The notes beneath the pieces are model-generated. The model had not been told where the DNA came from. It did no database searches and saw nothing but the letters and a program-made list of their open reading frames with translations. The translations under genes and the position numbers were made by a program. A DNA stretch of 64,000 nucleotides, from the NCBI GenBank assembly GCA_035501775.1, contig DATJVM010000006.1, forward strand, positions 111,948 through 175,947, read 5' to 3'. This document shows positions 1 through 64,000 of the stretch, one piece after another (position 1 is the first letter of the stretch; every line of letters begins with the position of its first letter). The stretch is from Gemmatimonadales bacterium (lineage in GTDB: Bacteria; Gemmatimonadota; Gemmatimonadetes; Gemmatimonadales; GWC2-71-9).

Positions 1-2661
1 TCCGTCTTCCCGATGCTGCAATACGAGCTCACCGGGGGCGATCCCGCCGAGCTGCGCGATCTGGCGGAGTACACCATCCGCCCGCGACTGGCCCGATTGC
101 CCGATGTGGGCGGTGTCGAGGTCCAGGGCGGACTGGTGCGGGAAGTATCCGTCGAGTTGGAGCCGGCGTGGCTGGTGGCCCGCCATGTGAGCGCGAGCGA
201 AGTCGCGGACCGTATTGCCGGGGCGAACGTCACCGTGGCCGCCGGCCGGGTAGATCGTGAGTATCGCCAGTACAGCGTTGTCGTCTCGGGGCTCCTTGCC
301 ACCCCTGATGCGGTCGCCGCCACGGTGGTCCGTGAGGACGGACCGGCTGTGCTCCGGGTGGGAGACCTGGGGCGGGTGCACTACGGGGTGGAGGATCGCT
401 TTCAACTCACTACCGGCAACGGGGCGCCGGCCGCACTGATCAACGTGTCCCGGCAGCCGCAGGGCAGCATCCTCCGGGTCGAGGACGCGGTCCAGGCCAC
501 GGTGGATTCGTTGCGCCCCGAGCTGCCCGCGGGAGTGCGACTGGAGTCGGTCTATGACCAGGGTGCGCTGGTGCGGGAATCCATCGCTACGGTGCGCGAT
601 GCGATGGTCATCGGAAGTGTGCTCGCGGTCGCGATTCTCTTCCTGTTCCTAGGGCGCGTCGATCTGACCCTCATCGCGGCCATTACCCTGCCGCTTGCCA
701 TCACCGGCAGCTTTGCCGGGATGGCGGCGGCGGGGGACTCGATCAACCTGATGTCGATGGGCGGGTTGGCGGTCGCGATCGGGCTGGTGATCGACGACGC
801 GGTGGTGGTCGTGGAGAACATCGCCCGCAGGGCCGCCACCGGGGGCGAGGATCCAACGGTCGTGCTCGACGCGACTCAGGAGATTCTCGGGCCCGTCGCC
901 GGATCGACAGCGACCACCGTCGTCGTCTTCGCGCCGTTGGCGCTGCTCGAGGGAGTGGTAGGCCAGTTCTTCAAGTCGTTCGCGATTGCGCTGGCGGTGG
1001 CCGTCGTCCTCTCCCTGATCTACTCCATCTCCATTATTCCGATTCTGGCGAGCCGTCGGCGCGGCTTCGGAGAGGGGCACGCCGCGGGTCTCCGGCTGAC
1101 GCGGCTCGAGGCCGGCTATACATCTCTGCTCCGTGGCGGACTGCGGCGACCGGTCATGGCCCTCGGCCTGGCTCTGGGTCTTGCTGCGCTGGCCGTCGTG
1201 GCCGGTCGGTTCATCGGCACGGGTTTCCTGCCCCAGATGGACGAGGGCGGGTTCATCCTCGACTATTGGACGCCGACCGGCACCTCCTTGATCGAGACCA
1301 ACCGGGAAGTGGCGCATATCGAGCGGGCACTCCGTGAGGACCCGGCGGTCCTGGCGTTCACCCGGCGCACCGGCGCCGAGCTTGGGTTATTCGCGACGTC
1401 GCCCAACCGCGGGGACATGACCGTGCTGCTCAAACCCAGGCGGGTGCGCGGCATCTCCGTCTACGGCGTGATGGACCGGCTGCGTGATCGCCTCGACCGG
1501 GAGCTTCCCTCGGTGCGCATCGAGTACCATCAGATCCTCGAGGACCTGCTCGGCGACCTCACCGGCGCGCCGGAGCCGGTCGAGGTCAAGTTGTTCCACC
1601 CCGACGTGGCGGTGGCGACCCGGGCGGCCAAGTTCGTCGCCGCCGAGGCGGACAGCGTTCCCGGTCTCGAAGATCTCTTCGATGGCGATGCCGGCAACGT
1701 CCCCGAGCTCAAGGTCCGGCTCGATCCCTTCCGCGTGGCGCGACTCGGTCTTTCCAACGACGCGGTGGCGGGGCAGGCGGCGGCGTCGCTCTTCGGGGCG
1801 CCGGCGGGCAGCGTGCGGGAGCCCAACCGACTGGTGCCCATCCGGGTCCGCCTGCCCGACAGCGTGCGGTACTCGCCGGAGATCGCGCGGACCCTGCCGA
1901 TCGTAGGCCCCAATGGCTGGGCGCCGCTCGGGATGCTGGGCACGGTGCAGGACACCAGCGACGCCAGCGAGCTCCTGCGGGAAAACCTGCGCCCCCTCGT
2001 CATCGTCACCGGCACGGTCGATCCCGAGCGCACCAGCCTTGGCGAGGTCATGCGGGACCTCCGATCGAGGCTCGCGCGGCTGGCCCTGCCGGCGGGGGTG
2101 ACCCTCGAGTACGGCGGGCAGTATACGGGCCAGCAGGAGTCCTTCCGTCAGCTGCTCCTGGTGCTCGGTCTCGCCGTGGCCCTGGTGCTCCTCGTCATGG
2201 TTGCGCAGTTCGGCGCCTTCCGGGGCCCGCTCGTGATCCTGGCGGCCGCTACCCTGGGATTGACGGGGGCGCTCGGCGGGCTGGCGCTCACCCATGTGCC
2301 CTTCAACGTCTCGAGCTTCATGGGGCTCATCCTGCTGGTCGGGCTGGTGGTCAAGAACGGCATTCTGCTGCTGGATGCCGCCATGGGCTTCCGGGCGGAA
2401 GGGCGGTCACCGATGGAGTCCCTGACCGAGGCCGGGCGGGTCCGTCTTCGACCGATCCTAATGACCACGATCTGCACGCTGGCGGGGTTGCTGCCCCTGG
2501 CGCTGGGGCTGGGGGCGGGCGCGGAACTGCAGCGCCCGCTGGCGATCGCGGTAATCGGTGGCCTTTCTCTCTCGACGGTGGTAACCCTCCTGCTTCTTCC
2601 AGTCGGGCTCCTGGTCACCCGCGCACTTGACGGGCTGGGATCGGTCGGCTCCGAGCGCTGA
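1..2661 (+). CDS. RND-family efflux transporter permease (AcrB/CzcA-like), 5'-truncated by window edge
   Basis: Frame is open from base 1 (S-V-F-P precedes the Met at 13). Paired RND TM signatures GGLAVAIGLVIDDAVVVVENI and FMGLILLVGLVVKNGILLLD, with large loops between TM bundles. Confidence 0.95.
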   Translation, partial: SVFPMLQYELTGGDPAELRDLAEYTIRPRLARLPDVGGVEVQGGLVREVSVELEPAWLVARHVSASEVADRIAGANVTVAAGRVDREYRQYSVVVSGLLATPDAVAATVVREDGPAVLRVGDLGRVHYGVEDRFQLTTGNGAPAALINVSRQPQGSILRVEDAVQATVDSLRPELPAGVRLESVYDQGALVRESIATVRDAMVIGSVLAVAILFLFLGRVDLTLIAAITLPLAITGSFAGMAAAGDSINLMSMGGLAVAIGLVIDDAVVVVENIARRAATGGEDPTVVLDATQEILGPVAGSTATTVVVFAPLALLEGVVGQFFKSFAIALAVAVVLSLIYSISIIPILASRRRGFGEGHAAGLRLTRLEAGYTSLLRGGLRRPVMALGLALGLAALAVVAGRFIGTGFLPQMDEGGFILDYWTPTGTSLIETNREVAHIERALREDPAVLAFTRRTGAELGLFATSPNRGDMTVLLKPRRVRGISVYGVMDRLRDRLDRELPSVRIEYHQILEDLLGDLTGAPEPVEVKLFHPDVAVATRAAKFVAAEADSVPGLEDLFDGDAGNVPELKVRLDPFRVARLGLSNDAVAGQAAASLFGAPAGSVREPNRLVPIRVRLPDSVRYSPEIARTLPIVGPNGWAPLGMLGTVQDTSDASELLRENLRPLVIVTGTVDPERTSLGEVMRDLRSRLARLALPAGVTLEYGGQYTGQQESFRQLLLVLGLAVALVLLVMVAQFGAFRGPLVILAAATLGLTGALGGLALTHVPFNVSSFMGLILLVGLVVKNGILLLDAAMGFRAEGRSPMESLTEAGRVRLRPILMTTICTLAGLLPLALGLGAGAELQRPLAIAVIGGLSLSTVVTLLLLPVGLLVTRALDGLGSVGSER

Positions 2662-2693
2662 AACCGCGGACGGCCGGGACTCGGGCGCTCGTC

Positions 2694-3197
2694 TTACTCG
2701 ATTCCGATGACGCGGCTCCGGCGTTCAAGCAGAATGGTGTCGCGCCAGGCGCCATCCCTCTGACCGATGCGTTCCCGTCGGCCCACCACCCGAAACCCGG
2801 CCTTCTCGTGGAGCGCGAGGCTTGCCTCGTTCTCCGCGAGGATGCTCGCCTGCAGGGTCCAGAAACCGGCGGCCTCCGCGGCCGCGCTCAGCGCTTCGAG
2901 TAGGGCCAGCCCGATCCCCTGTCGGCGCGCTGAGGCTCGGACGTACACGCTCACCTCCGCAACGCCGCGGTAGACCGCCCGGCTCGACACCGGCGAAAGC
3001 GCGGCCCAGCCGGCGACTTCACCACCTTGCAGCGCGACGAGCCGCGGAACCGGCGCGTGCCCTAGGTCCCATTCCTCCCAGCCCGGGGCACGGGTCTCGA
3101 GTGTGGCCAGGCCGGTGCTGATTCCCTCCGCGTAGATCTGGCGCACGGCTTCCCAGTCCTCGATGCGCAGCGGCCGGATCTCGTGAAGCGGACTCAT
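2694..3197 (-). CDS. GNAT N-acetyltransferase (phosphinothricin/amino-acid acetyltransferase-like)
   Basis: Internal ATG at 3197 (MSPLHEIRPLRIEDWEAV). GNAT core VYVRASARRQGIGLALLEAL...HEKAGFRVVG. The upstream part of the 281-aa ORF is Arg/Ser/Pro junk overlapping the aquaporin gene. Confidence 0.9.
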   Translation of the reverse strand: MSPLHEIRPLRIEDWEAVRQIYAEGISTGLATLETRAPGWEEWDLGHAPVPRLVALQGGEVAGWAALSPVSSRAVYRGVAEVSVYVRASARRQGIGLALLEALSAAAEAAGFWTLQASILAENEASLALHEKAGFRVVGRRERIGQRDGAWRDTILLERRSRVIGIE

Positions 3198-3228
3198 GGC
3201 GCTGTCGCTGGCAGCCGCGATTCGCCCA

Positions 3229-3861
3229 CTACTCGGATTCCTGCAGGCGGAACAGGCCGGCCGCGAGCACGCTGCCGAGGAACGGGCCGACCAGGTAGAG
3301 CCAGAGATGATCGAGGGTGCCGCCGGCCAGCAGGGCGCGCACCAGGATCGGGCCGGTCCCCACCGCGGGGTTGAACGCGCCGCCCGAGATGCCGCCGCCA
3401 GCCGCGGCCCCCACGAAGATCGTGAAGCCGATGGCCAGCCCGTAGAATGAGTTGCCCTGGGTCTTGGGGTGGCAGGCGGTGTTGAGCACCACAATGCAGA
3501 GCGCGAACGTAAAGAGCGCCTCCACCAGGAGCGCGGCAAGCGTGCTGGAGGTGGGGGCGGGCGACGGGGCGAAGGTTTGCCCCGCCGTCAGGTAGACAGC
3601 GAGGCTGGCCACGATGGCTCCCAGAACCTGCGCCACCATGTAGGGTGCGATCTCGCGCGCGGCTAACTTGCCCCGAAGAGCCGCTGCGAGTGAGACCGCG
3701 GGATTGTAGTGCCCGCCGGAGACGTGGCCGCCCATGTAGACCATGATCATCAGCGAGGCGCCGATGGCGAGTGGCGCGATGGGCGACTGGGTTACCACGG
3801 TGAGGCCCACGGTCAGGACGAGGAAGAACGTCCCCACGAATTCGGTGAGATATCTGGTCAT
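3229..3861 (-). CDS. MIP-family aquaporin
   Basis: Two NPA boxes (GGHYNPAVS, GGAFNPAVG) and six hydrophobic helices. ATG at 3861 (MTRYLTEFVGTFFLV). Confidence 0.93.
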   Translation of the reverse strand: MTRYLTEFVGTFFLVLTVGLTVVTQSPIAPLAIGASLMIMVYMGGHVSGGHYNPAVSLAAALRGKLAAREIAPYMVAQVLGAIVASLAVYLTAGQTFAPSPAPTSSTLAALLVEALFTFALCIVVLNTACHPKTQGNSFYGLAIGFTIFVGAAAGGGISGGAFNPAVGTGPILVRALLAGGTLDHLWLYLVGPFLGSVLAAGLFRLQESE

Positions 3862-3913
3862 GGTTCGGCCCAGGGCGGAAATTGTGAGGGAAATGCGGGG
3901 GGAAGCGCGCGCC

Positions 3914-4444
3914 TCAGCCCTTCTGCTTCTGGTATGTGCCCATGAGTTGGGTCTCGGCCAGGACATGCCCCGCCATGGCCTGCTCTACCTGCTTCTTGGT
4001 CGGATGGCGCTTGAGCGTCAGGGTGGCATCCAGCGCATACAGCTTGAAGTAGTAGCGGTGGCGGCCGATGGGAGGGCAGGGGCCTCCCCATCCGGTGCGC
4101 TTGAAGTCGGTCATGCCCTCCGCGGTGCCGGCTGGCAGGGCCTTGGACGCGACCCCTTCCGGCAGCCCGCCGGAGCCGGGCGGAATGTTGAACAGGACCC
4201 AGTGCACCCAGGTCATGCGCGGGGCCGCGGGATCCGGGGCATCCGGATCGTCCACGATCAGGACCAGGCTCTTGGCAGCGGCCGGCACTCCGTTCCAGGC
4301 AAGGGGAGGGGAGGCGTCCCGGCCCTCACAGGTGTACTGAGTCGGAATCGGTCCGCCCGGCTGAAAGGCGGGAGAGGTGATCGACAGGGACATGGCGTGG
4401 AAGATGACGAGCGGGACCGGGCTCGCAAGGGCTGGAAGAGGCAT
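3914..4444 (-). CDS. PEBP (YbhB/YbcL) family protein, possibly exported
   Basis: Motifs DDPDAP, WVHWVLFNIP and GPCPPIGRHRYYFKLYALD. The hydrophobic N-terminus MPLPALASPVPLVIFHA may be a signal peptide. The ATG overlaps the upstream stop (TGATG). Confidence 0.9.
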   Translation of the reverse strand: MPLPALASPVPLVIFHAMSLSITSPAFQPGGPIPTQYTCEGRDASPPLAWNGVPAAAKSLVLIVDDPDAPDPAAPRMTWVHWVLFNIPPGSGGLPEGVASKALPAGTAEGMTDFKRTGWGGPCPPIGRHRYYFKLYALDATLTLKRHPTKKQVEQAMAGHVLAETQLMGTYQKQKG

Positions 4445-4950
4445 CACGGGCGGTGCTCCATGCCTTCGTGGCCGGCGGCGTGATGGTCGCTGCGCTGGAA
4501 GGCGAGGAAGTCGTGAATCGCCGCGACCGCGGCGGTGTCTGAGCTCGAGATACGAAGCTGGCCGCCCCCGGGCCGGTCACTCGCGGCGTAGTGGATGCGA
4601 TCCTTCAGGAGGGCCATGGTCCTGGTGCCCGGTACTTCGTGAGCATGGACCTGTTCGGGGTCGCTGAAATCGCCTTGGGCAAAGGCGACGGCGATGGAAC
4701 GAAGGTGCGCCCGGATCGTCGCCACGCCAAGAGAATCGGTCGGGTCGTCCCGGACCAGGATGATGCGGCCGCCGTCCGGCAGGTCCTCGAAGACATGATG
4801 AGAAGAGTACTGATCGACCCCCATCACCTGCTGGCCGCGGGCCTGCATCGCGCTGAATCCGCTGTCCGGGGCGGCCTGGCCCAGGATAGGCCCGGCGAGG
4901 AAGGCCAAGGCGAGTGCTGCAGGCGCCAGCCGCCAAAGCGAATTGCTCAT
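4444..4950 (-). CDS. secreted hypothetical protein with His/Met-rich C-terminal tail
   Basis: Signal peptide MSNSLWRLAPAALALAFLAGPILGQA. Tail is DHHAAGHEGMEHRP. No family recognised. Confidence 0.7.
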   Translation of the reverse strand: MSNSLWRLAPAALALAFLAGPILGQAAPDSGFSAMQARGQQVMGVDQYSSHHVFEDLPDGGRIILVRDDPTDSLGVATIRAHLRSIAVAFAQGDFSDPEQVHAHEVPGTRTMALLKDRIHYAASDRPGGGQLRISSSDTAAVAAIHDFLAFQRSDHHAAGHEGMEHRP

Positions 4951-4960
4951 GTGGGTTGCC

Positions 4961-5566
4961 TCATCCGCCCGCGGCCGGCCCTCTCCGGAACACCAACCGT
5001 CCGGTCGTTCGGATCGCGTAGGCCACCAGCAGAACGACCGCCACCGCCGCCGCGAGCGGGGCCAGAACGGCGAGCAGCGCCACGGCCACCGCGCCGATCA
5101 ACTCCAGGGTGGACACCGCGAAGTTGCCCGCCCCTCCCGTGAGCAACGACGACTTGAGCCGGAGCAGGACCGACGAGCCCTGGATGAGTCCGGCCGCTCC
5201 ACCGCCGCCCACTATCGCGATGGCCCAGCGAAGGGGGGCCGGGAGATTGGTCAACACCGCCGCCGAAGCGAGCATTCCCGCGACAACGGCGGTTGGGGTC
5301 GCAACGGTGTCCAGGGCGTGGTCCAACCAAGGGATATAGTAGGCGCCGATTTCGAGGACCGTTGCGGTGGAGAGGGCAATCATCGCGCTCGGGCCAGCCA
5401 GCCACTCGAAGCCGCTGGTTAGTGGCAGGTGGCCGAATCGTGCGGCCAGGCTTGCGATCAGAAGCGGAACGAAGATCCGGAACCCGCATGCCGCGGCCAG
5501 GCCCAGCCCCACCGCCACACTGAGCAGGCCAGGCCACAACGCCGGGCCAAGCGATCCCTCACCCAC
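4961..5566 (-). CDS. multi-pass membrane protein (DUF4126-like)
   Basis: About six hydrophobic segments and a Gly-rich loop IVGGGGAAGLIQG. GTG start. 8-nt overlap with the next gene. Confidence 0.75.
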   Translation of the reverse strand: MGEGSLGPALWPGLLSVAVGLGLAAACGFRIFVPLLIASLAARFGHLPLTSGFEWLAGPSAMIALSTATVLEIGAYYIPWLDHALDTVATPTAVVAGMLASAAVLTNLPAPLRWAIAIVGGGGAAGLIQGSSVLLRLKSSLLTGGAGNFAVSTLELIGAVAVALLAVLAPLAAAVAVVLLVAYAIRTTGRLVFRRGPAAGG

Positions 5567-5912
5567 TCGATTGTCCTCGCAGCCGACCGATCCGATCGCT
5601 CAGCTGCTGGGTCAGGATCTGCATCTCGGAGTGCTCCGGATGCAGGGTCCGACCGGTCTCGCTCTCGAGGTCGGTCATGACCTGCCGCAGGATGTCGATG
5701 GCCCGCCGCAGGCGAAAGCGGTTGATGAACCCCGGATAGTTGCTGGAGCGGGAGGCCGAGAGGACCGCCCAGACGCTGGTGCGAAGGTTGTCCACGGCGG
5801 CTTTCAGATCTTCGAGGCCCTCGGCCTTCTCGCCGCTCTTCGCCAGTTGGGCATCAACGGTGGTCAGCTGCCGGCGCAGCTCCGCGATCTGCTCCGCGAG
5901 AGAACCAGTCAT
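5559..5912 (-). CDS. hypothetical coiled-coil protein
   Basis: 117 aa with heptad-rich sequence (AEQIAELRRQLTTVDAQLAK). ATG start. No family recognised. Confidence 0.6.
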   Translation of the reverse strand: MTGSLAEQIAELRRQLTTVDAQLAKSGEKAEGLEDLKAAVDNLRTSVWAVLSASRSSNYPGFINRFRLRRAIDILRQVMTDLESETGRTLHPEHSEMQILTQQLSDRIGRLRGQSSG

Positions 5913-5923
5913 GGGCGCATCCG

Positions 5924-6187
5924 TCAGAAGGTCTTGCGCACGCGATCGAAGCCCGCCTTGATCTCGTCGAGCAGATTCTTCGCCGCCCCGCCGACGTCTC
6001 CCATGGCGCCCTTGGCCTCGCTGCCCGCGGCCTGCGCCCGCTGCCGCAGCTCCGCGATCTTGTCATCCAGCCGCGCCAGTTCATCACGACCCTCCGCCTT
6101 GGCCAGGTGGATCTTGAGCTTGAGCTCATCGCGCTCGCGTTCCAGGTCCGCCAACGTCTGCTGCCACTTCGCGCGCCAATCGGTCAT
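5924..6187 (-). CDS. small charged coiled-coil protein
   Basis: ATG at 6187 (MTDWRAKWQQTLADLERERDELKLKIHLAKAEGRDELARLDDKIAELRQRA). No family recognised. Confidence 0.6.
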   Translation of the reverse strand: MTDWRAKWQQTLADLERERDELKLKIHLAKAEGRDELARLDDKIAELRQRAQAAGSEAKGAMGDVGGAAKNLLDEIKAGFDRVRKTF

Positions 6188-6302
6188 AATCCCTCCCCCG
6201 TTCAAGTCGCATCCCGCCCCGGCCCGGTGGTCCGGGCACTCCGCGGGCACCTCGAATATGGCGGCTTCGAGGTTCCCAACAAGTTCCGGTGACGATCCGG
6301 GT

Positions 6303-7184
6303 TCAGCTGCCGGCGGGAGGCAGGGCTTCGAGGAGCCCGAGGCCGATGGGTACCACCCCGCCTTCCACCGAAACGGCGAGGGCGCCGTCCTCGCGGCGGA
6401 CCGCGGCCCGGAGCTCGCTGGGGCGGCCGGCGCGCGCTCCCTGGTGGACCACGACCGTGGCGGGCGCGGTCACCCGGCCGTGGTAGGCAAGATAGGCCGC
6501 GACTGGGCCCGCCGCGCTGCCGGTGGCGACATCTTCGACCAGCCCCTGGTTGTCCCAGGTCCGACCTTCGGGCCGCTCGGGATCTAGGACGTAGACGAAC
6601 TTCGCCCCGATGGTCTCGAGCAGCGTCTGGAAGTGCTCATGTCGGATCCGCGCCGTCCCGATGTCTCCCTGGAGGGGTACCAGCAGATACGGGAGCCCGG
6701 TGGAGACCACCTGCAACGGGAGATCGGGGTGCAGCTGCTCCTCCTTGACGCCCAGGGCCATCGCGAAGACCCGGGCCGCCTGGTGGGTCAGAGGGTCTCC
6801 GAAGTTCGCGACGCCCTGATCCATCGTGACCGTAAACCCGTGCGACGTGAGCCGGGTTCCCACCTCCAGGGTTCGCTCCGAGAGCTCGAACTGCCAGGTG
6901 GCCCGAGGCATGTCCGGGCATCGCTCCAGGTGGAGGACCGCGGCGGCGCCGAGGACTGGATGGCCGGCGAACGGCAGCTCCTCCTCCATGGTGAAGATCC
7001 GGGCCCGGACCCCTCGACCGCTGTCGGTGTCGGCGAGAAAGACCGATTCGAACTGGCGCAGCTCCTGGGTGATGCGGAGCATCTGGCGGGCGCTCAAGCC
7101 GGCGCCATCGGGGAAGACTGCCAGCCCGTTACCCTGGTACGGAAGGCAGGTGAAGACGTCAACCTGGCGATACCGAAGGGTCAT
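6303..7184 (-). CDS. PhzF-family isomerase
   Basis: YRQVDVFT...GNGLAVF...ELRQFESVFL...EELPFAGHPVLG...VSTGLPYLLVPL. Typical length of 293 aa. Confidence 0.92.
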   Translation of the reverse strand: MTLRYRQVDVFTCLPYQGNGLAVFPDGAGLSARQMLRITQELRQFESVFLADTDSGRGVRARIFTMEEELPFAGHPVLGAAAVLHLERCPDMPRATWQFELSERTLEVGTRLTSHGFTVTMDQGVANFGDPLTHQAARVFAMALGVKEEQLHPDLPLQVVSTGLPYLLVPLQGDIGTARIRHEHFQTLLETIGAKFVYVLDPERPEGRTWDNQGLVEDVATGSAAGPVAAYLAYHGRVTAPATVVVHQGARAGRPSELRAAVRREDGALAVSVEGGVVPIGLGLLEALPPAGS

Positions 7185-7235
7185 CGCGTCGGAGCCTCCA
7201 TGGCCTTGGAGGAGGAAGCGGGGATTGGCCCCCGC

Positions 7236-7658
7236 TCAGAGTTGGCGTGGACGACGGTGGCGAATGAACAGATCGCGCACCCGCTCCTCGTGGTAGACGG
7301 CGAATTCGCCGGCGTCGAAGAACACGCCGTGGCAGAGGGGGCAGGATTCGAGCCAGAGATCTGGCTTGGCCTTGTCCACGACGCGGACCATCAACTGGTC
7401 GTCCACTGGACAGCGAATGAGGCCAACCTGGTCGTAGCGAGCGCCGACCACTGGATCACCGGTATCGATTGCCTCGGCGCCCGGTTGCGTTCTCAGGTCC
7501 TCGTCTTCCAGCAGATCGAACCAGAGCCCGCCGCAACCGCGACAGCGATCGACCTCGATGCCGGCAAACGTCACCGTGCTCATCGTGTCGCGACACTTGG
7601 GACAGCGCAGTGGGGCCGGGCGCGGGGCCCATGGCGTTTCCTCAACACTGTCGTCCAT
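7236..7658 (-). CDS. double TFIIB-type zinc-ribbon protein
   Basis: Two zinc ribbons: CPKC...CRGCGGLWFD and CPVD...CPLCHGVFFDAGEF. ATG at 7658; the upstream extension is rejected. Confidence 0.85.
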   Translation of the reverse strand: MDDSVEETPWAPRPAPLRCPKCRDTMSTVTFAGIEVDRCRGCGGLWFDLLEDEDLRTQPGAEAIDTGDPVVGARYDQVGLIRCPVDDQLMVRVVDKAKPDLWLESCPLCHGVFFDAGEFAVYHEERVRDLFIRHRRPRQL

Positions 7659-7702
7659 TTGGCCAACATGTGGTCGAATGGCCAGCGGCGCCGTAACCCG
7701 GG

Positions 7703-8446
7703 TCACGCCATCTCTTCGCGGACGACGCGGGTGGCGCTGAAGCGGCCACGGTAGCGCTCGGCATGGTCCTGCTGGAGGGCCGGGGCGCAGGTGCGCTGGT
7801 ACTCGGCAACCGACTCGAGGGAAGCGGCCCGGTACGAGAGGAGAAACCCCGAGTGGTCGGCCTCGGCCGGCTGGACCAGCCTGCTGATCTCGCAACTATC
7901 GAAGCACCCGGTGGCGAGCACCTCGGGGACGTGGACCCCGCGCATCCAGCCCAGCCAATCCTCCGCGATCTCACGATCGACGTGCACGGTTACATCGTAG
8001 TGGACCCAGTGAGGCCCTGGTGATTCGGGGCGCGGCTCCGGGCGCGCAAGCGCCTTCAGCCGGGCAAGTGCACGCTCAGCGTGGTCCGTGGGGACGAAGA
8101 GGTGGTCGTGGTGCACCGCGGAGATCACGTTGCAGGAGATATCGCCCTCCGCCAGGGCAAGAGCGACTCGCGCCAGGAGCCCGACGGCGGCGAGGCTCGA
8201 CTCGACGGCGAGCAGAACCCGTCGCGCTCGAAACAGGGGAACGAGGCCGGCCCGGAGCACCTCGGACTCTGCCGCCACGGCCGTCGGACCTTCCGCCTCG
8301 TTCACGACCGCAAAGCTGTCCTCCGGCGGGCTCTTTCCGACGGGGACGAGGCAGAAGGCGTAGCTGATCGGGTCGAGAACCGGGTCGAGCCCGGCCAGAA
8401 GATGCTCCAGGCGTCGCTCGCCAGGGGGAAGGTAAGGGGAGCTCAT
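7703..8446 (-). CDS. ACT-domain (COG3602-like) / DUF4286 fusion protein
   Basis: The N-terminal half is ACT-like (ISYAFCLVP...ISCNVISAVHHDHLFVP). The C-terminal ~100 aa is DUF4286-like (YDVTVHVDREIAEDWLGWMRGVHVPEVLATGCF). Confidence 0.8.
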   Translation of the reverse strand: MSSPYLPPGERRLEHLLAGLDPVLDPISYAFCLVPVGKSPPEDSFAVVNEAEGPTAVAAESEVLRAGLVPLFRARRVLLAVESSLAAVGLLARVALALAEGDISCNVISAVHHDHLFVPTDHAERALARLKALARPEPRPESPGPHWVHYDVTVHVDREIAEDWLGWMRGVHVPEVLATGCFDSCEISRLVQPAEADHSGFLLSYRAASLESVAEYQRTCAPALQQDHAERYRGRFSATRVVREEMA

Positions 8447-8633
8447 GTCCGGCTCTTCCGCCGCGCGAGCCGTGAGCGCACGCGGCGCGCGACTCGCCAG
8501 GCTGATCCGAGTGCCGGCCCGGCCGATGGATGGCTGCTACACTCGGCCTCCCGGCGCCTCGCCGGCGGATCAGCCGCGGCGCCGCTCATCGGCGCAGTCC
8601 GGCGAATCCTGACGGCGAGCGCAGTAGTTGGAA

Positions 8634-9068
8634 TCAGCGGTTTTCGTAGACGTAACTGTTCAGGTGAGCGATCGTCGCCGCCTGGTCCGCGACCTGGAAC
8701 GCCGTCAGGTCGCCGATCGTCACCACTCCGGCCAGCCCGTCCGGTCCCAGCACCGGGAGGTGCCGAATCCGGCGGGCCGTCATCATCGCGGCGCACTCGT
8801 CCATGGTGGTCTCGGGCTTGGCAGTCACCAGGCCGGTGGACATCACATCTCCCACCACCGTGGTCGCCGGCGGCCGCTCTTCGGCCACGACGCGACGCAT
8901 CACGTCACGCTCCGTGAAGATGCCTCGCAACTCGCTTCCCTCCACCACCAGGACTGCGCCGATTCCCTTCGTGTTCATGAGCTGTGCGGCGGCCAGCACC
9001 GTGCTGTCCGGAGTCACGGTCACGACGCTGGTTCCCTTCCGAGCGAGGATGTCACGGACGGTCGGCAT
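8634..9068 (-). CDS. CBS-pair domain protein
   Basis: Tandem CBS motifs VVTVTPDSTVLAAAQLMNTKGIGAVLVVE and VTAKPETTMDECAAMMTARRIRHLPVL. ATG at 9068. Confidence 0.92.
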   Translation of the reverse strand: MPTVRDILARKGTSVVTVTPDSTVLAAAQLMNTKGIGAVLVVEGSELRGIFTERDVMRRVVAEERPPATTVVGDVMSTGLVTAKPETTMDECAAMMTARRIRHLPVLGPDGLAGVVTIGDLTAFQVADQAATIAHLNSYVYENR

Positions 9069-9137
9069 AATGCCTCCGAGGGAATTGGACGGTACCGCGA
9101 TTGTACGCTCGGGAGACAATTCGCGCTAGGCAGCGCG

Positions 9138-9662
9138 TCAGACTGCGCCTCGCATGACCCAATCCTGCTGGGGGTCGGTTCCGACCGTGAAGGTCGCAGT
9201 TCCGACCTGCTCGAACCCGCACTTCCTGTAGAACGCGATGGCTCGTGGGTTCTCCTGCCAGACAGTAAGCCAGAGGTAGCTCGCCCCGCGGGCGCGGGCC
9301 GCGACCCGCACCGCCTCCATGAGAGGCCCCGCGATCCCGCGCCCGATCCACTCCGGCTCCAGGTAGAACCGCTGCAGCATGAGGCCGCGAGGCCCGAGCG
9401 GCAGGGGCGGGTCCTGCGAGCGGAGCTGGGCATAGCCGGCGGGAACCTCGCTCACCAGCGCGAGCAGGGTGACCGCTCCCGGCTCGACCACCTCCCTGGC
9501 CATGATCTCGGGGGAATAGTGCGTTCGGACGTGCAGCTCGAGATCTTCGGGGCGGTTGGCGGGGCCAAAAGCCGCTCGGAAAGTCCGCTCGGCGAGCGCG
9601 CTGAGCAGGGGGGCGTCGGTGCTGGTGGCGACGCGGATCTGGAGCCCCGGAGGCGGGGTCAC
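9138..9662 (-). CDS. GNAT N-acetyltransferase
   Basis: QRFYLEPEWIGRGIAGPLMEAV...AIAFYRKCGFEQVG. The GTG start overlaps the upstream stop (GTGA). Confidence 0.9.
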   Translation of the reverse strand: MTPPPGLQIRVATSTDAPLLSALAERTFRAAFGPANRPEDLELHVRTHYSPEIMAREVVEPGAVTLLALVSEVPAGYAQLRSQDPPLPLGPRGLMLQRFYLEPEWIGRGIAGPLMEAVRVAARARGASYLWLTVWQENPRAIAFYRKCGFEQVGTATFTVGTDPQQDWVMRGAV

Positions 9663-10072
9663 GCCTCACCCCGCGATTCGACCACGACCGCGCCCCATCC
9701 GTCGTAGGCGCCACCACGCGATTCGGCGACCGCCGCGAGGTGGCGCCGCAAACGATGCAGCTCATCGAGTGTGGGGGTCATCAGCCTGGTCGCCAGGCAC
9801 AGCCAGTCGCTGGAGCCTTCCTCGGCCACACGCATGTCGACTTGGAACCCCTCCGGCGCGAGCTGCTCGGCCACCGCCGCCGCGGCTGGCTGATCCGGTA
9901 GGTAGAGGTAGAACTCGACTTCGTGTGGCTGCTCGAGGTGCGACCCGGCTCGGGCCAGGGCGTCGAGCGTCGCGGCATCGGGATCCTCGCTCTCGGTTCG
10001 GGCGCGGTGCCGTCCCCACAGCATGAGGACGAGCCCCACCAGGCCGATGGCGAGCAGCGTCGCGATGGACAT
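9659..10072 (-). CDS. membrane-anchored RraB-like domain protein
   Basis: One TM helix (IATLLAIGLVGLVLMLW), then an RraB-type pattern HEVEFYLYLPDQ...EGFQV...GGAYDGWGAVV. ATG at 10072. Confidence 0.7.
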   Translation of the reverse strand: MSIATLLAIGLVGLVLMLWGRHRARTESEDPDAATLDALARAGSHLEQPHEVEFYLYLPDQPAAAAVAEQLAPEGFQVDMRVAEEGSSDWLCLATRLMTPTLDELHRLRRHLAAVAESRGGAYDGWGAVVVESRGEA

Positions 10073-10076
10073 CGCT

Positions 10077-10460
10077 TCACACCGGCCGGCGGGATCGGCG
10101 CGCGGGCCTGCGTCGCGCCGGCCGACGCGGCCGCCATTGGTGGCGGGCCAACGAAACTCGTCCGCCCGCATCGGGCACCACGCCCTCCTTGAGAAGGCGG
10201 AACCGCTGCTCGAGTCCGCCGGACTCCGGAGGGAGGCTGATTCGCCCCGCGCTGTTGATCACCCGATGCCAGGGGACGGAAGATCCGGAGGGGAGGGCGT
10301 GCAGGGCATACCCGACCTGGCGCGCCGCGCGGGCCAGCCCCGCTAGTGCAGCGATCTGGCCGTAGGTCGCGACGCGCCCGCGAGGGATGCGCCGCACTAA
10401 CGCGTAAATCCGCTGGTACGCCGGAGAGACGCCGCGCGGTACTCCTCCCGGGCCGCGCAT
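10077..10460 (-). CDS. MGMT-family alkyltransferase-like (ATL) protein
   Basis: RIPRGRVATYGQIAALAG...VPWHRVINSAGRIS. The PCHRV active-site Cys is replaced by Trp. ATG at 10460. Arg-rich C-terminal tail. Confidence 0.85.
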   Translation of the reverse strand: MRGPGGVPRGVSPAYQRIYALVRRIPRGRVATYGQIAALAGLARAARQVGYALHALPSGSSVPWHRVINSAGRISLPPESGGLEQRFRLLKEGVVPDAGGRVSLARHQWRPRRPARRRPARRSRRPV

Positions 10461-10465
10461 CGGCG

Positions 10466-11050
10466 TTACCCGCCCGCCCGCTCGGCGATGCGGCGGAGAT
10501 GATGGCTGGTATGGTACACGGTGAACGACGCCATTTCTTGCACCGTGAGGGAACCGAGCACGGGGTGTGGAAGGCGATAGCGGTCGAGTGCCGCCTCGGA
10601 CCACCGGGTCAGGGCGTGCTGCACCGCCACCGTCGCGGCCGCCCAGCCAGCCATGATTTCCTGTCGGCGCAGGGCCGGGACGACGGGTGTGGCCTCGGGC
10701 CTCGGCGTGAACAGGCCAGCCTGCAGGCCGCCGGCGAGCGTAGCGCGGTAGGTCTCCCGGATCGCTTCGTACGAACGGGACACGCCTGAACCGCGCCCGA
10801 AGCACAGGGCGAGAGGCCAGCGTGGCAGGCCGAGCGCCAATGTGAAGGGCTGCGTGGTCTTGCGGAGGTGTCGAACATGAATCGCCGGCGACCACGCCGT
10901 CCCCTGCGGGGCGAAGAACCGCGTATCGTCGAAGCGCGCGAGATAGCCGGTGCCGGCCCCGAGCAGCGCGCCGAGCGCTCGACTATGGTCGGGCCCGCTC
11001 AGCGGAACGCCTGGGTCGAAATCAGGAATGGGAGGTGCCGCGCCAGCCAT
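10466..11050 (-). CDS. DinB-family protein
   Basis: DinB_2-like helical bundle with candidate His ligands (IHVRHL ... FTVYHTSHHLRRI). Confidence 0.85.
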   Translation of the reverse strand: MAGAAPPIPDFDPGVPLSGPDHSRALGALLGAGTGYLARFDDTRFFAPQGTAWSPAIHVRHLRKTTQPFTLALGLPRWPLALCFGRGSGVSRSYEAIRETYRATLAGGLQAGLFTPRPEATPVVPALRRQEIMAGWAAATVAVQHALTRWSEAALDRYRLPHPVLGSLTVQEMASFTVYHTSHHLRRIAERAGG

Positions 11051-11062
11051 TGCGGCCGTGGC

Positions 11063-11389
11063 TTACCGCCCCGCCTTCTGGGACGGTGGCATGATGGCCG
11101 GCACGGGGCCGATGAAGCGCGCCAACAGGTCGTGGAGTGCTCGATCGTGGGTGGCGATGTGCTCGTAGGCGACGATGCGGACTGATTCGCGGACGTCACG
11201 GAAGACGCCGAGTATGCGCCGTTCCCGGGTCTGCACCTCGATGCGGAGCAGCCGGCCCTCGATGTCGTAGGCCACCGGATAGGCTCCGGCCCGGACATCC
11301 TCCACCGCAAGCTCCCGCTCCGCCGCGCTCTGACTGGCGAAGACCAGCAGGCCGCCACGGGTGTCAATGACGATCGGTGGCTTGAGCAT
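11063..11389 (-). CDS. hypothetical protein
   Basis: ATG at 11389 (MLKPPIVIDTRGGLLVFASQ). 108 aa. The upstream 120 aa of the ORF is Arg/Gly junk. No family recognised. Confidence 0.6.
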   Translation of the reverse strand: MLKPPIVIDTRGGLLVFASQSAAERELAVEDVRAGAYPVAYDIEGRLLRIEVQTRERRILGVFRDVRESVRIVAYEHIATHDRALHDLLARFIGPVPAIMPPSQKAGR

Positions 11390-11391
11390 CG

Positions 11392-11862
11392 CTATGAGCT
11401 CCTCGGGCCGGTGGCGCGCGCCGTGCCGTCCGGCCCGGTCAACGCTGCGACCGCAGCCTGCGCGATCACCCCGTCTTCGGCGGAGGTCATCCCGCTCACG
11501 CCGACCGCTCCAACGACCTGGCCGTCGACCACCACCGGCAACCCGCCCTCGAGCGGAACCGCGCCCGGAAGCGCGAGCAGCGCAACGCGCCCGCCGGCGA
11601 TGCCGTCTTCCAGAGCCTTGGAGGGCCGCTTGAGCCGCGCCGCCGTGCGAGCCTTGAGGATGGCGATGTCCTGACTTGCGGCCTGAGTGCCGTCGAGGGC
11701 CTGGAAATAAATGAGGCCGCCGGCCGGGTCCACCACGGCGATGGCTACACTCCACCCACGCCTCAGCGCCTCCGCCTCGGCTGCGGCCGCCAGGTGCTTG
11801 GCCCCCTCGAGATTGAGGACGAGTTGCGAGCGAGTAAGAGTCATGGCGCTCACGCGGGTCAC
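11392..11862 (-). CDS. GlcG/HbpS-family heme-binding protein (DUF336)
   Basis: AIAVVDPAGGLIYFQALDG...LEGGLPVVVDGQVVGAVGVSG. Start is GTG 11862 (GTGA overlap) or ATG 11844. Confidence 0.9.
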   Translation of the reverse strand: MTRVSAMTLTRSQLVLNLEGAKHLAAAAEAEALRRGWSVAIAVVDPAGGLIYFQALDGTQAASQDIAILKARTAARLKRPSKALEDGIAGGRVALLALPGAVPLEGGLPVVVDGQVVGAVGVSGMTSAEDGVIAQAAVAALTGPDGTARATGPRSS

Positions 11863-12188
11863 TCGGTCGCGATCAGGATGCGACCGGCAGGGTCGATCTC
11901 GTGCAGCAACCCGATGATGGCATCTATGGATGGCTCGGTGGCTCGGTAGCGCCGCCCGTCGTTGTAGACGACAGTGACTTCCCGGGCATGGGTCTGAATC
12001 ACCGCGCGCACCGAATCGGGATGGGCACGAAGCTCCGCGACGAGTGCCGACCAGCTGCGGCTCTCCAGCGAAGAGGGCGCCGGAATCGTCTCGACGGGAG
12101 CCGGAGCGGGCGCGGTCGACGCGGGTGGCTTGCCGGCGGCCTGAGTCGCCGGTGGCGCGCTACCCTGGCAGCCCGACAGGACGAGCAT
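11859..12188 (-). CDS. lipoprotein, hypothetical
   Basis: Lipobox MLVLSGC, a Pro/Ala-rich linker, then a small globular C-terminal domain. Confidence 0.7.
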   Translation of the reverse strand: MLVLSGCQGSAPPATQAAGKPPASTAPAPAPVETIPAPSSLESRSWSALVAELRAHPDSVRAVIQTHAREVTVVYNDGRRYRATEPSIDAIIGLLHEIDPAGRILIATE

Positions 12189-12216
12189 CAGGGCAGGCCC
12201 GGCCAGGTGGGCGGGG

Positions 12217-12471
12217 CTACTGATCGGCGGCAGCGATGAGTTCCCGCGCTTTAGCGACGTAGGCGTCGTACGCTTTGCCCCAGAGGCCGGAGAAGCGGGA
12301 CTTCTTGGGGATGTTCTGGATCATTTCGAGCAGCGGACGGAGTCTGGGATCACTCCAATCGTCCGCCTCGAGATCTTCGAGGACGGTGCTGCGGGGAATC
12401 AGCCCTTCGAAGAATGCACGGGCGCGGACCGCGATTTCGTGCCGGCGATGCGCCCGAGGATCGGTTGCCAC
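12217..12471 (-). CDS. hypothetical protein
   Basis: 84 aa with a GTG start and coding-like composition. No family recognised. Confidence 0.5.
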   Translation of the reverse strand: MATDPRAHRRHEIAVRARAFFEGLIPRSTVLEDLEADDWSDPRLRPLLEMIQNIPKKSRFSGLWGKAYDAYVAKARELIAAADQ

Positions 12472-12548
12472 GCTGTCCTCCGGGTCAGGCCATGCATTCT
12501 ACCGCCGTGCGGGTCACGACGCCAACCCCCGCCGCTAGCGCACCCGGG

Positions 12549-13346
12549 TCACCCCACCCCCGGGGTCCTGCCGAGGCGTCCAGCCAGCGGCCAGCGAACC
12601 ATCCGGACAACGTCCCGGCCACCCCAGGCGGGCTCCAGCTCCGACTCGAACTGCTCGACCGGGTCAATACCGTGCACCGACCTGTATTTGGCGACGGCGG
12701 ACCAGGTTCCGAGAAACCCGACGAAGTCCGCGAGCGTCCAGGCGTGCTCCATGACTGCCGTGGGGAAGGAGAGTTCCGGCAGCGGGAACGACAGCGTCCG
12801 GTAGTCGGCGTCCACGTGGGCGCGGTCCGCTGGCCAGTACGGACCGACCGTCACGCGGTAGAAGCGCGCCAGGCGGGTGTCCACCTCGGGAGTGACCCGG
12901 CACAGGCCATAGCACCAGATGGCCAGGACGCCGCCCGGGCGGAGCACCCGCAGCGCCTCTTGGTAGAAGGCCGGCAGGTCGAACCAGTGTGCGGCCTGCG
13001 CGGCGGTCACGATGTCCACCGAGTGATCCGGAAGCCCGCTTGCGGTCTCCCGCGTCACCCGATAGGTGACCCGCGAGTGCGTCTCACCGTGCGCGATCTG
13101 GTCGGCCGAGGCATCGGTGGCCACGACCGCAGTGAAGTGCTCCGCGAGCCCGGTGGCGGCCTGGCCGTTCCCCGTCCCGCAATCCCACGCCGTGCCACGG
13201 CCAGGAGCGAGTTGGGCCAGGGCGGAGAAGAGCAGGCGGGGATAATGCGGACGCGATCGGGCGTAATCGACCGCTCGCCGGGAGAAGTGATCCTTGAAAG
13301 GCGCCGGGCTCCCCGAGGAGCCGGTTCCGCGAAATGGACCGGACAC
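12549..13346 (-). CDS. class I SAM-dependent methyltransferase (Methyltransf_11-like)
   Basis: Motif I AWDCGTGNGQAA, then VVATDAS, SVDIVTAAQAAHWF and LRPGGVLAIW. GTG 13346 immediately follows the TGA of the upstream gene. Confidence 0.9.
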   Translation of the reverse strand: MSGPFRGTGSSGSPAPFKDHFSRRAVDYARSRPHYPRLLFSALAQLAPGRGTAWDCGTGNGQAATGLAEHFTAVVATDASADQIAHGETHSRVTYRVTRETASGLPDHSVDIVTAAQAAHWFDLPAFYQEALRVLRPGGVLAIWCYGLCRVTPEVDTRLARFYRVTVGPYWPADRAHVDADYRTLSFPLPELSFPTAVMEHAWTLADFVGFLGTWSAVAKYRSVHGIDPVEQFESELEPAWGGRDVVRMVRWPLAGRLGRTPGVG

Positions 13347-14483
13347 TCAATACTCCGTCAGGAGATCCTGGACGCCCGTCAGCGCTACCAGCCGCCGATC
13401 CGGGCCTCCCCATGCAAAGAGGCAGATCGCTCCATCCCGCGATACCTGAAAGCCCAGACAGTCAGGGTATCGCCGGACGAAGCGACCGGCGCCACCCTCG
13501 TCGCTCCACGGCAGAGAGGTGATGGGACGTCCGTGGCCCAGGAGCCCGCTCACCGCGTCCGCGTGCGACAGCGTGAAGTCCTCGGCCGGCAGCGTGACGC
13601 TGGCGCCGAAACCGACCAACGAGAGATCATCACCGAGGACGACGGCACCGTCGATGGCGGCGAGCTGCGCGATCTGGGCCAGGAGGCGCTGGCTCAGATC
13701 GACCAGCAGCGACCGGGGGCGACTGGGCCGGGTGGCTGAGGACGCCCGACCGGCGCTCTCGCCGTCCTCCCCGGCCGGGTCGTCGAGGTCTCCCAGGCGG
13801 CCGCGCGCGAAGCCGGTGGATCGCTCATCCATCGTGTAGCGGAATCTCAGGGCCTCGGCCCACCCGTTCTGCCCGGTCGGCGCGACCAGCACCGTCCCAC
13901 CCTGGCCATTCCGCTCGACCGAGGCGAGGATCCTGAAGAGCTGCTCCACTCGGGCCAGGCGGTCCGGCGAGGGGGCGGCGTCGGTGCGGTCGATTATCGG
14001 GGCCACCAGGTTCGCGAGGGAATACGGCCCGCTCTTGACCAGTTGGATCTCGCCGCCCCGGATGACGCCGAGGACCTCCCGGTCCAGCGAAACAGCAAGG
14101 TGCGCCGGCCCAATGACGTGAATGACCGGCTGCCAGGGAGGCGCCGCTTCAAGCACGCCCCAGATCTGCGGCATGTCCTCGGCGGAGAGATCCACGGCGG
14201 CCAGGCCTGAGCCCAGTCCGGGGCTCAAGTGTACCACGGACTCCTGCGATACGATCACCGGTTCGGTGAAGCGCAGGCCTCCGGGGACCGTGCGGTCCAC
14301 GATCGTGAACTCGCCGCGGGCCGGCCGGCCCCCCTCGGGCCGCATGCTGGCCCAGAAGCAGGTGTTGAGCAGGTAGGCGACGTGTCGGCCGTCCAGCTGC
14401 AGCCGGTCCGCGGAAGAGGCGCCGCGTTCCGTGCCGGCGAAGATCCGGGTGCGTTCCCGGGCCTTCTCCACCAGCAGCTTCAC
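13347..14483 (-). CDS. DisA_N/DAC (diadenylate cyclase)-like protein with unrecognised N-terminal region
   Basis: The C-terminal half hand-aligns to the DAC fold: GGTVLVAP, AAIDGAVVLGDDLSLVGFGA (DGA motif) and GGAGRFVRRY...FQVSRDGAICLF (RHR position reads RF). An acidic/Ser-Pro insert splits the domain. GTG start. Confidence 0.7.
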   Translation of the reverse strand: MKLLVEKARERTRIFAGTERGASSADRLQLDGRHVAYLLNTCFWASMRPEGGRPARGEFTIVDRTVPGGLRFTEPVIVSQESVVHLSPGLGSGLAAVDLSAEDMPQIWGVLEAAPPWQPVIHVIGPAHLAVSLDREVLGVIRGGEIQLVKSGPYSLANLVAPIIDRTDAAPSPDRLARVEQLFRILASVERNGQGGTVLVAPTGQNGWAEALRFRYTMDERSTGFARGRLGDLDDPAGEDGESAGRASSATRPSRPRSLLVDLSQRLLAQIAQLAAIDGAVVLGDDLSLVGFGASVTLPAEDFTLSHADAVSGLLGHGRPITSLPWSDEGGAGRFVRRYPDCLGFQVSRDGAICLFAWGGPDRRLVALTGVQDLLTEY

Positions 14484-14635
14484 CAGCGGCGAGTCCGCCT
14501 GGAGCAGGGGAAGAATGAGTCCGTCCGTTCGTTAGGCGATGTACGAGCCACGCGGGCAGCGGCCCAGTCGGAGGCCCACTTGGCCACCGCGCCTCTAAGG
14601 TGCATGCCGCGCTGCGAGCCGCCAAGGCCCCCGGT

Positions 14636-15115
14636 TCACACCTGCCCGGCGCCGCCCCGCTCGGCTCGGCTGGGGTGCAGAAAGGTCTCGAGCACATCCT
14701 CCTCTGGCGGCACCAGGAGAAAGGCCTGCTGGAGCTCCGGAGGGATGGCTGTCGGGCGCCCGCTCGACGCGTGCACGAACACCCACAGCGTCTCGGCGCG
14801 AGCAATCACCACGCCGTCACGTTCGCGCCAGAAGAGATACCGGCGGGGCGACCTGAAGCGCTTGAACCCGGTGACCCAGGTAAGGAGTGTCAGCACGTCG
14901 CCTTTGAAGGCCGGCGCCAGGTACTCGATGCTGTGGGAGCGTACCACCCAGACCGCGCCGGCCTCGAGATAGCGCTCCACCGGCCAGCCCTGAGCCGCCG
15001 AGTGGGCGATGGCAGCCTCCTGCATCCATTGGAGGTATGCGAGGTTGTTCACGTGCCCGTTGACGTCGATGACCTCCGGGGGGATCTCGATGGTGCGGGT
15101 GAAGACTCGCGGCAT
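14636..15115 (-). CDS. acyl-CoA thioesterase (4HBT/YbgC-like hotdog fold)
   Basis: VIDVNGHVNNLAYLQWMQEAA and AVWVVRSHSIEYLAPAF. Confidence 0.9.
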   Translation of the reverse strand: MPRVFTRTIEIPPEVIDVNGHVNNLAYLQWMQEAAIAHSAAQGWPVERYLEAGAVWVVRSHSIEYLAPAFKGDVLTLLTWVTGFKRFRSPRRYLFWRERDGVVIARAETLWVFVHASSGRPTAIPPELQQAFLLVPPEEDVLETFLHPSRAERGGAGQV

Positions 15116-15121
15116 TTCCGG

Positions 15122-15505
15122 CTAGCCCTTCACGTAGGACAGCTTCTCCGCGACCAGGCCGTCGCGCACTCGGAAGACGTCTACTCCACGCACATGGCCC
15201 GGCGCGCCGTCGCGCATCCAGTGATACACCCAGCGGACCACGGCCCGGTCGCCGCACGCGAAGATCTCCTCCGTCTCGAACCGGGCCTTGGGGGAACGAG
15301 CGAAGAAGCTCTCCCAGAAGGCCCGCACCGCCGGCTGGCCCTGCAGGCGCTCCCCGTCCGGAGGGGGCCGTGTGCTGTCGAAGACGCAATCGGCTGTCAT
15401 GGCGGACATGATGGCCGCGACATCATGACGATTGAAGGCTTCGTTGAACCGCTCCACGGCCCGAAGGGTCCCCGCGGAGCGGTCATCGGTTGCGGCGCCA
15501 CTCAT
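15122..15505 (-). CDS. SnoaL-like / NTF2-family protein
   Basis: RAVERFNEAFNRHDVAAIMSAMTADCVF...VDVFRVRDGLVAEKLSYVKG. 127 aa. Confidence 0.88.
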   Translation of the reverse strand: MSGAATDDRSAGTLRAVERFNEAFNRHDVAAIMSAMTADCVFDSTRPPPDGERLQGQPAVRAFWESFFARSPKARFETEEIFACGDRAVVRWVYHWMRDGAPGHVRGVDVFRVRDGLVAEKLSYVKG

Positions 15506-15541
15506 GAGACCTCCTGTGTCGGAAGGCGGGACGGTGCAAGG

Positions 15542-16378
15542 TCAGAGCGCGCCCAGGTTGTAGACGAGCCCGGTATACAGAGCGTCGGGCTGCGGGCCGC
15601 GGAGCGGGAGAATGCCGCCGAGGTCCGCGGTCCACCGCGGCCGCAGGCTCAGAGTGGGCCCCGCCAGCAGGGCCACGATGCCCGCGCTTCCAGCGGGCCC
15701 GCCGGTCCGGGGATAGCCGTACACCTCGACCGCCAGCCCGACGGCGCCGGCCAACGGAACTCCGGCGGACGAAGTCCACAAGGTGGCGCTCCGTGGCGCC
15801 CGGGCGCCGTCACCGGAGCGACGGGTGTAGCCGAAGTTGATATCCAGGCTCATGTGGCCCAGCTGGTGGCTCGAAATGAGCAATAGCGTTCCATCGGTTG
15901 TCCCCGTGCCGTGGGCCGGGTTGGCAGTCGGGAGCTTCACGCTGGGCAGCACCGCCAGCGCCCCGACGATCGGCAGGTCATTCGCCAGCCGGACCTTGAG
16001 TCCGACCGTCAGGTCGGAGACGCCAAGGCCGGAGGCGGGGGGTCGAGTCAGGCTCGCGGCCAGACCGAGCTGAAGGCGCCGGGCCAGACCGATCTTGAGG
16101 AGCGTCGGTGTTTCCAGCGCGGTGGTCCCGCTCGGATTGTGGTCCCACTCGATACCAACCTCGACTTCGGCGTACCCAGGGGCCACTGTCCAGGCATGAG
16201 TCGCGACCGTCGGACGCTCCGGCATGACGGCATGAGGATCGGCGCCTTCCTGGGCGGCCACGCGTCGGCTCACGGAGCCAAGCAGGGCGAGGACCAGAGC
16301 GGCCCAGCGGGCCGGGCATGGCGCCACGAGCCGCTGTCTGAAGACGAGGAAGGTCCTGCCCCTCTGGCCCGAGGCCAT
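15542..16378 (-). CDS. outer-membrane beta-barrel transporter (MetA-pathway/phenol-degradation-like)
   Basis: Signal peptide ending RRVAAQ and an alternating beta-strand pattern. Conserved start ERPTVATHAWTVAPGYAEVEVG. Confidence 0.78.
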   Translation of the reverse strand: MASGQRGRTFLVFRQRLVAPCPARWAALVLALLGSVSRRVAAQEGADPHAVMPERPTVATHAWTVAPGYAEVEVGIEWDHNPSGTTALETPTLLKIGLARRLQLGLAASLTRPPASGLGVSDLTVGLKVRLANDLPIVGALAVLPSVKLPTANPAHGTGTTDGTLLLISSHQLGHMSLDINFGYTRRSGDGARAPRSATLWTSSAGVPLAGAVGLAVEVYGYPRTGGPAGSAGIVALLAGPTLSLRPRWTADLGGILPLRGPQPDALYTGLVYNLGAL

Positions 16379-16381
16379 CGG

Positions 16382-16915
16382 CTATTGCGGACTCGCGGTG
16401 GGCAGTTGCGCCAGATGATGCCGGGCGTGGAGGGTCAGGAGCCGGAGCGAGCGGGCAAGGGAGAGCTTGCCAAAATACGGATGCGTGAGCCGGCATCGCG
16501 CCGGAGCGGGGTGGGCCGCAATGGTGCTTTCCAGGATGGCCGTGATGCGGGACAGGTCCGCGAGCGCGTCCGGTTGCGACTGTGGGGTAGGCGAGGGTCT
16601 GGTTTCCCGCGGCGCCCGGATGCCGCCGGGGAAGACTCCGGTCTTGAGAACCCGCGAGAGGTAGAGCCGCCGGGCGACGAACTGCTTCCAGGGGTTCAAC
16701 CGCACGGCCATGTGCGCCCGTCCGGCGGCATCGTCATTCACCGCCTCGATGCTGAGGCGCACGTGTTCGGTGATGAGTGCAGGCGACCAGCGGTGCGGGC
16801 CGATCGGGCGCAGCCAGGTCGCGGAGTCGAGCGACGATGCGGCGCGAACGAAGTCGGCGACGGCCGCGCGATGCTCGGCGAGACCGGCAGCCCAGGGTGA
16901 CTCGCGTGGCGACAC
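16382..16915 (-). CDS. DinB-family protein
   Basis: GTG 16915 is preceded by GGGAGG and is preferred over the ORF-track TTG at 17032. C-terminal HPYFGKLSLARSLRLLTLHARHHLAQL. Confidence 0.8.
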   Translation of the reverse strand: MSPRESPWAAGLAEHRAAVADFVRAASSLDSATWLRPIGPHRWSPALITEHVRLSIEAVNDDAAGRAHMAVRLNPWKQFVARRLYLSRVLKTGVFPGGIRAPRETRPSPTPQSQPDALADLSRITAILESTIAAHPAPARCRLTHPYFGKLSLARSLRLLTLHARHHLAQLPTASPQ

Positions 16916-16976
16916 GGCGCCTCCCGGCGCGGGGACCGGCGGAATCGGCGGCCCCCGTTCCCGAGACTCGGTCGGA

Positions 16977-17336
16977 TTAGAACATCGGAGAGACCGGGGG
17001 GAGCCGGTAGGCGTATTTCTGCTTGCCGGCAAGCCCGGCCAGAGCGCCCTGCTTGGTCAGGCGATCCTGTGCGAAGAACAGCACCGCGCGGACCTTGTTT
17101 CCGTGAGCGATGATCTCTTCTTCCGTACAGCCGGTGGCCTCCATGGCCTCGGCCATGAGCTTCTGGTACCGCCGCGCGTTCCGCACCGCGAGATCAGGAG
17201 CCGACACCATGTAGCACATCCGGTCAAAGGCACTGTCCCACGAGACGTCGAGCGGTCCACAGGAGGGGTTGGCGCCACTAGGTGAGGGGAGGGCGGCAGC
17301 GCGCCGGCGCTTCTCGTCCTGACTCAACTTTGTCAT
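16977..17336 (-). CDS. hypothetical protein
   Basis: 119 aa with an ATG start (MTKLSQDEKRRR). No family recognised. Confidence 0.6.
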   Translation of the reverse strand: MTKLSQDEKRRRAAALPSPSGANPSCGPLDVSWDSAFDRMCYMVSAPDLAVRNARRYQKLMAEAMEATGCTEEEIIAHGNKVRAVLFFAQDRLTKQGALAGLAGKQKYAYRLPPVSPMF

Positions 17337-17492
17337 TCCTGCACTCCTGTTCGTCCGTGGTAGCGATCCAGCTCCGAAACACCCGGCGGGTGGTCCCGAG
17401 AGAAGAATGAAAGATAGCCTCTCTCCGGCCCCCTCGGGGACCCCCGCCGCGGCCAGGTTTTGACTGGTTTTCGGTCACTCTTTGGGGGTAGC

Positions 17493-18146
<654 letters not shown>

Positions 18147-18160
18147 TGCCTCGGAGGTTC

Positions 18161-18319
18161 TCAGAAATAGTCGGCGATCCAGCGCCGCGTGAAGTATCCG
18201 CCGAGCGCCGTTCCGAAGACCATCAGGAAGAATGCGGTCATCACGCCGACTCGCGCCCCGATCCACCACCCGATTCCACCGCCGATGCTGGCCCCGACGT
18301 ATGCGGCGAGTCCCTTCAT
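18161..18319 (-). CDS. small glycine-zipper membrane protein
   Basis: 52 aa (MKGLAAYVGASIGGGIGWWIGARVG...). The ATG is preceded by AGGAGG. Confidence 0.6.
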   Translation of the reverse strand: MKGLAAYVGASIGGGIGWWIGARVGVMTAFFLMVFGTALGGYFTRRWIADYF

Positions 18320-18348
18320 GGATCCTCCTGTGTTGGCCGCCCCGCCGG

Positions 18349-19008
18349 TCAGACCCGCAGCGTGGTGGGGCCGGACGCGGCGATCGCGTACGCCCAGACG
18401 GCCACGAAATGGCAGGCGCTGCCCGCCAGCACGAACAGGTGCCAGACCGGATGGTCGTACCAGCGCCGGTCGCGGAGGTAGAATGTCACCCCCGCCGTGT
18501 AGAGGAGCCCCCCCGCGACCAGCCAGCCGAGGCCTGCGGCCGGGAGCGCGCTGGCCAGGGGCCGGAGCGCGATGACCGCAAGCCAGCCCATGAGCAGGTA
18601 GAACGCGGTTGAGGCGCGGGGAAAGCGGGTACCGATCAGGACCTTGGCGGAGATTCCGAGCAGGGCCAGCGCCCAGATCACGCCGAACAACCACCAGCCC
18701 CAGGGGCCGCGCAGGACGCCCAGGGTGAAGGGTGTGTAGGTCCCGGCAATCAGCAGGAAGATCGCCGAATGGTCGACGATCCGAAGCCACTCCTTGGCGC
18801 GCGAAGGCCGGGTGCCGTGATACAGGGTCGAGGCGAGATACAGCGTGACGAGGCTTGCCGCGAAGACGGCCGTGCCCGCCACGAGGGGAGGGTCGCCGTG
18901 GCGCAGCGCGGCGCCGAGCAGCAGCGGCAGCGCCAGAACGCTCAGCGCCAGGCCCACGCCGTGTGTGGCAGCATTGGCCAGCTCCTCGGAGGCCGAGCGC
19001 GTTCTCAT
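18349..19008 (-). CDS. hemolysin III / PAQR family channel protein
   Basis: Seven TM helices with STLYH, DHSAIFLLIAGTYTPF and HLFVLAGSACHF. ATG at 19008. Confidence 0.92.
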   Translation of the reverse strand: MRTRSASEELANAATHGVGLALSVLALPLLLGAALRHGDPPLVAGTAVFAASLVTLYLASTLYHGTRPSRAKEWLRIVDHSAIFLLIAGTYTPFTLGVLRGPWGWWLFGVIWALALLGISAKVLIGTRFPRASTAFYLLMGWLAVIALRPLASALPAAGLGWLVAGGLLYTAGVTFYLRDRRWYDHPVWHLFVLAGSACHFVAVWAYAIAASGPTTLRV

Positions 19009-19054
19009 GCCGGAAGATACCCGGAGGCGGTCTCCCCGGGCACCCGGCCGCCCG

Positions 19055-19519
19055 TCACCACTGCCGCTCGTAGCGACCCTCCATGACCGGGAACCAGCGC
19101 TTTCCGTCCGGCGAGGCCTCCATGCGGAACGTGTACCGCCTGGGCTCGCGAAAATCCCAGGCCGCCCGGGTGCGGCCTTCAGCCCGAACGCACTGCAGTG
19201 ACAGGAGGCCGTCGTCGAAGGTCCCCCGGTATTCGGTCGGATCCTGCCCCAGCGAGTCGAACCAGTGCAGCACGTACTCCTGGCGCTCCGGGTCCCAGCG
19301 GAACAGGCCGTGCGCGCGGAGCGTGGTCCGACCCGCCCGCTCCTGGGCATAGTCCTGGATGACCGCAAAGCCTTCGAGGCCGAGCACGTTGCGGACGGTG
19401 GACAAGGCCTTGGCACCCTGGGGATCCTGGGGGGTGGGGTGAATCACCTCCTCCCCGCGCCAGGATCCGACGAGCCGCTCCAGTCGGCGGTGGGGTTCTG
19501 TCAGGGCGGGTAACTGCAT
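19055..19519 (-). CDS. DUF1579-like protein
   Basis: ATG at 19519 (MQLPALTEPHRRLERLVGSWRGEE...). 154 aa. The upstream extension is rejected. Confidence 0.72.
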   Translation of the reverse strand: MQLPALTEPHRRLERLVGSWRGEEVIHPTPQDPQGAKALSTVRNVLGLEGFAVIQDYAQERAGRTTLRAHGLFRWDPERQEYVLHWFDSLGQDPTEYRGTFDDGLLSLQCVRAEGRTRAAWDFREPRRYTFRMEASPDGKRWFPVMEGRYERQW

Positions 19520-19554
19520 CGGCAACCTCTCGCGCGCGGAACGGTCGTGAGCCG

Positions 19555-19947
19555 TCAGGCCGGTGGGGCCGGAGGCGAAGGCAGCTTGCGCCGTCCTCGC
19601 CAGGTGAGCACCAGGTAGGCCGCGGCGGCGATCAGGCTCCAGCAGGCCCAGTTGACGGTAGCGAGCACCGTGGTTCCGAAGCCCCGCATGGGAATGTGGC
19701 CGCCGTGGATGACGTGCGTGAGAATGTCCCCACCATGCAAGCCGCAGCAGAACCCGAACAGGGTCAAGACCTCGATCCCGGGCAGGTGGAGGATGGCGAT
19801 CGGGACTTCCCACCATGGCGCATTGGGGACCAGCCCCGAGCCATAGTAGGGGAAGCCGCGTACGTAGACGGACAGGCTGGCCACCCCTTGGAGCAGCAGG
19901 ATTCCGGCGATCAAGCCCAGGAAACCGGGGCGTCTCCCACCCAGCAT
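19555..19947 (-). CDS. membrane protein, hypothetical
   Basis: ATG 19947 is preferred to TTG 19995. Four hydrophobic segments with Cys/His-rich loops (FGFCCGLHGGDILTHVIHGGHIPM). Confidence 0.6.
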   Translation of the reverse strand: MLGGRRPGFLGLIAGILLLQGVASLSVYVRGFPYYGSGLVPNAPWWEVPIAILHLPGIEVLTLFGFCCGLHGGDILTHVIHGGHIPMRGFGTTVLATVNWACWSLIAAAAYLVLTWRGRRKLPSPPAPPA

Positions 19948-20032
19948 GAACCGAAGGCCTCCGTATCGTACGACGGACTGGAATGCAGTCCGCAATGTCT
20001 CCGGGGGGACCGTCTGGCGCCAGTCGGCCGGA

Positions 20033-20887
20033 TCAGCCCGCGCCGGTGGGTACGGTGCCGCTCAGGCGCCGCAAGCTCTTGCCGTGAAGCAGTCGGCGCC
20101 ACCACGCGGGCCGCGGCCTGAGCCACGCCAGCGTCGCCTCGGGGCGCCCGCCCGCCGCCTCGACCGCCAGCACCGCCGCGAATGGAGCCGACCCGACCAG
20201 GCGCTGCAGGTCCGGCGAGTGGGTCCGGAGGAACCGGGCCGCGGCCTCGGTGGAATGTTCGGTCAGCCCCATCACGACCCAGCAGGCGCAGTGGGTTGCC
20301 GGATGTGTGCCTTTGTAGAGGAACCCGAAGTCCGCGCCGCCGCGCGCCTCGAACACCTCGGGCGAGACGAGGCTCCGGAAGGCGTCCGGATTTCGGAAGG
20401 CGACCAGGCGCGGCTCACAGGTGTCCAGAACCTGCTGGGACTTGAAGTGACTGCCGATCGCCACGAAGTCTTCGCCCCAGCCCTTTCGGTCGCGGTCGAT
20501 GGCCCGGAAGCTGACTGTCAGCGAGGGGATCTGGCTGGTGAGAAAGCCGACGACTTCGGCTGCGGCCCGGACGTCGCCGGCTGCGTAGACTTCGGGGATG
20601 CCGGTCCATTTCTGGACCGTGAGGGTTCCCGAGCTCCCGGGTGGATACTCCGGGCTCCGCGAGAAGAACTCGGCGCTCGGGACGAACATCCCGCGCAGGA
20701 AGAGCCCGACCCCCCCGTCTCGCTGTCCCAGCCTGCCGAGCAACTGATGCACCCGGGTTGGTCCATTCCGGCGGCGCACCCGGAAACCGATGAAGACCGC
20801 GAGCAGGGCGAGCGCGGCACCGAGCAGGGCTGCCGGGACGGGGCCCGGCCACTCGAGGAGCGGAAAGGAGGAGGCTGTGGCTGGCAT
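20033..20887 (-). CDS. N-terminally membrane-anchored protein of unknown function
   Basis: 284 aa. One TM helix (PVPAALLGAALALLAVFIGF) followed by a ~230-aa soluble domain. No family recognised. Confidence 0.65.
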   Translation of the reverse strand: MPATASSFPLLEWPGPVPAALLGAALALLAVFIGFRVRRRNGPTRVHQLLGRLGQRDGGVGLFLRGMFVPSAEFFSRSPEYPPGSSGTLTVQKWTGIPEVYAAGDVRAAAEVVGFLTSQIPSLTVSFRAIDRDRKGWGEDFVAIGSHFKSQQVLDTCEPRLVAFRNPDAFRSLVSPEVFEARGGADFGFLYKGTHPATHCACWVVMGLTEHSTEAAARFLRTHSPDLQRLVGSAPFAAVLAVEAAGGRPEATLAWLRPRPAWWRRLLHGKSLRRLSGTVPTGAG

Positions 20888-21005
20888 CTGTCCTCCGGTC
20901 GGACGGACTATTCCCGGGTACGACAGGCTTAACGGTCCGGGCCCGGTTCTCGTCGTGTCGAACAGGGATCAGGCTGTTACCACACCCGGATCATGGGGAG
21001 GATCG

Positions 21006-21320
21006 ATGTCTCACGCAAGCCGAATCGCGAACGGTGTCCTCTTGCTGCTGGGCCTTGCCACCGGCGCCTGCGCGCCCCCGCCGCCGCCCGGCGCGGTGTT
21101 CGTGGAGCGCCGCCCGCCGGAGGACCGGGTGGAGGTAGTGGGCGTCGCCCCGGGGCCGGCCTATGTGTGGGTGGGGGGATTCTGGCGCTGGTCCGGGCGT
21201 GATTACAACTGGGTTCCGGGGCGGTGGGCGGTCCCGGAGCGCGGCTACCGCCGATGGGCGCCGGGGCGCTGGCGGCACTCCCGCGGCGGCTGGTTCTACG
21301 TCGAAGGGCGCTGGCGCTAG
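21006..21320 (+). CDS. YXWGXW-repeat lipoprotein
   Basis: The ATG is preceded by GGGGAGGA. Lipobox LLGLATGAC. Repeats YVWVGGFWRW, YNWVPGRWAV, YRRWAPGRWRH and GWFYVEGRW. Confidence 0.8.
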   Translation: MSHASRIANGVLLLLGLATGACAPPPPPGAVFVERRPPEDRVEVVGVAPGPAYVWVGGFWRWSGRDYNWVPGRWAVPERGYRRWAPGRWRHSRGGWFYVEGRWR

Positions 21321-21324
21321 CGCC

Positions 21325-21666
21325 CTACCGGACCGGCGCCCGTTTCGCGGGCAAGAAGCCGAGCCGATTCGCCGCCTCGCCGGTCGCGGCCTGCAGGAAG
21401 ACCTGCGCGATCGCCTCGTAGGCCACGGCGGTCTGACAGGTCGCGCTCTCCACGAGCGACACGGCCGCCGGGAAGTCGAAGCTGCCCCGCGCCGGGCCCT
21501 GCGGCGCGTAGATCTCGAGCATGACGTAGCCGGGTGCCGCCTCCACCACGTCGCGCACCAGGAGCTCGCGGCCGTCGTGCAGAATCATTCGCACCACCGG
21601 CGTCCCGGCGAGGCCCTGCGCCTGCGCCTCCAGGCCGGTGGTGAAGTAGCGGGCGTCGAAGGTCAT
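21325..21666 (-). CDS. hypothetical protein
   Basis: ATG at 21666 (MTFDARYFTTGLEAQ...). 113 aa. No family recognised. Confidence 0.55.
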   Translation of the reverse strand: MTFDARYFTTGLEAQAQGLAGTPVVRMILHDGRELLVRDVVEAAPGYVMLEIYAPQGPARGSFDFPAAVSLVESATCQTAVAYEAIAQVFLQAATGEAANRLGFLPAKRAPVR

Positions 21667-21689
21667 AGGATGTCCTTCTCCGCGTCGGA

Positions 21690-21944
21690 TCACTGACTGG
21701 CCGCGATCGAGTCTTCCCGCGCCACCCGCGCGCGGGCGCTGTCCGAGGCGTCGAGCGCCTTCTGCACGGCGGGCGCCCCGGGTACCTGGGACTGGCCGAT
21801 CACGCTGTCGGTCTGTCGCTCGGTGCGGCCCGTACTGGTCTTGGGAGTCGACGAGGCGCACCCCGCCACCAGGATCAGGACGAGACCGGAGGCGCCGCGC
21901 CGCCAGCTCACGCGCCCGCGGGGCCAAGCGGATTCATTTCTCAC
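21690..21944 (-). CDS. small lipoprotein, hypothetical
   Basis: GTG at 21944 gives MRNESAWPRGRVSWRRGASGLVLILVAGC (lipobox). The longer ORF-track N-terminus is rejected. Confidence 0.5.
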   Translation of the reverse strand: MRNESAWPRGRVSWRRGASGLVLILVAGCASSTPKTSTGRTERQTDSVIGQSQVPGAPAVQKALDASDSARARVAREDSIAASQ

Positions 21945-22395
21945 GACGCGAGCCACGGCGCAGGAGCTCCAGAAACATGATGATGACGTTGACTCCGGCG
22001 CAGGCCGCGCCGAGCAGCAGAAGCCAGATGGCAGTGCGACGGAGGATCGGACCCCGGTGCACGCCGACACTCACCAGAGCGGCCTTGGCGGTCAGCAGTG
22101 TGATCGCCGCCGAGAAGAAGAACAACTGGAAGAGCAGGAGAGGACGGTATCCCAGGTCCGTGAACAGCCAGTAGAGGCCGATTCCCACCAGTACCCAGGC
22201 AAGGATCCCCGCCCGGGTTGTATCGCCGAGCGGGAGGTCGCGAATCAGTGGCACCACGAGGAGCCCGATTACGACCAGCCACAGCAGCAGCTTGAGACCG
22301 GTCCGCCAGACGCGGCTCCCCAGCCATGGGCGGCTGCGCTCTCTCTCGGGAGAGGACACGGCGATCCTTTCGGCCCCCTCTCCCTGATCAGCCAC
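21934..22395 (-). CDS. membrane protein, hypothetical
   Basis: GTG start and four TM segments. 8-nt overlap with the DoxX gene stop. Confidence 0.6.
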   Translation of the reverse strand: MADQGEGAERIAVSSPERERSRPWLGSRVWRTGLKLLLWLVVIGLLVVPLIRDLPLGDTTRAGILAWVLVGIGLYWLFTDLGYRPLLLFQLFFFSAAITLLTAKAALVSVGVHRGPILRRTAIWLLLLGAACAGVNVIIMFLELLRRGSRREK

Positions 22396-22789
22396 GCCCG
22401 CGGCTCAGGAGACTATCGATGCTCCAGACGCCCGAGCCACGGGAGGCGATGAACAGCATCGCGAAGCAGTAAAACGCCGCGTCCTCGCCGTGATTCAGGA
22501 TGGGGAAGAAGCCCTGCGGAAGATGCACCTTGAAGTACGCGACGGCCATCTCGCCACTCGCCAGGAACGCCGCCAGGCTCGCCTGCCACCCGAGAAGGAT
22601 GAGCGTGCCCGCACCGAACTCGATGAACCCGGCGACGATCGGCAACGCGGGTCCGCCCCAGACCATCCGACCGCCCAGGACGCCAAACAGCTTCTGCGCG
22701 CCGTGACAGGCGTAGAGGAAGGCCGTGACGATTCGGAACAGCGCGTAGATCCGGTCAGAGTGGCGGTGCAACCAGCCGAGCGGGGCCAT
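22388..22789 (-). CDS. DoxX-family membrane protein
   Basis: LFRIVTAFLYACHGAQKLFG...AGFIEFGAGTLILLG...GEMAVAYF. Confidence 0.9.
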   Translation of the reverse strand: MAPLGWLHRHSDRIYALFRIVTAFLYACHGAQKLFGVLGGRMVWGGPALPIVAGFIEFGAGTLILLGWQASLAAFLASGEMAVAYFKVHLPQGFFPILNHGEDAAFYCFAMLFIASRGSGVWSIDSLLSRGRG

Positions 22790-22877
22790 TGGTATCCTCA
22801 GCGGGGTAGACCTGCGGGACGTGGGGCGGCCATCAATGTTTCACGGCCGCCCCGCCAGCGCCAGCCCGGAGAGGTCA

Positions 22878-23651
22878 TCAGGGCGATGCGTCACTCAATG
22901 GGCGGAGCCAGATGTTCCGGTAGCGGACCGGGTTGCCGTGGTCCTGCAGTGCTAGCGGAAGCCGTTCGGGATGGGCGGTGTAAGGTGGCCGCCGCTGGTG
23001 CGCGGTGGGGCCGGTCAGGGTGACGTTGTCCTGCACCAGGACGCCATTGTGGAACACAGTCACCCGGGCCGGCCGGAGCAACTCGCCGGAGGCCCGGAAG
23101 CGGGGCCCGTGGAAAATGATGTCGTAACTCTGCCAGGTGCCCGGCGGACGCGAAGCATTCACGAGTGGCGGATATTGGCCGTAGAGCGCGGCCGCCTGCC
23201 CATCCGGATAGGTCGGGTTCTGGTACGAGTCGAGGACCTGGACCTCGTAGAGTCCCATCAGAAAGACACCGCTGTTCCCCCGCTCCTGCCCCGTGCCGAC
23301 GGCCGGAACCGGCGCGGCCCACTCCACGTGAAGCTGCACATCGCCAAAGCTGTCGCGCGTGGCGATCGCACCCGTTCCGGGCACGACCTCGAAATACCCA
23401 TCCTGCACTTTCCAGGGGGCCGGGCCGCCCGTGCTGTCCGCCCGCCGCCACCGCTCGAGCGAGCTTCCATTGAAGAGAATCACCGCGTCCGAGGGTGGAG
23501 GGACAAAGCCGGAGGTGGGGTCGGTCGTGACCACCGGAGGGGCGGGGCGATCCATCGAATGTTGTGGCCAGGAGATGGACACCTGGGCGGCAGCCGCGGA
23601 CGGCACCAGGACCGTCAACGCGAGGGCGAAGCTTCTCGGAGTGGGGCTCAC
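22878..23651 (-). CDS. DUF1080 / 3-keto-disaccharide hydrolase-like secreted protein
   Basis: WKVQDGYFEVVPG...FGDVQLHVEW...GNSGVFLMG...LALQDHGNPVRYRNIWLRPL. Signal peptide RSFALALTVLVPSAAAAQ. Start is GTG 23651 or GTG 23702. Confidence 0.86.
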   Translation of the reverse strand: MSPTPRSFALALTVLVPSAAAAQVSISWPQHSMDRPAPPVVTTDPTSGFVPPPSDAVILFNGSSLERWRRADSTGGPAPWKVQDGYFEVVPGTGAIATRDSFGDVQLHVEWAAPVPAVGTGQERGNSGVFLMGLYEVQVLDSYQNPTYPDGQAAALYGQYPPLVNASRPPGTWQSYDIIFHGPRFRASGELLRPARVTVFHNGVLVQDNVTLTGPTAHQRRPPYTAHPERLPLALQDHGNPVRYRNIWLRPLSDASP

Positions 23652-23676
23652 GGACGTCTCGGGGGAGGAGAGTGGT

Positions 23677-24147
23677 CTATCGCCGCGTCGCCGCGGGGGC
23701 ACCTCGCACGAAGGCGATGTAATCCGTTGGGGCGGGAGCTGCGCCGATACCGCGGAGCAGCAGCGCGATCTGGCCGCGATGGTAGGCGCCGTGGAGGCAC
23801 ACGTGGAGTATGATGTCCAGGACTCTGGAGGAAAAGGCCTGTCCGGCGCTATTCACATACGCGACTTCCCGGTGAAGATCGGGCGAGGCGAGTCCCTGCA
23901 GGAAGTCGCGCCAGCCTCGCTGCGCGTCGCGTGCCGCGGCCTCGAGATCCCCGAGCGCCACGGCTGGCCACACCGCCAGGCGCGAGGTGGATCCCGCCAA
24001 CCGGGACAGCCATACCTCCTCAGCGCCCAGGATATGTGCATACAGCTCCACCGCCCGAGGTGGGGGCGCGGAGCAGGCCCGGAGCGCGTCGCGCACCCGG
24101 TCGTCCGCCCAGACAAGATGGTCGAAGAGGCGATGAAAGTCGGCCAC
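23677..24147 (-). CDS. DinB-family protein
   Basis: GTG 24147 (MADFHRLFDHLVWADDRV) lies 2 nt after the stop of the upstream small gene. C-terminal HVCLHGAYHRGQIALLLR. Confidence 0.8.
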   Translation of the reverse strand: MADFHRLFDHLVWADDRVRDALRACSAPPPRAVELYAHILGAEEVWLSRLAGSTSRLAVWPAVALGDLEAAARDAQRGWRDFLQGLASPDLHREVAYVNSAGQAFSSRVLDIILHVCLHGAYHRGQIALLLRGIGAAPAPTDYIAFVRGAPAATRR

Positions 24148-24149
24148 CC

Positions 24150-24353
24150 TCAGCTGCCTGGCTTCCAGAGCGCGGCGTCGATGATGGACCAGAAATGCAC
24201 CAGCCAGCCCAGGAGGAAGAACCACAGTACACCCGCCGACACGAACATGACCAGCGCCATGATTGGTCGGCCCTGCAGTAACTGCCCGAGACCCGGGATG
24301 AAAAAGCTGGCTAGCGCCGCGATCACATTGCCCGTCGACCCCTGACCTGCCAC
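24150..24353 (-). CDS. small two-TM membrane protein (PGLGQ motif)
   Basis: 67 aa: GNVIAALASFFIPGLGQLLQGRP, followed by a second TM helix. Confidence 0.7.
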   Translation of the reverse strand: MAGQGSTGNVIAALASFFIPGLGQLLQGRPIMALVMFVSAGVLWFFLLGWLVHFWSIIDAALWKPGS

Positions 24354-24485
24354 GAGTGCCTCTCCTACTGAATGTGGCTGTCACTACGGGCGAGCGTTTC
24401 CGCGCGTTTCACGACGGGACGTCGCGGGACAAGAGACTCCAATGTCCAATGCGACGAGGAGAAGCGCCAGTAGCTCGATGGCGCT

Positions 24486-24986
24486 TCAGGCGAGCAATTC
24501 GTGCCGACCTTGAACCTCGCTTGCCGCCGTGCCACCTCTCCACCGCACGTGCACGGTCTTGACGCAGGTCGCGTGAACCACCCCATCATGGTCGCGGAGC
24601 GACACGTCGAAGTCCCGCTCCAGCTTGCCGCGGGCCTGCGCCGTACGCCTGATCTCCGCGATCTCATCCTCCGAGAGGGTAAAGCGAGCAAAGAGAGTGT
24701 CGCGGCCGGGTCGGAGGAAGCGGATCACGGCGGCCTTGTCCCAGACCGTGTATTCAGGGCCGAGCGCCTGGATGAGCATCACCATGTAGATCGGATCGAG
24801 GGCGCCGTACAGACTGCCGCCGAAGATCGTGCCGACGTAATTCCGGGTGCGCCAGGAGAGCGGGAGGTGGATGCGGATCTCGCGCCAGTCGGCGGCGATG
24901 TAATCGACGCGGGCGCCCGTGCCCCGGTAGGCGGGGAAGAAGTTGAAACGCCAGCGTGCAAGGCGGGTACGCCACGACTCGGGCAT
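24486..24986 (-). CDS. DUF4442 / YiiD_C-like hotdog-fold protein
   Basis: FNFFPAYRGTGARV...RNYVGTIFGGSLYGALDPIYMVML...YTVWDKAAVIRFLRPG. Confidence 0.8.
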   Translation of the reverse strand: MPESWRTRLARWRFNFFPAYRGTGARVDYIAADWREIRIHLPLSWRTRNYVGTIFGGSLYGALDPIYMVMLIQALGPEYTVWDKAAVIRFLRPGRDTLFARFTLSEDEIAEIRRTAQARGKLERDFDVSLRDHDGVVHATCVKTVHVRWRGGTAASEVQGRHELLA

Positions 24987-25036
24987 GACTCAGGAGTCAG
25001 GGTGCGGCGCCGCCTGCCTGCTCCGGCGCCGGCGGG

Positions 25037-26011
25037 TCATGGGATCAGGACGCTCGAGCCCGTGGTCCGCCGGGCCTCGAGGTCACGGTGCGCTTGGGCC
25101 GCCTGGTCCAGCGGGTACTTCCGCTCAACCGCGATCCGGACCTTGCCGCTCACCACGATCTCGAAGAGGTCGCGCGCCATTGCCTCGAGGTCTGCGCGCC
25201 TGGCGGTGTAGGTGGCCAGCAGCGGGCGGGTGAGAAAGAGGGAGCCCTTGTGGGCGAGGAGCGCTGGCTCGATAGCCGGAGCCGGCCCGGACGCATTGCC
25301 AAAGCTCACCATGAGGCCCATGGGGCGCAGGCAGTCGAGCGAGTCGAGAAAGGTGTCCCGCCCCACCGAGTCGTATACGACGGCCACCCCGGCGCCGCCC
25401 GTGAGCTCACGAGCCACCTCGACGAAACGCTGGGTCCGATAGTTGATGCAGTGCGCGGCTCCATGGCGCAGGGCGAGCGCGCATTTCTCGTCGGAGCCGG
25501 CCGTGCCAATCACTCGCGCGCCCAGCGCATTGAGCCACTGGCACGCGATCAGCCCCACGCCTCCGGCGGCCGCGTGAAACAGGACTGCGTCGCCCGGTTT
25601 GACGGGATAGGTCCGGCGGATGAGGTACTGGACGGTCAGTCCCTTGAGCATCATGCCGGCGGCCTGCTCGAAGGTGACCTCGGCGGGCAGGAGACAGAGT
25701 CGGTCGGCGGGGACCGTCCGGAGATCGGCGTAGGCTCCGAGAGGACCGCCGGCGTAGGCCACTCGGTCGCCGGGCCTGACCGATGTGACACCGGGGCCCA
25801 CCCTCTCCACGACTCCCGCACCTTCGCTCCCCGCGCCCGAGGGCAGCGGCACCCGGTACACGCCGTTTCGCTGGTAGACATCCACCATATTGAGGCCGCA
25901 CGCGTACTGGCGTACCAGCGCCTCGCCGGGGCCCGGCTCTGGGTCGGGGAACTCCTCGAGGCGGAGCACCTCCGGGCCCCCCACGGCGTGGAAGCGAATC
26001 CCGCGGGCCAT
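25037..26011 (-). CDS. NADPH:quinone oxidoreductase (zeta-crystallin/Qor family MDR)
   Basis: ATG at 26011 (MARGIRFHAVGGPEVL). FHAAAGGVGLIACQW Rossmann motif. 324 aa. The 220-aa upstream extension is rejected because it overlaps another gene. Confidence 0.95.
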   Translation of the reverse strand: MARGIRFHAVGGPEVLRLEEFPDPEPGPGEALVRQYACGLNMVDVYQRNGVYRVPLPSGAGSEGAGVVERVGPGVTSVRPGDRVAYAGGPLGAYADLRTVPADRLCLLPAEVTFEQAAGMMLKGLTVQYLIRRTYPVKPGDAVLFHAAAGGVGLIACQWLNALGARVIGTAGSDEKCALALRHGAAHCINYRTQRFVEVARELTGGAGVAVVYDSVGRDTFLDSLDCLRPMGLMVSFGNASGPAPAIEPALLAHKGSLFLTRPLLATYTARRADLEAMARDLFEIVVSGKVRIAVERKYPLDQAAQAHRDLEARRTTGSSVLIP

Positions 26012-26016
26012 GGGGT

Positions 26017-26619
26017 TCAGCGCCCCTCCCGGGCGGACCGATCCACTTCCGCCACTCGCCGGCGCGCCAGATCCCAATCCACCCTCGGCGCGACGGCCTC
26101 GTCGTCGAGGAGAAGGCTCGCTTCCGCGCGCGCGATGACGGCCTTGCCCGTCTCGCCGGGAAGACTGCGCCCCAGCTCCAGCTCGGCTCGACGGCAGAGA
26201 CGCTCTTCCTTGGCTTTCATCGCGGGACCTACTCGTGCGCCCGAAGCGGCAACCCGGGCGTGCATGCCCTCGTGTACCAGGCTCGCGGCGACTTCCTCCG
26301 CAGTGTGAGCGGGATTCACCAGGAAGGTCAACTCGATCAGGCAGGTTCGTTCTTCGGGAAAGAGCGCGGCCCGGCAGGCAAAGCGCTGCACCAGGATCCC
26401 CGACAGGTCGCGACGCAGATGGCGGCCTCGCCACGGAGCGTACCGATCGATCAGGGCGAGCGCGGCCCCGAGCCGCGCCAGGGCGTCCTCCGATCGAATA
26501 TCGGGCCGGGTGTTGAAAACGACGACGGGCAGCCCCGCGATCTCGACCTGTTCGGGCTGGGGACCACTGGTGGCCTGCGTGATGGTCCCGAGCAATCGTT
26601 TGAGCGCGTCTCCCAGCAT
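26017..26619 (-). CDS. hypothetical protein with HExxH motif
   Basis: 200 aa. ASLVHEGMHARV lies within a predicted helix. No family recognised. The stop is 5 nt before the qor-like start. Confidence 0.65.
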   Translation of the reverse strand: MLGDALKRLLGTITQATSGPQPEQVEIAGLPVVVFNTRPDIRSEDALARLGAALALIDRYAPWRGRHLRRDLSGILVQRFACRAALFPEERTCLIELTFLVNPAHTAEEVAASLVHEGMHARVAASGARVGPAMKAKEERLCRRAELELGRSLPGETGKAVIARAEASLLLDDEAVAPRVDWDLARRRVAEVDRSAREGR

Positions 26620-26727
26620 CGCCGACCATCCTATTCAAAGACCAGGCTTGGGCTCCGGCACGGGAGCCCGCCCCGCATCGCAAGCTGATGGAACCGTCCC
26701 GCCCTCGCCAGTGGCGAAGGCCGGGGG

Positions 26728-27597
26728 TCAGTTCGCCGCTCCGATGGGGACCAACCGAAGCCAGAAGTTGGGAACCGGTCGAATCAACCGCTCGCGCGCG
26801 CCTCGAGCAGCGCTCGTCAACACCGCGCCAAGTGGGCGCGGCACCGGGTTGGTCGCGGCCTTCGAAACGACTACCACCGACCCGGCGCCCAGCCGCCAGC
26901 GCTCTCCAACCACGCCGTCCGGCCCATGCGCCTGGCCGCAGGAGGCGCCCAACAACGCCTGGAGCATGGCCCTCAGTCGGGGGCCGCCCTCGACCCAGAC
27001 CTCGGCCAAGCGGATGACCTGGTTCGGATGCGCCACGATCGAATCCGGTTCCGGCGGGAGCTCCCAGCCGTAGCCGAAGAAGAGTGCGCCGGCGTCAGAT
27101 CCCGGGGCAAAGCTCAGAAAACGAAAGGCTCCGGATTGAGACCGGACCGAAGTCAGGCCAGCCTGCCGCGCCCGAGCCGCGACCGCGTGGAGCGCCGCGG
27201 TCTTGAGGGCGACGTAGGCGCCGCCTTCCCCGGCTTGGAGGAGGCCGGCGTAATCGCGGGCCATCTGATCCAGCGGCGGACCGGTCAAGGTCATCAGCTC
27301 GATCTCGGTGCCATTCCGAAACTTGATGTGGCTGTTCAACAGGTTGCCGGGATGGAGGCGTCCGGGCTTGAGGAGAAAGCCCGCGGAGCTGAAAGCCGCC
27401 GCCGTCGAATCGAGGTTGCGGACCACCAGGACGACGTGATCGAGGCGGGGGGCATAGGATGGTGGCGCGCAGCCGCCCTGGGGTTCCGATTGGGCGGCAA
27501 GCCTCGGTACCCAGGCGAGCGCCAGCAGAACGCGGAGGTGCCACCCTCCCCTTCGATGTCGCGGAGCGATCGGTGTGTGCCTGGCGTCCACCTTCAC
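26728..27597 (-). CDS. secreted glyoxalase-like (VOC, Glyoxalase_5-type) domain protein
   Basis: LDHVVLVVRNLDSTAAAFSSAGFLLKPGRLHPGNLLNSHIKFRNGTEIELM. Signal-like WHLRVLLALAWVPRLAAQ. GTG 27597 forms a GTGA overlap with the upstream small ORF. Confidence 0.75.
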   Translation of the reverse strand: MKVDARHTPIAPRHRRGGWHLRVLLALAWVPRLAAQSEPQGGCAPPSYAPRLDHVVLVVRNLDSTAAAFSSAGFLLKPGRLHPGNLLNSHIKFRNGTEIELMTLTGPPLDQMARDYAGLLQAGEGGAYVALKTAALHAVAARARQAGLTSVRSQSGAFRFLSFAPGSDAGALFFGYGWELPPEPDSIVAHPNQVIRLAEVWVEGGPRLRAMLQALLGASCGQAHGPDGVVGERWRLGAGSVVVVSKAATNPVPRPLGAVLTSAARGARERLIRPVPNFWLRLVPIGAAN

Positions 27598-27833
27598 CGA
27601 CCGGCTATCACCGCATACTGAGCTGTGGCAATGAGCGCGACCAGCACGACGCTGAACCTGTCGACCGGCGCCCCGCGGGAGGCATCGCCGCACTCGAGCG
27701 CGCGGCAACAGCAGAGCCAGGAGGCCCCGTTGGCAGGGGCCGACAGCACCAGGCACAGGACGGCGCGGGGCGCGATGCCTAGCGGATTGGGCCATTTCGT
27801 GTTCGCGGCCACGATGATCGAAAGAATTGCCAC
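27594..27833 (-). CDS. possible small three-TM membrane protein
   Basis: GTG start and 79 aa with three hydrophobic stretches. High GC3. The stop overlaps the GTG of the next gene. The antisense plus-strand ORF looks like junk. Confidence 0.4.
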   Translation of the reverse strand: MAILSIIVAANTKWPNPLGIAPRAVLCLVLSAPANGASWLCCCRALECGDASRGAPVDRFSVVLVALIATAQYAVIAGR

Positions 27834-27979
27834 GATGCGAAGATCGCCGTCAGGGGCCCGCGAACCCGGCGGAGAGGACCGCCCACGCGAAGTTTTTGGG
27901 GGGTCGGCATGTGAGGCTCGGTCGGGGCATGGGACTGCGCTGGCATCGAGGACCTGCTCGCGCGCCCGAACAGCGGCCT

Positions 27980-28276
27980 TCAGGGCGCCGGAGGCGCCTC
28001 GCCTCGCTGGCCGGGGAGCTGTCCTCGAGCGCCGCTCTGCGCGACGATTCGTTCCGTGAAATCCAGGCGCTCCGCGACTTCGGCGAGTTCCGCTCGCAGC
28101 TGCTCGACTTCCGCGCGCAGCTGCTCGAGCTCCGATGAATCGGCGCCGCCGGCCCGGAGCCGCGTCTCCTCCAGACGAAACTTCCAGAACTTCTGGAGCC
28201 CGTTGACCACGATCACAACGACCGGGATGGCGAGAGCGAGAATGGGGATGAAAAGCGCGACAGTGCCGTTGTCCAC
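27980..28276 (-). CDS. single-TM coiled-coil protein (PspB-like architecture)
   Basis: TM helix ALFIPILALAIPVVVIVV, then ELEQLRAEVEQLRAELAEVAERLDFTERIVA. GTG start. Confidence 0.65.
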   Translation of the reverse strand: MDNGTVALFIPILALAIPVVVIVVNGLQKFWKFRLEETRLRAGGADSSELEQLRAEVEQLRAELAEVAERLDFTERIVAQSGARGQLPGQRGEAPPAP

Positions 28277-28325
28277 GAGCTACTCCTGGTTGAGCGGGGC
28301 GGGGCGCTTCGCCCTCGCCGCCGCC

Positions 28326-28904
28326 TCAGCGACGCCAGTCACAGCTTCCGAGACGGGCCAGAGCCGCCGATAGCCCCGTGAGGTCGAAGGTGACACGGCG
28401 CTCTTCGCCGAAGGCACGGTACGTGACAGTGAGGTAGTGGGATTCGAGCAGGTGGCGCATCAGGTGGGAGGAGTAGTAAGGGCTGGCATCATCGCCCAGG
28501 AATCCGATCCGCAGGCTTCCCTCCCGGCGCGTGATGGCCTGGAGGGCACGGGAATGGCCATCCAGATCCAGATAGGTGGTCTCCTGCCAATCCTCCTCGT
28601 CAAAGCGGAGATGCGCGTAGCCGGCATCGCCAAAGGGCTCGAGCGGCTGTGCCGGCTGGAAGTAGAGTGTCCTCCCCAGGTGGCCCGGAAGCGCGCGGCC
28701 GCAGGCGACGACCAGCGCGGCCGAGCTGGTATCCCCGCCGTGCCGCGCGTTGGGCCAGAAGGGGCGGTCGGTGCCGGTGAGCGCCAGACGAGGTTCATCC
28801 GTGGCGCCGGTATCCGAAGCCGGGGGCAACAGGTGCCACCTGCCTTGTTGCGCCGCGGCACTGGGGACGGCGAGACACACGAGCAACATTGCGAGGCCGC
28901 GCAT
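28326..28904 (-). CDS. secreted hypothetical protein
   Basis: Signal peptide MRGLAMLLVCLAVPSAAAQ. 192 aa. No family recognised. Confidence 0.65.
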   Translation of the reverse strand: MRGLAMLLVCLAVPSAAAQQGRWHLLPPASDTGATDEPRLALTGTDRPFWPNARHGGDTSSAALVVACGRALPGHLGRTLYFQPAQPLEPFGDAGYAHLRFDEEDWQETTYLDLDGHSRALQAITRREGSLRIGFLGDDASPYYSSHLMRHLLESHYLTVTYRAFGEERRVTFDLTGLSAALARLGSCDWRR

Positions 28905-28984
28905 GCGTCTCTCGTTGGTCGGGTACGCTGTAAGGTGGCCGGTTCACCGAGCAAGGGCAATTGTGTGTTGTGTGGTAGCCGCGG

Positions 28985-29443
28985 TCACAGCGCGGGCACC
29001 CAGGCCCAGGGCCATTGGGCCCCGCCGCCATGGCGGGCCAGTGCCACGAAGCCCAGCATGGTGAGAGGCCACGTGAGACGGATCGCGAGGTGCTGCAGGC
29101 GCCGGGCGGGCTGCCTGGCCCAGTCGAACAGCGCGATCAGAGGCGGCGCAGTCCCGACCAGAAAGGCCACTGTCCAGCCGATCCAGCGCCAGGCGCCATG
29201 GATCCCGGCCAGGTGGTGCCAGGTGGCGCGGACCATGAGGGCAGCGAAGCTTACGGCCACGTAGCTCTGGCCGGCCACCGCCAGGAGAAACCCGAGCACC
29301 GAGAGCGGCCAGAAACCGGTGCGGGATCCGGCGCGGCCCATCAGCGCTCCGGCCACTCCACCGGCCCCGACGGCCAGCGTCCAGAAGGCCGCGGCGAACA
29401 TCCCCGGAATCGCCATGACGAAGAGGTAGCCGAGGGACGACAC
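28985..29443 (-). CDS. membrane protein, hypothetical
   Basis: Four to five TM segments. Start is GTG 29443 or ATG 29416. Confidence 0.6.
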   Translation of the reverse strand: MSSLGYLFVMAIPGMFAAAFWTLAVGAGGVAGALMGRAGSRTGFWPLSVLGFLLAVAGQSYVAVSFAALMVRATWHHLAGIHGAWRWIGWTVAFLVGTAPPLIALFDWARQPARRLQHLAIRLTWPLTMLGFVALARHGGGAQWPWAWVPAL

Positions 29444-29494
29444 TTCAGGGCCGGGGCGGAAGGGGCCGGGGGGCGCGGAGGTCGGCGGGCTGAC

Positions 29495-30046
29495 TCACGC
29501 GGTCGGAGGCGCCGGCCGACGCTGCAGCAGGTCCGTTGGTGCGGTGAAGCCATGCCTGGCGTAGAGCGGTCGGCTGCGAGGCGTAGGCCAGAGGATCACC
29601 GCCTCCACTCCACGGGAGTCGCACTCGGAGAGCGCGGCCTCGAGCAGCGCCGCTCCGATGCCGCGCTGACGGCAGGCTGGGGTGACGTAGACGCTGGTGA
29701 CATACCCGAGCCACTCCGGCTCGCCCACCGGGTTGGGCAGCTTTTCGACCAGCTGCAGCCAGGCCATGCCGATCGTCTCTCCGGCGAGCTCCGCAAGCCA
29801 ACAGTGCCAGCACCCCTTGCCGAGCAACCGATCCGCCATCCATCCGATGGTGCGTCGGCGGAAAGCCTTCTCCGACTCGACGGCGGGATCGAGGGCCGAG
29901 CGGAACTCGAAGCGCAAGGCCGCCAGCGCCGGCGCGTCGGTCGGAGCCGCACGTCGGATGGCGGGAATGGCACTCGTCGGGATGGGCTCGCGGGGCGAGG
30001 TCAGGAGGCCTCCTCTGGACTCGGCGGTAGAACCGAGGCGGCTCAC
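29495..30046 (-). CDS. GNAT N-acetyltransferase
   Basis: VYVTPACRQRGIGAALLEAAL...PLYARHGF. GTG start. Confidence 0.88.
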   Translation of the reverse strand: MSRLGSTAESRGGLLTSPREPIPTSAIPAIRRAAPTDAPALAALRFEFRSALDPAVESEKAFRRRTIGWMADRLLGKGCWHCWLAELAGETIGMAWLQLVEKLPNPVGEPEWLGYVTSVYVTPACRQRGIGAALLEAALSECDSRGVEAVILWPTPRSRPLYARHGFTAPTDLLQRRPAPPTA

Positions 30047-30048
30047 GG

Positions 30049-30405
30049 TCAGGAAACCGCGGGTGGCCTCTTGCGGGCGGCGCGTCGGGAACTCTCGGCG
30101 GGACGGTTCGACCCACCGGGGGAGACGCTCATCGGCTCGAGCGAGACGCGTACGGTCTCACCTACCTGGACACCGGCCGCTTCCGCGGTGGTCGGTGGCA
30201 CGATCAGGAAGACTCCGCGTGCGTCCGCCAGGACTACCGATTCGAGGGGAACCCCCTCGAGTCGGCCCCGCACCGGGTGCCCGTGTTGTCCGCCGTCCAG
30301 GCGCCTGGCCGGGAGCCCCCAGCGCAGGGTCGGATCAAACGGGACCTCGACTGCGAGGCCTTCGTGCCGCGAAGTCAGCGTGGTGGAGAAGCGTTCTACC
30401 TTCAT
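30049..30405 (-). CDS. DUF1905-domain protein
   Basis: VEVPFDP...VRGRLEGVPLES...AAGVQVGETVRVSLEP, with a basic tail. Confidence 0.78.
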   Translation of the reverse strand: MKVERFSTTLTSRHEGLAVEVPFDPTLRWGLPARRLDGGQHGHPVRGRLEGVPLESVVLADARGVFLIVPPTTAEAAGVQVGETVRVSLEPMSVSPGGSNRPAESSRRAARKRPPAVS

Positions 30406-30505
30406 GGTGCCCTCTTCCTGCGAGGAGCGGCGGGGTCCCGCCCCGGCGCTAAAGTGCGGCGGGTCCGGCCCTCGAGCAAGAGCGCTTGGCCGGCGCGACC
30501 TCCAT

Positions 30506-30985
30506 TCAGGCGAACAGCGATTCGATGTCGGGCTCGATCGTCTCGGGCGGGTCCGTGGGTGCGTAGCGCCGCACTGGCTGCCCGGTCCGGTCCACCAGGA
30601 ACTTCGTGAAGTTCCACTTGATGGCTTCGGTGCCGAGCAGGCCCGGTGCGGTCGCCTTGAGATAGACGAAGAGCGGATGGGCCTTGGCTCCGTTCACGTC
30701 GATCTTGGCAAACAGGGGGAAGGTCACCTGGTAGGTGGTGGAGCAGAAACGCTGGATCTCGGCCTCGCTGCCCGGCTCCTGGTGCCCGAACTGGTCGCAG
30801 GGGAAGCCGAGCACCGAGAACCCCTTCGGCGCGAGCCTTCGGTACACGTGCTCGAGCCCGGCGTACTGCGGCGTGAACCCGCAGCGGCTCGCCACGTTCA
30901 CGATGAGCAGGACCCGGCCCCGGTAGCTGGCGAGCGACCGCATGGTGCCCGCGATATCACGCGCCTCGTATTCGTAGACGGACAT
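30506..30985 (-). CDS. glutathione peroxidase (Cys type)
   Basis: LLIVNVASRCGFTPQY...LGFPCDQFGHQEPG...WNFTKFLVDR. ATG at 30985. Confidence 0.95.
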   Translation of the reverse strand: MSVYEYEARDIAGTMRSLASYRGRVLLIVNVASRCGFTPQYAGLEHVYRRLAPKGFSVLGFPCDQFGHQEPGSEAEIQRFCSTTYQVTFPLFAKIDVNGAKAHPLFVYLKATAPGLLGTEAIKWNFTKFLVDRTGQPVRRYAPTDPPETIEPDIESLFA

Positions 30986-30990
30986 GAGGC

Positions 30991-31515
30991 TCAGGGAGCC
31001 GCGGCTCCTGGTGAATCGACGCCCAGTGAGCGATAGGCCTCGAGTGCCTCCGGGCTGAAGCACGCGAAAATGGCCAGGTCGAGGTCCGGGGCAGTGCTGG
31101 CTCCCTCGCGAACGGTGGCGACGGCCACCTTGGCCGCGTCGCGGAGCGGATAGCCGTAGATCCCGGTGCTGATGGCCGGGAACGCGATGGAACGCAGACC
31201 TTGCTCCCCCGCCAGGCGAAGCGCGGATCGATAGGCGCCGGCCAGCAGCTCGGCCTCGCCGGCTCCGCCTCCCTCCCACACCGGGCCGACCGCATGAATC
31301 ACGAAGCGGGCCGGGAGCCCGAAGCCAGGAGTGAGACGGGCCGCTCCCGTTGGGCAGGGCGCCAGCGGCCGACAGGCGGCGGCCAGCTTCGGGCCCGCCG
31401 CCCGGTGGATGGCGCCGCAGACGCCGCCGCCGGGCGCAAGCTCGGTGTTGGCCGCGTTCACGATGGCGTCGACCGCCAGCGTGGTGATGTCGACCAGCCG
31501 TGCTTCAAGTCGCAC
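30991..31515 (-). CDS. macro-domain protein (O-acetyl-ADP-ribose deacetylase, YmdB-like)
   Basis: DAIVNAANTELAPGGGVCGAIHRAAG...VIHAVGPVW...SIAFPAISTGIYGYP. GTG start. Confidence 0.93.
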   Translation of the reverse strand: MRLEARLVDITTLAVDAIVNAANTELAPGGGVCGAIHRAAGPKLAAACRPLAPCPTGAARLTPGFGLPARFVIHAVGPVWEGGGAGEAELLAGAYRSALRLAGEQGLRSIAFPAISTGIYGYPLRDAAKVAVATVREGASTAPDLDLAIFACFSPEALEAYRSLGVDSPGAAAP

Positions 31516-31535
31516 GGCTCATCCTGGCGGCGCCC

Positions 31536-31916
31536 TCAGGCCGCCTTTTCTCCCTTGTAGGCAAACCAGGCGAACCCCACGCACAGCAGGGCGTAGATCA
31601 CCACCGACGACCAGCCCATGCTGTTGACCATGTCGTTCCGCACGGCGTGCAGGGCGACATAGAGGCCGGCTAACGAGCCCAGCGCGGCACCGATCGCAAT
31701 GCCCTTGATCACGCCGGCTTCGCTTACGTTGCGAATGAGCAGGAAGACGAGTCCCAGTTCGAGCAGCGCGCTCCCGAAGAACTGGGCCGAGAGATACCCG
31801 ACCGGGCCGGTCGCGGCGCCGTAGAAGTTGAGCGTCGCCACCGGCGCGAAGAGAAAGGCGAGGCCGAACACGAGGCCGAGCAGACCGGCGATCGTTAGCA
31901 GTACGCTGAACCGCAT
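31536..31916 (-). CDS. four-TM membrane protein, hypothetical
   Basis: ATG at 31916 (MRFSVLLTIAGLLGLVFGLAF...). 126 aa. Confidence 0.65.
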   Translation of the reverse strand: MRFSVLLTIAGLLGLVFGLAFLFAPVATLNFYGAATGPVGYLSAQFFGSALLELGLVFLLIRNVSEAGVIKGIAIGAALGSLAGLYVALHAVRNDMVNSMGWSSVVIYALLCVGFAWFAYKGEKAA

Positions 31917-32083
31917 GGGCGACTCCTGATGGGAGAGGTGGACTGCACTTGCGGACGCGAAGAGCCGCGGCAGCCCGCGGCCTGGGTGCTCGGACGTCGC
32001 GGGTGGAACCGGCCCGGCACGCCGATCCCCCCCGGCTAAAGCTCCGCTTCGGTCGAGAGTGCGCAAGCCCGGCCGGCTTGCGG

Positions 32084-32665
32084 TTAAGCGGACAACGCCG
32101 CCAGGATGTCCGCGGTCGCGCGGACCCGGCCGATGCGCGGGAAGACGGTCGTGACCGCGAACCCGTGAGCGCCGGCGCCGATGCCGCTCATGGCGTCCTC
32201 GGCGAAGATCTGTGCGAATCCGCGCTCGTAGGCGTCGCGGGCGGTCGACTCGATCCCGTAGTTCGTGGCAATGCCGGCCAGGATCAGGGTGCGGACACCG
32301 CGTCGCCGCAGTTGCAGATCCAGTTCCGTGCCGTAGAAGGCACCCCACTGTCGCTTGGTGATCAGGATGTCGCCCGGACGGGGGCCCAGCTCCGGTGGCA
32401 GCTCGGCATAATCCTGCGGCAAGGGGCCGGGCCGGCCCAGCGGCAGGTCCGCCGGAGGGGCCAGCCGGTCGCCCCCGTCGGGCGAGGGGACCGCGCGAAC
32501 CAGCACCACCAGCGTCCCGCTGCGGCGCGCGGCCTCCGCGAGCCGCACCGTCTGCGACAGCACCGCCGCCGCCGAGTGAGGCTCGGTGGCGCGCTCCAGG
32601 ATGCCCCGTTGCAGGTCAATGACGATGAGCGCGGTGCTTCCCGGCTCCAGTCGAAGCGGCTCCAT
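32084..32665 (-). CDS. isochorismatase-family hydrolase
   Basis: TALIVIDLQRG...ITKRQWGAFYGTELDLQLRRRGVRTLILAGIATNYGIESTARDA. Confidence 0.92.
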   Translation of the reverse strand: MEPLRLEPGSTALIVIDLQRGILERATEPHSAAAVLSQTVRLAEAARRSGTLVVLVRAVPSPDGGDRLAPPADLPLGRPGPLPQDYAELPPELGPRPGDILITKRQWGAFYGTELDLQLRRRGVRTLILAGIATNYGIESTARDAYERGFAQIFAEDAMSGIGAGAHGFAVTTVFPRIGRVRATADILAALSA

Positions 32666-32711
32666 GCCGGGTCAACCTACGCCACGAGCCATGGCCCCGT
32701 CAGGGCCACGG

Positions 32712-33011
32712 TCACTGGCGCGCCGACCCCCAATACAGAACGGCGGCACACCGGGGACAAGTGAACTCGCGTGGAATCCGCCCATAGGGGAGGAGGGACC
32801 GACACTGGGGGCAGCGCCAGTTGCGATGTGTGAACAGGCCGTACAGCAGCCCCGCCAGGACCACGGCCGGCAGCTTGCCGCCGGACGCGGCGGGGAGAAT
32901 CAGCAGGAGGAAGAGGAGGACGCATGCCGCGAGCAGCGTCGCGGTGGCCTGTCGGCGCCGCACCTGCGCGAACGCCGCCCGTACATCGCGGTGATGCAGG
33001 TGCCCTTTCAC
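32712..33011 (-). CDS. membrane protein with C-terminal zinc ribbon
   Basis: Two TM segments, then CPQC...CPRC. GTG 33011 is preferred to the ORF-track start at 33140. Confidence 0.5.
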   Translation of the reverse strand: MKGHLHHRDVRAAFAQVRRRQATATLLAACVLLFLLLILPAASGGKLPAVVLAGLLYGLFTHRNWRCPQCRSLLPYGRIPREFTCPRCAAVLYWGSARQ

Positions 33012-33157
33012 CAGCGGTTCCCGCGATGGAGCGGGGCCGTCCAGTGGCGCGCAACCGGTCCGGGCCTCGTTACCCCGCCGTGACGAACCGGTGCTAGCGT
33101 CGTCGTGCCGGCGTGACCGGTGGCCGTCCTCACGGCGCAACCTCTAATGGAGAGCCC

Positions 33158-33388
33158 ATGCCCGAGCCCGAAGAAAAACCGCTCCGGATCGTCCTGACCC
33201 CGGAGCAGCGGGAGGTCGTGCGCCGGATGTCCGGACAGCACGTTGAAGCGATCGAGCTCAAGCCGGATGACGACAGGAAGCAGGCGGGAGTCCTGCGGTT
33301 CCTGTGGCGGCTCTCGGCGGCGACGGGGATTCCGCGGCAGGCATGGGTGACGGAGGACGAGGACCAGCGGGACAAGGAGAAGAAGTGA
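33158..33388 (+). CDS. small acidic hypothetical protein
   Basis: ATG 33158 is preceded by GGAGAG. 76 aa (MPEPEEKPLRIVLTPEQREVVRRMSG...). No family recognised. Confidence 0.5.
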   Translation: MPEPEEKPLRIVLTPEQREVVRRMSGQHVEAIELKPDDDRKQAGVLRFLWRLSAATGIPRQAWVTEDEDQRDKEKK

Positions 33389-33427
33389 CCGACCGGGGGC
33401 GGGGGCGAGAGAGATCCCATGCGCGCC

Positions 33428-33754
33428 TCAGCGACGACGCCTGGTTCGGGCCGGCGGATCGGGAACGAACTGCATGTTGATGCTCAGCAGTTCCCCCTCA
33501 AACCAGGCCACGAGCCGTCCGGTGAACTTTTCGGTCAGGTAGAAGAGGTCGGCCGGCGTCTTGGGATGGATGTGCGCGACCAGGACGCCGTCCGCATCGC
33601 CGATCTGGATGTAGCCCCCATGAGGGCGCTGGGCGTGCTTGAGGCGAGTTCGGGCCTTGTTGCCCCAGGACCACGTGCTGGCGGCTCGAATACGTGCCCG
33701 GAGCAGTTTGAACGCATCGAGGTGTCCGGCGGGAACGGCCTGAAGGACGAGCAT
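33428..33754 (-). CDS. hypothetical protein
   Basis: ATG 33754 is preceded by GGAGG. 108 aa. No family recognised. Confidence 0.5.
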   Translation of the reverse strand: MLVLQAVPAGHLDAFKLLRARIRAASTWSWGNKARTRLKHAQRPHGGYIQIGDADGVLVAHIHPKTPADLFYLTEKFTGRLVAWFEGELLSINMQFVPDPPARTRRRR

Positions 33755-33877
33755 GGGACCTCCGGCAAGAGGGTGAACCACCGCCGTCGAATACCCTGCG
33801 TGCCTCAAACCTAGATACCTGGATCGGCGCGTGAAAGGATCGGGGAGCGGGTTGTACGACGTCCCGCCCGGCCCGGG

Positions 33878-34792
33878 CTACGGCCGACGGGCCAGGAAGG
33901 TCCCCTCGCGCAGTTCGTTGTAGGCCTGCTGCAGTTCCTCCTCGGTATTCATCACGATGGGGCCGTACCAGGCGACGGGCTCCTGAATTGGTGCGCCCGA
34001 CACCAGCAGGAACCGCACCCCTCCCTCGCCGGCCTGGACCGTGACGCTGTCCCCGCCATCGAACAGGACCAGCGAGCGATCGCCGCTTTCCTCCAGCGTC
34101 GGTGGGGCTTCCGGCGCCAAGCCGACACGTTCGGTCAGAACCGCGCGTGGATTCGAGGCGTCCTGGAACGTGCCACTGCCCTCGAAGACGTAGGCAAAGG
34201 CGTGGCGGGGCGCCTCGACGGGGAAGGACTTCGTCCGGCCGGGCGGCACCAGGATGTCTAGGTACCGGGGTTCGGCCGCGACGCCATCCACCGGTCCGGT
34301 CTTGCCCCAGAACGTGCCGCAGACGACGCGCACGATGGTTCCGTCGTCGTCGGTGACCTCGGGAATGGCGCTCGAAGGCACGTCCTGATAGCGGGGCGCC
34401 GTCATCTTGAGCGACGACGGGAGATTGGCCCAGAGCTGGAAGCCATGCATCCGGCCGTGCTGATCTCCGTGTGGCATCTCCTGGTGCAGGATCCCGCTCC
34501 CAGCCGTCATCCACTGCACGTCCCCGGCGCCTAACGAACCACGGTTGCCCAGGCTGTCCCCGTGGTTCACGGTTCCGGTGAGGACGTACGTGACCGTCTC
34601 GATGCCGCGATGAGGGTGCCACGGGAAGCCGGCGAGGTAGTCGTCGGGGCGCTCATTGCGGAAGTCGTCGAACAGGAGAAACGGATCGAACTCCGTCGTG
34701 TCGCCGAAGCCGAACGCGCGGCGCAGTCGGACGCCGGCCCCTTCCACGGTGGGGCGGGCCTGGGTAACGCGCTTGACCGGTCGAATGGACAC
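33878..34792 (-). CDS. pirin-family bicupin protein
   Basis: FPWHPHRGIETVTYVLTGTVNHGDSLGN...DVQWMTAGSGILHQEMP...FQLWANLP. GTG 34792 is preceded by GAGGG. 304 aa. Confidence 0.93.
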   Translation of the reverse strand: MSIRPVKRVTQARPTVEGAGVRLRRAFGFGDTTEFDPFLLFDDFRNERPDDYLAGFPWHPHRGIETVTYVLTGTVNHGDSLGNRGSLGAGDVQWMTAGSGILHQEMPHGDQHGRMHGFQLWANLPSSLKMTAPRYQDVPSSAIPEVTDDDGTIVRVVCGTFWGKTGPVDGVAAEPRYLDILVPPGRTKSFPVEAPRHAFAYVFEGSGTFQDASNPRAVLTERVGLAPEAPPTLEESGDRSLVLFDGGDSVTVQAGEGGVRFLLVSGAPIQEPVAWYGPIVMNTEEELQQAYNELREGTFLARRP

Positions 34793-34818
34793 GGGCCACC
34801 CTCGCGTTGGGAGATTCG

Positions 34819-35184
34819 CTAGCGGGCGCGCGCCCGGCGACGGCGGGCCCTGGGCTTGGCCGCCCGCGCGCCTCGCGCCCGCATCAGTGGCGGTGTGGCC
34901 TCCTTGGGCGCGCGCCCGGTCTCGGTGACCGCGCGAAGCCACGCCTCCGCGGCCGCGAACGCCTTCGCCTTGCCGCCATACCGGGTGTCGCCGAAGTAGG
35001 CCTTGAATCGTGGCTTCCAGCCATCGCGGGTCCGCCGGTAGCTGATACGCACGATGTAACCACGGACCCGAGGATAATCCAAGCGACAAATGCCGGGGGG
35101 CAGGCGGCGGCCGGCACGGGCTTTGGGCAAGGGGATGCGGAGCTTCTTGGGTCGCCGAGCGGATCGGCGAGTACGACCTGGCAT
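34819..35184 (-). CDS. highly basic small protein with AP2/integrase-type DNA-binding-like core
   Basis: ATG 35184 is preceded by GGGAGG. Arg/Lys-rich tails flank RGYIVRISYRRTRDGWKPRFKAYFGDTRYGGKAKAFAAAEAWLRAV, which has a three-strand plus helix pattern. Confidence 0.6.
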   Translation of the reverse strand: MPGRTRRSARRPKKLRIPLPKARAGRRLPPGICRLDYPRVRGYIVRISYRRTRDGWKPRFKAYFGDTRYGGKAKAFAAAEAWLRAVTETGRAPKEATPPLMRARGARAAKPRARRRRARAR

Positions 35185-35329
35185 TGTACCTCCCGAAGGC
35201 TGGAATCGAACGGGACAGAAGTATGGGCGCGGGCGGTGGCAGACGGAAGGCACGTTGCGGCCGGGCCTCGTTATCGGCGCCAGTTGGCCTGACGGGCTCC
35301 CGCTCCGCTGGCGACTGCCTGACAACAGT

Positions 35330-35470
35330 CGAGCGGCCGAGGACCGACGATCAATCTTGACAATCCGGCTAGCATTTGCGATCTTGGGCGGCGCCAGTCT
35401 AGTTGAAAATTACTCTCAGAACTATAAACGTTTGTGCATACTGGTTTTACGAAGGCAACTAGCCACCGTG
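35330..35470. promoter_or_regulatory. AT-rich divergent intergenic control region
   Basis: The most AT-rich stretch of the window. TTGACA at 35357-35362 (17 nt to GATCTT). TTGAAA at 35403-35408 and TATAAA at 35423-35428 (14-nt spacer). Lies 64 nt upstream of the heme oxygenase ATG. Confidence 0.4.
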
Positions 35471-35492
35471 CCCGACCCCGAGGATCCCCGAC

Positions 35493-36104
35493 ATGGCCGA
35501 GCTGACCATGCAGACGCCCCCGCCGCTCTCGCTCCGGCTCCGCGAAGCGACCCACGACCTTCATCGCGCGGCCGAGGGAGCGCGCTTCCAACGAGAACTG
35601 GTGAAGGGCCGCCTGCCGCTGGCGTGCTATGTCGCATGGCTGGTGCAGATGCAAACGGTGTATACCACGTTGGAGCGGCACCTTCCGGCGACCGGGTTCG
35701 ACGCCGATCCTTGGCGGCGCACGCCCCAGTTGGAACGGGACCTTCGCCATTGGGCGGCAGGGAATGGCGTGGCGGCGGCCACGCTCACATTCACCACGCA
35801 GTTGGCCCGATGGGCCGAGTCAGAACCCTGGGCCCTCGTCGGGGTGCTCTACGTACTGGAAGGGAGCACCAACGGCTCACGACACATCGCGCGTGTCCTG
35901 CGCACGGCCTATGATCGGTCGGGGGACGAGGGTCTGGCCTTTCTTGATCCCTACGGTGCGGAACAGCCGGCGCGGTGGGCGGCCTTCAAGGTCCAGCTCG
36001 ATAGTGTCGTGCCGGCCGAGGCCGCGCCGGCCCTCTTCATCGGCGCAGAGGCCACCTTTCGGGCCGTCATCGCGATGGGCGAGGAGCTGCTTCCCGGCGG
36101 CTAG
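35493..36104 (+). CDS. heme oxygenase (biliverdin-producing, HO/BphO-like)
   Basis: LSLRLREATHDLHRAAE...YVAWLVQMQTVYTTLE...LYVLEGSTNGSRHI. 203 aa. Confidence 0.9.
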   Translation: MAELTMQTPPPLSLRLREATHDLHRAAEGARFQRELVKGRLPLACYVAWLVQMQTVYTTLERHLPATGFDADPWRRTPQLERDLRHWAAGNGVAAATLTFTTQLARWAESEPWALVGVLYVLEGSTNGSRHIARVLRTAYDRSGDEGLAFLDPYGAEQPARWAAFKVQLDSVVPAEAAPALFIGAEATFRAVIAMGEELLPGG

Positions 36105-36562
36105 GGCGCCTTGGTCTCCGTGTGGAGCACCATCTGCCACCTCGCGGGGCCCCGCTCCCAGACGCTCGAGCACCAGTAGTCCCCATCCAACTGGAACTGC
36201 GCATCGGTGCGTGGGTCTCGGTACTTGCCGCGGACGGTGGCCCGGTAGGTGACTACGAAACGATCGGGGCCGAGCGGACGGCCGATGAAGTCGTTAAGCT
36301 GATACGAATCGTTCTGAACGTCGTCGAACGTCGCCAGCTCCCGCAGACGGTCGTGCACGCCATCCGCGTAGACCCCCTGGTAGGTCGGCGCCAGGTAGTC
36401 CGCGAAGGCCTGCGCACGGTGCTCGCGCGTCGTGGCCCAGAGGGAATCCTCGAGCCCCCGCATGACGACCGGGTCAAGCGGACGGTTCTGCCCGGCGGCG
36501 GGCAGGGCCTTCAACGGGACTCCCAGGGCCACTGTCAGGAGCCCCCAGTAGATCGATCGCAT
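36101..36562 (-). CDS. secreted NTF2-like (DUF4440-type) protein
   Basis: ATG at 36562. Signal peptide MRSIYWGLLTVALGVPLKALPAAGQ. C-terminal YWCSSVWERGPARWQMVLHTET. Confidence 0.75.
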   Translation of the reverse strand: MRSIYWGLLTVALGVPLKALPAAGQNRPLDPVVMRGLEDSLWATTREHRAQAFADYLAPTYQGVYADGVHDRLRELATFDDVQNDSYQLNDFIGRPLGPDRFVVTYRATVRGKYRDPRTDAQFQLDGDYWCSSVWERGPARWQMVLHTETKAP

Positions 36563-36665
36563 GAACCCCTCGGCGCAAGAGAACTGCAGGAGCGGCCTTG
36601 GCCAGGCCCGTACCCCTGTGGAGGGGCAAAGTGACCATGGCGGAGCTGAAACCGCAAGACACGGC

Positions 36666-37151
36666 CTAGCCCGGCTCTGCGGCGCCATCCGCCAGCGTGG
36701 CCAGCTTCTCCTGGTCGGTGAAGGCGAGCGACTCGGAATTCACGCAGAACCGAAGGCCCGTCGGGCGTGGACCGTCCTCGAACACGTGACCGAGGTGCGC
36801 GTCGCACCGCGCGCAGAGAATCTCGGTGCGGCGCATGCCGAAACTGGCATCGACCACGGTGACGACATTCTCCGCCGCCACCGGCTGGAAGAAGCTGGGC
36901 CAGCCGGTTCCCGAGTTGAACTTGGCGGAGGACGCGAACAGGGGCAGCCCGCAACAGACGCAGGAGTAGACGCCTTCACGCTTGTTGTCGAGCAGCGTAC
37001 CGCAGTACGCGCGCTCGGTGCCTTTGCCCCGCGCGATTTCGAACTGGCGCGGAGTGAGCAAGCGCCGCCATTCTGCGTCGGTCCTGATGACCCGCGGGGT
37101 CTCGACCGGCCCGACCAGCCGGCCCTCTCTGTCAAAGACGTGCAGTTTCAT
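36666..37151 (-). CDS. msrB: peptide-methionine (R)-S-oxide reductase
   Basis: YSCVCCGLPLFASSAKFNSGTGWPSF...CARCDAHLGHVFEDGP...RFCVNS. ATG at 37151. Confidence 0.95.
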   Translation of the reverse strand: MKLHVFDREGRLVGPVETPRVIRTDAEWRRLLTPRQFEIARGKGTERAYCGTLLDNKREGVYSCVCCGLPLFASSAKFNSGTGWPSFFQPVAAENVVTVVDASFGMRRTEILCARCDAHLGHVFEDGPRPTGLRFCVNSESLAFTDQEKLATLADGAAEPG

Positions 37152-37494
37152 CCCATCCTCGGACCAGTGTCTTCGGGGCATTGATTCGCCAGGCCTGCTC
37201 CAGAACTTCACGCATCACCCGCGGCGAGACCCGATCGAGACGCACCAGGACCGCGGGATAACCTCGATAATGGGCCGTCACGTAGAAGGTGCCGGGATCT
37301 GCGCGCAGTCGGAAGTCCCGCTCGTCGAAACCGCACCTCACGGCCAGCGATGCCTGGTCTTCGCGCAGCCGGAGCATGAACCGCCCCCGCACGCGGAGGG
37401 CGGGGGTGCCGTAGGCCGTTCCCGGCTCCACTTCCGGAAAGGCACGGGCCATCCTCACGACTTGGGCCCACGACATCCCTGCCGTCCTTCCCAT
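37132..37494 (-). CDS. MmcQ/YjbR-family protein
   Basis: AFPEVEPGTAYGTPALRVRGRFMLRL...FYVTAHYRGYPAVLVRL. Confidence 0.85.
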   Translation of the reverse strand: MGRTAGMSWAQVVRMARAFPEVEPGTAYGTPALRVRGRFMLRLREDQASLAVRCGFDERDFRLRADPGTFYVTAHYRGYPAVLVRLDRVSPRVMREVLEQAWRINAPKTLVRGWDETARL

Positions 37495-37497
37495 TGC

Positions 37498-37713
37498 TCA
37501 GTCCGCGCCCTCGTACTTGAACGAGACCTTCACCTTGGCGCGATAGCTCTGGATCTTCCCGTCCTTGAGCTGTATGTCGAGCTGGGAGATCTCGGCGACG
37601 CGGAGGTCGCGGAGGGTCTTCGCGGCCCGCTTGACCGCCGCGGCGGCGGCTTTCTCCCACGATTCAGGACTGGTGCCGATCAATTCGATCACCTTGTAGA
37701 CGCTTTCCGCCAT
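37498..37713 (-). CDS. dodecin-family flavin-binding protein
   Basis: MAESVYKVIELIGTSPESWEKAAAAAV...LRVAEISQLDIQLKDGKI..YRAKVKVSFKYE. 71 aa. Confidence 0.92.
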   Translation of the reverse strand: MAESVYKVIELIGTSPESWEKAAAAAVKRAAKTLRDLRVAEISQLDIQLKDGKIQSYRAKVKVSFKYEGAD

Positions 37714-37800
37714 GGGAATCTCCGGGTGAATGGGAAAGGGGCCTGGGGCTTGTGGACCAGCTGTACGATCCGCGAGCGGCAGCAGTCCGCCGTGGGAGGA

Positions 37801-38331
37801 TCAGGAACCACCTTGCCTCATTTCGATCCTGACGAGGCGCGGTCCGCCCGGCTTCGCGGTGCTGTCGAAAGTGAATGTGATGTGCGCGTGTCCCGGAATG
37901 AGTGGTCCGCGCTGGCAGAACTCCGGGCTCCAGGTCCGTGAGGACAGGGTCGCGCTCGCCGGCAGGCCTAGCCGTGGCATCATCTGCGGCAGGCTCTGTC
38001 CGACCCGGACCCCCGAAGGGGTCGCGACCGCAGAGTCCCCGGTAGCCAGCCGTTCGATCCGGTCGTCCCGGCCGATGTCCGCGTCGAGGTGCGGATACCC
38101 TAACTGCGTGATCTGGTACGGTCCATCGGCGTCCCGCCCGGCGCGACGGGCATGCCGCAGCGGTGCGCCGAACGCCTTGGCGAGGTCTGCTCTCGTGGCA
38201 CCCAGCGGCACCTCGAGGGCGGCCTCGGTTTGGGGAAGACAGTAGTTCTCGGGGACCGGCACGCTCTGCGACCGGGCGGCCGTCGGGTGTAGAACCAGGA
38301 GGAGCCCGAGCAGGAGCTGGCGCGTGGTCAT
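37801..38331 (-). CDS. secreted hypothetical protein
   Basis: ATG at 38331. Signal peptide MTTRQLLLGLLLVLHPTAARSQ. No family recognised. Confidence 0.6.
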   Translation of the reverse strand: MTTRQLLLGLLLVLHPTAARSQSVPVPENYCLPQTEAALEVPLGATRADLAKAFGAPLRHARRAGRDADGPYQITQLGYPHLDADIGRDDRIERLATGDSAVATPSGVRVGQSLPQMMPRLGLPASATLSSRTWSPEFCQRGPLIPGHAHITFTFDSTAKPGGPRLVRIEMRQGGS

Positions 38332-38342
38332 GGGATCTGTCC

Positions 38343-39191
38343 TCACCCTCTGATGGCCGCTTCCGTTCTTGTCCAGAGCTCCCGGGCCAGTGACTCGTCC
38401 TGCGCGAGCGGGCTCGGGCGAAACACCTTGCACTTGTCGTAGTACTGCCCGGTCTCGGTCGCGAGCTCGGGGGCCGTAGCGCAGTACAGGGGTGTCACCG
38501 CGCCCTCCTGGTTGGAGAGCATGAAGCGCTTGAGCAGCCACTGCAGGGGTTGCGGAACGGCACGCCAGATGTTGGAGGCGACCGCCCCGGGGTGAAGCAC
38601 GTAAGTCGTGACCCGCTTCCCGGCCAGGCGGCGCGCCAACTCCCTGGCGTGCAGCACGTTCATCAGTTTGGTCGCGGCGTAATCGCTGAAGCCGCTGCGT
38701 TTCGGGGCGGTTCGCCGTTGCAGCGTCGCCCAGTCCAGGCCGGCTGCGCGAAAGTGGGCGATGCTCGCGACGTTCACGATCCGGGCGGCGGGAGACTCGG
38801 AGAGCTTGGGCAGCAGGAGGTTGGTGAGCAGGAACGGGCCGATGTGATTCGTGGCGTAGGTCAGGTCGAATCCGTCGGCGCTCAAGGCGCGCGTGCCGGC
38901 AACACCGGCGTTGTTCACCAGGACGTCGAGGGACTGCGGGCTGGCCAGCAGGGACGCGGCGGCGCGGCGGACGGAATTCAGGTCCGAAACATCGATCTCA
39001 AGAAAGGCGGCCTGCGAGGCGGGGTAGGCGCGTCGCAGCGCTTCCGCCACGGGCTCGGTCCGCTCCCGAGAGCGGGAGGCGAGGATCACCCGCGCCCCCG
39101 CGGGCGCCAGAGCCTCGACCATGGCCCGCCCGATACCGGAGTTCGCCCCGGTGACCAGGAAGGTGCGTCCCGCGAGGTCCGGAAGAATCAT
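38343..39191 (-). CDS. SDR-family oxidoreductase (retinol dehydrogenase-like)
   Basis: LVTGANSGIGRA, NNAGV and the YAATKLMNV catalytic motif. ATG at 39191. Confidence 0.93.
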   Translation of the reverse strand: MILPDLAGRTFLVTGANSGIGRAMVEALAPAGARVILASRSRERTEPVAEALRRAYPASQAAFLEIDVSDLNSVRRAAASLLASPQSLDVLVNNAGVAGTRALSADGFDLTYATNHIGPFLLTNLLLPKLSESPAARIVNVASIAHFRAAGLDWATLQRRTAPKRSGFSDYAATKLMNVLHARELARRLAGKRVTTYVLHPGAVASNIWRAVPQPLQWLLKRFMLSNQEGAVTPLYCATAPELATETGQYYDKCKVFRPSPLAQDESLARELWTRTEAAIRG

Positions 39192-39263
39192 GCGGTTTGC
39201 TCCTCGAGCCGCCCCGCGCATCCGGCGGGGCCCGCTATGCTGAATGGCGTCTGGTCGCGACCG

Positions 39264-39716
39264 TCAGCGCTCGTGCATGGCCAGGCCGATGAGGCCGAAT
39301 GTTCCCAGCAGCGCGATGAGCGCGGAGACCAGAAGCAGGTCTTGACGATCACTGATCGTGAGCCAGGCCGGTAAGCCAGCGGGCCGCCACGATGCCGGGG
39401 CGAGCCCCCAGATGATCCCCCCCACGCCTACGATCAGGGTGATACTCGCCAGCACCGCGAGCGCGCGGGCGCCGGTGCGGCTGACGTTGTCGTCGTCCCT
39501 GGCGTCGGGGCCGGTGCGCCCCAGCGCGTCTCCCGACTCGTCAGCCCGGGTCACCACCGTGCGGATGCGCAGCCGGCGCCGGCGAACCTCCTCATCCAGG
39601 ATGGCCCAGGCGCCGGGAACAAACGCGTTCTCGCCCTTGGTCCAGTCGTCCGCCAGCTTCTGATCGGGCATCGCGCGGACCGCGCGCATGGCGCGTTCCC
39701 GCTGGTCAGGGGTCAT
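39264..39716 (-). CDS. membrane protein, hypothetical
   Basis: Soluble N-terminal ~80 aa, then two TM segments. ATG start. Confidence 0.6.
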   Translation of the reverse strand: MTPDQRERAMRAVRAMPDQKLADDWTKGENAFVPGAWAILDEEVRRRRLRIRTVVTRADESGDALGRTGPDARDDDNVSRTGARALAVLASITLIVGVGGIIWGLAPASWRPAGLPAWLTISDRQDLLLVSALIALLGTFGLIGLAMHER

Positions 39717-39720
39717 TCGC

Positions 39721-40383
39721 TTACTCGATCACCAGGGCCAGCGACAGGCCGTCGTATCCCTTGCAGCCCACCGTCTGCAGCGCCAGGGCGGAGACCCGTG
39801 GCTCGCGAGCGACCAAGGCGTGGTACTCACGGACGGCCCGCACGTTCGGGTCCGTGCTGTCCTCATCAACGACGGCGCCTTCCCGGATGACGTTGTCCGC
39901 GATGATGAGCGTCCCCTGGCGAGAGAAGCGGAGCGACCATTCCCAGTAGGCCGGGTAGCCGGGCTTGTCCGCGTCGATGAAGATGAGGTCGAAGGGGGCT
40001 CGGCCAGCCAGCCGGGGCAGGGACTCGAGCGCCGGGCCGAGCACGATCTCGACCCGGCCACTGAGGCCGGCTCTGGTGAGGTTGCCAAGCGCCACCTCGG
40101 CGTGGTTCGGATCGGCCTCCAGCGTCACGAGCCGGCCGTCCGGCGGCAGGGCACGGGCCAGGCAGATGGCGCTGTAGCCCCCCAACGTCCCGATCTCCAG
40201 GATGGCGCGAGCGCGCTGCAGCTTCGCCAGCAGATACAGCAGCTTGCCCTGCAACGGAGAGACGCTGATGGCGGGCAGCCCGGCCTTCGCGCTGGCGTCC
40301 AGCGCTCCCGCCAGGACGGGATCCGGCGGAAGAAAGAGGTTGCCGAGGTACTCGTCGACTTCGGTCCATCGGTCCTCGGACAT
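39721..40383 (-). CDS. class I SAM-dependent O-methyltransferase (Methyltransf_3, CCoAOMT-like)
   Basis: ILEIGTLGGYSAICLA...FDLIFIDADKPGYPAYWEW...GTLIIADNV. ATG at 40383. Confidence 0.92.
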   Translation of the reverse strand: MSEDRWTEVDEYLGNLFLPPDPVLAGALDASAKAGLPAISVSPLQGKLLYLLAKLQRARAILEIGTLGGYSAICLARALPPDGRLVTLEADPNHAEVALGNLTRAGLSGRVEIVLGPALESLPRLAGRAPFDLIFIDADKPGYPAYWEWSLRFSRQGTLIIADNVIREGAVVDEDSTDPNVRAVREYHALVAREPRVSALALQTVGCKGYDGLSLALVIE

Positions 40384-40408
40384 TCGGCGCCGGTTCTCCT
40401 TTCTCCTG

Positions 40409-40921
40409 TCAGCCTGCATCCTTGGACGCGGCCGGGGACATCCGGCCGGCGCGCGCCAGCAGAATGCCGCCGAGAATGGCGATCACCACGCCGATCATGA
40501 CGATCCGGGTGCTGCGTTGACGCTCGAGGGTGAGTACCACCGCGGAATCGAGGACCAGCCCCCCGTTGCGGACGATGGCCAGGGCCAGCGGGGTCTCCTG
40601 GTTCCATTCCCAACCGAGCATGACACGGAGCGTGTCCGCAGGCTCGAGTGACCCCGCGACTCCTGCAAAGTCCTTCGGGAGTCCGACGGTCCGCGCGCCT
40701 GGCATGTGCCGGAAAAAGAGCGCGAGCCCGGAGCCCGAGGAAGAGGGGATGAGCGGGTTGGACGGAGGAAGCGATACGGCCTTCGCCGAGTCCAGCACGC
40801 CCTGCCAGACGGCCGCCGTTCCGGGAGCCGCCTCGACGAATCGGCCAAAGATTGCGGTGGCGACGCCGAGACCGACCAGAGCGAGGGCGAGGCGACGGGA
40901 GCGGGTCGGGTTGCTGGGCAT
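40409..40921 (-). CDS. bitopic membrane protein, hypothetical
   Basis: N-terminal and C-terminal TM helices flank a ~110-aa domain. No family recognised. Confidence 0.55.
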   Translation of the reverse strand: MPSNPTRSRRLALALVGLGVATAIFGRFVEAAPGTAAVWQGVLDSAKAVSLPPSNPLIPSSSGSGLALFFRHMPGARTVGLPKDFAGVAGSLEPADTLRVMLGWEWNQETPLALAIVRNGGLVLDSAVVLTLERQRSTRIVMIGVVIAILGGILLARAGRMSPAASKDAG

Positions 40922-41068
40922 GCCCTTATCGGAGTGAGGGGACGAGTCGTGGAGGTGCAGGCCAGCCGGCGGACGAAGCCCGCGCCGCGGCCCAGCTCAC
41001 CAGGGGACTCCGTCCAACAATCATAGTCGCGGATGGCAGCTTTGAGGAGGAATCGTGCGCTGGTCCCC

Positions 41069-41695
41069 TCAGGTATCCGGAACCGGGCCGCGAGCCGAAT
41101 CCTCGAGGCCTCTGGCATCGGCGGCTCGCGTGGTCGAGTACGTCGAGAGCGCGCGCTCGAATATAGCCACCAGCTCGAGAGTCGTGTTCTGCGGAGCGTT
41201 GATCAACGCGCGAACTCGCAGGTCCGGGCTCTGGCATTCCAGATGGGGCGTCCAGGAAACGGTGGGATCCGGTAGCCCGCCTGAACGATGACACTCGACC
41301 GCGTGACCGTCGACGGTGTCGGACCAGCACCGCAGGGCGGAGAGGGTGCAGTTGTCGTTAGCAGCCTGAAAGCGCGCTCGGGCCAGCGAGTCGAGATCGA
41401 GCAGGACCATGCGGCCGGGCCAGGTGCCGTTCCGTCGTGGCGAGCCCTTTCGTTCCCGGATCTCGAGAGCCGGGAGCGCCGGTGTAAGGAAATACCTGTC
41501 AGGAACCTCAATGCGGAGGCCGCGCCAGTCCGCAACCCGAACGCTTCCCGCTGTGGGGGCCGGGTCCACGGAATCCTCGGGTTCGGCCGCCCACGGCCGC
41601 CACGCCATCAGCAGACCCACGATGGCCAAGGCCGGCAGCCCAAGGAGGAGCGCCAGATCATACAGGAAGTCACGGAAGTCAGATCGAGCGGACAT
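41069..41695 (-). CDS. N-terminally anchored hypothetical protein
   Basis: ATG at 41695 (MSARSDFRDFLYDLALLLGLPALAIVGLLMAW). Cys-containing extracytoplasmic domain. No family recognised. Confidence 0.55.
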   Translation of the reverse strand: MSARSDFRDFLYDLALLLGLPALAIVGLLMAWRPWAAEPEDSVDPAPTAGSVRVADWRGLRIEVPDRYFLTPALPALEIRERKGSPRRNGTWPGRMVLLDLDSLARARFQAANDNCTLSALRCWSDTVDGHAVECHRSGGLPDPTVSWTPHLECQSPDLRVRALINAPQNTTLELVAIFERALSTYSTTRAADARGLEDSARGPVPDT

Positions 41696-41773
41696 GCCAC
41701 CTCCGCGTCGGGCGCGGCGCTCGCGGGCTGCAAAGCTGCGATGGGGCTCACTCGGGGGCAACCCCGGGTCGTG

Positions 41774-42214
41774 CTAGCCGTCCTGGTCGGAAGGAACGTC
41801 GAGCATGGCGCCTCGCAAGTCTTCGCTCCCGGCCTGCGCCTCGATATGTGCCAGCCACGCCAGCCACTCGCCGGGTGGTTCCTCGCACCGGGCGATCGCC
41901 TCACGCGCGTAGCGGACCGCCCGGCTGGCCGTCTCGATCGCCGCCGGGTCGTTCCGCGCCTGCTCTACCGCGCCGAGCAGCCCGAGCAGTTTCGCGTAGC
42001 CGTAGATGCGGTCCGGGTCATGGAGCAGAGTGGCCCCGGTCGCCGGGTCCACGCGAGCCAGCACCAGCGCCAGCGGGCCAACCTGCTGGCGGAAGGCGTC
42101 CTCGAGGAGGCTGCTGGCCAGATCGAAGTCGGGAGGGCCGGGGCCGTACAGCACCCGGGCGATGAGCCTGGCGACCTGCTCGATCCACCGCAGCACCACG
42201 TCGCGCTGCGGCAC
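41774..42214 (-). CDS. helical hypothetical protein
   Basis: GTG 42214 lies 1 nt after the TAA of the upstream gene (TAAgGTG). All-helical character. No family confidently recognised. Confidence 0.55.
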   Translation of the reverse strand: MPQRDVVLRWIEQVARLIARVLYGPGPPDFDLASSLLEDAFRQQVGPLALVLARVDPATGATLLHDPDRIYGYAKLLGLLGAVEQARNDPAAIETASRAVRYAREAIARCEEPPGEWLAWLAHIEAQAGSEDLRGAMLDVPSDQDG

Positions 42215-42215
42215 C

Positions 42216-42566
42216 TTAGGTTGAAGGCTGAGCGGGGCCAACAACGTTCACGGCGAAGACCAGGCCCTCCGAGCGGACCGCGCCGGCCAGCAACTCGAGG
42301 AAGGCCTCCGAGATCTCGTCCGGCGCAGCCCGGCAGTCGAGCTGGATCCGGACCGGCCGCCCGCGGCTCTGGGGATACTGCGCGGCCATCTGCCCGTCCA
42401 GCGCGTACGATAGATAGGCGTTGGTCTTGGCCTCGAGCTCGATCAGGCGGGCCGGCGATCCATCCCAGGCGCGATCCTCCACCATGATGAGGACGTACTC
42501 GTCCGCTCGGCGGTCGTGCGTGACCAGGTCGATGACGTGCGGGTTGGGGATGCCGGAGCCGGCCAT
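42216..42566 (-). CDS. small hypothetical protein (DUF6572-like by recollection)
   Basis: ATG at 42566 (MAGSGIPNPHVIDLVTHDRRADEYVLIMVEDRAWDGSPARLIELEAKTNAYLSYALDGQM). 116 aa. Confidence 0.6.
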   Translation of the reverse strand: MAGSGIPNPHVIDLVTHDRRADEYVLIMVEDRAWDGSPARLIELEAKTNAYLSYALDGQMAAQYPQSRGRPVRIQLDCRAAPDEISEAFLELLAGAVRSEGLVFAVNVVGPAQPST

Positions 42567-42625
42567 GGGCACCTCGTTCACCCCTAAGGGTGGCAGGATC
42601 GCCGGGGACCGGCAAGCCGGCGCGG

Positions 42626-43141
42626 TCAGCAGACGGGGAGCCCCAGGCGGGCGATCGTCTCCGCTGGGGAATGGTCCGACGTGTCGAGGAACCAATCCGG
42701 CGTGAAGATCGAGCGCGTGAACTTGGCGTGGAGGAGCGAGACACGCGCTGGACCCGCGTGCCACCCCGCGCGCGCGGCGTCCCGAGCGATCGCGACGTCC
42801 AACCGCGGGTGCAGGATCCGGATCGCCCAGGGAACGGCGAGCGACTCGAAGAAGGCGCGGTATTCGAGGTATGCCTCGGGCGGGCTCTCATGCACGGTGG
42901 CGTCGATCACGACGCGGCTGCCCCCGGACAGCGCCGTGGCCGCCGCCGTGAAGACGGCGCCATGAACAATGGCCCGCTTGCGTCGGTGGTCATCAGATCC
43001 GAACGCGCTGCGATCCCGGCCAAAGAGGCGGGGCCAGATCTCATCCTCGGAGATGCGGGTCCAGCCCGCACGTCCGCCCAGCAGTGTCGACACCGTGGTC
43101 TTGCCGCTCCCGCAGGTCCCGGTCAGGAGGAGGGCGTGCAT
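42626..43141 (-). CDS. P-loop NTPase/kinase (AAA_33-like)
   Basis: Walker A LLLTGTCGSGKTTV and Walker B-like VVIDATV. ATG at 43141. Confidence 0.85.
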   Translation of the reverse strand: MHALLLTGTCGSGKTTVSTLLGGRAGWTRISEDEIWPRLFGRDRSAFGSDDHRRKRAIVHGAVFTAAATALSGGSRVVIDATVHESPPEAYLEYRAFFESLAVPWAIRILHPRLDVAIARDAARAGWHAGPARVSLLHAKFTRSIFTPDWFLDTSDHSPAETIARLGLPVC

Positions 43142-43785
43142 GCTTCTCGGTGACGATCGGCCCAGCCTGCCCACAAGAGAAACGAAACCGGCACCAGCCC
43201 CGACCAGGCCACGGCCGTCGCGCTCGGCGGCGCGGGGGCCAGGGGAGTCCCTGCCCAAAGCGCCGCCATCAGGCCCAGCAGCGGCGGCAGGGCATAGCGG
43301 CCGATGGCATCGCGGGGGCGCGACGATCGGTAATAGAGGAAGATCCCGAGAAGGTACAGGAACCCCTCCACCAGATAGGTCGCGGCGGTGGAGCGCCAGA
43401 GTCCGAGGCCCACCAGCGGCGAGCGACCCGGCCAGAGCGGCAGGTCCGGAAGATGGCTGACGTAATCGAGTACCCAGTGACTGAAGACGAGGGCGCCAAT
43501 CAGGAAGGCGACCGACCGGCCGCAGCGCCGCCAGCGCGCGAGCCCGAACGCGATGGCGCTCCACACCAGAGCCAGGGCAAGGCTGTGGCTCCACGGATAG
43601 GAGACGAAAGTGAGGCGAGCGAATCCCGTTCCCTGAGCGGGGATCGCCACCTGCTCCAGGCCAGACAGGAGGAACAGCGGCCACAGCAGATCCAGGCCAA
43701 AGGCCGCCGCAAAGAGCCATCCCAGGGAAACGCCGGGGGCGCGGCTCCGGCTGGCGAGCGCAAGGGCAGCGTGACCGATGAACAT
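43123..43785 (-). CDS. membrane-bound metal-dependent hydrolase-like protein (YdjM/DUF457-like)
   Basis: MFIGHAAL...YPWSHSLALAL...FSHWVLDYVSH. About six TM segments. ATG at 43785. Confidence 0.65.
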   Translation of the reverse strand: MFIGHAALALASRSRAPGVSLGWLFAAAFGLDLLWPLFLLSGLEQVAIPAQGTGFARLTFVSYPWSHSLALALVWSAIAFGLARWRRCGRSVAFLIGALVFSHWVLDYVSHLPDLPLWPGRSPLVGLGLWRSTAATYLVEGFLYLLGIFLYYRSSRPRDAIGRYALPPLLGLMAALWAGTPLAPAPPSATAVAWSGLVPVSFLLWAGWADRHREACTPSS

Positions 43786-43790
43786 GGCGG

Positions 43791-44264
43791 TCAGAGCCAG
43801 CGCCGGACCCGGCCGCGGTACTCGCGGTAGGCCTGGCCGAAGCGCCGCTCGAGGTATGCCTCCTCCCGCGCGACCACGCCATACCGCATGAGGAGAAGGA
43901 CGAACGGCAACGCCAAGAGCGGCCACAGGGTGTTGACCCAGAGGGAGACGCCGAGGTACAGCGCTGTCATGCCGACGTACATCGGGTTGCGCGTGAACCG
44001 ATAAGGCCCGCTCAGGACCAGGGTGGACGTTGGAATCCAGGGCTCCGGATGCGTGCCGGCGCGCCGGAAGGCGAGGAGCGCGGGAAACGCCAGCAGGCCC
44101 AGGACCACGAAGATCGGGCCCAGCACGTGGGCCCAGGGTGATGAAAGCGCCGCCATGGGGTGGAGATCCTGAAGCAACAACCCCGCGAGGAGGGGGACAC
44201 CGTAGATCAGCGGAGGCGGTGCCACCACATGAGGAATGTCGGGCGGTTCCGCGGAAGTCGTCAT
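43791..44264 (-). CDS. isoprenylcysteine carboxyl methyltransferase (ICMT/PEMT)-family membrane methyltransferase
   Basis: LVLSGPYRFTRNPMYVGMTALYLG...REEAYLERRFGQAYREYRGRVRRWL. ATG at 44264. Confidence 0.88.
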   Translation of the reverse strand: MTTSAEPPDIPHVVAPPPLIYGVPLLAGLLLQDLHPMAALSSPWAHVLGPIFVVLGLLAFPALLAFRRAGTHPEPWIPTSTLVLSGPYRFTRNPMYVGMTALYLGVSLWVNTLWPLLALPFVLLLMRYGVVAREEAYLERRFGQAYREYRGRVRRWL

Positions 44265-44752
44265 GGCAGTCCCGCCTTTCGCGCGGCCTCGAACTGGGGA
44301 GCGGCCTGCAGCACGTCCAGGAAAGGCACCTGAGCTGGCAGAAGCCGCTCGCGAGCCTCGGTGAGGCCGAACCACTGCGCTCGATCCACTTCCGGATAGC
44401 TGCGGAGGTGGCCCGAACCCTTGGGCCACTCGACGGAGAAGGTGTTGCTCTTGAGCGTGGTCACATCGAAGTCTCCCTGGAGCGCCCAGGCGTGCACCAG
44501 CTTGCCCCCGGCCTGCTTGACCTGCCCGAGCGGAAACGGAGTCCCTTTCGGGCGCATTCCGGTTTCCTCCTGGAACTCGCGACGCGCGGTGGCGAGCAGG
44601 TCCTCGTCCGGCGACGGCTCGCCCTTCGGGATCGACCAGGCGCCGGCGTCCTTGTTCTGCCAGAAGGGGCCGCCGAGATGCACGAGGAGCACCTCGGGCT
44701 TGCCCGGGGCTCGGAACCGGAATAGCAGCAGACCGCCGGCCGTCTTGGGCAA
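44261..44752 (-). CDS. NUDIX hydrolase (COG4119-like)
   Basis: Nudix box GEPSPDEDLLATARREFQEETG. TTG start preceded by AAGGA. ATGA overlap with the downstream gene. Confidence 0.88.
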   Translation of the reverse strand: MPKTAGGLLLFRFRAPGKPEVLLVHLGGPFWQNKDAGAWSIPKGEPSPDEDLLATARREFQEETGMRPKGTPFPLGQVKQAGGKLVHAWALQGDFDVTTLKSNTFSVEWPKGSGHLRSYPEVDRAQWFGLTEARERLLPAQVPFLDVLQAAPQFEAARKAGLP

Positions 44753-44945
44753 CTTCAGTCCTTGCGGATCGCCAAGGGCATCGGGGAAAACCGCGCCTCC
44801 CCGGTCCGTGGCGGCCAGAGAACTAGATTAAGGGAGAGCGGGAAGCGCGCCCGGCACACCGCAGGCGAACGCCATCGGCGCCTGCGACTGAGGTCGGGTC
44901 GTCACGCATTTGCCCGCCCCCGACGCACCGACCTGAAATGCAACG

Positions 44946-45332
44946 ATGCCGCTTCCTCCTCCCAGGATTCTTCTCGTCATGCAGGAACAGTGGCCACGTG
45001 CCCTGCTCAGGGCCACCCTGATCGAGGCGGGCTATGATGCCATTGGCGCCAGGACCTGCGAAGAGGCGCTCAGGACCCCGGTGGCGGTGGCCGATCGCGG
45101 TCCGGTGCGTCTGCTCCTGATCGACGCGGCGGTCCTCAGAACGCCCGGGAACTGCGAGACGCTGGCCCGCCGCATGACCGGTGCGGCGAGAGTCCTGATC
45201 GCGCCCGCCGCAGGGCCCCGCGCGCCCAACAGCTGGAACCGGATTATCCGTCGTCCGACGAGCATTGGCGACGTAGTGCGCGAGATCCAGTCTCTGGTGC
45301 CGCTCGGCGAGTCGGCCACCGGCTCGGTATGA
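44946..45332 (+). CDS. stand-alone receiver-like (degenerate REC) protein
   Basis: RILLVMQEQ...GYDAIGARTCEEAL...VRLLLIDAAV...RVLIAP. A CheY-like layout, but the N-terminal acidic pair is replaced (QEQ). Confidence 0.6.
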   Translation: MPLPPPRILLVMQEQWPRALLRATLIEAGYDAIGARTCEEALRTPVAVADRGPVRLLLIDAAVLRTPGNCETLARRMTGAARVLIAPAAGPRAPNSWNRIIRRPTSIGDVVREIQSLVPLGESATGSV

Positions 45333-45427
45333 AGACTCAAGGCCGGTCGCGCGACGGAGGTTCACTCCATCCGCGTTGAGCGCCTGGACCGCCAGCCAAC
45401 TTGTCGATGCCGAGATCGAGGATCGGG

Positions 45428-45958
45428 TCACGCATCGACCGCCGGGCCATCGAAGCGGATGCGAAACACCAGATGGGGCTCTCCCTCGTGCACGATCTGT
45501 CGCTCGATCTGCATCCCGATCTTCGTCAACACCCGCTGAGATCGGATGTTGTCGGGGCGCGTAAGGGCGACGACCGACGCAAGGCGCAGGTCGGTCCGTG
45601 CCCACTCCAGGCAGGCTCCAGCGATCTCCGTTGCCAGTCCCCGTCCCCAGAACACGGGGTGGAGGCTGTAGCCCACCTCGACCTCGTCCCCGGTCTCGAG
45701 CGTGAGGTGGCGGAGCAGGGCCCGGCCGGCCACGCGGTCGTCTTCCCGGAAGATGAGCAGCCACGGACCGAAGCCGTACCGGGACCAGTGGGCCAGGTTG
45801 CGCGCCATGTAGGCCGCGGTCTGCTGCTCGTCTCGAACCCCGCCCAGCAAGGCCATCTGCTCCGGGTCCTGATGCATCCGGTGGATCTCGGAGGCGTCCT
45901 CCGGTTGGAGCCGACGCGCCAGGAGGCGGGACGAGGCGAACGACTCGGGGAAGGTCAC
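45428..45958 (-). CDS. GNAT N-acetyltransferase (RimJ/RimL-like)
   Basis: VEVGYSLHPVFWGRGLATEIAGACLEWA...NIRSQRVLTKIGM. GTG start. Confidence 0.9.
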   Translation of the reverse strand: MTFPESFASSRLLARRLQPEDASEIHRMHQDPEQMALLGGVRDEQQTAAYMARNLAHWSRYGFGPWLLIFREDDRVAGRALLRHLTLETGDEVEVGYSLHPVFWGRGLATEIAGACLEWARTDLRLASVVALTRPDNIRSQRVLTKIGMQIERQIVHEGEPHLVFRIRFDGPAVDA

Positions 45959-45997
45959 CGGATGCGCACTGGTCCCTGTGTCGGTGGATGACCCTGC

Positions 45998-46291
45998 TCA
46001 GGGCATCGAGGCCACGATCTTCCGATACTCGGGCTCGGTGAACGCACGGAAAGTCTCCGACCGGATATTGCCGGCTGCTCCCAGGGCCAGCGCCATCTTG
46101 GCCACGGCCTCATCGTTGGGAAGTTCGGCGATTACCACCATGTCGAACTGGCCCATGGTGAGGTAGAAGGCCTTGAGCTCGCCGCCGGCCTTGCGATAAG
46201 CCTCCTTGGCGGCATCCAGCCGGGCGGGGCTGTTCTTCACCGACGCTATGCCCTGCTGGGTGTATCGAAGGAGCGAGATGTAGGTGGCCAT
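45998..46291 (-). CDS. GYD-domain protein
   Basis: MATYISLLRYTQQG...YLTMGQFDMVVIAELPNDEAVAKMALAL. 97 aa. Confidence 0.9.
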   Translation of the reverse strand: MATYISLLRYTQQGIASVKNSPARLDAAKEAYRKAGGELKAFYLTMGQFDMVVIAELPNDEAVAKMALALGAAGNIRSETFRAFTEPEYRKIVASMP

Positions 46292-46414
46292 GAAGACCTC
46301 CGCATGTTGGGTGACAGGGAGTGGCGCCCGGACCGTGCAAGGTCGCGGGCGGAAGCCGACCGCGCCAGACCTCGCCCCCTGGCCTATGGCCGCTCGGCGC
46401 CGCGGCAGCCCACC

Positions 46415-46897
46415 TCAGGTTCCCGCGCGGCGAAGGGTGAACGTGCCGTTGGGCGCGTCGCTGTTCAGCTCCTCGGTCCAATGCCCCGTGACTTCGCCCG
46501 CGTTGAGGTGCCCGGCAAACCCGAGGTTGCCGCAGTTCACGCAGTGACCCTGCAGGCGGAGATAGAGGATGACCGCACCGTCGGCGCCGATGAACGCCGA
46601 GGACTCCGAGTCGACCGGAGGGCTCGACAGCCAGCTTTGGCTCTGGAACCGGAACGAACCTTCGAGGGTGCCGCCGCGGAGCGCCCTCGGGACGCCGGGA
46701 TCGTTGGGCTGCGACGGGCCAAGGGTGAGGACCGCGGAAAGGTCCGGCTGCCCGTCGCGGTGAACGACCAGGAACCATCTGCCGGCGAGGAGCGTCGCAT
46801 CACCCGGCACGGGGTCGCCGGTTCCTCCCCGGTTGCAGGCCGCGACGGACCAGAGCAGGAGCGCGAGCATCCAGTGCAGCCGGGCAGGACGAGTCAT
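46415..46897 (-). CDS. lipoprotein, hypothetical
   Basis: ATG at 46897. Lipobox LLLWSVAAC. No family recognised. Confidence 0.65.
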   Translation of the reverse strand: MTRPARLHWMLALLLWSVAACNRGGTGDPVPGDATLLAGRWFLVVHRDGQPDLSAVLTLGPSQPNDPGVPRALRGGTLEGSFRFQSQSWLSSPPVDSESSAFIGADGAVILYLRLQGHCVNCGNLGFAGHLNAGEVTGHWTEELNSDAPNGTFTLRRAGT

Positions 46898-47370
46898 GAG
46901 TCGCTTGAGGGAGAAGGTGGAGAGCCGAGGAGACGCCGGTACACGACCATCTCCGATCGGGTGAATCCGAAACGCTGATACAACTCCTGCGCCCCACGGT
47001 TGTGTGGATCGGTGAGCAGCGTCACGCGTTTGAGGCCGCGACGTCTCGCCTCCGCGATCGCAAACTCGAGGAGCGCCGTGCCGACCCCGCGACCTCGCGC
47101 TGTGGGCGCGACCACCAGGTCCTCGAGCCAGGCAACCGGCTCCCCGAGCGCCGTGCTCACCGTGAGGAGCAGGCTTACCATCCCGATGATGGTACGCCCC
47201 TCCCGGGCACAATACAACAGCGCCGTATCCGGTCGAGCCAGCAGTGCCCGCAGGCCCGCGCGATGCCTTGCCGGGTCGGCCTCGAACTCGGCCTCCTGCG
47301 CGAAGAGGATGCTGAGGAGCTCGACGCAAGCCTCCACATCCTCATCAGTTGTCCGGGAAATACTGAGCAT
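46894..47370 (-). CDS. GNAT N-acetyltransferase
   Basis: ATG at 47370. LVVAPTARGRGVGTALLEFAI...AQELYQRFGF. ATGA overlap with the downstream lipoprotein gene. Confidence 0.9.
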   Translation of the reverse strand: MLSISRTTDEDVEACVELLSILFAQEAEFEADPARHRAGLRALLARPDTALLYCAREGRTIIGMVSLLLTVSTALGEPVAWLEDLVVAPTARGRGVGTALLEFAIAEARRRGLKRVTLLTDPHNRGAQELYQRFGFTRSEMVVYRRLLGSPPSPSSDS

Positions 47371-47398
47371 GGGGCGGCGCCTGGTTCTCGGTATTTGT

Positions 47399-47857
47399 TC
47401 AGGTCTCGCCGCTGGCCGCGCGGCGGGCCGCCGCGAGGTAGCCGGGCTCGAGGTCGAGCAGGTTTCCCAGCTTGCGGATGAGATAGGCCTCATGCTCCGA
47501 GATGCGGCCGTCGGCCAGAATCACGCCCCACATCACCTCGGCGAGGAGCATCCGCTGGGCGAGGTCGTACTGTTCGACGATGAGCTGGGTAAAGTGAAAC
47601 TGGTCGACGGCCTGCGCGCGTGCCCTCTCCGCGAGCTCGATCAGCTCCGTCGTGGTCGCTTCGTCCACGCCGAAATGGCGTGCCAGCGCCCCCTCGACAT
47701 AGTCACGCTCCCGCGAGCTGAATTCTCCGTCCGCGTGCGCCAGCTCCAGCAGGAGGGCGCTGGCGGCGACGCGGACCCCTTCCGGCGGGGAGGTATCGCC
47801 GGGGGAAGAAGGCCGATGAATACGGTTGGTGATGAAGGATCGAATGACATCGAGCAT
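47399..47857 (-). CDS. TerB-family protein
   Basis: LLLELAHADGEFSSRERDYV and VILADGRISEHEAYLIRKL repeats. Confidence 0.88.
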   Translation of the reverse strand: MLDVIRSFITNRIHRPSSPGDTSPPEGVRVAASALLLELAHADGEFSSRERDYVEGALARHFGVDEATTTELIELAERARAQAVDQFHFTQLIVEQYDLAQRMLLAEVMWGVILADGRISEHEAYLIRKLGNLLDLEPGYLAAARRAASGET

Positions 47858-47939
47858 TGCGAAACGGTCTCCTCAGGCCGGCGGCGGCGCCTCCCTGCCG
47901 AAGGCTAGCGCGAGGGCCGGGAGGTGCCAAGGCGCGCTG

Positions 47940-48212
47940 TTACAGGCGCGGCGCCACAATGGTCCGGGCCTCCTCCGAGGTGAGGACGGCGTGGACCTCA
48001 AAGTCAACCAGGTCGCGCCAGCTCGCCATCCACTCCTCCAGTGCGTCAGGGCGTGAGCACTCCATCAGCTGGTAGCACGTGGTCAGGCCTTCCGTCACCC
48101 AGCTCGCCATGTAGATGAGATCCGGGGGCGCAAGCCGGCCCCGGTCGCGGAAGCGACGATAGACCGGAACGGGATCGCCGCCTTTGAACCGCTCGACAAT
48201 CATGAGGAGCAT
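47940..48212 (-). CDS. DUF3303-family protein
   Basis: ATG at 48212 (MLLMIVERFKGGDPVPVYRRFRDRGRLAPPDLIYMASWV...CYQLMEC). Confidence 0.8.
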   Translation of the reverse strand: MLLMIVERFKGGDPVPVYRRFRDRGRLAPPDLIYMASWVTEGLTTCYQLMECSRPDALEEWMASWRDLVDFEVHAVLTSEEARTIVAPRL

Positions 48213-48332
48213 CGGCACGCCGCGAGAGGGGGAGATCCAAGCTGTATCCATAGGCGCCGCCCGACAAGCGAGGGCCAGGCCGGGTACGAAACACTCCGCG
48301 TGAGCCGTCCCGCCTCGGCCACCTTGCCGGCC

Positions 48333-48687
48333 TCAATCAGCCAGGAGTCCGGTCAGGTTGCCGGCCGGATCCCGAAACAGGGCGAAGTGCACCCAGGGGA
48401 GTCGGGGGTGGTAGCAGCGTGACTCCCCCCCGCCGCGTTGATCTTCTCGAGCGCCGCCCCGAGGTCAGGAACCCGCAGGTAGAGGACTCGTTCCGGGGTG
48501 ATGGCCGTCTCCTGCCGGATGCCACCCGGGCAGACTGCCCGGGCCGGTATGGAGGTAGCCATACCCAGGCACCCGCTCGGCATCTACCGTCCAGCCGAAC
48601 ACCTCCCTGGTAGAACCGCTGCAGCGCCGGGCCATCGGGGCCGATGATCTCGAAGAAGGCAACGGGATTCGTAACCGATTCCTCCAT
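48333..48687 (-). pseudogene. VOC/glyoxalase-family gene disrupted by about four frameshifts
   Basis: Family-typical segments are split over all three minus frames:
- MEESVTNPVAFFEIIGPDGPALQRFYQ
- EVFGWTVDAERVPGYGYLHTGPG
- GGIRQETAITPERVLYLRVPDLGAALEKINAAGG
- GVTLLPPPTP
- PWVHFALFRDPAGNLTGLLAD, then a stop at 48333. Confidence 0.75.
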
Positions 48688-48696
48688 TGATCGAGG

Positions 48697-49254
48697 TCAG
48701 GGGGTCGTCGGTTGCGAGGGCGCGAGGCGGTCCTGGCCCGCACGGCCCTTCCGGCTCAGCACGCCGGCCGCGACGAGCGTGAAGGCGAGCCCAACCGGCA
48801 AGGGCTCGAGGATGGTGAGCGCGACGTTCACCAGCGGATTCCGGTACATGGCCTTGAAGGCCTGCATCTCCTGGGCCTTGGCGGCCAGTTGCGCCTCGGT
48901 GGCGCCGGCTGCCTTGGCTTTCTCCAGGGCATAGGCCGCGTATTTGTCGGCGAAGTCAGGAGTGAACACGTAGTAGATCACTTCCCATGTGGCGACATAG
49001 CAGATGCTGGCGACGATCGTGATGAGCAGCCCTACCCAGAGCGCCCGGCCGAACGCCACCGTGCCGCCCGCCGTCGTGTCGCGGTAGGACCGGACGCCGA
49101 AGAAGACCATCAGGAAGGCCAGCACCATCGTGGTGTAGCCGATGATGGCACCCCGGTCGAAGCCAATCCGATCCCGAAGCGCCAGTGTGACCAGCATCAT
49201 CGTCGAAAGGATCGCCCCGGCAATGAGGCCGAAGGTCAACACGATCTTCCGCAT
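48697..49254 (-). CDS. DUF4199-like four-TM membrane protein
   Basis: ATG at 49254 (MRKIVLTFGLIAGAILSTMMLV...). 185 aa. Confidence 0.75.
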   Translation of the reverse strand: MRKIVLTFGLIAGAILSTMMLVTLALRDRIGFDRGAIIGYTTMVLAFLMVFFGVRSYRDTTAGGTVAFGRALWVGLLITIVASICYVATWEVIYYVFTPDFADKYAAYALEKAKAAGATEAQLAAKAQEMQAFKAMYRNPLVNVALTILEPLPVGLAFTLVAAGVLSRKGRAGQDRLAPSQPTTP

Positions 49255-49378
49255 GGTGGCTCCAGAAGGCGGTGGAGTGCGTACGCTATGGACGACCTCC
49301 CGGCAGCGCATCACCCAAATGGGTGACGTCCGCGGGAATCCGGCGAACTCATCCGGAAGCGTGATGCGGGGCCGGCGA

Positions 49379-49825
49379 TTAGGGGATGAGGTGGAGCGCC
49401 TTGCCGAGTTGGACGGCTTGGGTGCGGCGCCTCGCGCCGAGCTTGTCGAAGATCCGGCTGGAGTGGGTCTTGACGGTGTTCTCACTCACCGCGACCCGGG
49501 CCGCGATCTCCCGGGTGCTGAGGCCCTCGGCGATGAGCTCGAGGATCTCGAGCTCGCGGGGCGTGATGCCGAGGGCCTCGAGCCTGGCCTGATCACGGGT
49601 GAACGTGGTGGGCGCCGGCACGGGGACCTCGCGCACCACGACGGTCGCCTTGGGCCGCGTGAGCCGCAAGCCGAGCCAGATGCCGAGGCCCGCGAACACC
49701 GCGGCCACGAGCGCGCCGTAGATCTCGATCGAATGCTCGATCACGAGCCAGCGGTATTCGATGAGCCGGAGAAAGGTGATGAGGACGCCAGCCAGGAGAC
49801 CGTAGAGAAGCACATGCTTGCGCAT
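49379..49825 (-). CDS. membrane-anchored LuxR/GerE-family transcriptional regulator
   Basis: Two N-terminal TM helices, then LTPRELEILELIAEGLSTREIAARVAVSENTVKTHSSRIFDKLG. ATG at 49825. Confidence 0.88.
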   Translation of the reverse strand: MRKHVLLYGLLAGVLITFLRLIEYRWLVIEHSIEIYGALVAAVFAGLGIWLGLRLTRPKATVVVREVPVPAPTTFTRDQARLEALGITPRELEILELIAEGLSTREIAARVAVSENTVKTHSSRIFDKLGARRRTQAVQLGKALHLIP

Positions 49826-49899
49826 GCCCAATTCTACTTCGCCCCTGGAGCTGGTGGTAACGGACCCCGGTCCTGGCCAGAGGCGCGGGGGACGAACCA

Positions 49900-50544
49900 T
49901 CAGGGCCGCTCGAGCAGTGGAGCGACCACCGGAACCAGGGCCGCCCCCAGGCACTCGTGCTGATCGGCGTCCAGGTGAACCCCGTCCACCCGACTCGAAG
50001 GGGTCACCCGTCCGGCATCGAAGAAGTGGCATCGTGTCTCGTTCGCCACCTCCTGATAGGCGGCGGCGAGACCAACCGACTTGGCCGCGGCGCCTTCGAA
50101 CTTGGCCGCGATCGGGCCTCGTGGGGCCTGGATCGGCGGAGGGGCCACCACCAGGATCTCCGGGACGGGCATGCCCGGCTCGATGGGTGCCCGCCGAACG
50201 GCGCCAACGAGAGCGGCTATCCCCTGGGCCGAATGCCACGCGTTGTAGCCGTGAGTGGATTGGAAGTCGTTCGTTCCCAGCAGGAAGATGACCAGGCGCA
50301 GTGGCGAGTTGATCTCAATCCGCTGCTCGAGTCCCACCAGGCCGTTGCGGCCGGGTTTGAGCGGGTCCTCGAACGCCGTACGCCGCCCGTTCAGGCAATC
50401 CTCAGTGATGCGCACCTGGAAGCCCTGCTGAAGCAGCCTCGTCTCCAGCACGCCCGGCCACCGAGCCGGCCAGGGCAGCCGCCGGCGTGTGTCCGGGATA
50501 ATGCCCCAGCTGAGGGAATCGCCGTAAACGAGAGTGTGGTTCAC
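49900..50544 (-). CDS. SGNH/GDSL-family hydrolase
   Basis: LVYGDSLSWG, LLGTNDF and DGVHLD blocks. GTG 50544 forms a GTGA overlap with the upstream stop. Confidence 0.88.
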   Translation of the reverse strand: MNHTLVYGDSLSWGIIPDTRRRLPWPARWPGVLETRLLQQGFQVRITEDCLNGRRTAFEDPLKPGRNGLVGLEQRIEINSPLRLVIFLLGTNDFQSTHGYNAWHSAQGIAALVGAVRRAPIEPGMPVPEILVVAPPPIQAPRGPIAAKFEGAAAKSVGLAAAYQEVANETRCHFFDAGRVTPSSRVDGVHLDADQHECLGAALVPVVAPLLERP

Positions 50545-50924
50545 GGGCCGGGCGGAGATCCCTCCCAGGCGGTCGGGTGGACGCCGTCGGCCGGTCCCGA
50601 GTAGGCGCGCTCCACCCGCGCCACCCGGATCTCGTAATGCTCGTACCAGTGTTCGATTCCCATGACCTGGGCGGCCAGATGCTCCGCCTGATCCTTCCAG
50701 TGGCGAATCGCTTCGGGACTGGTCCAATAGGAGACGGTGATCCCGAAGCCGTCGGTGCTACGCGCGCTCTCGATCCCGAGGTAGCCCGGCATCGTCGAGG
50801 CGAGGGAACTCATCCGCTCCGCCATGGTTGAATAGCCGTGGTCCCCGGCGGTGCGCCGGGAGGCGAAGACCACGGCGTAGTAGGGCGGGACCAGGCCTGA
50901 TGCAAAGGCGGTGTCGTTGGTCAT
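50541..50924 (-). CDS. antibiotic-biosynthesis-monooxygenase (ABM) domain protein
   Basis: ATG at 50924. YYAVVFASRR...GYLGIESAR...ITVSYWTSPEAIRHWKD. Confidence 0.85.
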   Translation of the reverse strand: MTNDTAFASGLVPPYYAVVFASRRTAGDHGYSTMAERMSSLASTMPGYLGIESARSTDGFGITVSYWTSPEAIRHWKDQAEHLAAQVMGIEHWYEHYEIRVARVERAYSGPADGVHPTAWEGSPPGP

Positions 50925-50944
50925 CGGTTCGGAATGGGACAGGA

Positions 50945-51394
50945 TCAGTGGCGGGCCGCGCGGGCGATCGCTACCCACCGTTCAAGGGGCGTGCTAGATA
51001 CTACATCGGCGATGACGTCCAGTGGCAGGTCGTCCGCTGTCTTGAACCGGACACATGCTTTCCCCATGTCCAGCTTCTTTCCCGCCGCGCGGAAGCCGTC
51101 GCGGAGCCGCTTCGCCATTGCCGGGTCGCCATAGATGCGCATGAGATGCAATGACAGATACGACTTCTCAGAGGCCAGCGCCACGTACCAGAGCGGGTGC
51201 CCATTGTAGGTGTCGGAATAGCGAGCTAAGGGGACCTGGTAGACCAGCATCCCCCTGCTGACCGTCTCCTCATAGCCGGCTGGCAAATGGCGGCGGATGA
51301 GATCGCGAAGCCGCTCGACATCCGCACGGCGGGACGGTGGCAGGGAGGACAGAAAGGCGCCGACGTCTCGAGAGGCTGTCCTGGCTGGACTCAC
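50945..51394 (-). CDS. DUF1801-domain protein
   Basis: VGAFLSSLPPSRRADVERLRDLIRRHLP...YLSLHLM...GKACVRFK. GTG start. Confidence 0.82.
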   Translation of the reverse strand: MSPARTASRDVGAFLSSLPPSRRADVERLRDLIRRHLPAGYEETVSRGMLVYQVPLARYSDTYNGHPLWYVALASEKSYLSLHLMRIYGDPAMAKRLRDGFRAAGKKLDMGKACVRFKTADDLPLDVIADVVSSTPLERWVAIARAARH

Positions 51395-51427
51395 ACGGTA
51401 CTCCCATCCGGGCCGATCACGCCCGGC

Positions 51428-51979
51428 CTATGAGCGACGAGCGTTGAGGCTTCGCTCGAGGAGCTTGGCCATGTTCGTGAAATCGGCCTTGAGCAGGCCG
51501 CGCCATCTTCCGTCGAGCGGGACGAACGGCATGACGTCGAACTGCGTGATCGTGAGGCTGTCGATCGAGATGGCCACTCGGCTCACCACCAGTACCGTGT
51601 CTCCTCCCGCCGCGATGTGGCCGAGCGGCGAGATGACCGCCGTGCGCATGGCGTCGGTGAGGCCGGGCTGCTGGGAAAGGGAGGCGCGCAGGAATGAGGC
51701 GAAGAGGATGGTGTCCGGGATCGCGGCGAACTCCGCCTGGGAATGGGCCCCGAAGAGGCGGTCGCCGAGCTGCTCCATGCCGGGCATCGCAATGAGCGGT
51801 TCGAACATCCCCCGCAGCTGCTGTAGCGCCTGCGGGTGCATGAGGCGGGCCGCGGCCGGCCAATCGTTCGCCTTGAGCGCCGCGCCAAACGCGGCGGCGG
51901 CCTCTTCCGGAGTGGCCTGAGCGGCTGCGAACGACGCCGGTACCAGGAGCAACGCGGCAATCCACAGTAGGCGGCGCAT
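51428..51979 (-). CDS. secreted hypothetical protein
   Basis: ATG at 51979. Signal peptide MRRLLWIAALLLVPASFAAAQ. No family recognised. Confidence 0.6.
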   Translation of the reverse strand: MRRLLWIAALLLVPASFAAAQATPEEAAAAFGAALKANDWPAAARLMHPQALQQLRGMFEPLIAMPGMEQLGDRLFGAHSQAEFAAIPDTILFASFLRASLSQQPGLTDAMRTAVISPLGHIAAGGDTVLVVSRVAISIDSLTITQFDVMPFVPLDGRWRGLLKADFTNMAKLLERSLNARRS

Positions 51980-52145
51980 TGTGGCCTCCGGGAGGGAGTG
52001 CACCAGCGGCAGTGTTCGCCGTTGCACGGAGTCCCAACCTACCGTTAGGACAGCGTTGTCGCCAACCGGCGACGCGGGAGTGGATCGCTCGCCGCTGCCT
52101 GGTGGCGGAGCACAGCGAGAGGGGTGGGCTCCGCGCCGGAACAGT

Positions 52146-52682
52146 TCAGTGTCGGCGCACGCGTCGACCGGGCCGATCAGGCTTCCACTGCCACAGGCCG
52201 GCGGTGACCGAGGCGGGGAGGGGGTGGCCAAGCTGCCTTGCGATCAGCACCAGCTGGCCGCGATGATGTGCCTCATGCGCCACGAAATAGGTGAGGACGT
52301 GACCCACATCGAGTGCCAGATTGCGCCACACGTATCGGGCCGTCGCCGGGACGCGGCCTCCCCGCTCGCACCCGAGACTCAGCAGGGCGGTCATGGCGCG
52401 GGCGCTCTGCCGAAGGGCCTGCCCGAGTTCCGCCCGCGATACCGTTTGGCGATCCACGCCGGCCGGCACGGCGACACCGTAGGGGCTTCCGAGCGTCCGA
52501 ACCCACCCGCATCGGCTGGTATGCAGATGCGCGGCAACCGAACGCACCGTCCGTCGGGACAGGCCCGGGATCGCCGCGTCGTAGACGGACATCGGGAGGG
52601 CGCGGACCACGCGCTCGGTTATCAGCGCATTGGTGCGCCACGCGGGAAGTATGAGGTCGCGAAGGGTGGCCGTTGATTCCAT
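52146..52682 (-). CDS. DinB-family protein
   Basis: ATG at 52682. VAAHLHTS...YFVAHEAHHRGQLVLIARQLG. Confidence 0.85.
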   Translation of the reverse strand: MESTATLRDLILPAWRTNALITERVVRALPMSVYDAAIPGLSRRTVRSVAAHLHTSRCGWVRTLGSPYGVAVPAGVDRQTVSRAELGQALRQSARAMTALLSLGCERGGRVPATARYVWRNLALDVGHVLTYFVAHEAHHRGQLVLIARQLGHPLPASVTAGLWQWKPDRPGRRVRRH

Positions 52683-52723
52683 AGGTGTACCCACCTTGAG
52701 GAGTCCTGGGTCAGCGCGGCCCG

Positions 52724-53308
52724 TCATACCCTACCCCGCGACTGGCCGCGCTCCAAGGCGCTGCCGATGAGGTGCGCGATGCGGAGCGGCTCGGGCATCC
52801 GGGACTTGCGGAGCGCGGCGTGGATCAGGCCGGCCGCACGATCGGCAGTGGTTCCCGCAAAGGCGAGGAAGAGTCCCGGAGCGACTCGGACCGCCGGGGG
52901 AGAGCGGTCCGCGATGGGCTGGCGTCCGGTGAGCCCAGCCGCCACCAGGGCTTCCCGTATGCGTGTGGCCGCGGGGGAGCGGCGAGTGACCGCGAGCACG
53001 GGAATGTCGATGGCCTGAGCCAGCGCTTCGAGGTCCACCAAACCAAGCCCGGCGAGGGTAATGCCACCAAGGACAACCCCTTGGATGGCGGACCGCCATC
53101 GGAGACTGCCGATCCATTTCTCCAGAAAGCGGGTTGCATCGGCCCCGTCGACGGGGAAGTGGGTGATCGCTATGCCTTCGACCAGATCGTTGCCTTCCAT
53201 CAGTACGCCGGTGACGGGAACGGGCCCGGCCTGGCCCTTCTTGAACGGGGCGTCGTCGATGCCAAGAAGATGGGGTCGTCGCATCATCGAAGCTGCGGAT
53301 TGGCCCAT
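52724..53308 (-). CDS. DUF99 (UPF0215, endonuclease-V-fold) family protein
   Basis: ATG at 53308. LLGIDDAPF...VTGVLMEG...FPVDGADAT...VVLGGITLAGLGLVDLEAL...IPVLAVTRR. Confidence 0.78.
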   Translation of the reverse strand: MGQSAASMMRRPHLLGIDDAPFKKGQAGPVPVTGVLMEGNDLVEGIAITHFPVDGADATRFLEKWIGSLRWRSAIQGVVLGGITLAGLGLVDLEALAQAIDIPVLAVTRRSPAATRIREALVAAGLTGRQPIADRSPPAVRVAPGLFLAFAGTTADRAAGLIHAALRKSRMPEPLRIAHLIGSALERGQSRGRV

Positions 53309-53363
53309 GGCGACTTCGACACCCGCCCTGGGCGACTGCGCCTGCCGCCGGGTCATCAGGAGG

Positions 53364-53843
53364 TTACGGCTTGGCGGTGGCGGAGCGGAGGCGTTCGCGT
53401 GCCGCGTCCTGATGAGGCGCCACCGGCAGGTGGCGGCCCGCGAGGGCGAGCCCCATCCTCGGCATGGAGCCATAGAGGGTCTCATATTCGCCGGCTCGCA
53501 CCAGGTACGTCTCGTGCCAGATGCCGACATCTCCGCTGGTCGATCGGACCTTGTGGTTGAACGCGGTCCAGGCTGGCCAATGCGCGTGGTCGACGCTCCG
53601 GGCATAGGCCTCCAGGTGATCGAACGAGCGCCAATACTGGATGCTGATACCCGATCGACCCGAAACAGCCAGGCAGCCGCACTCGGGGCGCGCAGCCAGC
53701 TCGGCGAGCATCCGCGGCATGGCCATCGCGACCGGCAACCATTTATGCACTTTCCAGGGACGGTTGATGCGCATCCCGATCAAGAAGATGACAAAGTCAC
53801 CGTCGATGGCGGCCATCATCCGACCAGGCACAACAGCGGGCAT
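53364..53843 (-). CDS. DUF4188-domain protein
   Basis: [33 protein letters not shown]...[13 protein letters not shown]...HWPAWTAFN...GIWHETYLV. Confidence 0.85.
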
Positions 53844-53894
53844 AGGGGCTCCTTGGGCAAGCCAGCTTCTCTGATCTGGTGCCGGCGGGCATGC

Positions 53895-53912
53895 GGCGCC
53901 GGCCGCGGCGCC
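53895..53912 (-). terminator. GC hairpin, possible factor-independent terminator without U-tract
   Basis: Perfect 7-bp inverted repeat GGCGCCG-gccg-CGGCGCC, downstream of the 54055-54540 gene. No T-run follows. Confidence 0.25.
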
Positions 53913-54054
53913 TTCGTCAGGCAGCCTTCAGCATGGTGAGCAATGGGCCGCATGGCAACCCGCGGCGGCCACGGGGCGGCGAGGGGCCCCGATGCCTTCA
54001 GCAACCTCAGTTGGGAGCCAGGCGCTCCACCCAAAGTGTACCCGAGAGGTTCGC

Positions 54055-54540
54055 CTAAGTCTTTGGTGCCCCGGCCGGCGCGCCGACATTGTAGATGTCA
54101 ACCGCGCAACGCCAACGACCGTCGGTTCCACGCTTCCAGATCGTCACGTAGCGACCACCAACCGCGGCCAGATGACCTTGGGCATCGGGGGCGGTGACGC
54201 GGTTCGTTCCGTAGGTGTATCCGAGGTCGCCGCTGGCGGCCACGATGGCGGAGTCGGGGGCCCAGCTGATCTCAAAGCCCGGGACATTGCGCGTCCCGGC
54301 CACCATCTGGCGAATGGCGGCGGTACCGACCAGGACCTCCTGATCCGGGAGAATCAAGCGCGCATCGGGCGTCCAGAAGGCCACGATGCTGTCGATGTCG
54401 CCACCAGCCTTGGCGAGGGAGGACCAGGCAACATCGACCGCCAGAAGGTTCTTGGTGGCCGCACCCGGGTCAGGAGCGGCGCGGCAGGCGAGCCCACTCA
54501 GAAGCGCGGAGGCGAGCAAGACACTGAAACGAGGCGACAT
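54055..54540 (-). CDS. NTF2-like (DUF4440-type) lipoprotein
   Basis: ATG at 54540. Lipobox LLSGLAC. YVTIWKRGTDGRWRCAVDIYN. Confidence 0.8.
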   Translation of the reverse strand: MSPRFSVLLASALLSGLACRAAPDPGAATKNLLAVDVAWSSLAKAGGDIDSIVAFWTPDARLILPDQEVLVGTAAIRQMVAGTRNVPGFEISWAPDSAIVAASGDLGYTYGTNRVTAPDAQGHLAAVGGRYVTIWKRGTDGRWRCAVDIYNVGAPAGAPKT

Positions 54541-54610
54541 CTGAGTTCTCGATGGCTGAAGGAAAGAGCGAGAAGGGCTGAGGTCCATTGCGACGGCCGG
54601 CTTGGGCGCG

Positions 54611-55156
54611 TCACGTGCCCGCAAGCCTCGCGGCATTGCGGAGCTGATACTCCTTGACCAGGGCGCGGTCGATTGTCGCCGGGACGCCATTGGCTCCGTA
54701 GGCATGCTTGAAGTCGAAGGCCGTGGCACTCGGACCACCATCATGGAGCTGCTCGTGCCGCGCCACCGCCTCGGCCCAGTCCGGGCGATGCTCCGCGGGG
54801 ACCCACCAGGCAACATAGGGAGGCCAGGCCGCGGGCAGGTACCACTCACGCCGATGACTCAAGGCCTCCGCGTGAATGCCAGCATAGGTAAAGGCGTAAA
54901 CCGCCTCCAGGCTCGCCCAGAGCGAGAGCGAGCGGGGCGCGAGTTGGTGGCGCCCTTCCTCGAAGAAGCGCGGGGCGAGGCACCGACCCCACGAGTGCTC
55001 CCCGGTGATCGGGTCCAGCACCGACCGAGCGACGAAACCGACGCTCAGCTCGGCGGCGGCAAAGTTGGCCTCCACCCGGGCCAGAAAGGCCTGCGCATCG
55101 GGGTGCGCGGGCCCCTCCCGAAGGATCGCAAAGGTGAAGAACGCGAGGTGAGCCAT
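54611..55156 (-). CDS. DUF3291-domain protein
   Basis: MAHLAFFTFAILRE...FLARVEANFAAAELSVGFVAR...LSLWASLEAVYAFTY. Confidence 0.83.
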   Translation of the reverse strand: MAHLAFFTFAILREGPAHPDAQAFLARVEANFAAAELSVGFVARSVLDPITGEHSWGRCLAPRFFEEGRHQLAPRSLSLWASLEAVYAFTYAGIHAEALSHRREWYLPAAWPPYVAWWVPAEHRPDWAEAVARHEQLHDGGPSATAFDFKHAYGANGVPATIDRALVKEYQLRNAARLAGT

Positions 55157-55185
55157 GCGGCGCGGGGCGTGACCGCAGCGGGGGA

Positions 55186-55566
55186 CTACTGGACGTTCAC
55201 GGTGTCCACGACCGTTGGCGACGTGCCCGTGGCCGTGGAAACGAAGGTGATGATCGCCGTCCCGGGCGATGCACCGACGAACGAGAACAGCTGGGTAGGG
55301 CCTGCGGGGACGTAGGGGGGGACGTCCCTTACACCGACGTATCTCAGCGCTCCCGATGAAGCGTGCGGAGGCCCGGCGTATTCGCCCGGGCCAATCGTCT
55401 GGAGGAGCAATTGAAGTTCACCGCCGACACCAAGGTTGAACGCTCGGCCCGGGCTCGCGGCTAGGCCGGTAGGAACATCCTCGGAGCAGGCGAGCCCGAG
55501 GAGAATGCTCAAGGTGAGGCTCGAGAGGCGAATCGAGCTGCTGGAGTTGCCGCACAAACGAAGCAT
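55186..55566 (-). CDS. lipoprotein, hypothetical
   Basis: ATG at 55566. Lipobox ILLGLAC. A beta-rich ~100-aa domain. No family confidently recognised. Confidence 0.6.
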   Translation of the reverse strand: MLRLCGNSSSSIRLSSLTLSILLGLACSEDVPTGLAASPGRAFNLGVGGELQLLLQTIGPGEYAGPPHASSGALRYVGVRDVPPYVPAGPTQLFSFVGASPGTAIITFVSTATGTSPTVVDTVNVQ

Positions 55567-55583
55567 GGCTCCTCCCGGCCTTT

Positions 55584-56048
55584 CTACGAAGCGTGGCACC
55601 TGCCGCCGACAGCGTGCCCGTGCACTTCCGCCACCCAGGTCATGGCGGCTGCCAGGTCCATGGACAGGAAGGCCGCCGCGGCGTGGACGGAATCTACTAC
55701 GCGGACCGGCACCGCCGGCCTCTGCAGCCCCGTGGCGATCTGGAAGATGCGGGCCAGGCCAACTACGTGTGGGGTAGTCGCCAGTATGGCGGTGGGGAGG
55801 GCGCCGAAGGTGGAGACGTAGGCGGGGGCCAAGGCACGAAAGTGCTGTGCCTCCGCTTGCGCGGAGTTGGTTGTCTCCTGCAGGCAGGTGAGGTCAATGA
55901 GATGTGCCGTCGCCTCCGGCCGGGCGGGGTCCGCGGCGCGTGCGGCTCGAATCTGATCAGAGGCGGACGGGTCGGTGCGTCCCCAATACGTGGTCACCAG
56001 GAGGCAGCCGCCTCTTGAGTCTTTGAGGTAGGAGTATTGGGCGGGCAT
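55584..56048 (-). CDS. hypothetical protein
   Basis: ATG at 56048 (MPAQYSYLKDSRGG...). 154 aa. No family recognised. Confidence 0.5.
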   Translation of the reverse strand: MPAQYSYLKDSRGGCLLVTTYWGRTDPSASDQIRAARAADPARPEATAHLIDLTCLQETTNSAQAEAQHFRALAPAYVSTFGALPTAILATTPHVVGLARIFQIATGLQRPAVPVRVVDSVHAAAAFLSMDLAAAMTWVAEVHGHAVGGRCHAS

Positions 56049-56209
56049 CGTACTCGCGCCAGGTGGCGACAACTCCGTTCGAAGCATCGGGTGGGCCAAC
56101 CACCAGGATAAGGTGAGGCTCGAGCAGCGGCCGCGCAAGCAACCAAGGGCCCGGCGGGATGTATCGCTCCATTGTCAGGGGGCCTCGGGCTTCCGCGTGC
56201 ACCGTGCCA

Positions 56210-56638
56210 TCACTCCTTCACTAGCCGTCGATTGTAGGATCGGACGGCGAGGACCGACCAGACCAGAGAGATCACCATGAAAGGGAACAACGTCGCATGG
56301 CTGTTCCACACGAGGATGAGCACAACGGCCGCCGCCCAGAACATCGAGAGCAGGCTCTGCGGCGTACCGAGCGTGGCATACCAGGTACCGAATGGGCCGA
56401 AGCAAAGAGTGAGGATCACGGCCAGCGCCGTGCTCTTGGGTCGCGGTGGTCCCCCGGCGACGGTTGGGTGGGGCCCGCCGGACTGGCCGGAAGGTGATGT
56501 CGCATGGAACGAGGTCGGCGCCGGGCTCGGGGCACTCGGGATGTACGGCGGGGTCGAGGGCGTTGGATTGGGCGTCACGCTGTGCGCGGGGACCTGCGGC
56601 CCGTGTGGCCCCCAGGGCGACGTGTTCGGGTAGGTCAT
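56210..56638 (-). CDS. Pro-rich N-terminus / two-TM membrane protein
   Basis: ~65 aa of Pro/Ser/Thr-rich low-complexity sequence, then TM helices (ALAVILTLCFGPFG..., AAAVVLILVW...). Confidence 0.6.
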   Translation of the reverse strand: MTYPNTSPWGPHGPQVPAHSVTPNPTPSTPPYIPSAPSPAPTSFHATSPSGQSGGPHPTVAGGPPRPKSTALAVILTLCFGPFGTWYATLGTPQSLLSMFWAAAVVLILVWNSHATLFPFMVISLVWSVLAVRSYNRRLVKE

Positions 56639-56842
56639 GTCCTGCTCCCTGTCGAGGTTAGGAAGGACTGGCTCTCAACCACACATTGCGCAGGATCGGC
56701 GCCGAAGCTGTCACAGCGAGCACGGGGCCGGCCCGACAAAGTCGCCACCACCGGGATTCCCGCCTCTATTAAGGAAAGAGCCGCGCCTGGCGGCGAGGCG
56801 AGTCGCCGGGTGATGGCCATGCCCTCAATGGACTGGTGCGCC

Positions 56843-57664
56843 TCAGGTTGCTCGAGTCGCCAGGACGATGTGCGCCAGTCGCCCCGGCCTGAGGCGGTCC
56901 CCACGCCCCTTGAAGTATCGCCCGACAATCGCCCCATGGTCGTCATCTCGTACCGTGGTGAAGCCGAGGCGCTCGAGTCCCCGTGCGACCTCGCCGGGTG
57001 ACAGCACGGTGCGTAGCGGTTCGCCTACCCTGGCCAGTCGCCTCCGGAAGGACCAGCCCACGAGATGCGCGACGAGATTCCAGGGACGTGGCGGAGCGCC
57101 ATAGTCGAACACGATGCCGCCTGCCGCCCCGGCGAGCTCGGAAACCAACCCGAGCGTCTTCCACACCGTCGCCTTTTCGAGATACGGCACAACCCCCAGC
57201 CAGGAAAAGAAGGAAGGGGCGTCAGCGCGAAGACCGGCGGCCATGAGCACGTCCGCCAGCGCGTCGCGTTCGAAGTCGACGGGAACAAACGTGACATTGG
57301 CCGGCTCGGCGAAGCCGGAGGCCTGAAGAACCCGTCGCTTCCAGTTCTGAGTACTGGGGTGGTCCACCTCGAAGACATGCAGGTCGGGATGCCGGTTGCG
57401 CCACGAAAAGGTGTCGAGGCCGGCGCCGAGAATGACGTACTGGCGAACTCCCCGCGCGACGGCCTCGGTAAGCGCGTCCTCCGCGACCCGGCTTCTCGCA
57501 ACGAGATGGGCGCGAAGGCGGGCACCGAACAGGGGCCTCTCGAATTGCCGCGGGTCGGCCTCTAGCGTGGCCCGCACCTTGGGAGGTAGCACCTGAACGG
57601 CGAGAGGATCGATGAACACAGGCGGCTGATCGATGATCTGATGGGCGGCCCGGTGAATGGCCAC
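56843..57664 (-). CDS. class I SAM-dependent methyltransferase (LCM / TIGR00027-like)
   Basis: RQYVILGAGLDTFSWR...FEVDHPSTQNWKR...FFSWLGVVPYL. The true N-terminus probably lies upstream of GTG 57664 (conserved-looking SRTAVRVAIHRAAH), and only a CTG is available there. Confidence 0.88.
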   Translation of the reverse strand: MAIHRAAHQIIDQPPVFIDPLAVQVLPPKVRATLEADPRQFERPLFGARLRAHLVARSRVAEDALTEAVARGVRQYVILGAGLDTFSWRNRHPDLHVFEVDHPSTQNWKRRVLQASGFAEPANVTFVPVDFERDALADVLMAAGLRADAPSFFSWLGVVPYLEKATVWKTLGLVSELAGAAGGIVFDYGAPPRPWNLVAHLVGWSFRRRLARVGEPLRTVLSPGEVARGLERLGFTTVRDDDHGAIVGRYFKGRGDRLRPGRLAHIVLATRAT

Positions 57665-57712
57665 GCGAACTGCGGTGCGGCTTGGCTGGTCGGGTTGCAG
57701 GGGAGGGCTCCG

Positions 57713-57987
57713 CTACGCGCGATGGGGGTCCGCAACCCACTTTCGGCTCAAGACCATCCCCGTGATCAGGCCGAGCGCCGCGCCGCCACACGTGACGAGG
57801 GCGAGGTAGATCCCGGCCCCGGCGAGGCCCAGGATCGCGTGCCTTGGGGGAGGGCGTCGGCCCTCGCGGCCAGTGTGCCCGCCAGGCCCCAGCCCAGGGT
57901 GCTGGCCGCAATCCACCATAAGGAAGCGATGCGCTGGCGGAGCAGGATGGCCTGCCAGACACCAGTGACGAGGCCTCCCACGGTCAC
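57713..57987 (-). pseudogene. membrane repeat protein with one apparent frameshift
   Basis: The GTG 57987 frame gives MTVGGLVTGVWQAILLRQRIASLWWIAASTLGWGLAGTLAA. The hydrophobic continuation ILGLAGAGIYLALVTCGGAALGLITGMVLSRKW lies in another frame. The switch is near the C5 run at about 57850. Confidence 0.45.
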
Positions 57988-58361
57988 GCAGACCAGGAGT
58001 GAGTAGCCCAGTTAGCCCCAAAGGCCCTGCCGAGGTCCCAGATCAGGAATGGGAGCGCAAAGCCCAGTGCGCAGGTGCAGATCCGCGGGAGGGCGGGGAA
58101 CCCGAGGCGCCGGAGCACCCTCGCCTGCAGCAGCCCGATGCCGAGCCCCATGCCAGCGCCCACCAGCGCTTGAGCCCCGCCCACCCCAAGGGCCTCGCCG
58201 ATCAAGGCGAGAAGAGCGACGCACGGTACACTCGGGGCCCACCCGAGCCACGTCGCGCGGATCCAGACGGCGGACGACGGCAGTTCACCAGTCATGAGAA
58301 CGGCGGGCTGTCCCGGGCTGGTCAGGGCAATCACCGCTAGGGATAGAGGCAGCGAGGCCAA
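57984..58361 (-). CDS. membrane protein, paralogous module of the downstream ORF
   Basis: WIRATWLGW...GLGIGLLQARVLRRLG mirrors WWIAASTLGW...GLVTGVWQAILLRQRI in the downstream ORF. Start is TTG 58361 or ATG 58295. Confidence 0.55.
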   Translation of the reverse strand: MASLPLSLAVIALTSPGQPAVLMTGELPSSAVWIRATWLGWAPSVPCVALLALIGEALGVGGAQALVGAGMGLGIGLLQARVLRRLGFPALPRICTCALGFALPFLIWDLGRAFGANWATHSWSA

Positions 58362-58741
58362 TTCGGGGCCTGGCCACGGACGAGGTGAAGCGGACCCAGG
58401 GTCAGGGGAATCGACGGCACCGTCAGGCTCAGGGTGAGAGAACTCCCCTGAGACTCACCAGCCAATTGGCTGGTGTACTCCACCATCCCCGGATAGGCGC
58501 CGGTCAACTGGGTGTACGTTCCCGGGAGGGTGAAGCGGTCACCGGCAAGCGGCCGACTCGCGTGGACATAAGACCCGTAACAGCCGATCGAGGTGAGCAG
58601 CACCAGGTCGGTGCTTGAGTCGGTGACGGTGAGGCTCGCGGAGTCCGAGAGCCAGGTACCGCTCCGAGGCTCGGGTGGCAGGGCATCGGAGCAGGCAGTG
58701 GCGAGGAGGGCGAGGCAGAGAATACTGATCGCGCGTGTCAT
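58337..58741 (-). CDS. lipoprotein, hypothetical
   Basis: ATG at 58741. Lipobox LALLATAC. No family recognised. Confidence 0.6.
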   Translation of the reverse strand: MTRAISILCLALLATACSDALPPEPRSGTWLSDSASLTVTDSSTDLVLLTSIGCYGSYVHASRPLAGDRFTLPGTYTQLTGAYPGMVEYTSQLAGESQGSSLTLSLTVPSIPLTLGPLHLVRGQAPNWPRCLYP

Positions 58742-58904
58742 GGCTCCCGCTCCAGGTGGCTCTCCGCGGCAACCAGTGCGTCTTCCCGCGGCCGTTCCCG
58801 AGAGCATACTCACCGGTGCCCCGAGCGGCAAGAAGGCGCCTCCACAGCCACGCAACGCCGCCGTGTCCCATGGGGAACGGCGACCACGCCGGGAGCCACG
58901 GTCT

Positions 58905-59624
58905 CTAGTTAGGTGCCGCCTCGGGTTGAGGAGCCAGTGCCGCGAGCTGCGCCCGATGCCGGAGGATCGCCAGACGCACCTGCGCCGCGGTGCGCGACTG
59001 GCCCCGCGCCTCGCTATGCGTCCAGTTAGGCAGCAGGCCCAGCGGCACGGCGAGCCATCCCATGACGCTCGGAGTGCTGATCGAGCTGGTCAGCAGGACC
59101 GAGTCCCTGCGACCGGCCAGCGGATGGGTTGGCCACAGGACCGCGCCTTCGCAGTCGGTGTCGGTGAAGATCGTGGGGATCAGGCCCAGCGATATAATCG
59201 TGAACATCGGCACCGGGTTGGCGTTGCAGTAGAGCCCGGCGGAATACGCCACGAAGTCCACCCCGCTCGTATCACTGGTGGTGCCGAGGCGGACCGACGC
59301 GAAGGCCTTTGAGCTGTTGAGCCAGCCGTACGTGGCTTCGGCGTAGGGAGCCGGCGCCTGGCCACGATGCGTCCCCGCTACCCACGGGACGACCAACACG
59401 GAGTAGGGTAGGGCCGGCGTTTCCAGCAGATGTTCCTCCTGAGCGTCCGGCAGCGGCGGCAGGCGCTGGGCGAAGCAGCCTCCGCTCAGCCCATACCCAA
59501 CGAAGACAGCTGTTCCCAACAGCAGCTTCCAATGGCGCCGGATCCATGATCTCGGAGCTGTGGCCACGGTTACCTCCGGTGCGGCGCGCGAGGCTGACTG
59601 CTCAAGAGCCTCTGACGCCGCCAT
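58905..59624 (-). CDS. lipoprotein-like hypothetical protein
   Basis: TM/lipobox region LLLGTAVFVGYGLSGGC. 239 aa. No family recognised. Confidence 0.6.
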   Translation of the reverse strand: MAASEALEQSASRAAPEVTVATAPRSWIRRHWKLLLGTAVFVGYGLSGGCFAQRLPPLPDAQEEHLLETPALPYSVLVVPWVAGTHRGQAPAPYAEATYGWLNSSKAFASVRLGTTSDTSGVDFVAYSAGLYCNANPVPMFTIISLGLIPTIFTDTDCEGAVLWPTHPLAGRRDSVLLTSSISTPSVMGWLAVPLGLLPNWTHSEARGQSRTAAQVRLAILRHRAQLAALAPQPEAAPN

Positions 59625-59636
59625 CGATGGTGTTCC

Positions 59637-59861
59637 TCAGCGGGTGGTCTTGGGCTTCCACTGGAAAACCTCCCCCAGCGGGACCTTGAAGACATGCGCG
59701 ATCCGAAACGCGGCCTCCAGAGATGGCGCATACTTGCCCGATTCGATCGCGGCAATGGTCTGACGCGTGACGCCGATGCGCTCGCCCAGCTCGGCCTGCG
59801 ACATCTCGCCGTTGTGAAAGCGAAGCGCGCGGATCCGATTGGAGAGCGACCCTTCTATCAT
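59637..59861 (-). CDS. XRE-family helix-turn-helix transcriptional regulator
   Basis: NRIRALRFHNGEMSQAELGERIGVTRQTIAAIESGKYAPSLEAAFRIAHVF. ATGA overlap with the upstream gene. Confidence 0.92.
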   Translation of the reverse strand: MIEGSLSNRIRALRFHNGEMSQAELGERIGVTRQTIAAIESGKYAPSLEAAFRIAHVFKVPLGEVFQWKPKTTR

Positions 59862-60280
59862 GACTGCCCGCGGTAGCTCGAGACGATCACACCATGATGG
59901 ACGACCTCGGCGGCAATGATTGCGAGCAGCGCGGCGTTGATGATGGCCCAGCCGGAGGAATTGAACGGCATGACGCAGCCCACTACGATCATGCCGACCA
60001 TGAGCACAGAGTACGCGAACCGGAGCGAGCGGTTCAGGATCGCCCGGTCCCGTTCATCCGGCGGGATGCGCGCATCCTCCGGCGAGCTGCGACGGAGATA
60101 CAGATGACCAAGACCCAGGATCAGTGCCTGCAGGATCGCGGCTGCGGCAAACAGGCCAAGCTGCCGCAGGCCTGGGAGCGCGCCCGGGCGAGCCTCCACC
60201 GCCATGATGATGAAGTACGGGCCAAAGGTGACCGCCATCGCAATCAGCGATAACCAGGCCGTTTTCTCCCGGTACGGCAC
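59858..60280 (-). CDS. four-TM membrane protein (DUF2178-like), partner of the XRE regulator
   Basis: GTG 60280 is preceded by GGAGG and is preferred. The ORF-track TTG at 60337 is part of a TTGACA promoter box. DERDRAILNRSLRFAY loop. Confidence 0.75.
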   Translation of the reverse strand: MPYREKTAWLSLIAMAVTFGPYFIIMAVEARPGALPGLRQLGLFAAAAILQALILGLGHLYLRRSSPEDARIPPDERDRAILNRSLRFAYSVLMVGMIVVGCVMPFNSSGWAIINAALLAIIAAEVVHHGVIVSSYRGQS

Positions 60281-60308
60281 TCCCCGCCTCCGCGTGTCGT
60301 GTGGGCTT

Positions 60309-60374
60309 GATGTAAACCATACCGTACCTAATGTCAATAATTATTGGCATAATGTAAATAATAGTGTACATTAT
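60309..60374 (-). promoter_or_regulatory. AT-rich promoter/operator with phased direct repeats
   Basis: ATGTAAAC at 60310, ATGTCAAT at 60331 and ATGTAAAT at 60352, spaced 21 bp apart. 13-mers TAATGTCAATAAT (60329-60341) and TAATGTAAATAAT (60350-60362). Palindrome TGTACA at 60365-60370. Minus-strand TTGACA at 60337-60332. Confidence 0.55.
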
Positions 60375-60435
60375 CCGCGGCCACCGGGCAGCACGCCACT
60401 CGGCCCAGCCCGATGCGGCAGCTGAACGATGCAGC

Positions 60436-61056
60436 TCAGGTCACGATCCCTGCCGCGGACGTGGCGACCTGCAGGCAGATCCCGGTGTTCAGCGCCCCGT
60501 GCAGCAGCCATGGGCCGAGGATCGAATTGGAACGCAACCGAAGCCAGCCCGCGACCCAGCCTCCGAGAAACACCAGGGGAAGCAACCACACCAGAGCCGG
60601 CGCGACCGCCAGGATGACCAGGTGCGGGAGCAGAAAACATAGCGCTTGAACCAGGAGAGCCCAAGTTTCGGGAAGCCGCCGGGCCAGGGCGCCCGCGATC
60701 AGGCCGCGAAACAGCACCTCCTCGGCGAAGCCGGTCTTGAAGAACCCATAGAGCACGGCCAAGGCGACACTCATGGGTGTAAGCCCCAGCCCAATGAACT
60801 CGCGCTGCGGGGAAGTGGGGCCGGCAAAGAGATCGGGCGATGGGGCCCACAGGAGGAGGCCCCCAATGCCCACGGCCGCAAGGAGGGCGGCATGTAGCAG
60901 AAAACGTGGCGCTCCAACCTGAAGGCCGGCTCGCGTCAGGCTTTCCCCTACCGACTGGGCGTGGCGCCAGCGCTGGACCAGAGCATAGATCGCGAATGGA
61001 ATGCCGGCGAGGACGGTGATGTTCAGGATGGCGGAGACGACCGCGGACAGAAGCAT
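60436..61056 (-). CDS. CPBP-family intramembrane glutamic endopeptidase (CAAX protease/Abi-like)
   Basis: AEEVLFRGLI, FLLPH and LLHGALN motifs in a multi-TM protein. ATG at 61056. Confidence 0.9.
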   Translation of the reverse strand: MLLSAVVSAILNITVLAGIPFAIYALVQRWRHAQSVGESLTRAGLQVGAPRFLLHAALLAAVGIGGLLLWAPSPDLFAGPTSPQREFIGLGLTPMSVALAVLYGFFKTGFAEEVLFRGLIAGALARRLPETWALLVQALCFLLPHLVILAVAPALVWLLPLVFLGGWVAGWLRLRSNSILGPWLLHGALNTGICLQVATSAAGIVT

Positions 61057-61243
61057 TGGGCCTCGAGGGTGAAAGGTGGCTACAAGGCCACGATCGAGGT
61101 GCGTCATAGGGGCACGTGCGCTCGACAAGCAGTCCATGAGCATGCAGAGTGATGTGTTAGGTGTCCAGCCATGTTCGCGCGCGCCCGTCGCTGGGCCCTT
61201 GGCGATGTGCGATCTGCGGCAGACGGGCGTGAGCGCCCGAAGA

Positions 61244-61414
61244 TCAGCCGGCGACTCGCCGACGCTTGCTGCTTCGAGGGTGCAGGAAGGGTTTGACGCT
61301 GGCCGGGACGGGTTGGCAGGCGCAATGCCGCTGATGGGCACGGTGCCAGGCGACCCGTTGGGCAAGGCTCGGGTTGCGCGGCATGGGGTGGCGGCGATGC
61401 CATTCGCTGTTCAT
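61244..61414 (-). CDS. small His/Cys-rich protein
   Basis: ATG at 61414: MNSEWHRRHPMPRNPSLAQRVAWHRAHQRHCACQPVPASV. Resembles a recurrent small-protein family by recollection. Confidence 0.55.
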   Translation of the reverse strand: MNSEWHRRHPMPRNPSLAQRVAWHRAHQRHCACQPVPASVKPFLHPRSSKRRRVAG

Positions 61415-61507
61415 GCGGCACCGGTTGAATGGCTGGGGAGTGGGTGCCGTCCACGCCCTCACTGCGGCGCGGACCGGGGTGCTGTCACGAGGCCAGGGAG
61501 CCGGACC

Positions 61508-61804
61508 TCAGGTCACGCCGGCTTTCCGACGCTGCGCCGCGCGCAGCAGCCCCCACACCAACCCGACGCAGAAACCAGCCGGCCCCGTGATGAAGATGCC
61601 GAGCAGCGGGCCCTGATTGGCATCGGGGGTCACCAGTATCGGTCCGATGAATCCGATCAGAAAGGCGATGGCCCCGACAAACAGCGCGAAGCCGAGCGGC
61701 AGCTCACGGCGCCACCACCGATTGGGGATCGGCCCGTACCGAACGATGGTCCAGAGCAGGGCCAGCGGCAGGAACGATGCCGCGAGGGAGAAGAGAAAGC
61801 CCAT
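61508..61804 (-). CDS. three-TM membrane protein, hypothetical
   Basis: ATG at 61804 (MGFLFSLAASFLPLALLWTIV...). 98 aa. Confidence 0.6.
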   Translation of the reverse strand: MGFLFSLAASFLPLALLWTIVRYGPIPNRWWRRELPLGFALFVGAIAFLIGFIGPILVTPDANQGPLLGIFITGPAGFCVGLVWGLLRAAQRRKAGVT

Positions 61805-61901
61805 GGGCGTTTCCTGATCGGAGTGGGCCTGACACGCACGGTTAGACAGCGGACTGCCTGGTGCCGAACAAACTAGGGCAGTCGCGCGGAGTGTGCCATC
61901 A

Positions 61902-62438
61902 TCATTCTCGGCCAGTGCCACCACGCCGCCGCCGATCGACCGCCACATAGGTGACGGTGTCCCAAGCGTTGTGAATACCGATAAAGATCAGAATCAAGCT
62001 GACGGCCGCGAGAACAGCGAGGGCGTAAGTCGAGCTTGCTGACAGAACGAGGCCGCCGACCAGCAGGAGGGCATAGGCCAGGAGCGGGAGGAAGGCGTAC
62101 CAGACCCAGTCCTCGAGGATCGGCTCATAGCCTCGCTGCTGCCTGGCCCGATACATCACCCCGAAAGTGTAGGCAACCCCCGCCACGCCGCAGAGAGTGA
62201 CGGCAATACCAGCGGGGAGAAGCGTCGGCCATGGAGCGCTGAGCAGAGCCGATAGGAGGAGCACGGCGCAGAAATGCACGATGGTTGGGGTGCCGAAAGC
62301 CGAGATCTCCGCGAACGTCGCCTGGGTGTCGGAGTCCGCGATGAGGGCAATGACCACGAATTGCAGCCCGGTCAGGGCGCCGGCCGAGGAGCCGACGATG
62401 ATATAGAAGTTCTCCCACGCAGCCAGTGGAGATCGCAT
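61902..62438 (-). CDS. five-TM membrane protein, hypothetical
   Basis: ATG at 62438 (MRSPLAAWENFYIIVGSSAGALTGLQFVVIALI...). Confidence 0.6.
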   Translation of the reverse strand: MRSPLAAWENFYIIVGSSAGALTGLQFVVIALIADSDTQATFAEISAFGTPTIVHFCAVLLLSALLSAPWPTLLPAGIAVTLCGVAGVAYTFGVMYRARQQRGYEPILEDWVWYAFLPLLAYALLLVGGLVLSASSTYALAVLAAVSLILIFIGIHNAWDTVTYVAVDRRRRGGTGRE

Positions 62439-62637
62439 CAGGTCCTGCACAGCACACCTCCGCAGGGGAAAGGTGGCAGGGGACGGAGTAGCGTTGCCTG
62501 GGCCGGCCGTCCGCTGTCCCATCGCCCGGCTGGTGAACAATCCGGGGAGGGGCGCACCCTACGCCTTCTTCGGACGGCTTGAACGGCACCAGAGTCGACC
62601 GCGCCGCGACTCCTGGGCTTCGCGCGGGCCCCAGAAG

Positions 62638-63303
62638 CTAGAGTGGGGCCGTGGGGACAGCGGCCGCCGCCTGGGCCGGCTCCCGGAGAAGGCGCGCCGC
62701 CACCAGCACCATCCAGAGGGCTTGGAGCGCCGTCGCGAAGATGATACCGCGGACGTCCAGGACCAGTCGTCCCCACAGCACCCCGACGCACAGGATCGCG
62801 CCGGCTACCGCGCCCGCCAAGAGTGTTGTTGCCGGAAACCGGCGGGAGCGGCGCTCCTCGACGGACCACATGATGATGGCGACGCCCGCAGCTACGATCG
62901 CGAGCTTGGCGAAGGCCTGATTGATGTAATGCGAATAGGCGAGCAGGGCAAAGCTCTGGCTGGCCACGGGCGACGTGGGATCACGCGTGGCAGCGACGAG
63001 ATCGGATGTGACGAACCCACTCATGAGCGCCGCGGTCGCCATCGAGACGACACTGAGCGCATAGAGGATGAAGGCCCCGGTGGCGAGGTCCGACCACCCG
63101 AGGTAGGCGCTCAGCCCGAGGAGCCCGAAGAGGATCACCGGCTGCGATGCCAGGGCGACGCCGTGAACGAAGTGATTGATCGCCGTCATGTGGTTACTGG
63201 CATCCGCCGTCAGATCGTGCGCGGTAGGGTGCATGCCGAGTATGACGAGCGGGAGCAGGATACCGAGGATCAGAGCCTGGCCGGCTCGCTTTGGCGCTGG
63301 CAT
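62638..63303 (-). CDS. six-TM membrane protein, hypothetical
   Basis: ATG at 63303. Hydrophobic throughout. His-containing first loop HPTAHDLTADASNHMTAINHFVH. Confidence 0.6.
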   Translation of the reverse strand: MPAPKRAGQALILGILLPLVILGMHPTAHDLTADASNHMTAINHFVHGVALASQPVILFGLLGLSAYLGWSDLATGAFILYALSVVSMATAALMSGFVTSDLVAATRDPTSPVASQSFALLAYSHYINQAFAKLAIVAAGVAIIMWSVEERRSRRFPATTLLAGAVAGAILCVGVLWGRLVLDVRGIIFATALQALWMVLVAARLLREPAQAAAAVPTAPL

Positions 63304-63381
63304 TGGCCGTCGTTGTGAAGCCGCCCGAAGACGGCGTGGTCAGATGGCCGCGCACGGGTTGCGCTGGCCGGGGCAATCCCT

Positions 63382-64000
63382 TCAGGCGCGGGCGACTCCG
63401 CCCTCCCGTGTCGCCGCCCGATAGACCAACGAGGCCGACACCAGGTCTTCCACGGCGAGCCCCAGTGACTTGAAGAGCGTCACCTCGGTGGCCGACCGGC
63501 GACCCAGCGCCGGATCGGCAATGAGAGCGCCCAGCTCGGTCACGGGAGTATTGGCCGCGATGATATCGCCGGACTCGACGCGAGCCGCTGCCTCCGAGTC
63601 CACATAGAGGCGCGCGCGCCGAAGCGTATCATCGTCAAGCTCCCGCCAGTCCGGCCGGCAGGCCCCCACGGCGTTGATATGTGCGCCAGGACTCACCCAG
63701 CTTCCCTCAAGGACCGGCTGCTGGGAGCTCGTTGCCACTACGATCACGTCGGCGCCGTCGAGGGCGGCCTTCGGTGTCTCACAGGCGACGACACCATGCG
63801 CCCGAGCGAAGGCGGCCGCGTTGCGCGGGCTCCATACGCGGACCTCCGGAAAGGAACGAACCAGCCGAAGAGCTTCAAGGTGGCTCCGGGCCTGGACTCC
63901 CGAGCCGAGCAGGCACAATACGGGCGCGTCTGTCCGTGCCAGGAGATCGGTGGCGATGGCGGACACCGCGGCCGTTCGGATCTCGGTGATATACGTGCCG
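63382..64000 (-). CDS. ornithine cyclodeaminase / mu-crystallin family protein, 5'-truncated by window edge
   Basis: The frame is open to base 64000 (GTYITEIRTAAVSAIAT). LLGSGVQARSH Rossmann motif. INAVGA. The ORF-track Met at 63966 is an internal GTG. Confidence 0.9.
   Translation of the reverse strand, partial: GTYITEIRTAAVSAIATDLLARTDAPVLCLLGSGVQARSHLEALRLVRSFPEVRVWSPRNAAAFARAHGVVACETPKAALDGADVIVVATSSQQPVLEGSWVSPGAHINAVGACRPDWRELDDDTLRRARLYVDSEAAARVESGDIIAANTPVTELGALIADPALGRRSATEVTLFKSLGLAVEDLVSASLVYRAATREGGVARA

Follow-up and report, generated by a model that had tools for sequence, protein, structure and literature searches.

A Gemmatimonadales DACNV-DAC protein as a probable pseudo-cyclase variant of a known family

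The window (the whole 64,000-nucleotide stretch of DNA that was analysed) carries on its minus strand a 378-aa ORF that abuts the gene of a class I SAM methyltransferase (Table 1). The ORF stands as the initial annotation had delineated it and has a GTG start, and its product is identical to an NCBI "hypothetical protein" (VMG41_01930) from a Gemmatimonadales MAG. Twelve orthologues share 50-65% identity with it. The start codon is uncertain: an in-frame stretch of 11 codons, opening with ATT, precedes the annotated GTG, and an in-frame TAA is found at 14532-14534. The protein is most likely soluble and composed of two domains, a DACNV domain and a DAC-fold domain, connected by a helical linker with 51% identity in the clade.

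Table 1. Coordinates of the features discussed, with the evidence for each
Feature	Position	Strand	Evidence
Class I SAM methyltransferase (Methyltransf_11), 265 aa	12549..13346	minus	Pfam E 2.9e-16
TGAGTG stop/start junction, DAC-like ORF/methyltransferase	13344..13349	minus	sequence
DACNV-DAC-like protein, 378-aa ORF (stop included)	13347..14483	minus	GTG start; 100% identical to P0001
DAC-fold C-terminal domain, aa 193-378	13350..13907	minus	Foldseek and hhalign; below PF02457 detection
S348-R-D350-G, equivalent of family SQDG / CdaA SEET (Ser and acidic metal ligand)	13431..13442	minus	alignment
P325-W-S-D328-E329-G-G331, degenerate G-G-T-R-H-(Q/R)-S phosphate-binding loop	13491..13511	minus	alignment
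D278-G279-A280, retained DGA motif	13644..13652	minus	alignment
Low-complexity acidic/Ser-Pro segment, aa 226-254	13722..13808	minus	pLDDT <50, predicted disordered
Helical linker DACNV/DAC-like, aa 156-192	13908..14018	minus	AF2: H156-164, H173-192
DACNV "probable sensor" domain, aa 35-111	14151..14381	minus	PF21751
11 in-frame codons 5' of annotated GTG, ILPLLQADSPL	14484..14516	minus	kept in orthologues

The N-terminal half had been described as unrecognised, with the guess that it might be a sensor domain of the kind proposed, on computational grounds, to accompany DAC modules. The guess was right and the description was not: residues 35-111 match the DACNV family (PF21751) at E 3.3e-7, and their score of 30.8 bits exceeds the gathering threshold of 27. 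In the AF2 model, the α/β domain formed by the N-terminus reaches ~aa 150, beyond the Pfam bounds, with pLDDT values of 82-94. It is the best-conserved part of the protein, with a mean pairwise identity of 75% in the clade, compared to 49-61% for the DAC-like half.

The C-terminal half is a DAC-fold domain, as had been proposed from a manual alignment. When the AF2 model, built from an MSA dominated by motif-bearing relatives that include true DACs, was compared with the PDB using Foldseek, the top 50 hits were all DisA, CdaA, DacA, DacM or CdaM enzymes (probability 1.0, TM 0.55-0.65 normalised to the target). A control model from a clade-only MSA of 12 sequences displays a pLDDT of only 39.6, too low to be of use. 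Between separately aligned C-terminal halves, hhalign relates the clade to the RHQ family (probability 100%, E 3e-52) and to PF02457-positive relatives (probability 96.5%, E 7.7e-10). Of the two profile searches suggested at the outset, that of sensor families succeeded, whereas PF02457 matches neither the full protein at E<=1 nor its C-terminal half at E<=10. Among PDB sequences, the clade profile reaches no solved DAC at E<=10 and wider-family profiles none at E<=0.01; P0013, a canonical DACNV and PF02457 protein, is alone in reaching CdaA, weakly (E 0.019-0.9). It is thus fold comparison and Pfam, rather than direct sequence similarity, that provide the connection to solved DACs.

Several motifs singled out at first do fall into place. 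In bona fide proteins with both DACNV and DisA_N domains, HGGxLVxxP, DGAVV..GFGG and SQDG are the counterparts, in every alignment column, of GGTVLVAP, IDGAVV..GFGA and the C-terminal strand. The acidic/Ser-Pro stretch of ~30 residues, taken for an insert that splits the domain, is not specific to this protein and belongs to a segment that varies throughout the family: from strand 1 to DGA, 75 residues are counted in the window protein, 75-85 in its clade, 47-94 in the ~390-aa family and 80-87 in canonical members.

The characterised diadenylate cyclases CdaA/DacA, DisA, CdaS and CdaM/DacM (PDB IDs: 4rv7, 6hvl, 8ogk, 6gyw, 3c1y, 9y4s, 7dfx, 8ofj) share with the window protein the predicted α/β fold (TM ~0.6) and the DGA motif; a Ser-x-acidic element is present in the window protein as well, although its clade does not conserve it. 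Identity to them is 12-17%, and the window protein differs by the absence of RHR, by ~70-80 additional residues that separate strand 1 from the loop equivalent to RHR, and in having neither transmembrane, HhH or YojJ-type accessory domains nor GlmM or CdaR partners.

Far from being an orphan, the protein can be assigned by sequence to the catalogued DACNV-DAC architecture (PF21751 and PF02457). The architecture has been described computationally, and NCBI already names relatives "putative sensor domain DACNV-containing protein", so that "undescribed module" does not apply. The DACN* domain names reportedly stem from Galperin in 2023. Examples include proteins of ~450 residues from Geomonas, Citrifermentans and Geobacter (P0098, P0108, P0112) and the ~390-aa GG[T/M]RHQS family (P0122-P0270). 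A clade profile search retrieved 1,560 representatives of clusters at 50% identity, mostly full-length and 370-410 residues long. In an alignment of 94 sequences (8 clade members and 86 wider-family representatives), DACNV is matched in all 94 and PF02457 in 65. The family is mostly of the RHQ rather than the RHR type, and lies largely under the Pfam DAC threshold. BLASTP aligns the window ORF collinearly with P0013 over aa 38-360 (E 5e-16), and an HMM built from non-clade members recovers it with E 2.5e-75 over its full length and E 1.1e-35 with the C-terminal half only. Like its relatives, the window protein displays the two-domain architecture with full-length collinear homology, the DACNV signature (FWAS..EEGR, W108-G109), a long strand 1-to-DGA segment, and the GAVV, GFG[AG], AARF and final-strand elements. 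The wider family conserves HGG, DGA, GG[TM]RH[Q/R]S and SQDG as essentially invariant motifs, and its members are presumably signal-regulated cyclic-dinucleotide synthases.

The window clade is small, monophyletic, long-branched and nested inside this family, and is limited to Gemmatimonadales metagenome bins. Its stem branch measures 0.138, compared to a 95th percentile of 0.093, and its sister P0122 has intact motifs. In contrast to the rest of the family, the clade does not conserve HGG, the DGA Asp, GG-T-R-H-(Q/R)-S or SQDG; it displays instead 66 invariant positions of its own that are unconserved elsewhere.

The alteration of the active site is deeper than first thought. A single His-to-Phe change had been noted in RHR, in a register that was off by six residues: the R-F-V concerned is part of "AARFV", a conserved stretch located after the motif. 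In the correct register, R-H-R/Q corresponds to D328-E329-G330, and the whole motif is thus lost, with charge reversal. Gly-Gly-Thr ahead of Arg-His is replaced by Pro-Trp-Ser, and GxRHRxA, or at least its first Arg, is absent, the aligned residues being S327-D328-E329-G330-G331. Both the Arg and the His are 100% conserved in the 86 family representatives. The DGA motif is present, as had been noted, and its Asp is found in 62/62 canonical and 86/86 RHQ family sequences; the 12 clade members display D in six, E in five and G in one. The Ser-x-acidic element, which serves phosphate and metal binding in CdaA (SEET) and was identified through the alignment of VVVSQDG of P0013 with IVVSEET of CdaA, is kept as S348 and D350 in the window protein, while the clade varies at these positions (S/T/G/V and A/D/E/Q/G/T). 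Structural columns conserved in the family are retained at 75-100% in the clade, compared to 0-50% for the polar active-site columns G195, D278, G326, R328, H329, S331, S348 and D350 (Mann-Whitney p = 2e-5, with "active-site" classes that were set after the alignment was seen). No clade member possesses the full D-R-H-S-D core, which reads D-D-E-S-D in the window protein. Three members carry a conservative E-R-H-[S/T]-[D/E] set, as in P0002 (E-R-H-T-D); these might still be active, in which case the loss of activity would not be clade-wide.

The weight of these replacements can be judged from characterised enzymes. Replacement of RHR by AAA leaves M. tuberculosis DacA inactive and unable to bind ATP (PMC3328451), and in L. 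interrogans CdaA, D172A or R203A abolishes activity (PMC12974146). Since the residues for ATP binding are lost, the window protein probably survives as a relic with some function other than catalysis, i.e., as a catalytically inactive pseudo-cyclase rather than a c-di-AMP synthase. Of the two options offered initially, "divergent synthase or inactivated sensor", the second is thus favoured. The Gemmatimonadales clade branched from within a motif-bearing family and then ceased to conserve the polar active-site residues, the Arg-His pair that binds the ATP phosphates in characterised DACs becoming Asp-Glu in the window protein. Strong purifying selection still acts on the core of the fold, on the DACNV domain and on the 66 clade-specific positions. 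The retained role would be centred on the DACNV domain, e.g., ligand sensing or protein-protein regulation.

A more specific but unlikely role would be that of a repurposed DAC, either as a receptor of c-di-AMP or another adenine nucleotide or as a dominant-negative or scaffold partner, head-to-head with an active DAC. In c-di-GMP signalling, inactive GGDEF/EAL domains are major receptors. The degenerate GGDEF, EAL and HD-GYP receptors and scaffolds (PMC12448109) offer a possible analogy, as a cyclase fold that outlives its catalytic residues with a conserved sensor still attached; the fold and the messenger are different, however. A repurposed DAC would be the counterpart of these domains. 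DAC enzymes require head-to-head oligomerisation to synthesise c-di-AMP from ATP (PMC8573169), and in the partner option, a signal sensed by DACNV would be placed upstream of c-di-AMP signalling, without messenger synthesis. No degenerate or pseudoenzyme DAC, nor any degenerate DAC receptor, was found described in the literature searched.

It is unlikely that the protein is still active in nucleotide cyclisation or synthesis through a remodelled site, in which R334, R337 and R338 would replace Arg-His and the substrate or product might be altered. D278-G279-A280, S348 and D350 are kept and would supply the metal and 3'-OH chemistry, the GAVV and GFGA strands show no variation, and purifying selection on the protein is clear. 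These retained residues speak against the pseudo-cyclase reading, and the nearby arginines could conceivably substitute in phosphate binding. Furthermore, PanS, with DGF/GGR in place of DGA/RHR, is active and makes cUA (Ragucci et al. 2026 preprint), and thereby shows that the active site of a DAC can withstand considerable change. PanS, however, retains the essential Asp and Arg, and mutation of its two motifs renders it inactive (Ragucci et al. 2026 preprint). In the window protein, the essential Arg and His have become Asp and Glu, a charge reversal in the triphosphate-binding loop. D278, S348 and D350 vary in close orthologues, which is unexpected if they were catalytic in the clade. Finally, R334 does not represent a compensatory gain, since its conservation is the same in relatives with the motifs.

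Among defence-associated DACs (Ragucci et al. 2026 preprint), PanS/Panoptoo minimal DACs and DS-2C (DACNG, DACNH and DAC domains) resemble the window protein in combining a divergent DAC site with a putative sensor of the "DACN*" type at the N-terminus. The sensor in the window protein is, however, DACNV and not DACNG or DACNH, and its locus has no nearby S2TM-β/Cap15-like effector gene. Neither NCBIfam nor PADLOC matches the protein. An anti-phage DAC system (a DS-2/CBASS variant or Panoptoo) was rejected: there is no PADLOC match, no partnered effector and no island context. The methyltransferase does have a PADLOC "mad2" match (E 1.5e-12), which is confined to the generic SAM-binding region and was taken as non-specific.

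The TGA stop lies directly against the methyltransferase GTG, as initially reported, and the methyltransferase has no alternative start. That the two genes form a translationally coupled functional unit is nevertheless very unlikely. Each of the three other Gemmatimonadales loci (L001-L003) also has an orthologous methyltransferase downstream; among 83 loci, homologues of this methyltransferase occur in these three only. The junction itself is not conserved: L001 displays a 10-nt gap, and an additional ORF intervenes in L002 (122 aa) and L003 (81 aa). These three loci share with the window a synteny block of more than 15 unrelated small genes, and as the entire block is syntenic, adjacency tells little. 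Outside this phylum, 80 DACNV-DAC loci were retrieved with 22 closer sequences and the pattern GG[TM]RHQSAA, by which degenerate clade members are not recoverable, and none of them has a homologue of this methyltransferase within 5 kb. The pairing, proposed as functional coupling and as a test among homologues, is thus restricted to the Gemmatimonadales synteny block and largely refuted for the family; the methyltransferase owes its position to a gene order that was inherited. No other neighbour recurs in more than 11 of the 80 distant loci.

The absence of canonical c-di-AMP partners holds: CdaR, GlmM, a phosphodiesterase, a second DAC or an Rfam riboswitch are found neither in the window nor in the orthologous loci. 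Rfam, at its gathering threshold, has no match in the window, hence no c-di-AMP riboswitch. The neighbours encode a thioesterase, SnoaL, methyltransferase, GNAT and DinB proteins; they are syntenic and of housekeeping type, and the GC content is flat (0.68-0.72), on which grounds horizontal transfer or a defence island was rejected. A scan for promoters and terminators revealed a single promoter-like site, 5' of an 84-aa ORF, and no terminator, and gives nothing firm on operon structure.

A decaying gene or incipient pseudogene without retained function, as might be suggested by the lost motifs, the low-complexity disordered central segment and the uncertain start codon, is extremely improbable: the ORF is intact in at least 12 divergent orthologues, the DACNV domain and the 66 clade-invariant positions are maintained, and the C-terminal QDLLxEY is conserved.

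In c-di-AMP signalling, synthases, phosphodiesterases and receptors are well known, whereas a class of degenerate DAC domains is undocumented. As a probable pseudo-cyclase, the window protein would offer a clear-cut case from nature of a DAC fold in which the ATP-binding residues have been lost, while selection is maintained on it together with a sensor domain. Annotation of the gene as a diadenylate cyclase should be avoided. The impact is limited by the clade being small, uncultured and without a functional handle. The DACNV-DAC family, in turn, is very large and wholly uncharacterised, and the intact close relatives P0122 and P0125 allow a side-by-side comparison with the degenerate clade.

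NCBI lists the window protein, at 100% identity, as a "hypothetical protein" of a Gemmatimonadales MAG. The open reading frame and its stop/start junction with a methyltransferase gene are both present in the sequence (see the table of features), and a 4HBT-type thioesterase and a SnoaL-like protein are encoded upstream on the same strand. The initial annotation of a diadenylate cyclase (DAC)-like protein is real, yet partly mis-described. Its N-terminal half, said to be unrecognised, harbors a known Pfam domain, PF21751, "Probable sensor domain DACNV" (residues 35-111; 30.8 bits vs a gathering threshold of 27, E 3.3e-7). The accompanying guess of a computationally proposed sensor domain N-terminal to a DAC module was therefore correct. 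These domain names reportedly originate from Galperin 2023 (J Bacteriol).

The C-terminal half can be assigned to the DAC fold, as proposed, by homology through intermediates and by comparison of the modelled structure. The PF02457 (DAC) profile matches neither the full protein at E<=1 nor its C-terminal half at E<=10, and a profile of the 12-member clade formed with its Gemmatimonadales orthologues found no DAC by sequence among solved structures. Through intermediates, homology is secure. P0013, a canonical ~450-residue DACNV-DAC protein carrying PF21751 and PF02457 (33.7 bits, above the gathering threshold), aligns collinearly with residues 38-360 (BLASTP E 5e-16). Exhaustive hmmsearch with the clade profile returned 1,560 cluster representatives, 487 of them at E<=1e-10, most being 370-410 residues long and matched over their full length. 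In an alignment of eight clade members and 86 of these representatives, DACNV is matched in 94/94 sequences and PF02457 in 65/94 (E<=0.01). Furthermore, profile-profile comparison of C-terminal halves alone, each set separately aligned, relates the clade to a ~390-residue family (probability 100%, E 3e-52) and to the PF02457-positive ~450-residue proteins (96.5%, E 7.7e-10). The top 50 PDB matches (Foldseek) of an AF2 model (pLDDT 80.5, pTM 0.78) are diadenylate cyclases only (DisA, CdaA, DacA, DacM, CdaM; probability 1.0), with TM 0.55-0.65 normalised to targets of ~150 residues; the MSA behind this model holds mostly motif-bearing relatives, and an alignment restricted to the clade, used as a control, lacked the depth to fold (pLDDT 39.6). 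The window protein belongs to the DACNV-DAC architecture, already catalogued. The wider family (proteins P0122-P0270, loci L004-L083) spans many phyla, its 1,560 clusters being defined at 50% identity. It mostly displays GG[T/M]RHQS instead of the textbook RHR and falls under the Pfam DAC gathering threshold (e.g., 17-24 bits); many members therefore bear a DACNV-only or hypothetical annotation.

Canonical DACNV-DAC proteins conserve HGG, DGA (Asp in 62/62), GFGG, GTRHRAAYR, and SQDG, and the ~390-residue family HGG, DGA, GG[T/M]RH[Q/R]SAARFV, and SQDG, with RHQ commoner than RHR. The alignment of solved CdaA (GTRHRAAVGI...IVVSEET) to P0013 (GTRHRAAYRL...VVVSQDG) anchors these motifs onto characterised enzymes. 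The window protein possesses Q194-G-G in place of HGG, D278-G-A at DGA, P325-W-S-D328-E329-G-G331 in place of G-G-T-R-H-Q/R-S, and S348-R-D350-G at SQDG. The true change at the RHR position is R-H-(Q/R) to D-E-G; the His-to-Phe change first described arose from a register error, the conserved AARFV, six residues downstream, having been paired with RHR. The D-R-H-S-D core is incomplete in every clade member. Three display a conservative E-R-H-[S/T]-[D/E] core, and the D-D-E-S-D of the window protein is the most radical of the clade at the Arg-His positions. Among 25 columns at least 85% conserved in the 86 family representatives, the structural ones (F43, W44, S46, W108, G109, G196, G279, A280, F292, G293, A332, F335, and others) are 75-100% retained in the clade vs 0-50% for the polar active-site ones (G195, D278, G326, R328, H329, S331, S348, D350), a difference (Mann-Whitney p = 2e-5) between classes assigned post hoc.

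In M. tuberculosis DacA, an RHR to AAA mutation abolishes ATP binding and c-di-AMP synthesis (PMC3328451), and D172A or R203A abolishes the activity of L. interrogans CdaA (PMC12974146). Ligand binding needs DGA and RHR, and catalysis needs two DAC domains head-to-head (PMC8573169). PanS is remodelled (DGF/GGR) yet active; it still keeps the Asp and Arg, and is inactive once both motifs are mutated. Since the RHR or Arg mutants are inactive and PanS keeps both residues, canonical ATP binding appears unlikely with Asp-Glu replacing Arg-His in the triphosphate-binding loop. The window protein is probably a non-catalytic pseudo-cyclase; that it is a remodelled cyclase, still active, seems improbable.

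The acidic/Ser-Pro insert of ~30 residues initially noted is not peculiar to this protein. Residues 226-254 are of low complexity and predicted disordered (pLDDT <50 in the AF2 model). P0013 is ~80 residues longer than CdaA between aligned anchor points, and the segment from strand 1 to DGA measures 75 residues in the window protein, 75-85 in the clade, 47-94 in the ~390-residue family, and 80-87 in the canonical proteins. These matching lengths indicate that the extra region relative to CdaA is common to the whole family.

A methyltransferase-coupled module, as the abutting genes had suggested, is quite unlikely. In three other Gemmatimonadales loci, whose proteins are 53-54% identical, an orthologous methyltransferase follows the DACNV gene, after a 10-nt gap in L001 and an extra ORF of 122 residues in L002 and 81 in L003. 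The adjacency carries little information because synteny extends over the entire block: carbonic anhydrase, GNATs, DinB_2, thioesterase, DACNV protein, methyltransferase, 84-residue ORF, HbpS-like, MGMT-like, RraB, and CBS. In 80 distant DACNV-DAC loci (Burkholderiales, Nitrosospira, cyanobacteria, Acidobacteriota, Desulfovibrionales, Desulfobulbales, Myxococcota, and others), homologues of the methyltransferase, thioesterase, and 84-residue ORF are all absent within 5 kb, and any other neighbour recurs in at most 11. Among the loci compared, the pairing occurs only in the syntenic Gemmatimonadales ones, and the family in effect stands alone. The window contains no second DAC-like ORF and no Rfam match, and its GC profile is flat; PADLOC gave no match for the DACNV-DAC protein. 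The synteny holds across Gemmatimonadales bins though the proteins are only ~55-65% identical. The 84-residue ORF, without Pfam or NCBIfam match, is 88-89% identical to its L001-L003 orthologues vs 54-65% for flanking proteins and is apparently a small protein under unusual constraint. Proteins with a CBS pair form a known class of c-di-AMP receptors (e.g., CbpB/DarB), and CBS pairs are very common.

Features of the window and of two related Gemmatimonadales loci
Feature	Positions	Strand	Remarks
Syntenic block	~8600-18300	-	>15 small genes, mostly same-strand, functionally unrelated; three GNATs, two DinB_2, MGMT-like DNA_binding_1, CBS pair among others; also in L001, L002, L003
Stand-alone CBS-pair protein, 161 aa	8634-9119	-	within the syntenic block
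84-aa ORF	12217-12471	-	just downstream of methyltransferase
Sigma-70-like site	12525-12496	-	only one in the region; just upstream of 84-aa ORF
Class I SAM methyltransferase ORF, 265 aa	12549-13346	-	Methyltransf_11, E 2.9e-16; GTG start
Junction TGAGTG	13344-13349	-	TGA of DACNV-DAC ORF directly abuts methyltransferase GTG
DACNV-DAC-like ORF, 378 aa	13347-14483	-	GTG start
PEGGR (aa 50-53)	~14325-14336	-	Gly for second Glu of FWAS..EEGR
Region encoding ILPLLQADSPL	14484-14534	-	5' of annotated GTG; peptide conserved in orthologues
ATT	14514-14516		candidate start
L002 second, different methyltransferase	884-1693		upstream of DACNV gene; lineage-specific
L002 122-aa ORF	3276-3644		downstream of DACNV gene; lineage-specific
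L003 81-aa ORF	6699-6944		weak HTH-like similarity (E 0.018-0.08); between DACNV gene and methyltransferase; lineage-specific

A neighbour-joining tree with the ~450-residue proteins as root recovers the clade as monophyletic and nested. Sister to the clade is P0122, a ~390-residue family member with intact motifs, and the clade's stem branch measures 0.138, the 95th percentile of internal branches being 0.093. On this tree the loss of motifs is a derived state, and the protein remains under selection. Conservation within the clade is highest in the DACNV domain (75% mean pairwise identity; 49-61% for the DAC-like half), and 66 positions are invariant in the clade yet below 40% in the wider family. 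This pattern is that expected of a function-keeping pseudoenzyme, and a decaying gene is very improbable given the same figures. The protein represents a derived clade of Gemmatimonadales in which the DAC domain no longer has its ATP-binding residues. That this degenerate domain binds nucleotides as a receptor or regulates active DACs is conceivable, if unlikely; no such class is described in the c-di-AMP literature searched, and if true it would matter a good deal to that field.

The second Glu of the DACNV signature FWAS..EEGR is found in 86/86 family representatives and 7/8 clade members. Gly replaces it in the window protein, which therefore diverges more than any other clade member in the sensor domain too.

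In frame with the annotated GTG, a TAA occurs 17 codons upstream; no ATG, GTG, or TTG falls between them, and among candidate starts the ATT is the best. In L001, GTC encodes the "V" of VKLL, and the sequence upstream again lacks a canonical start. This points to initiation at a non-canonical codon (ATT or CTG) or to starts mis-called throughout the clade.
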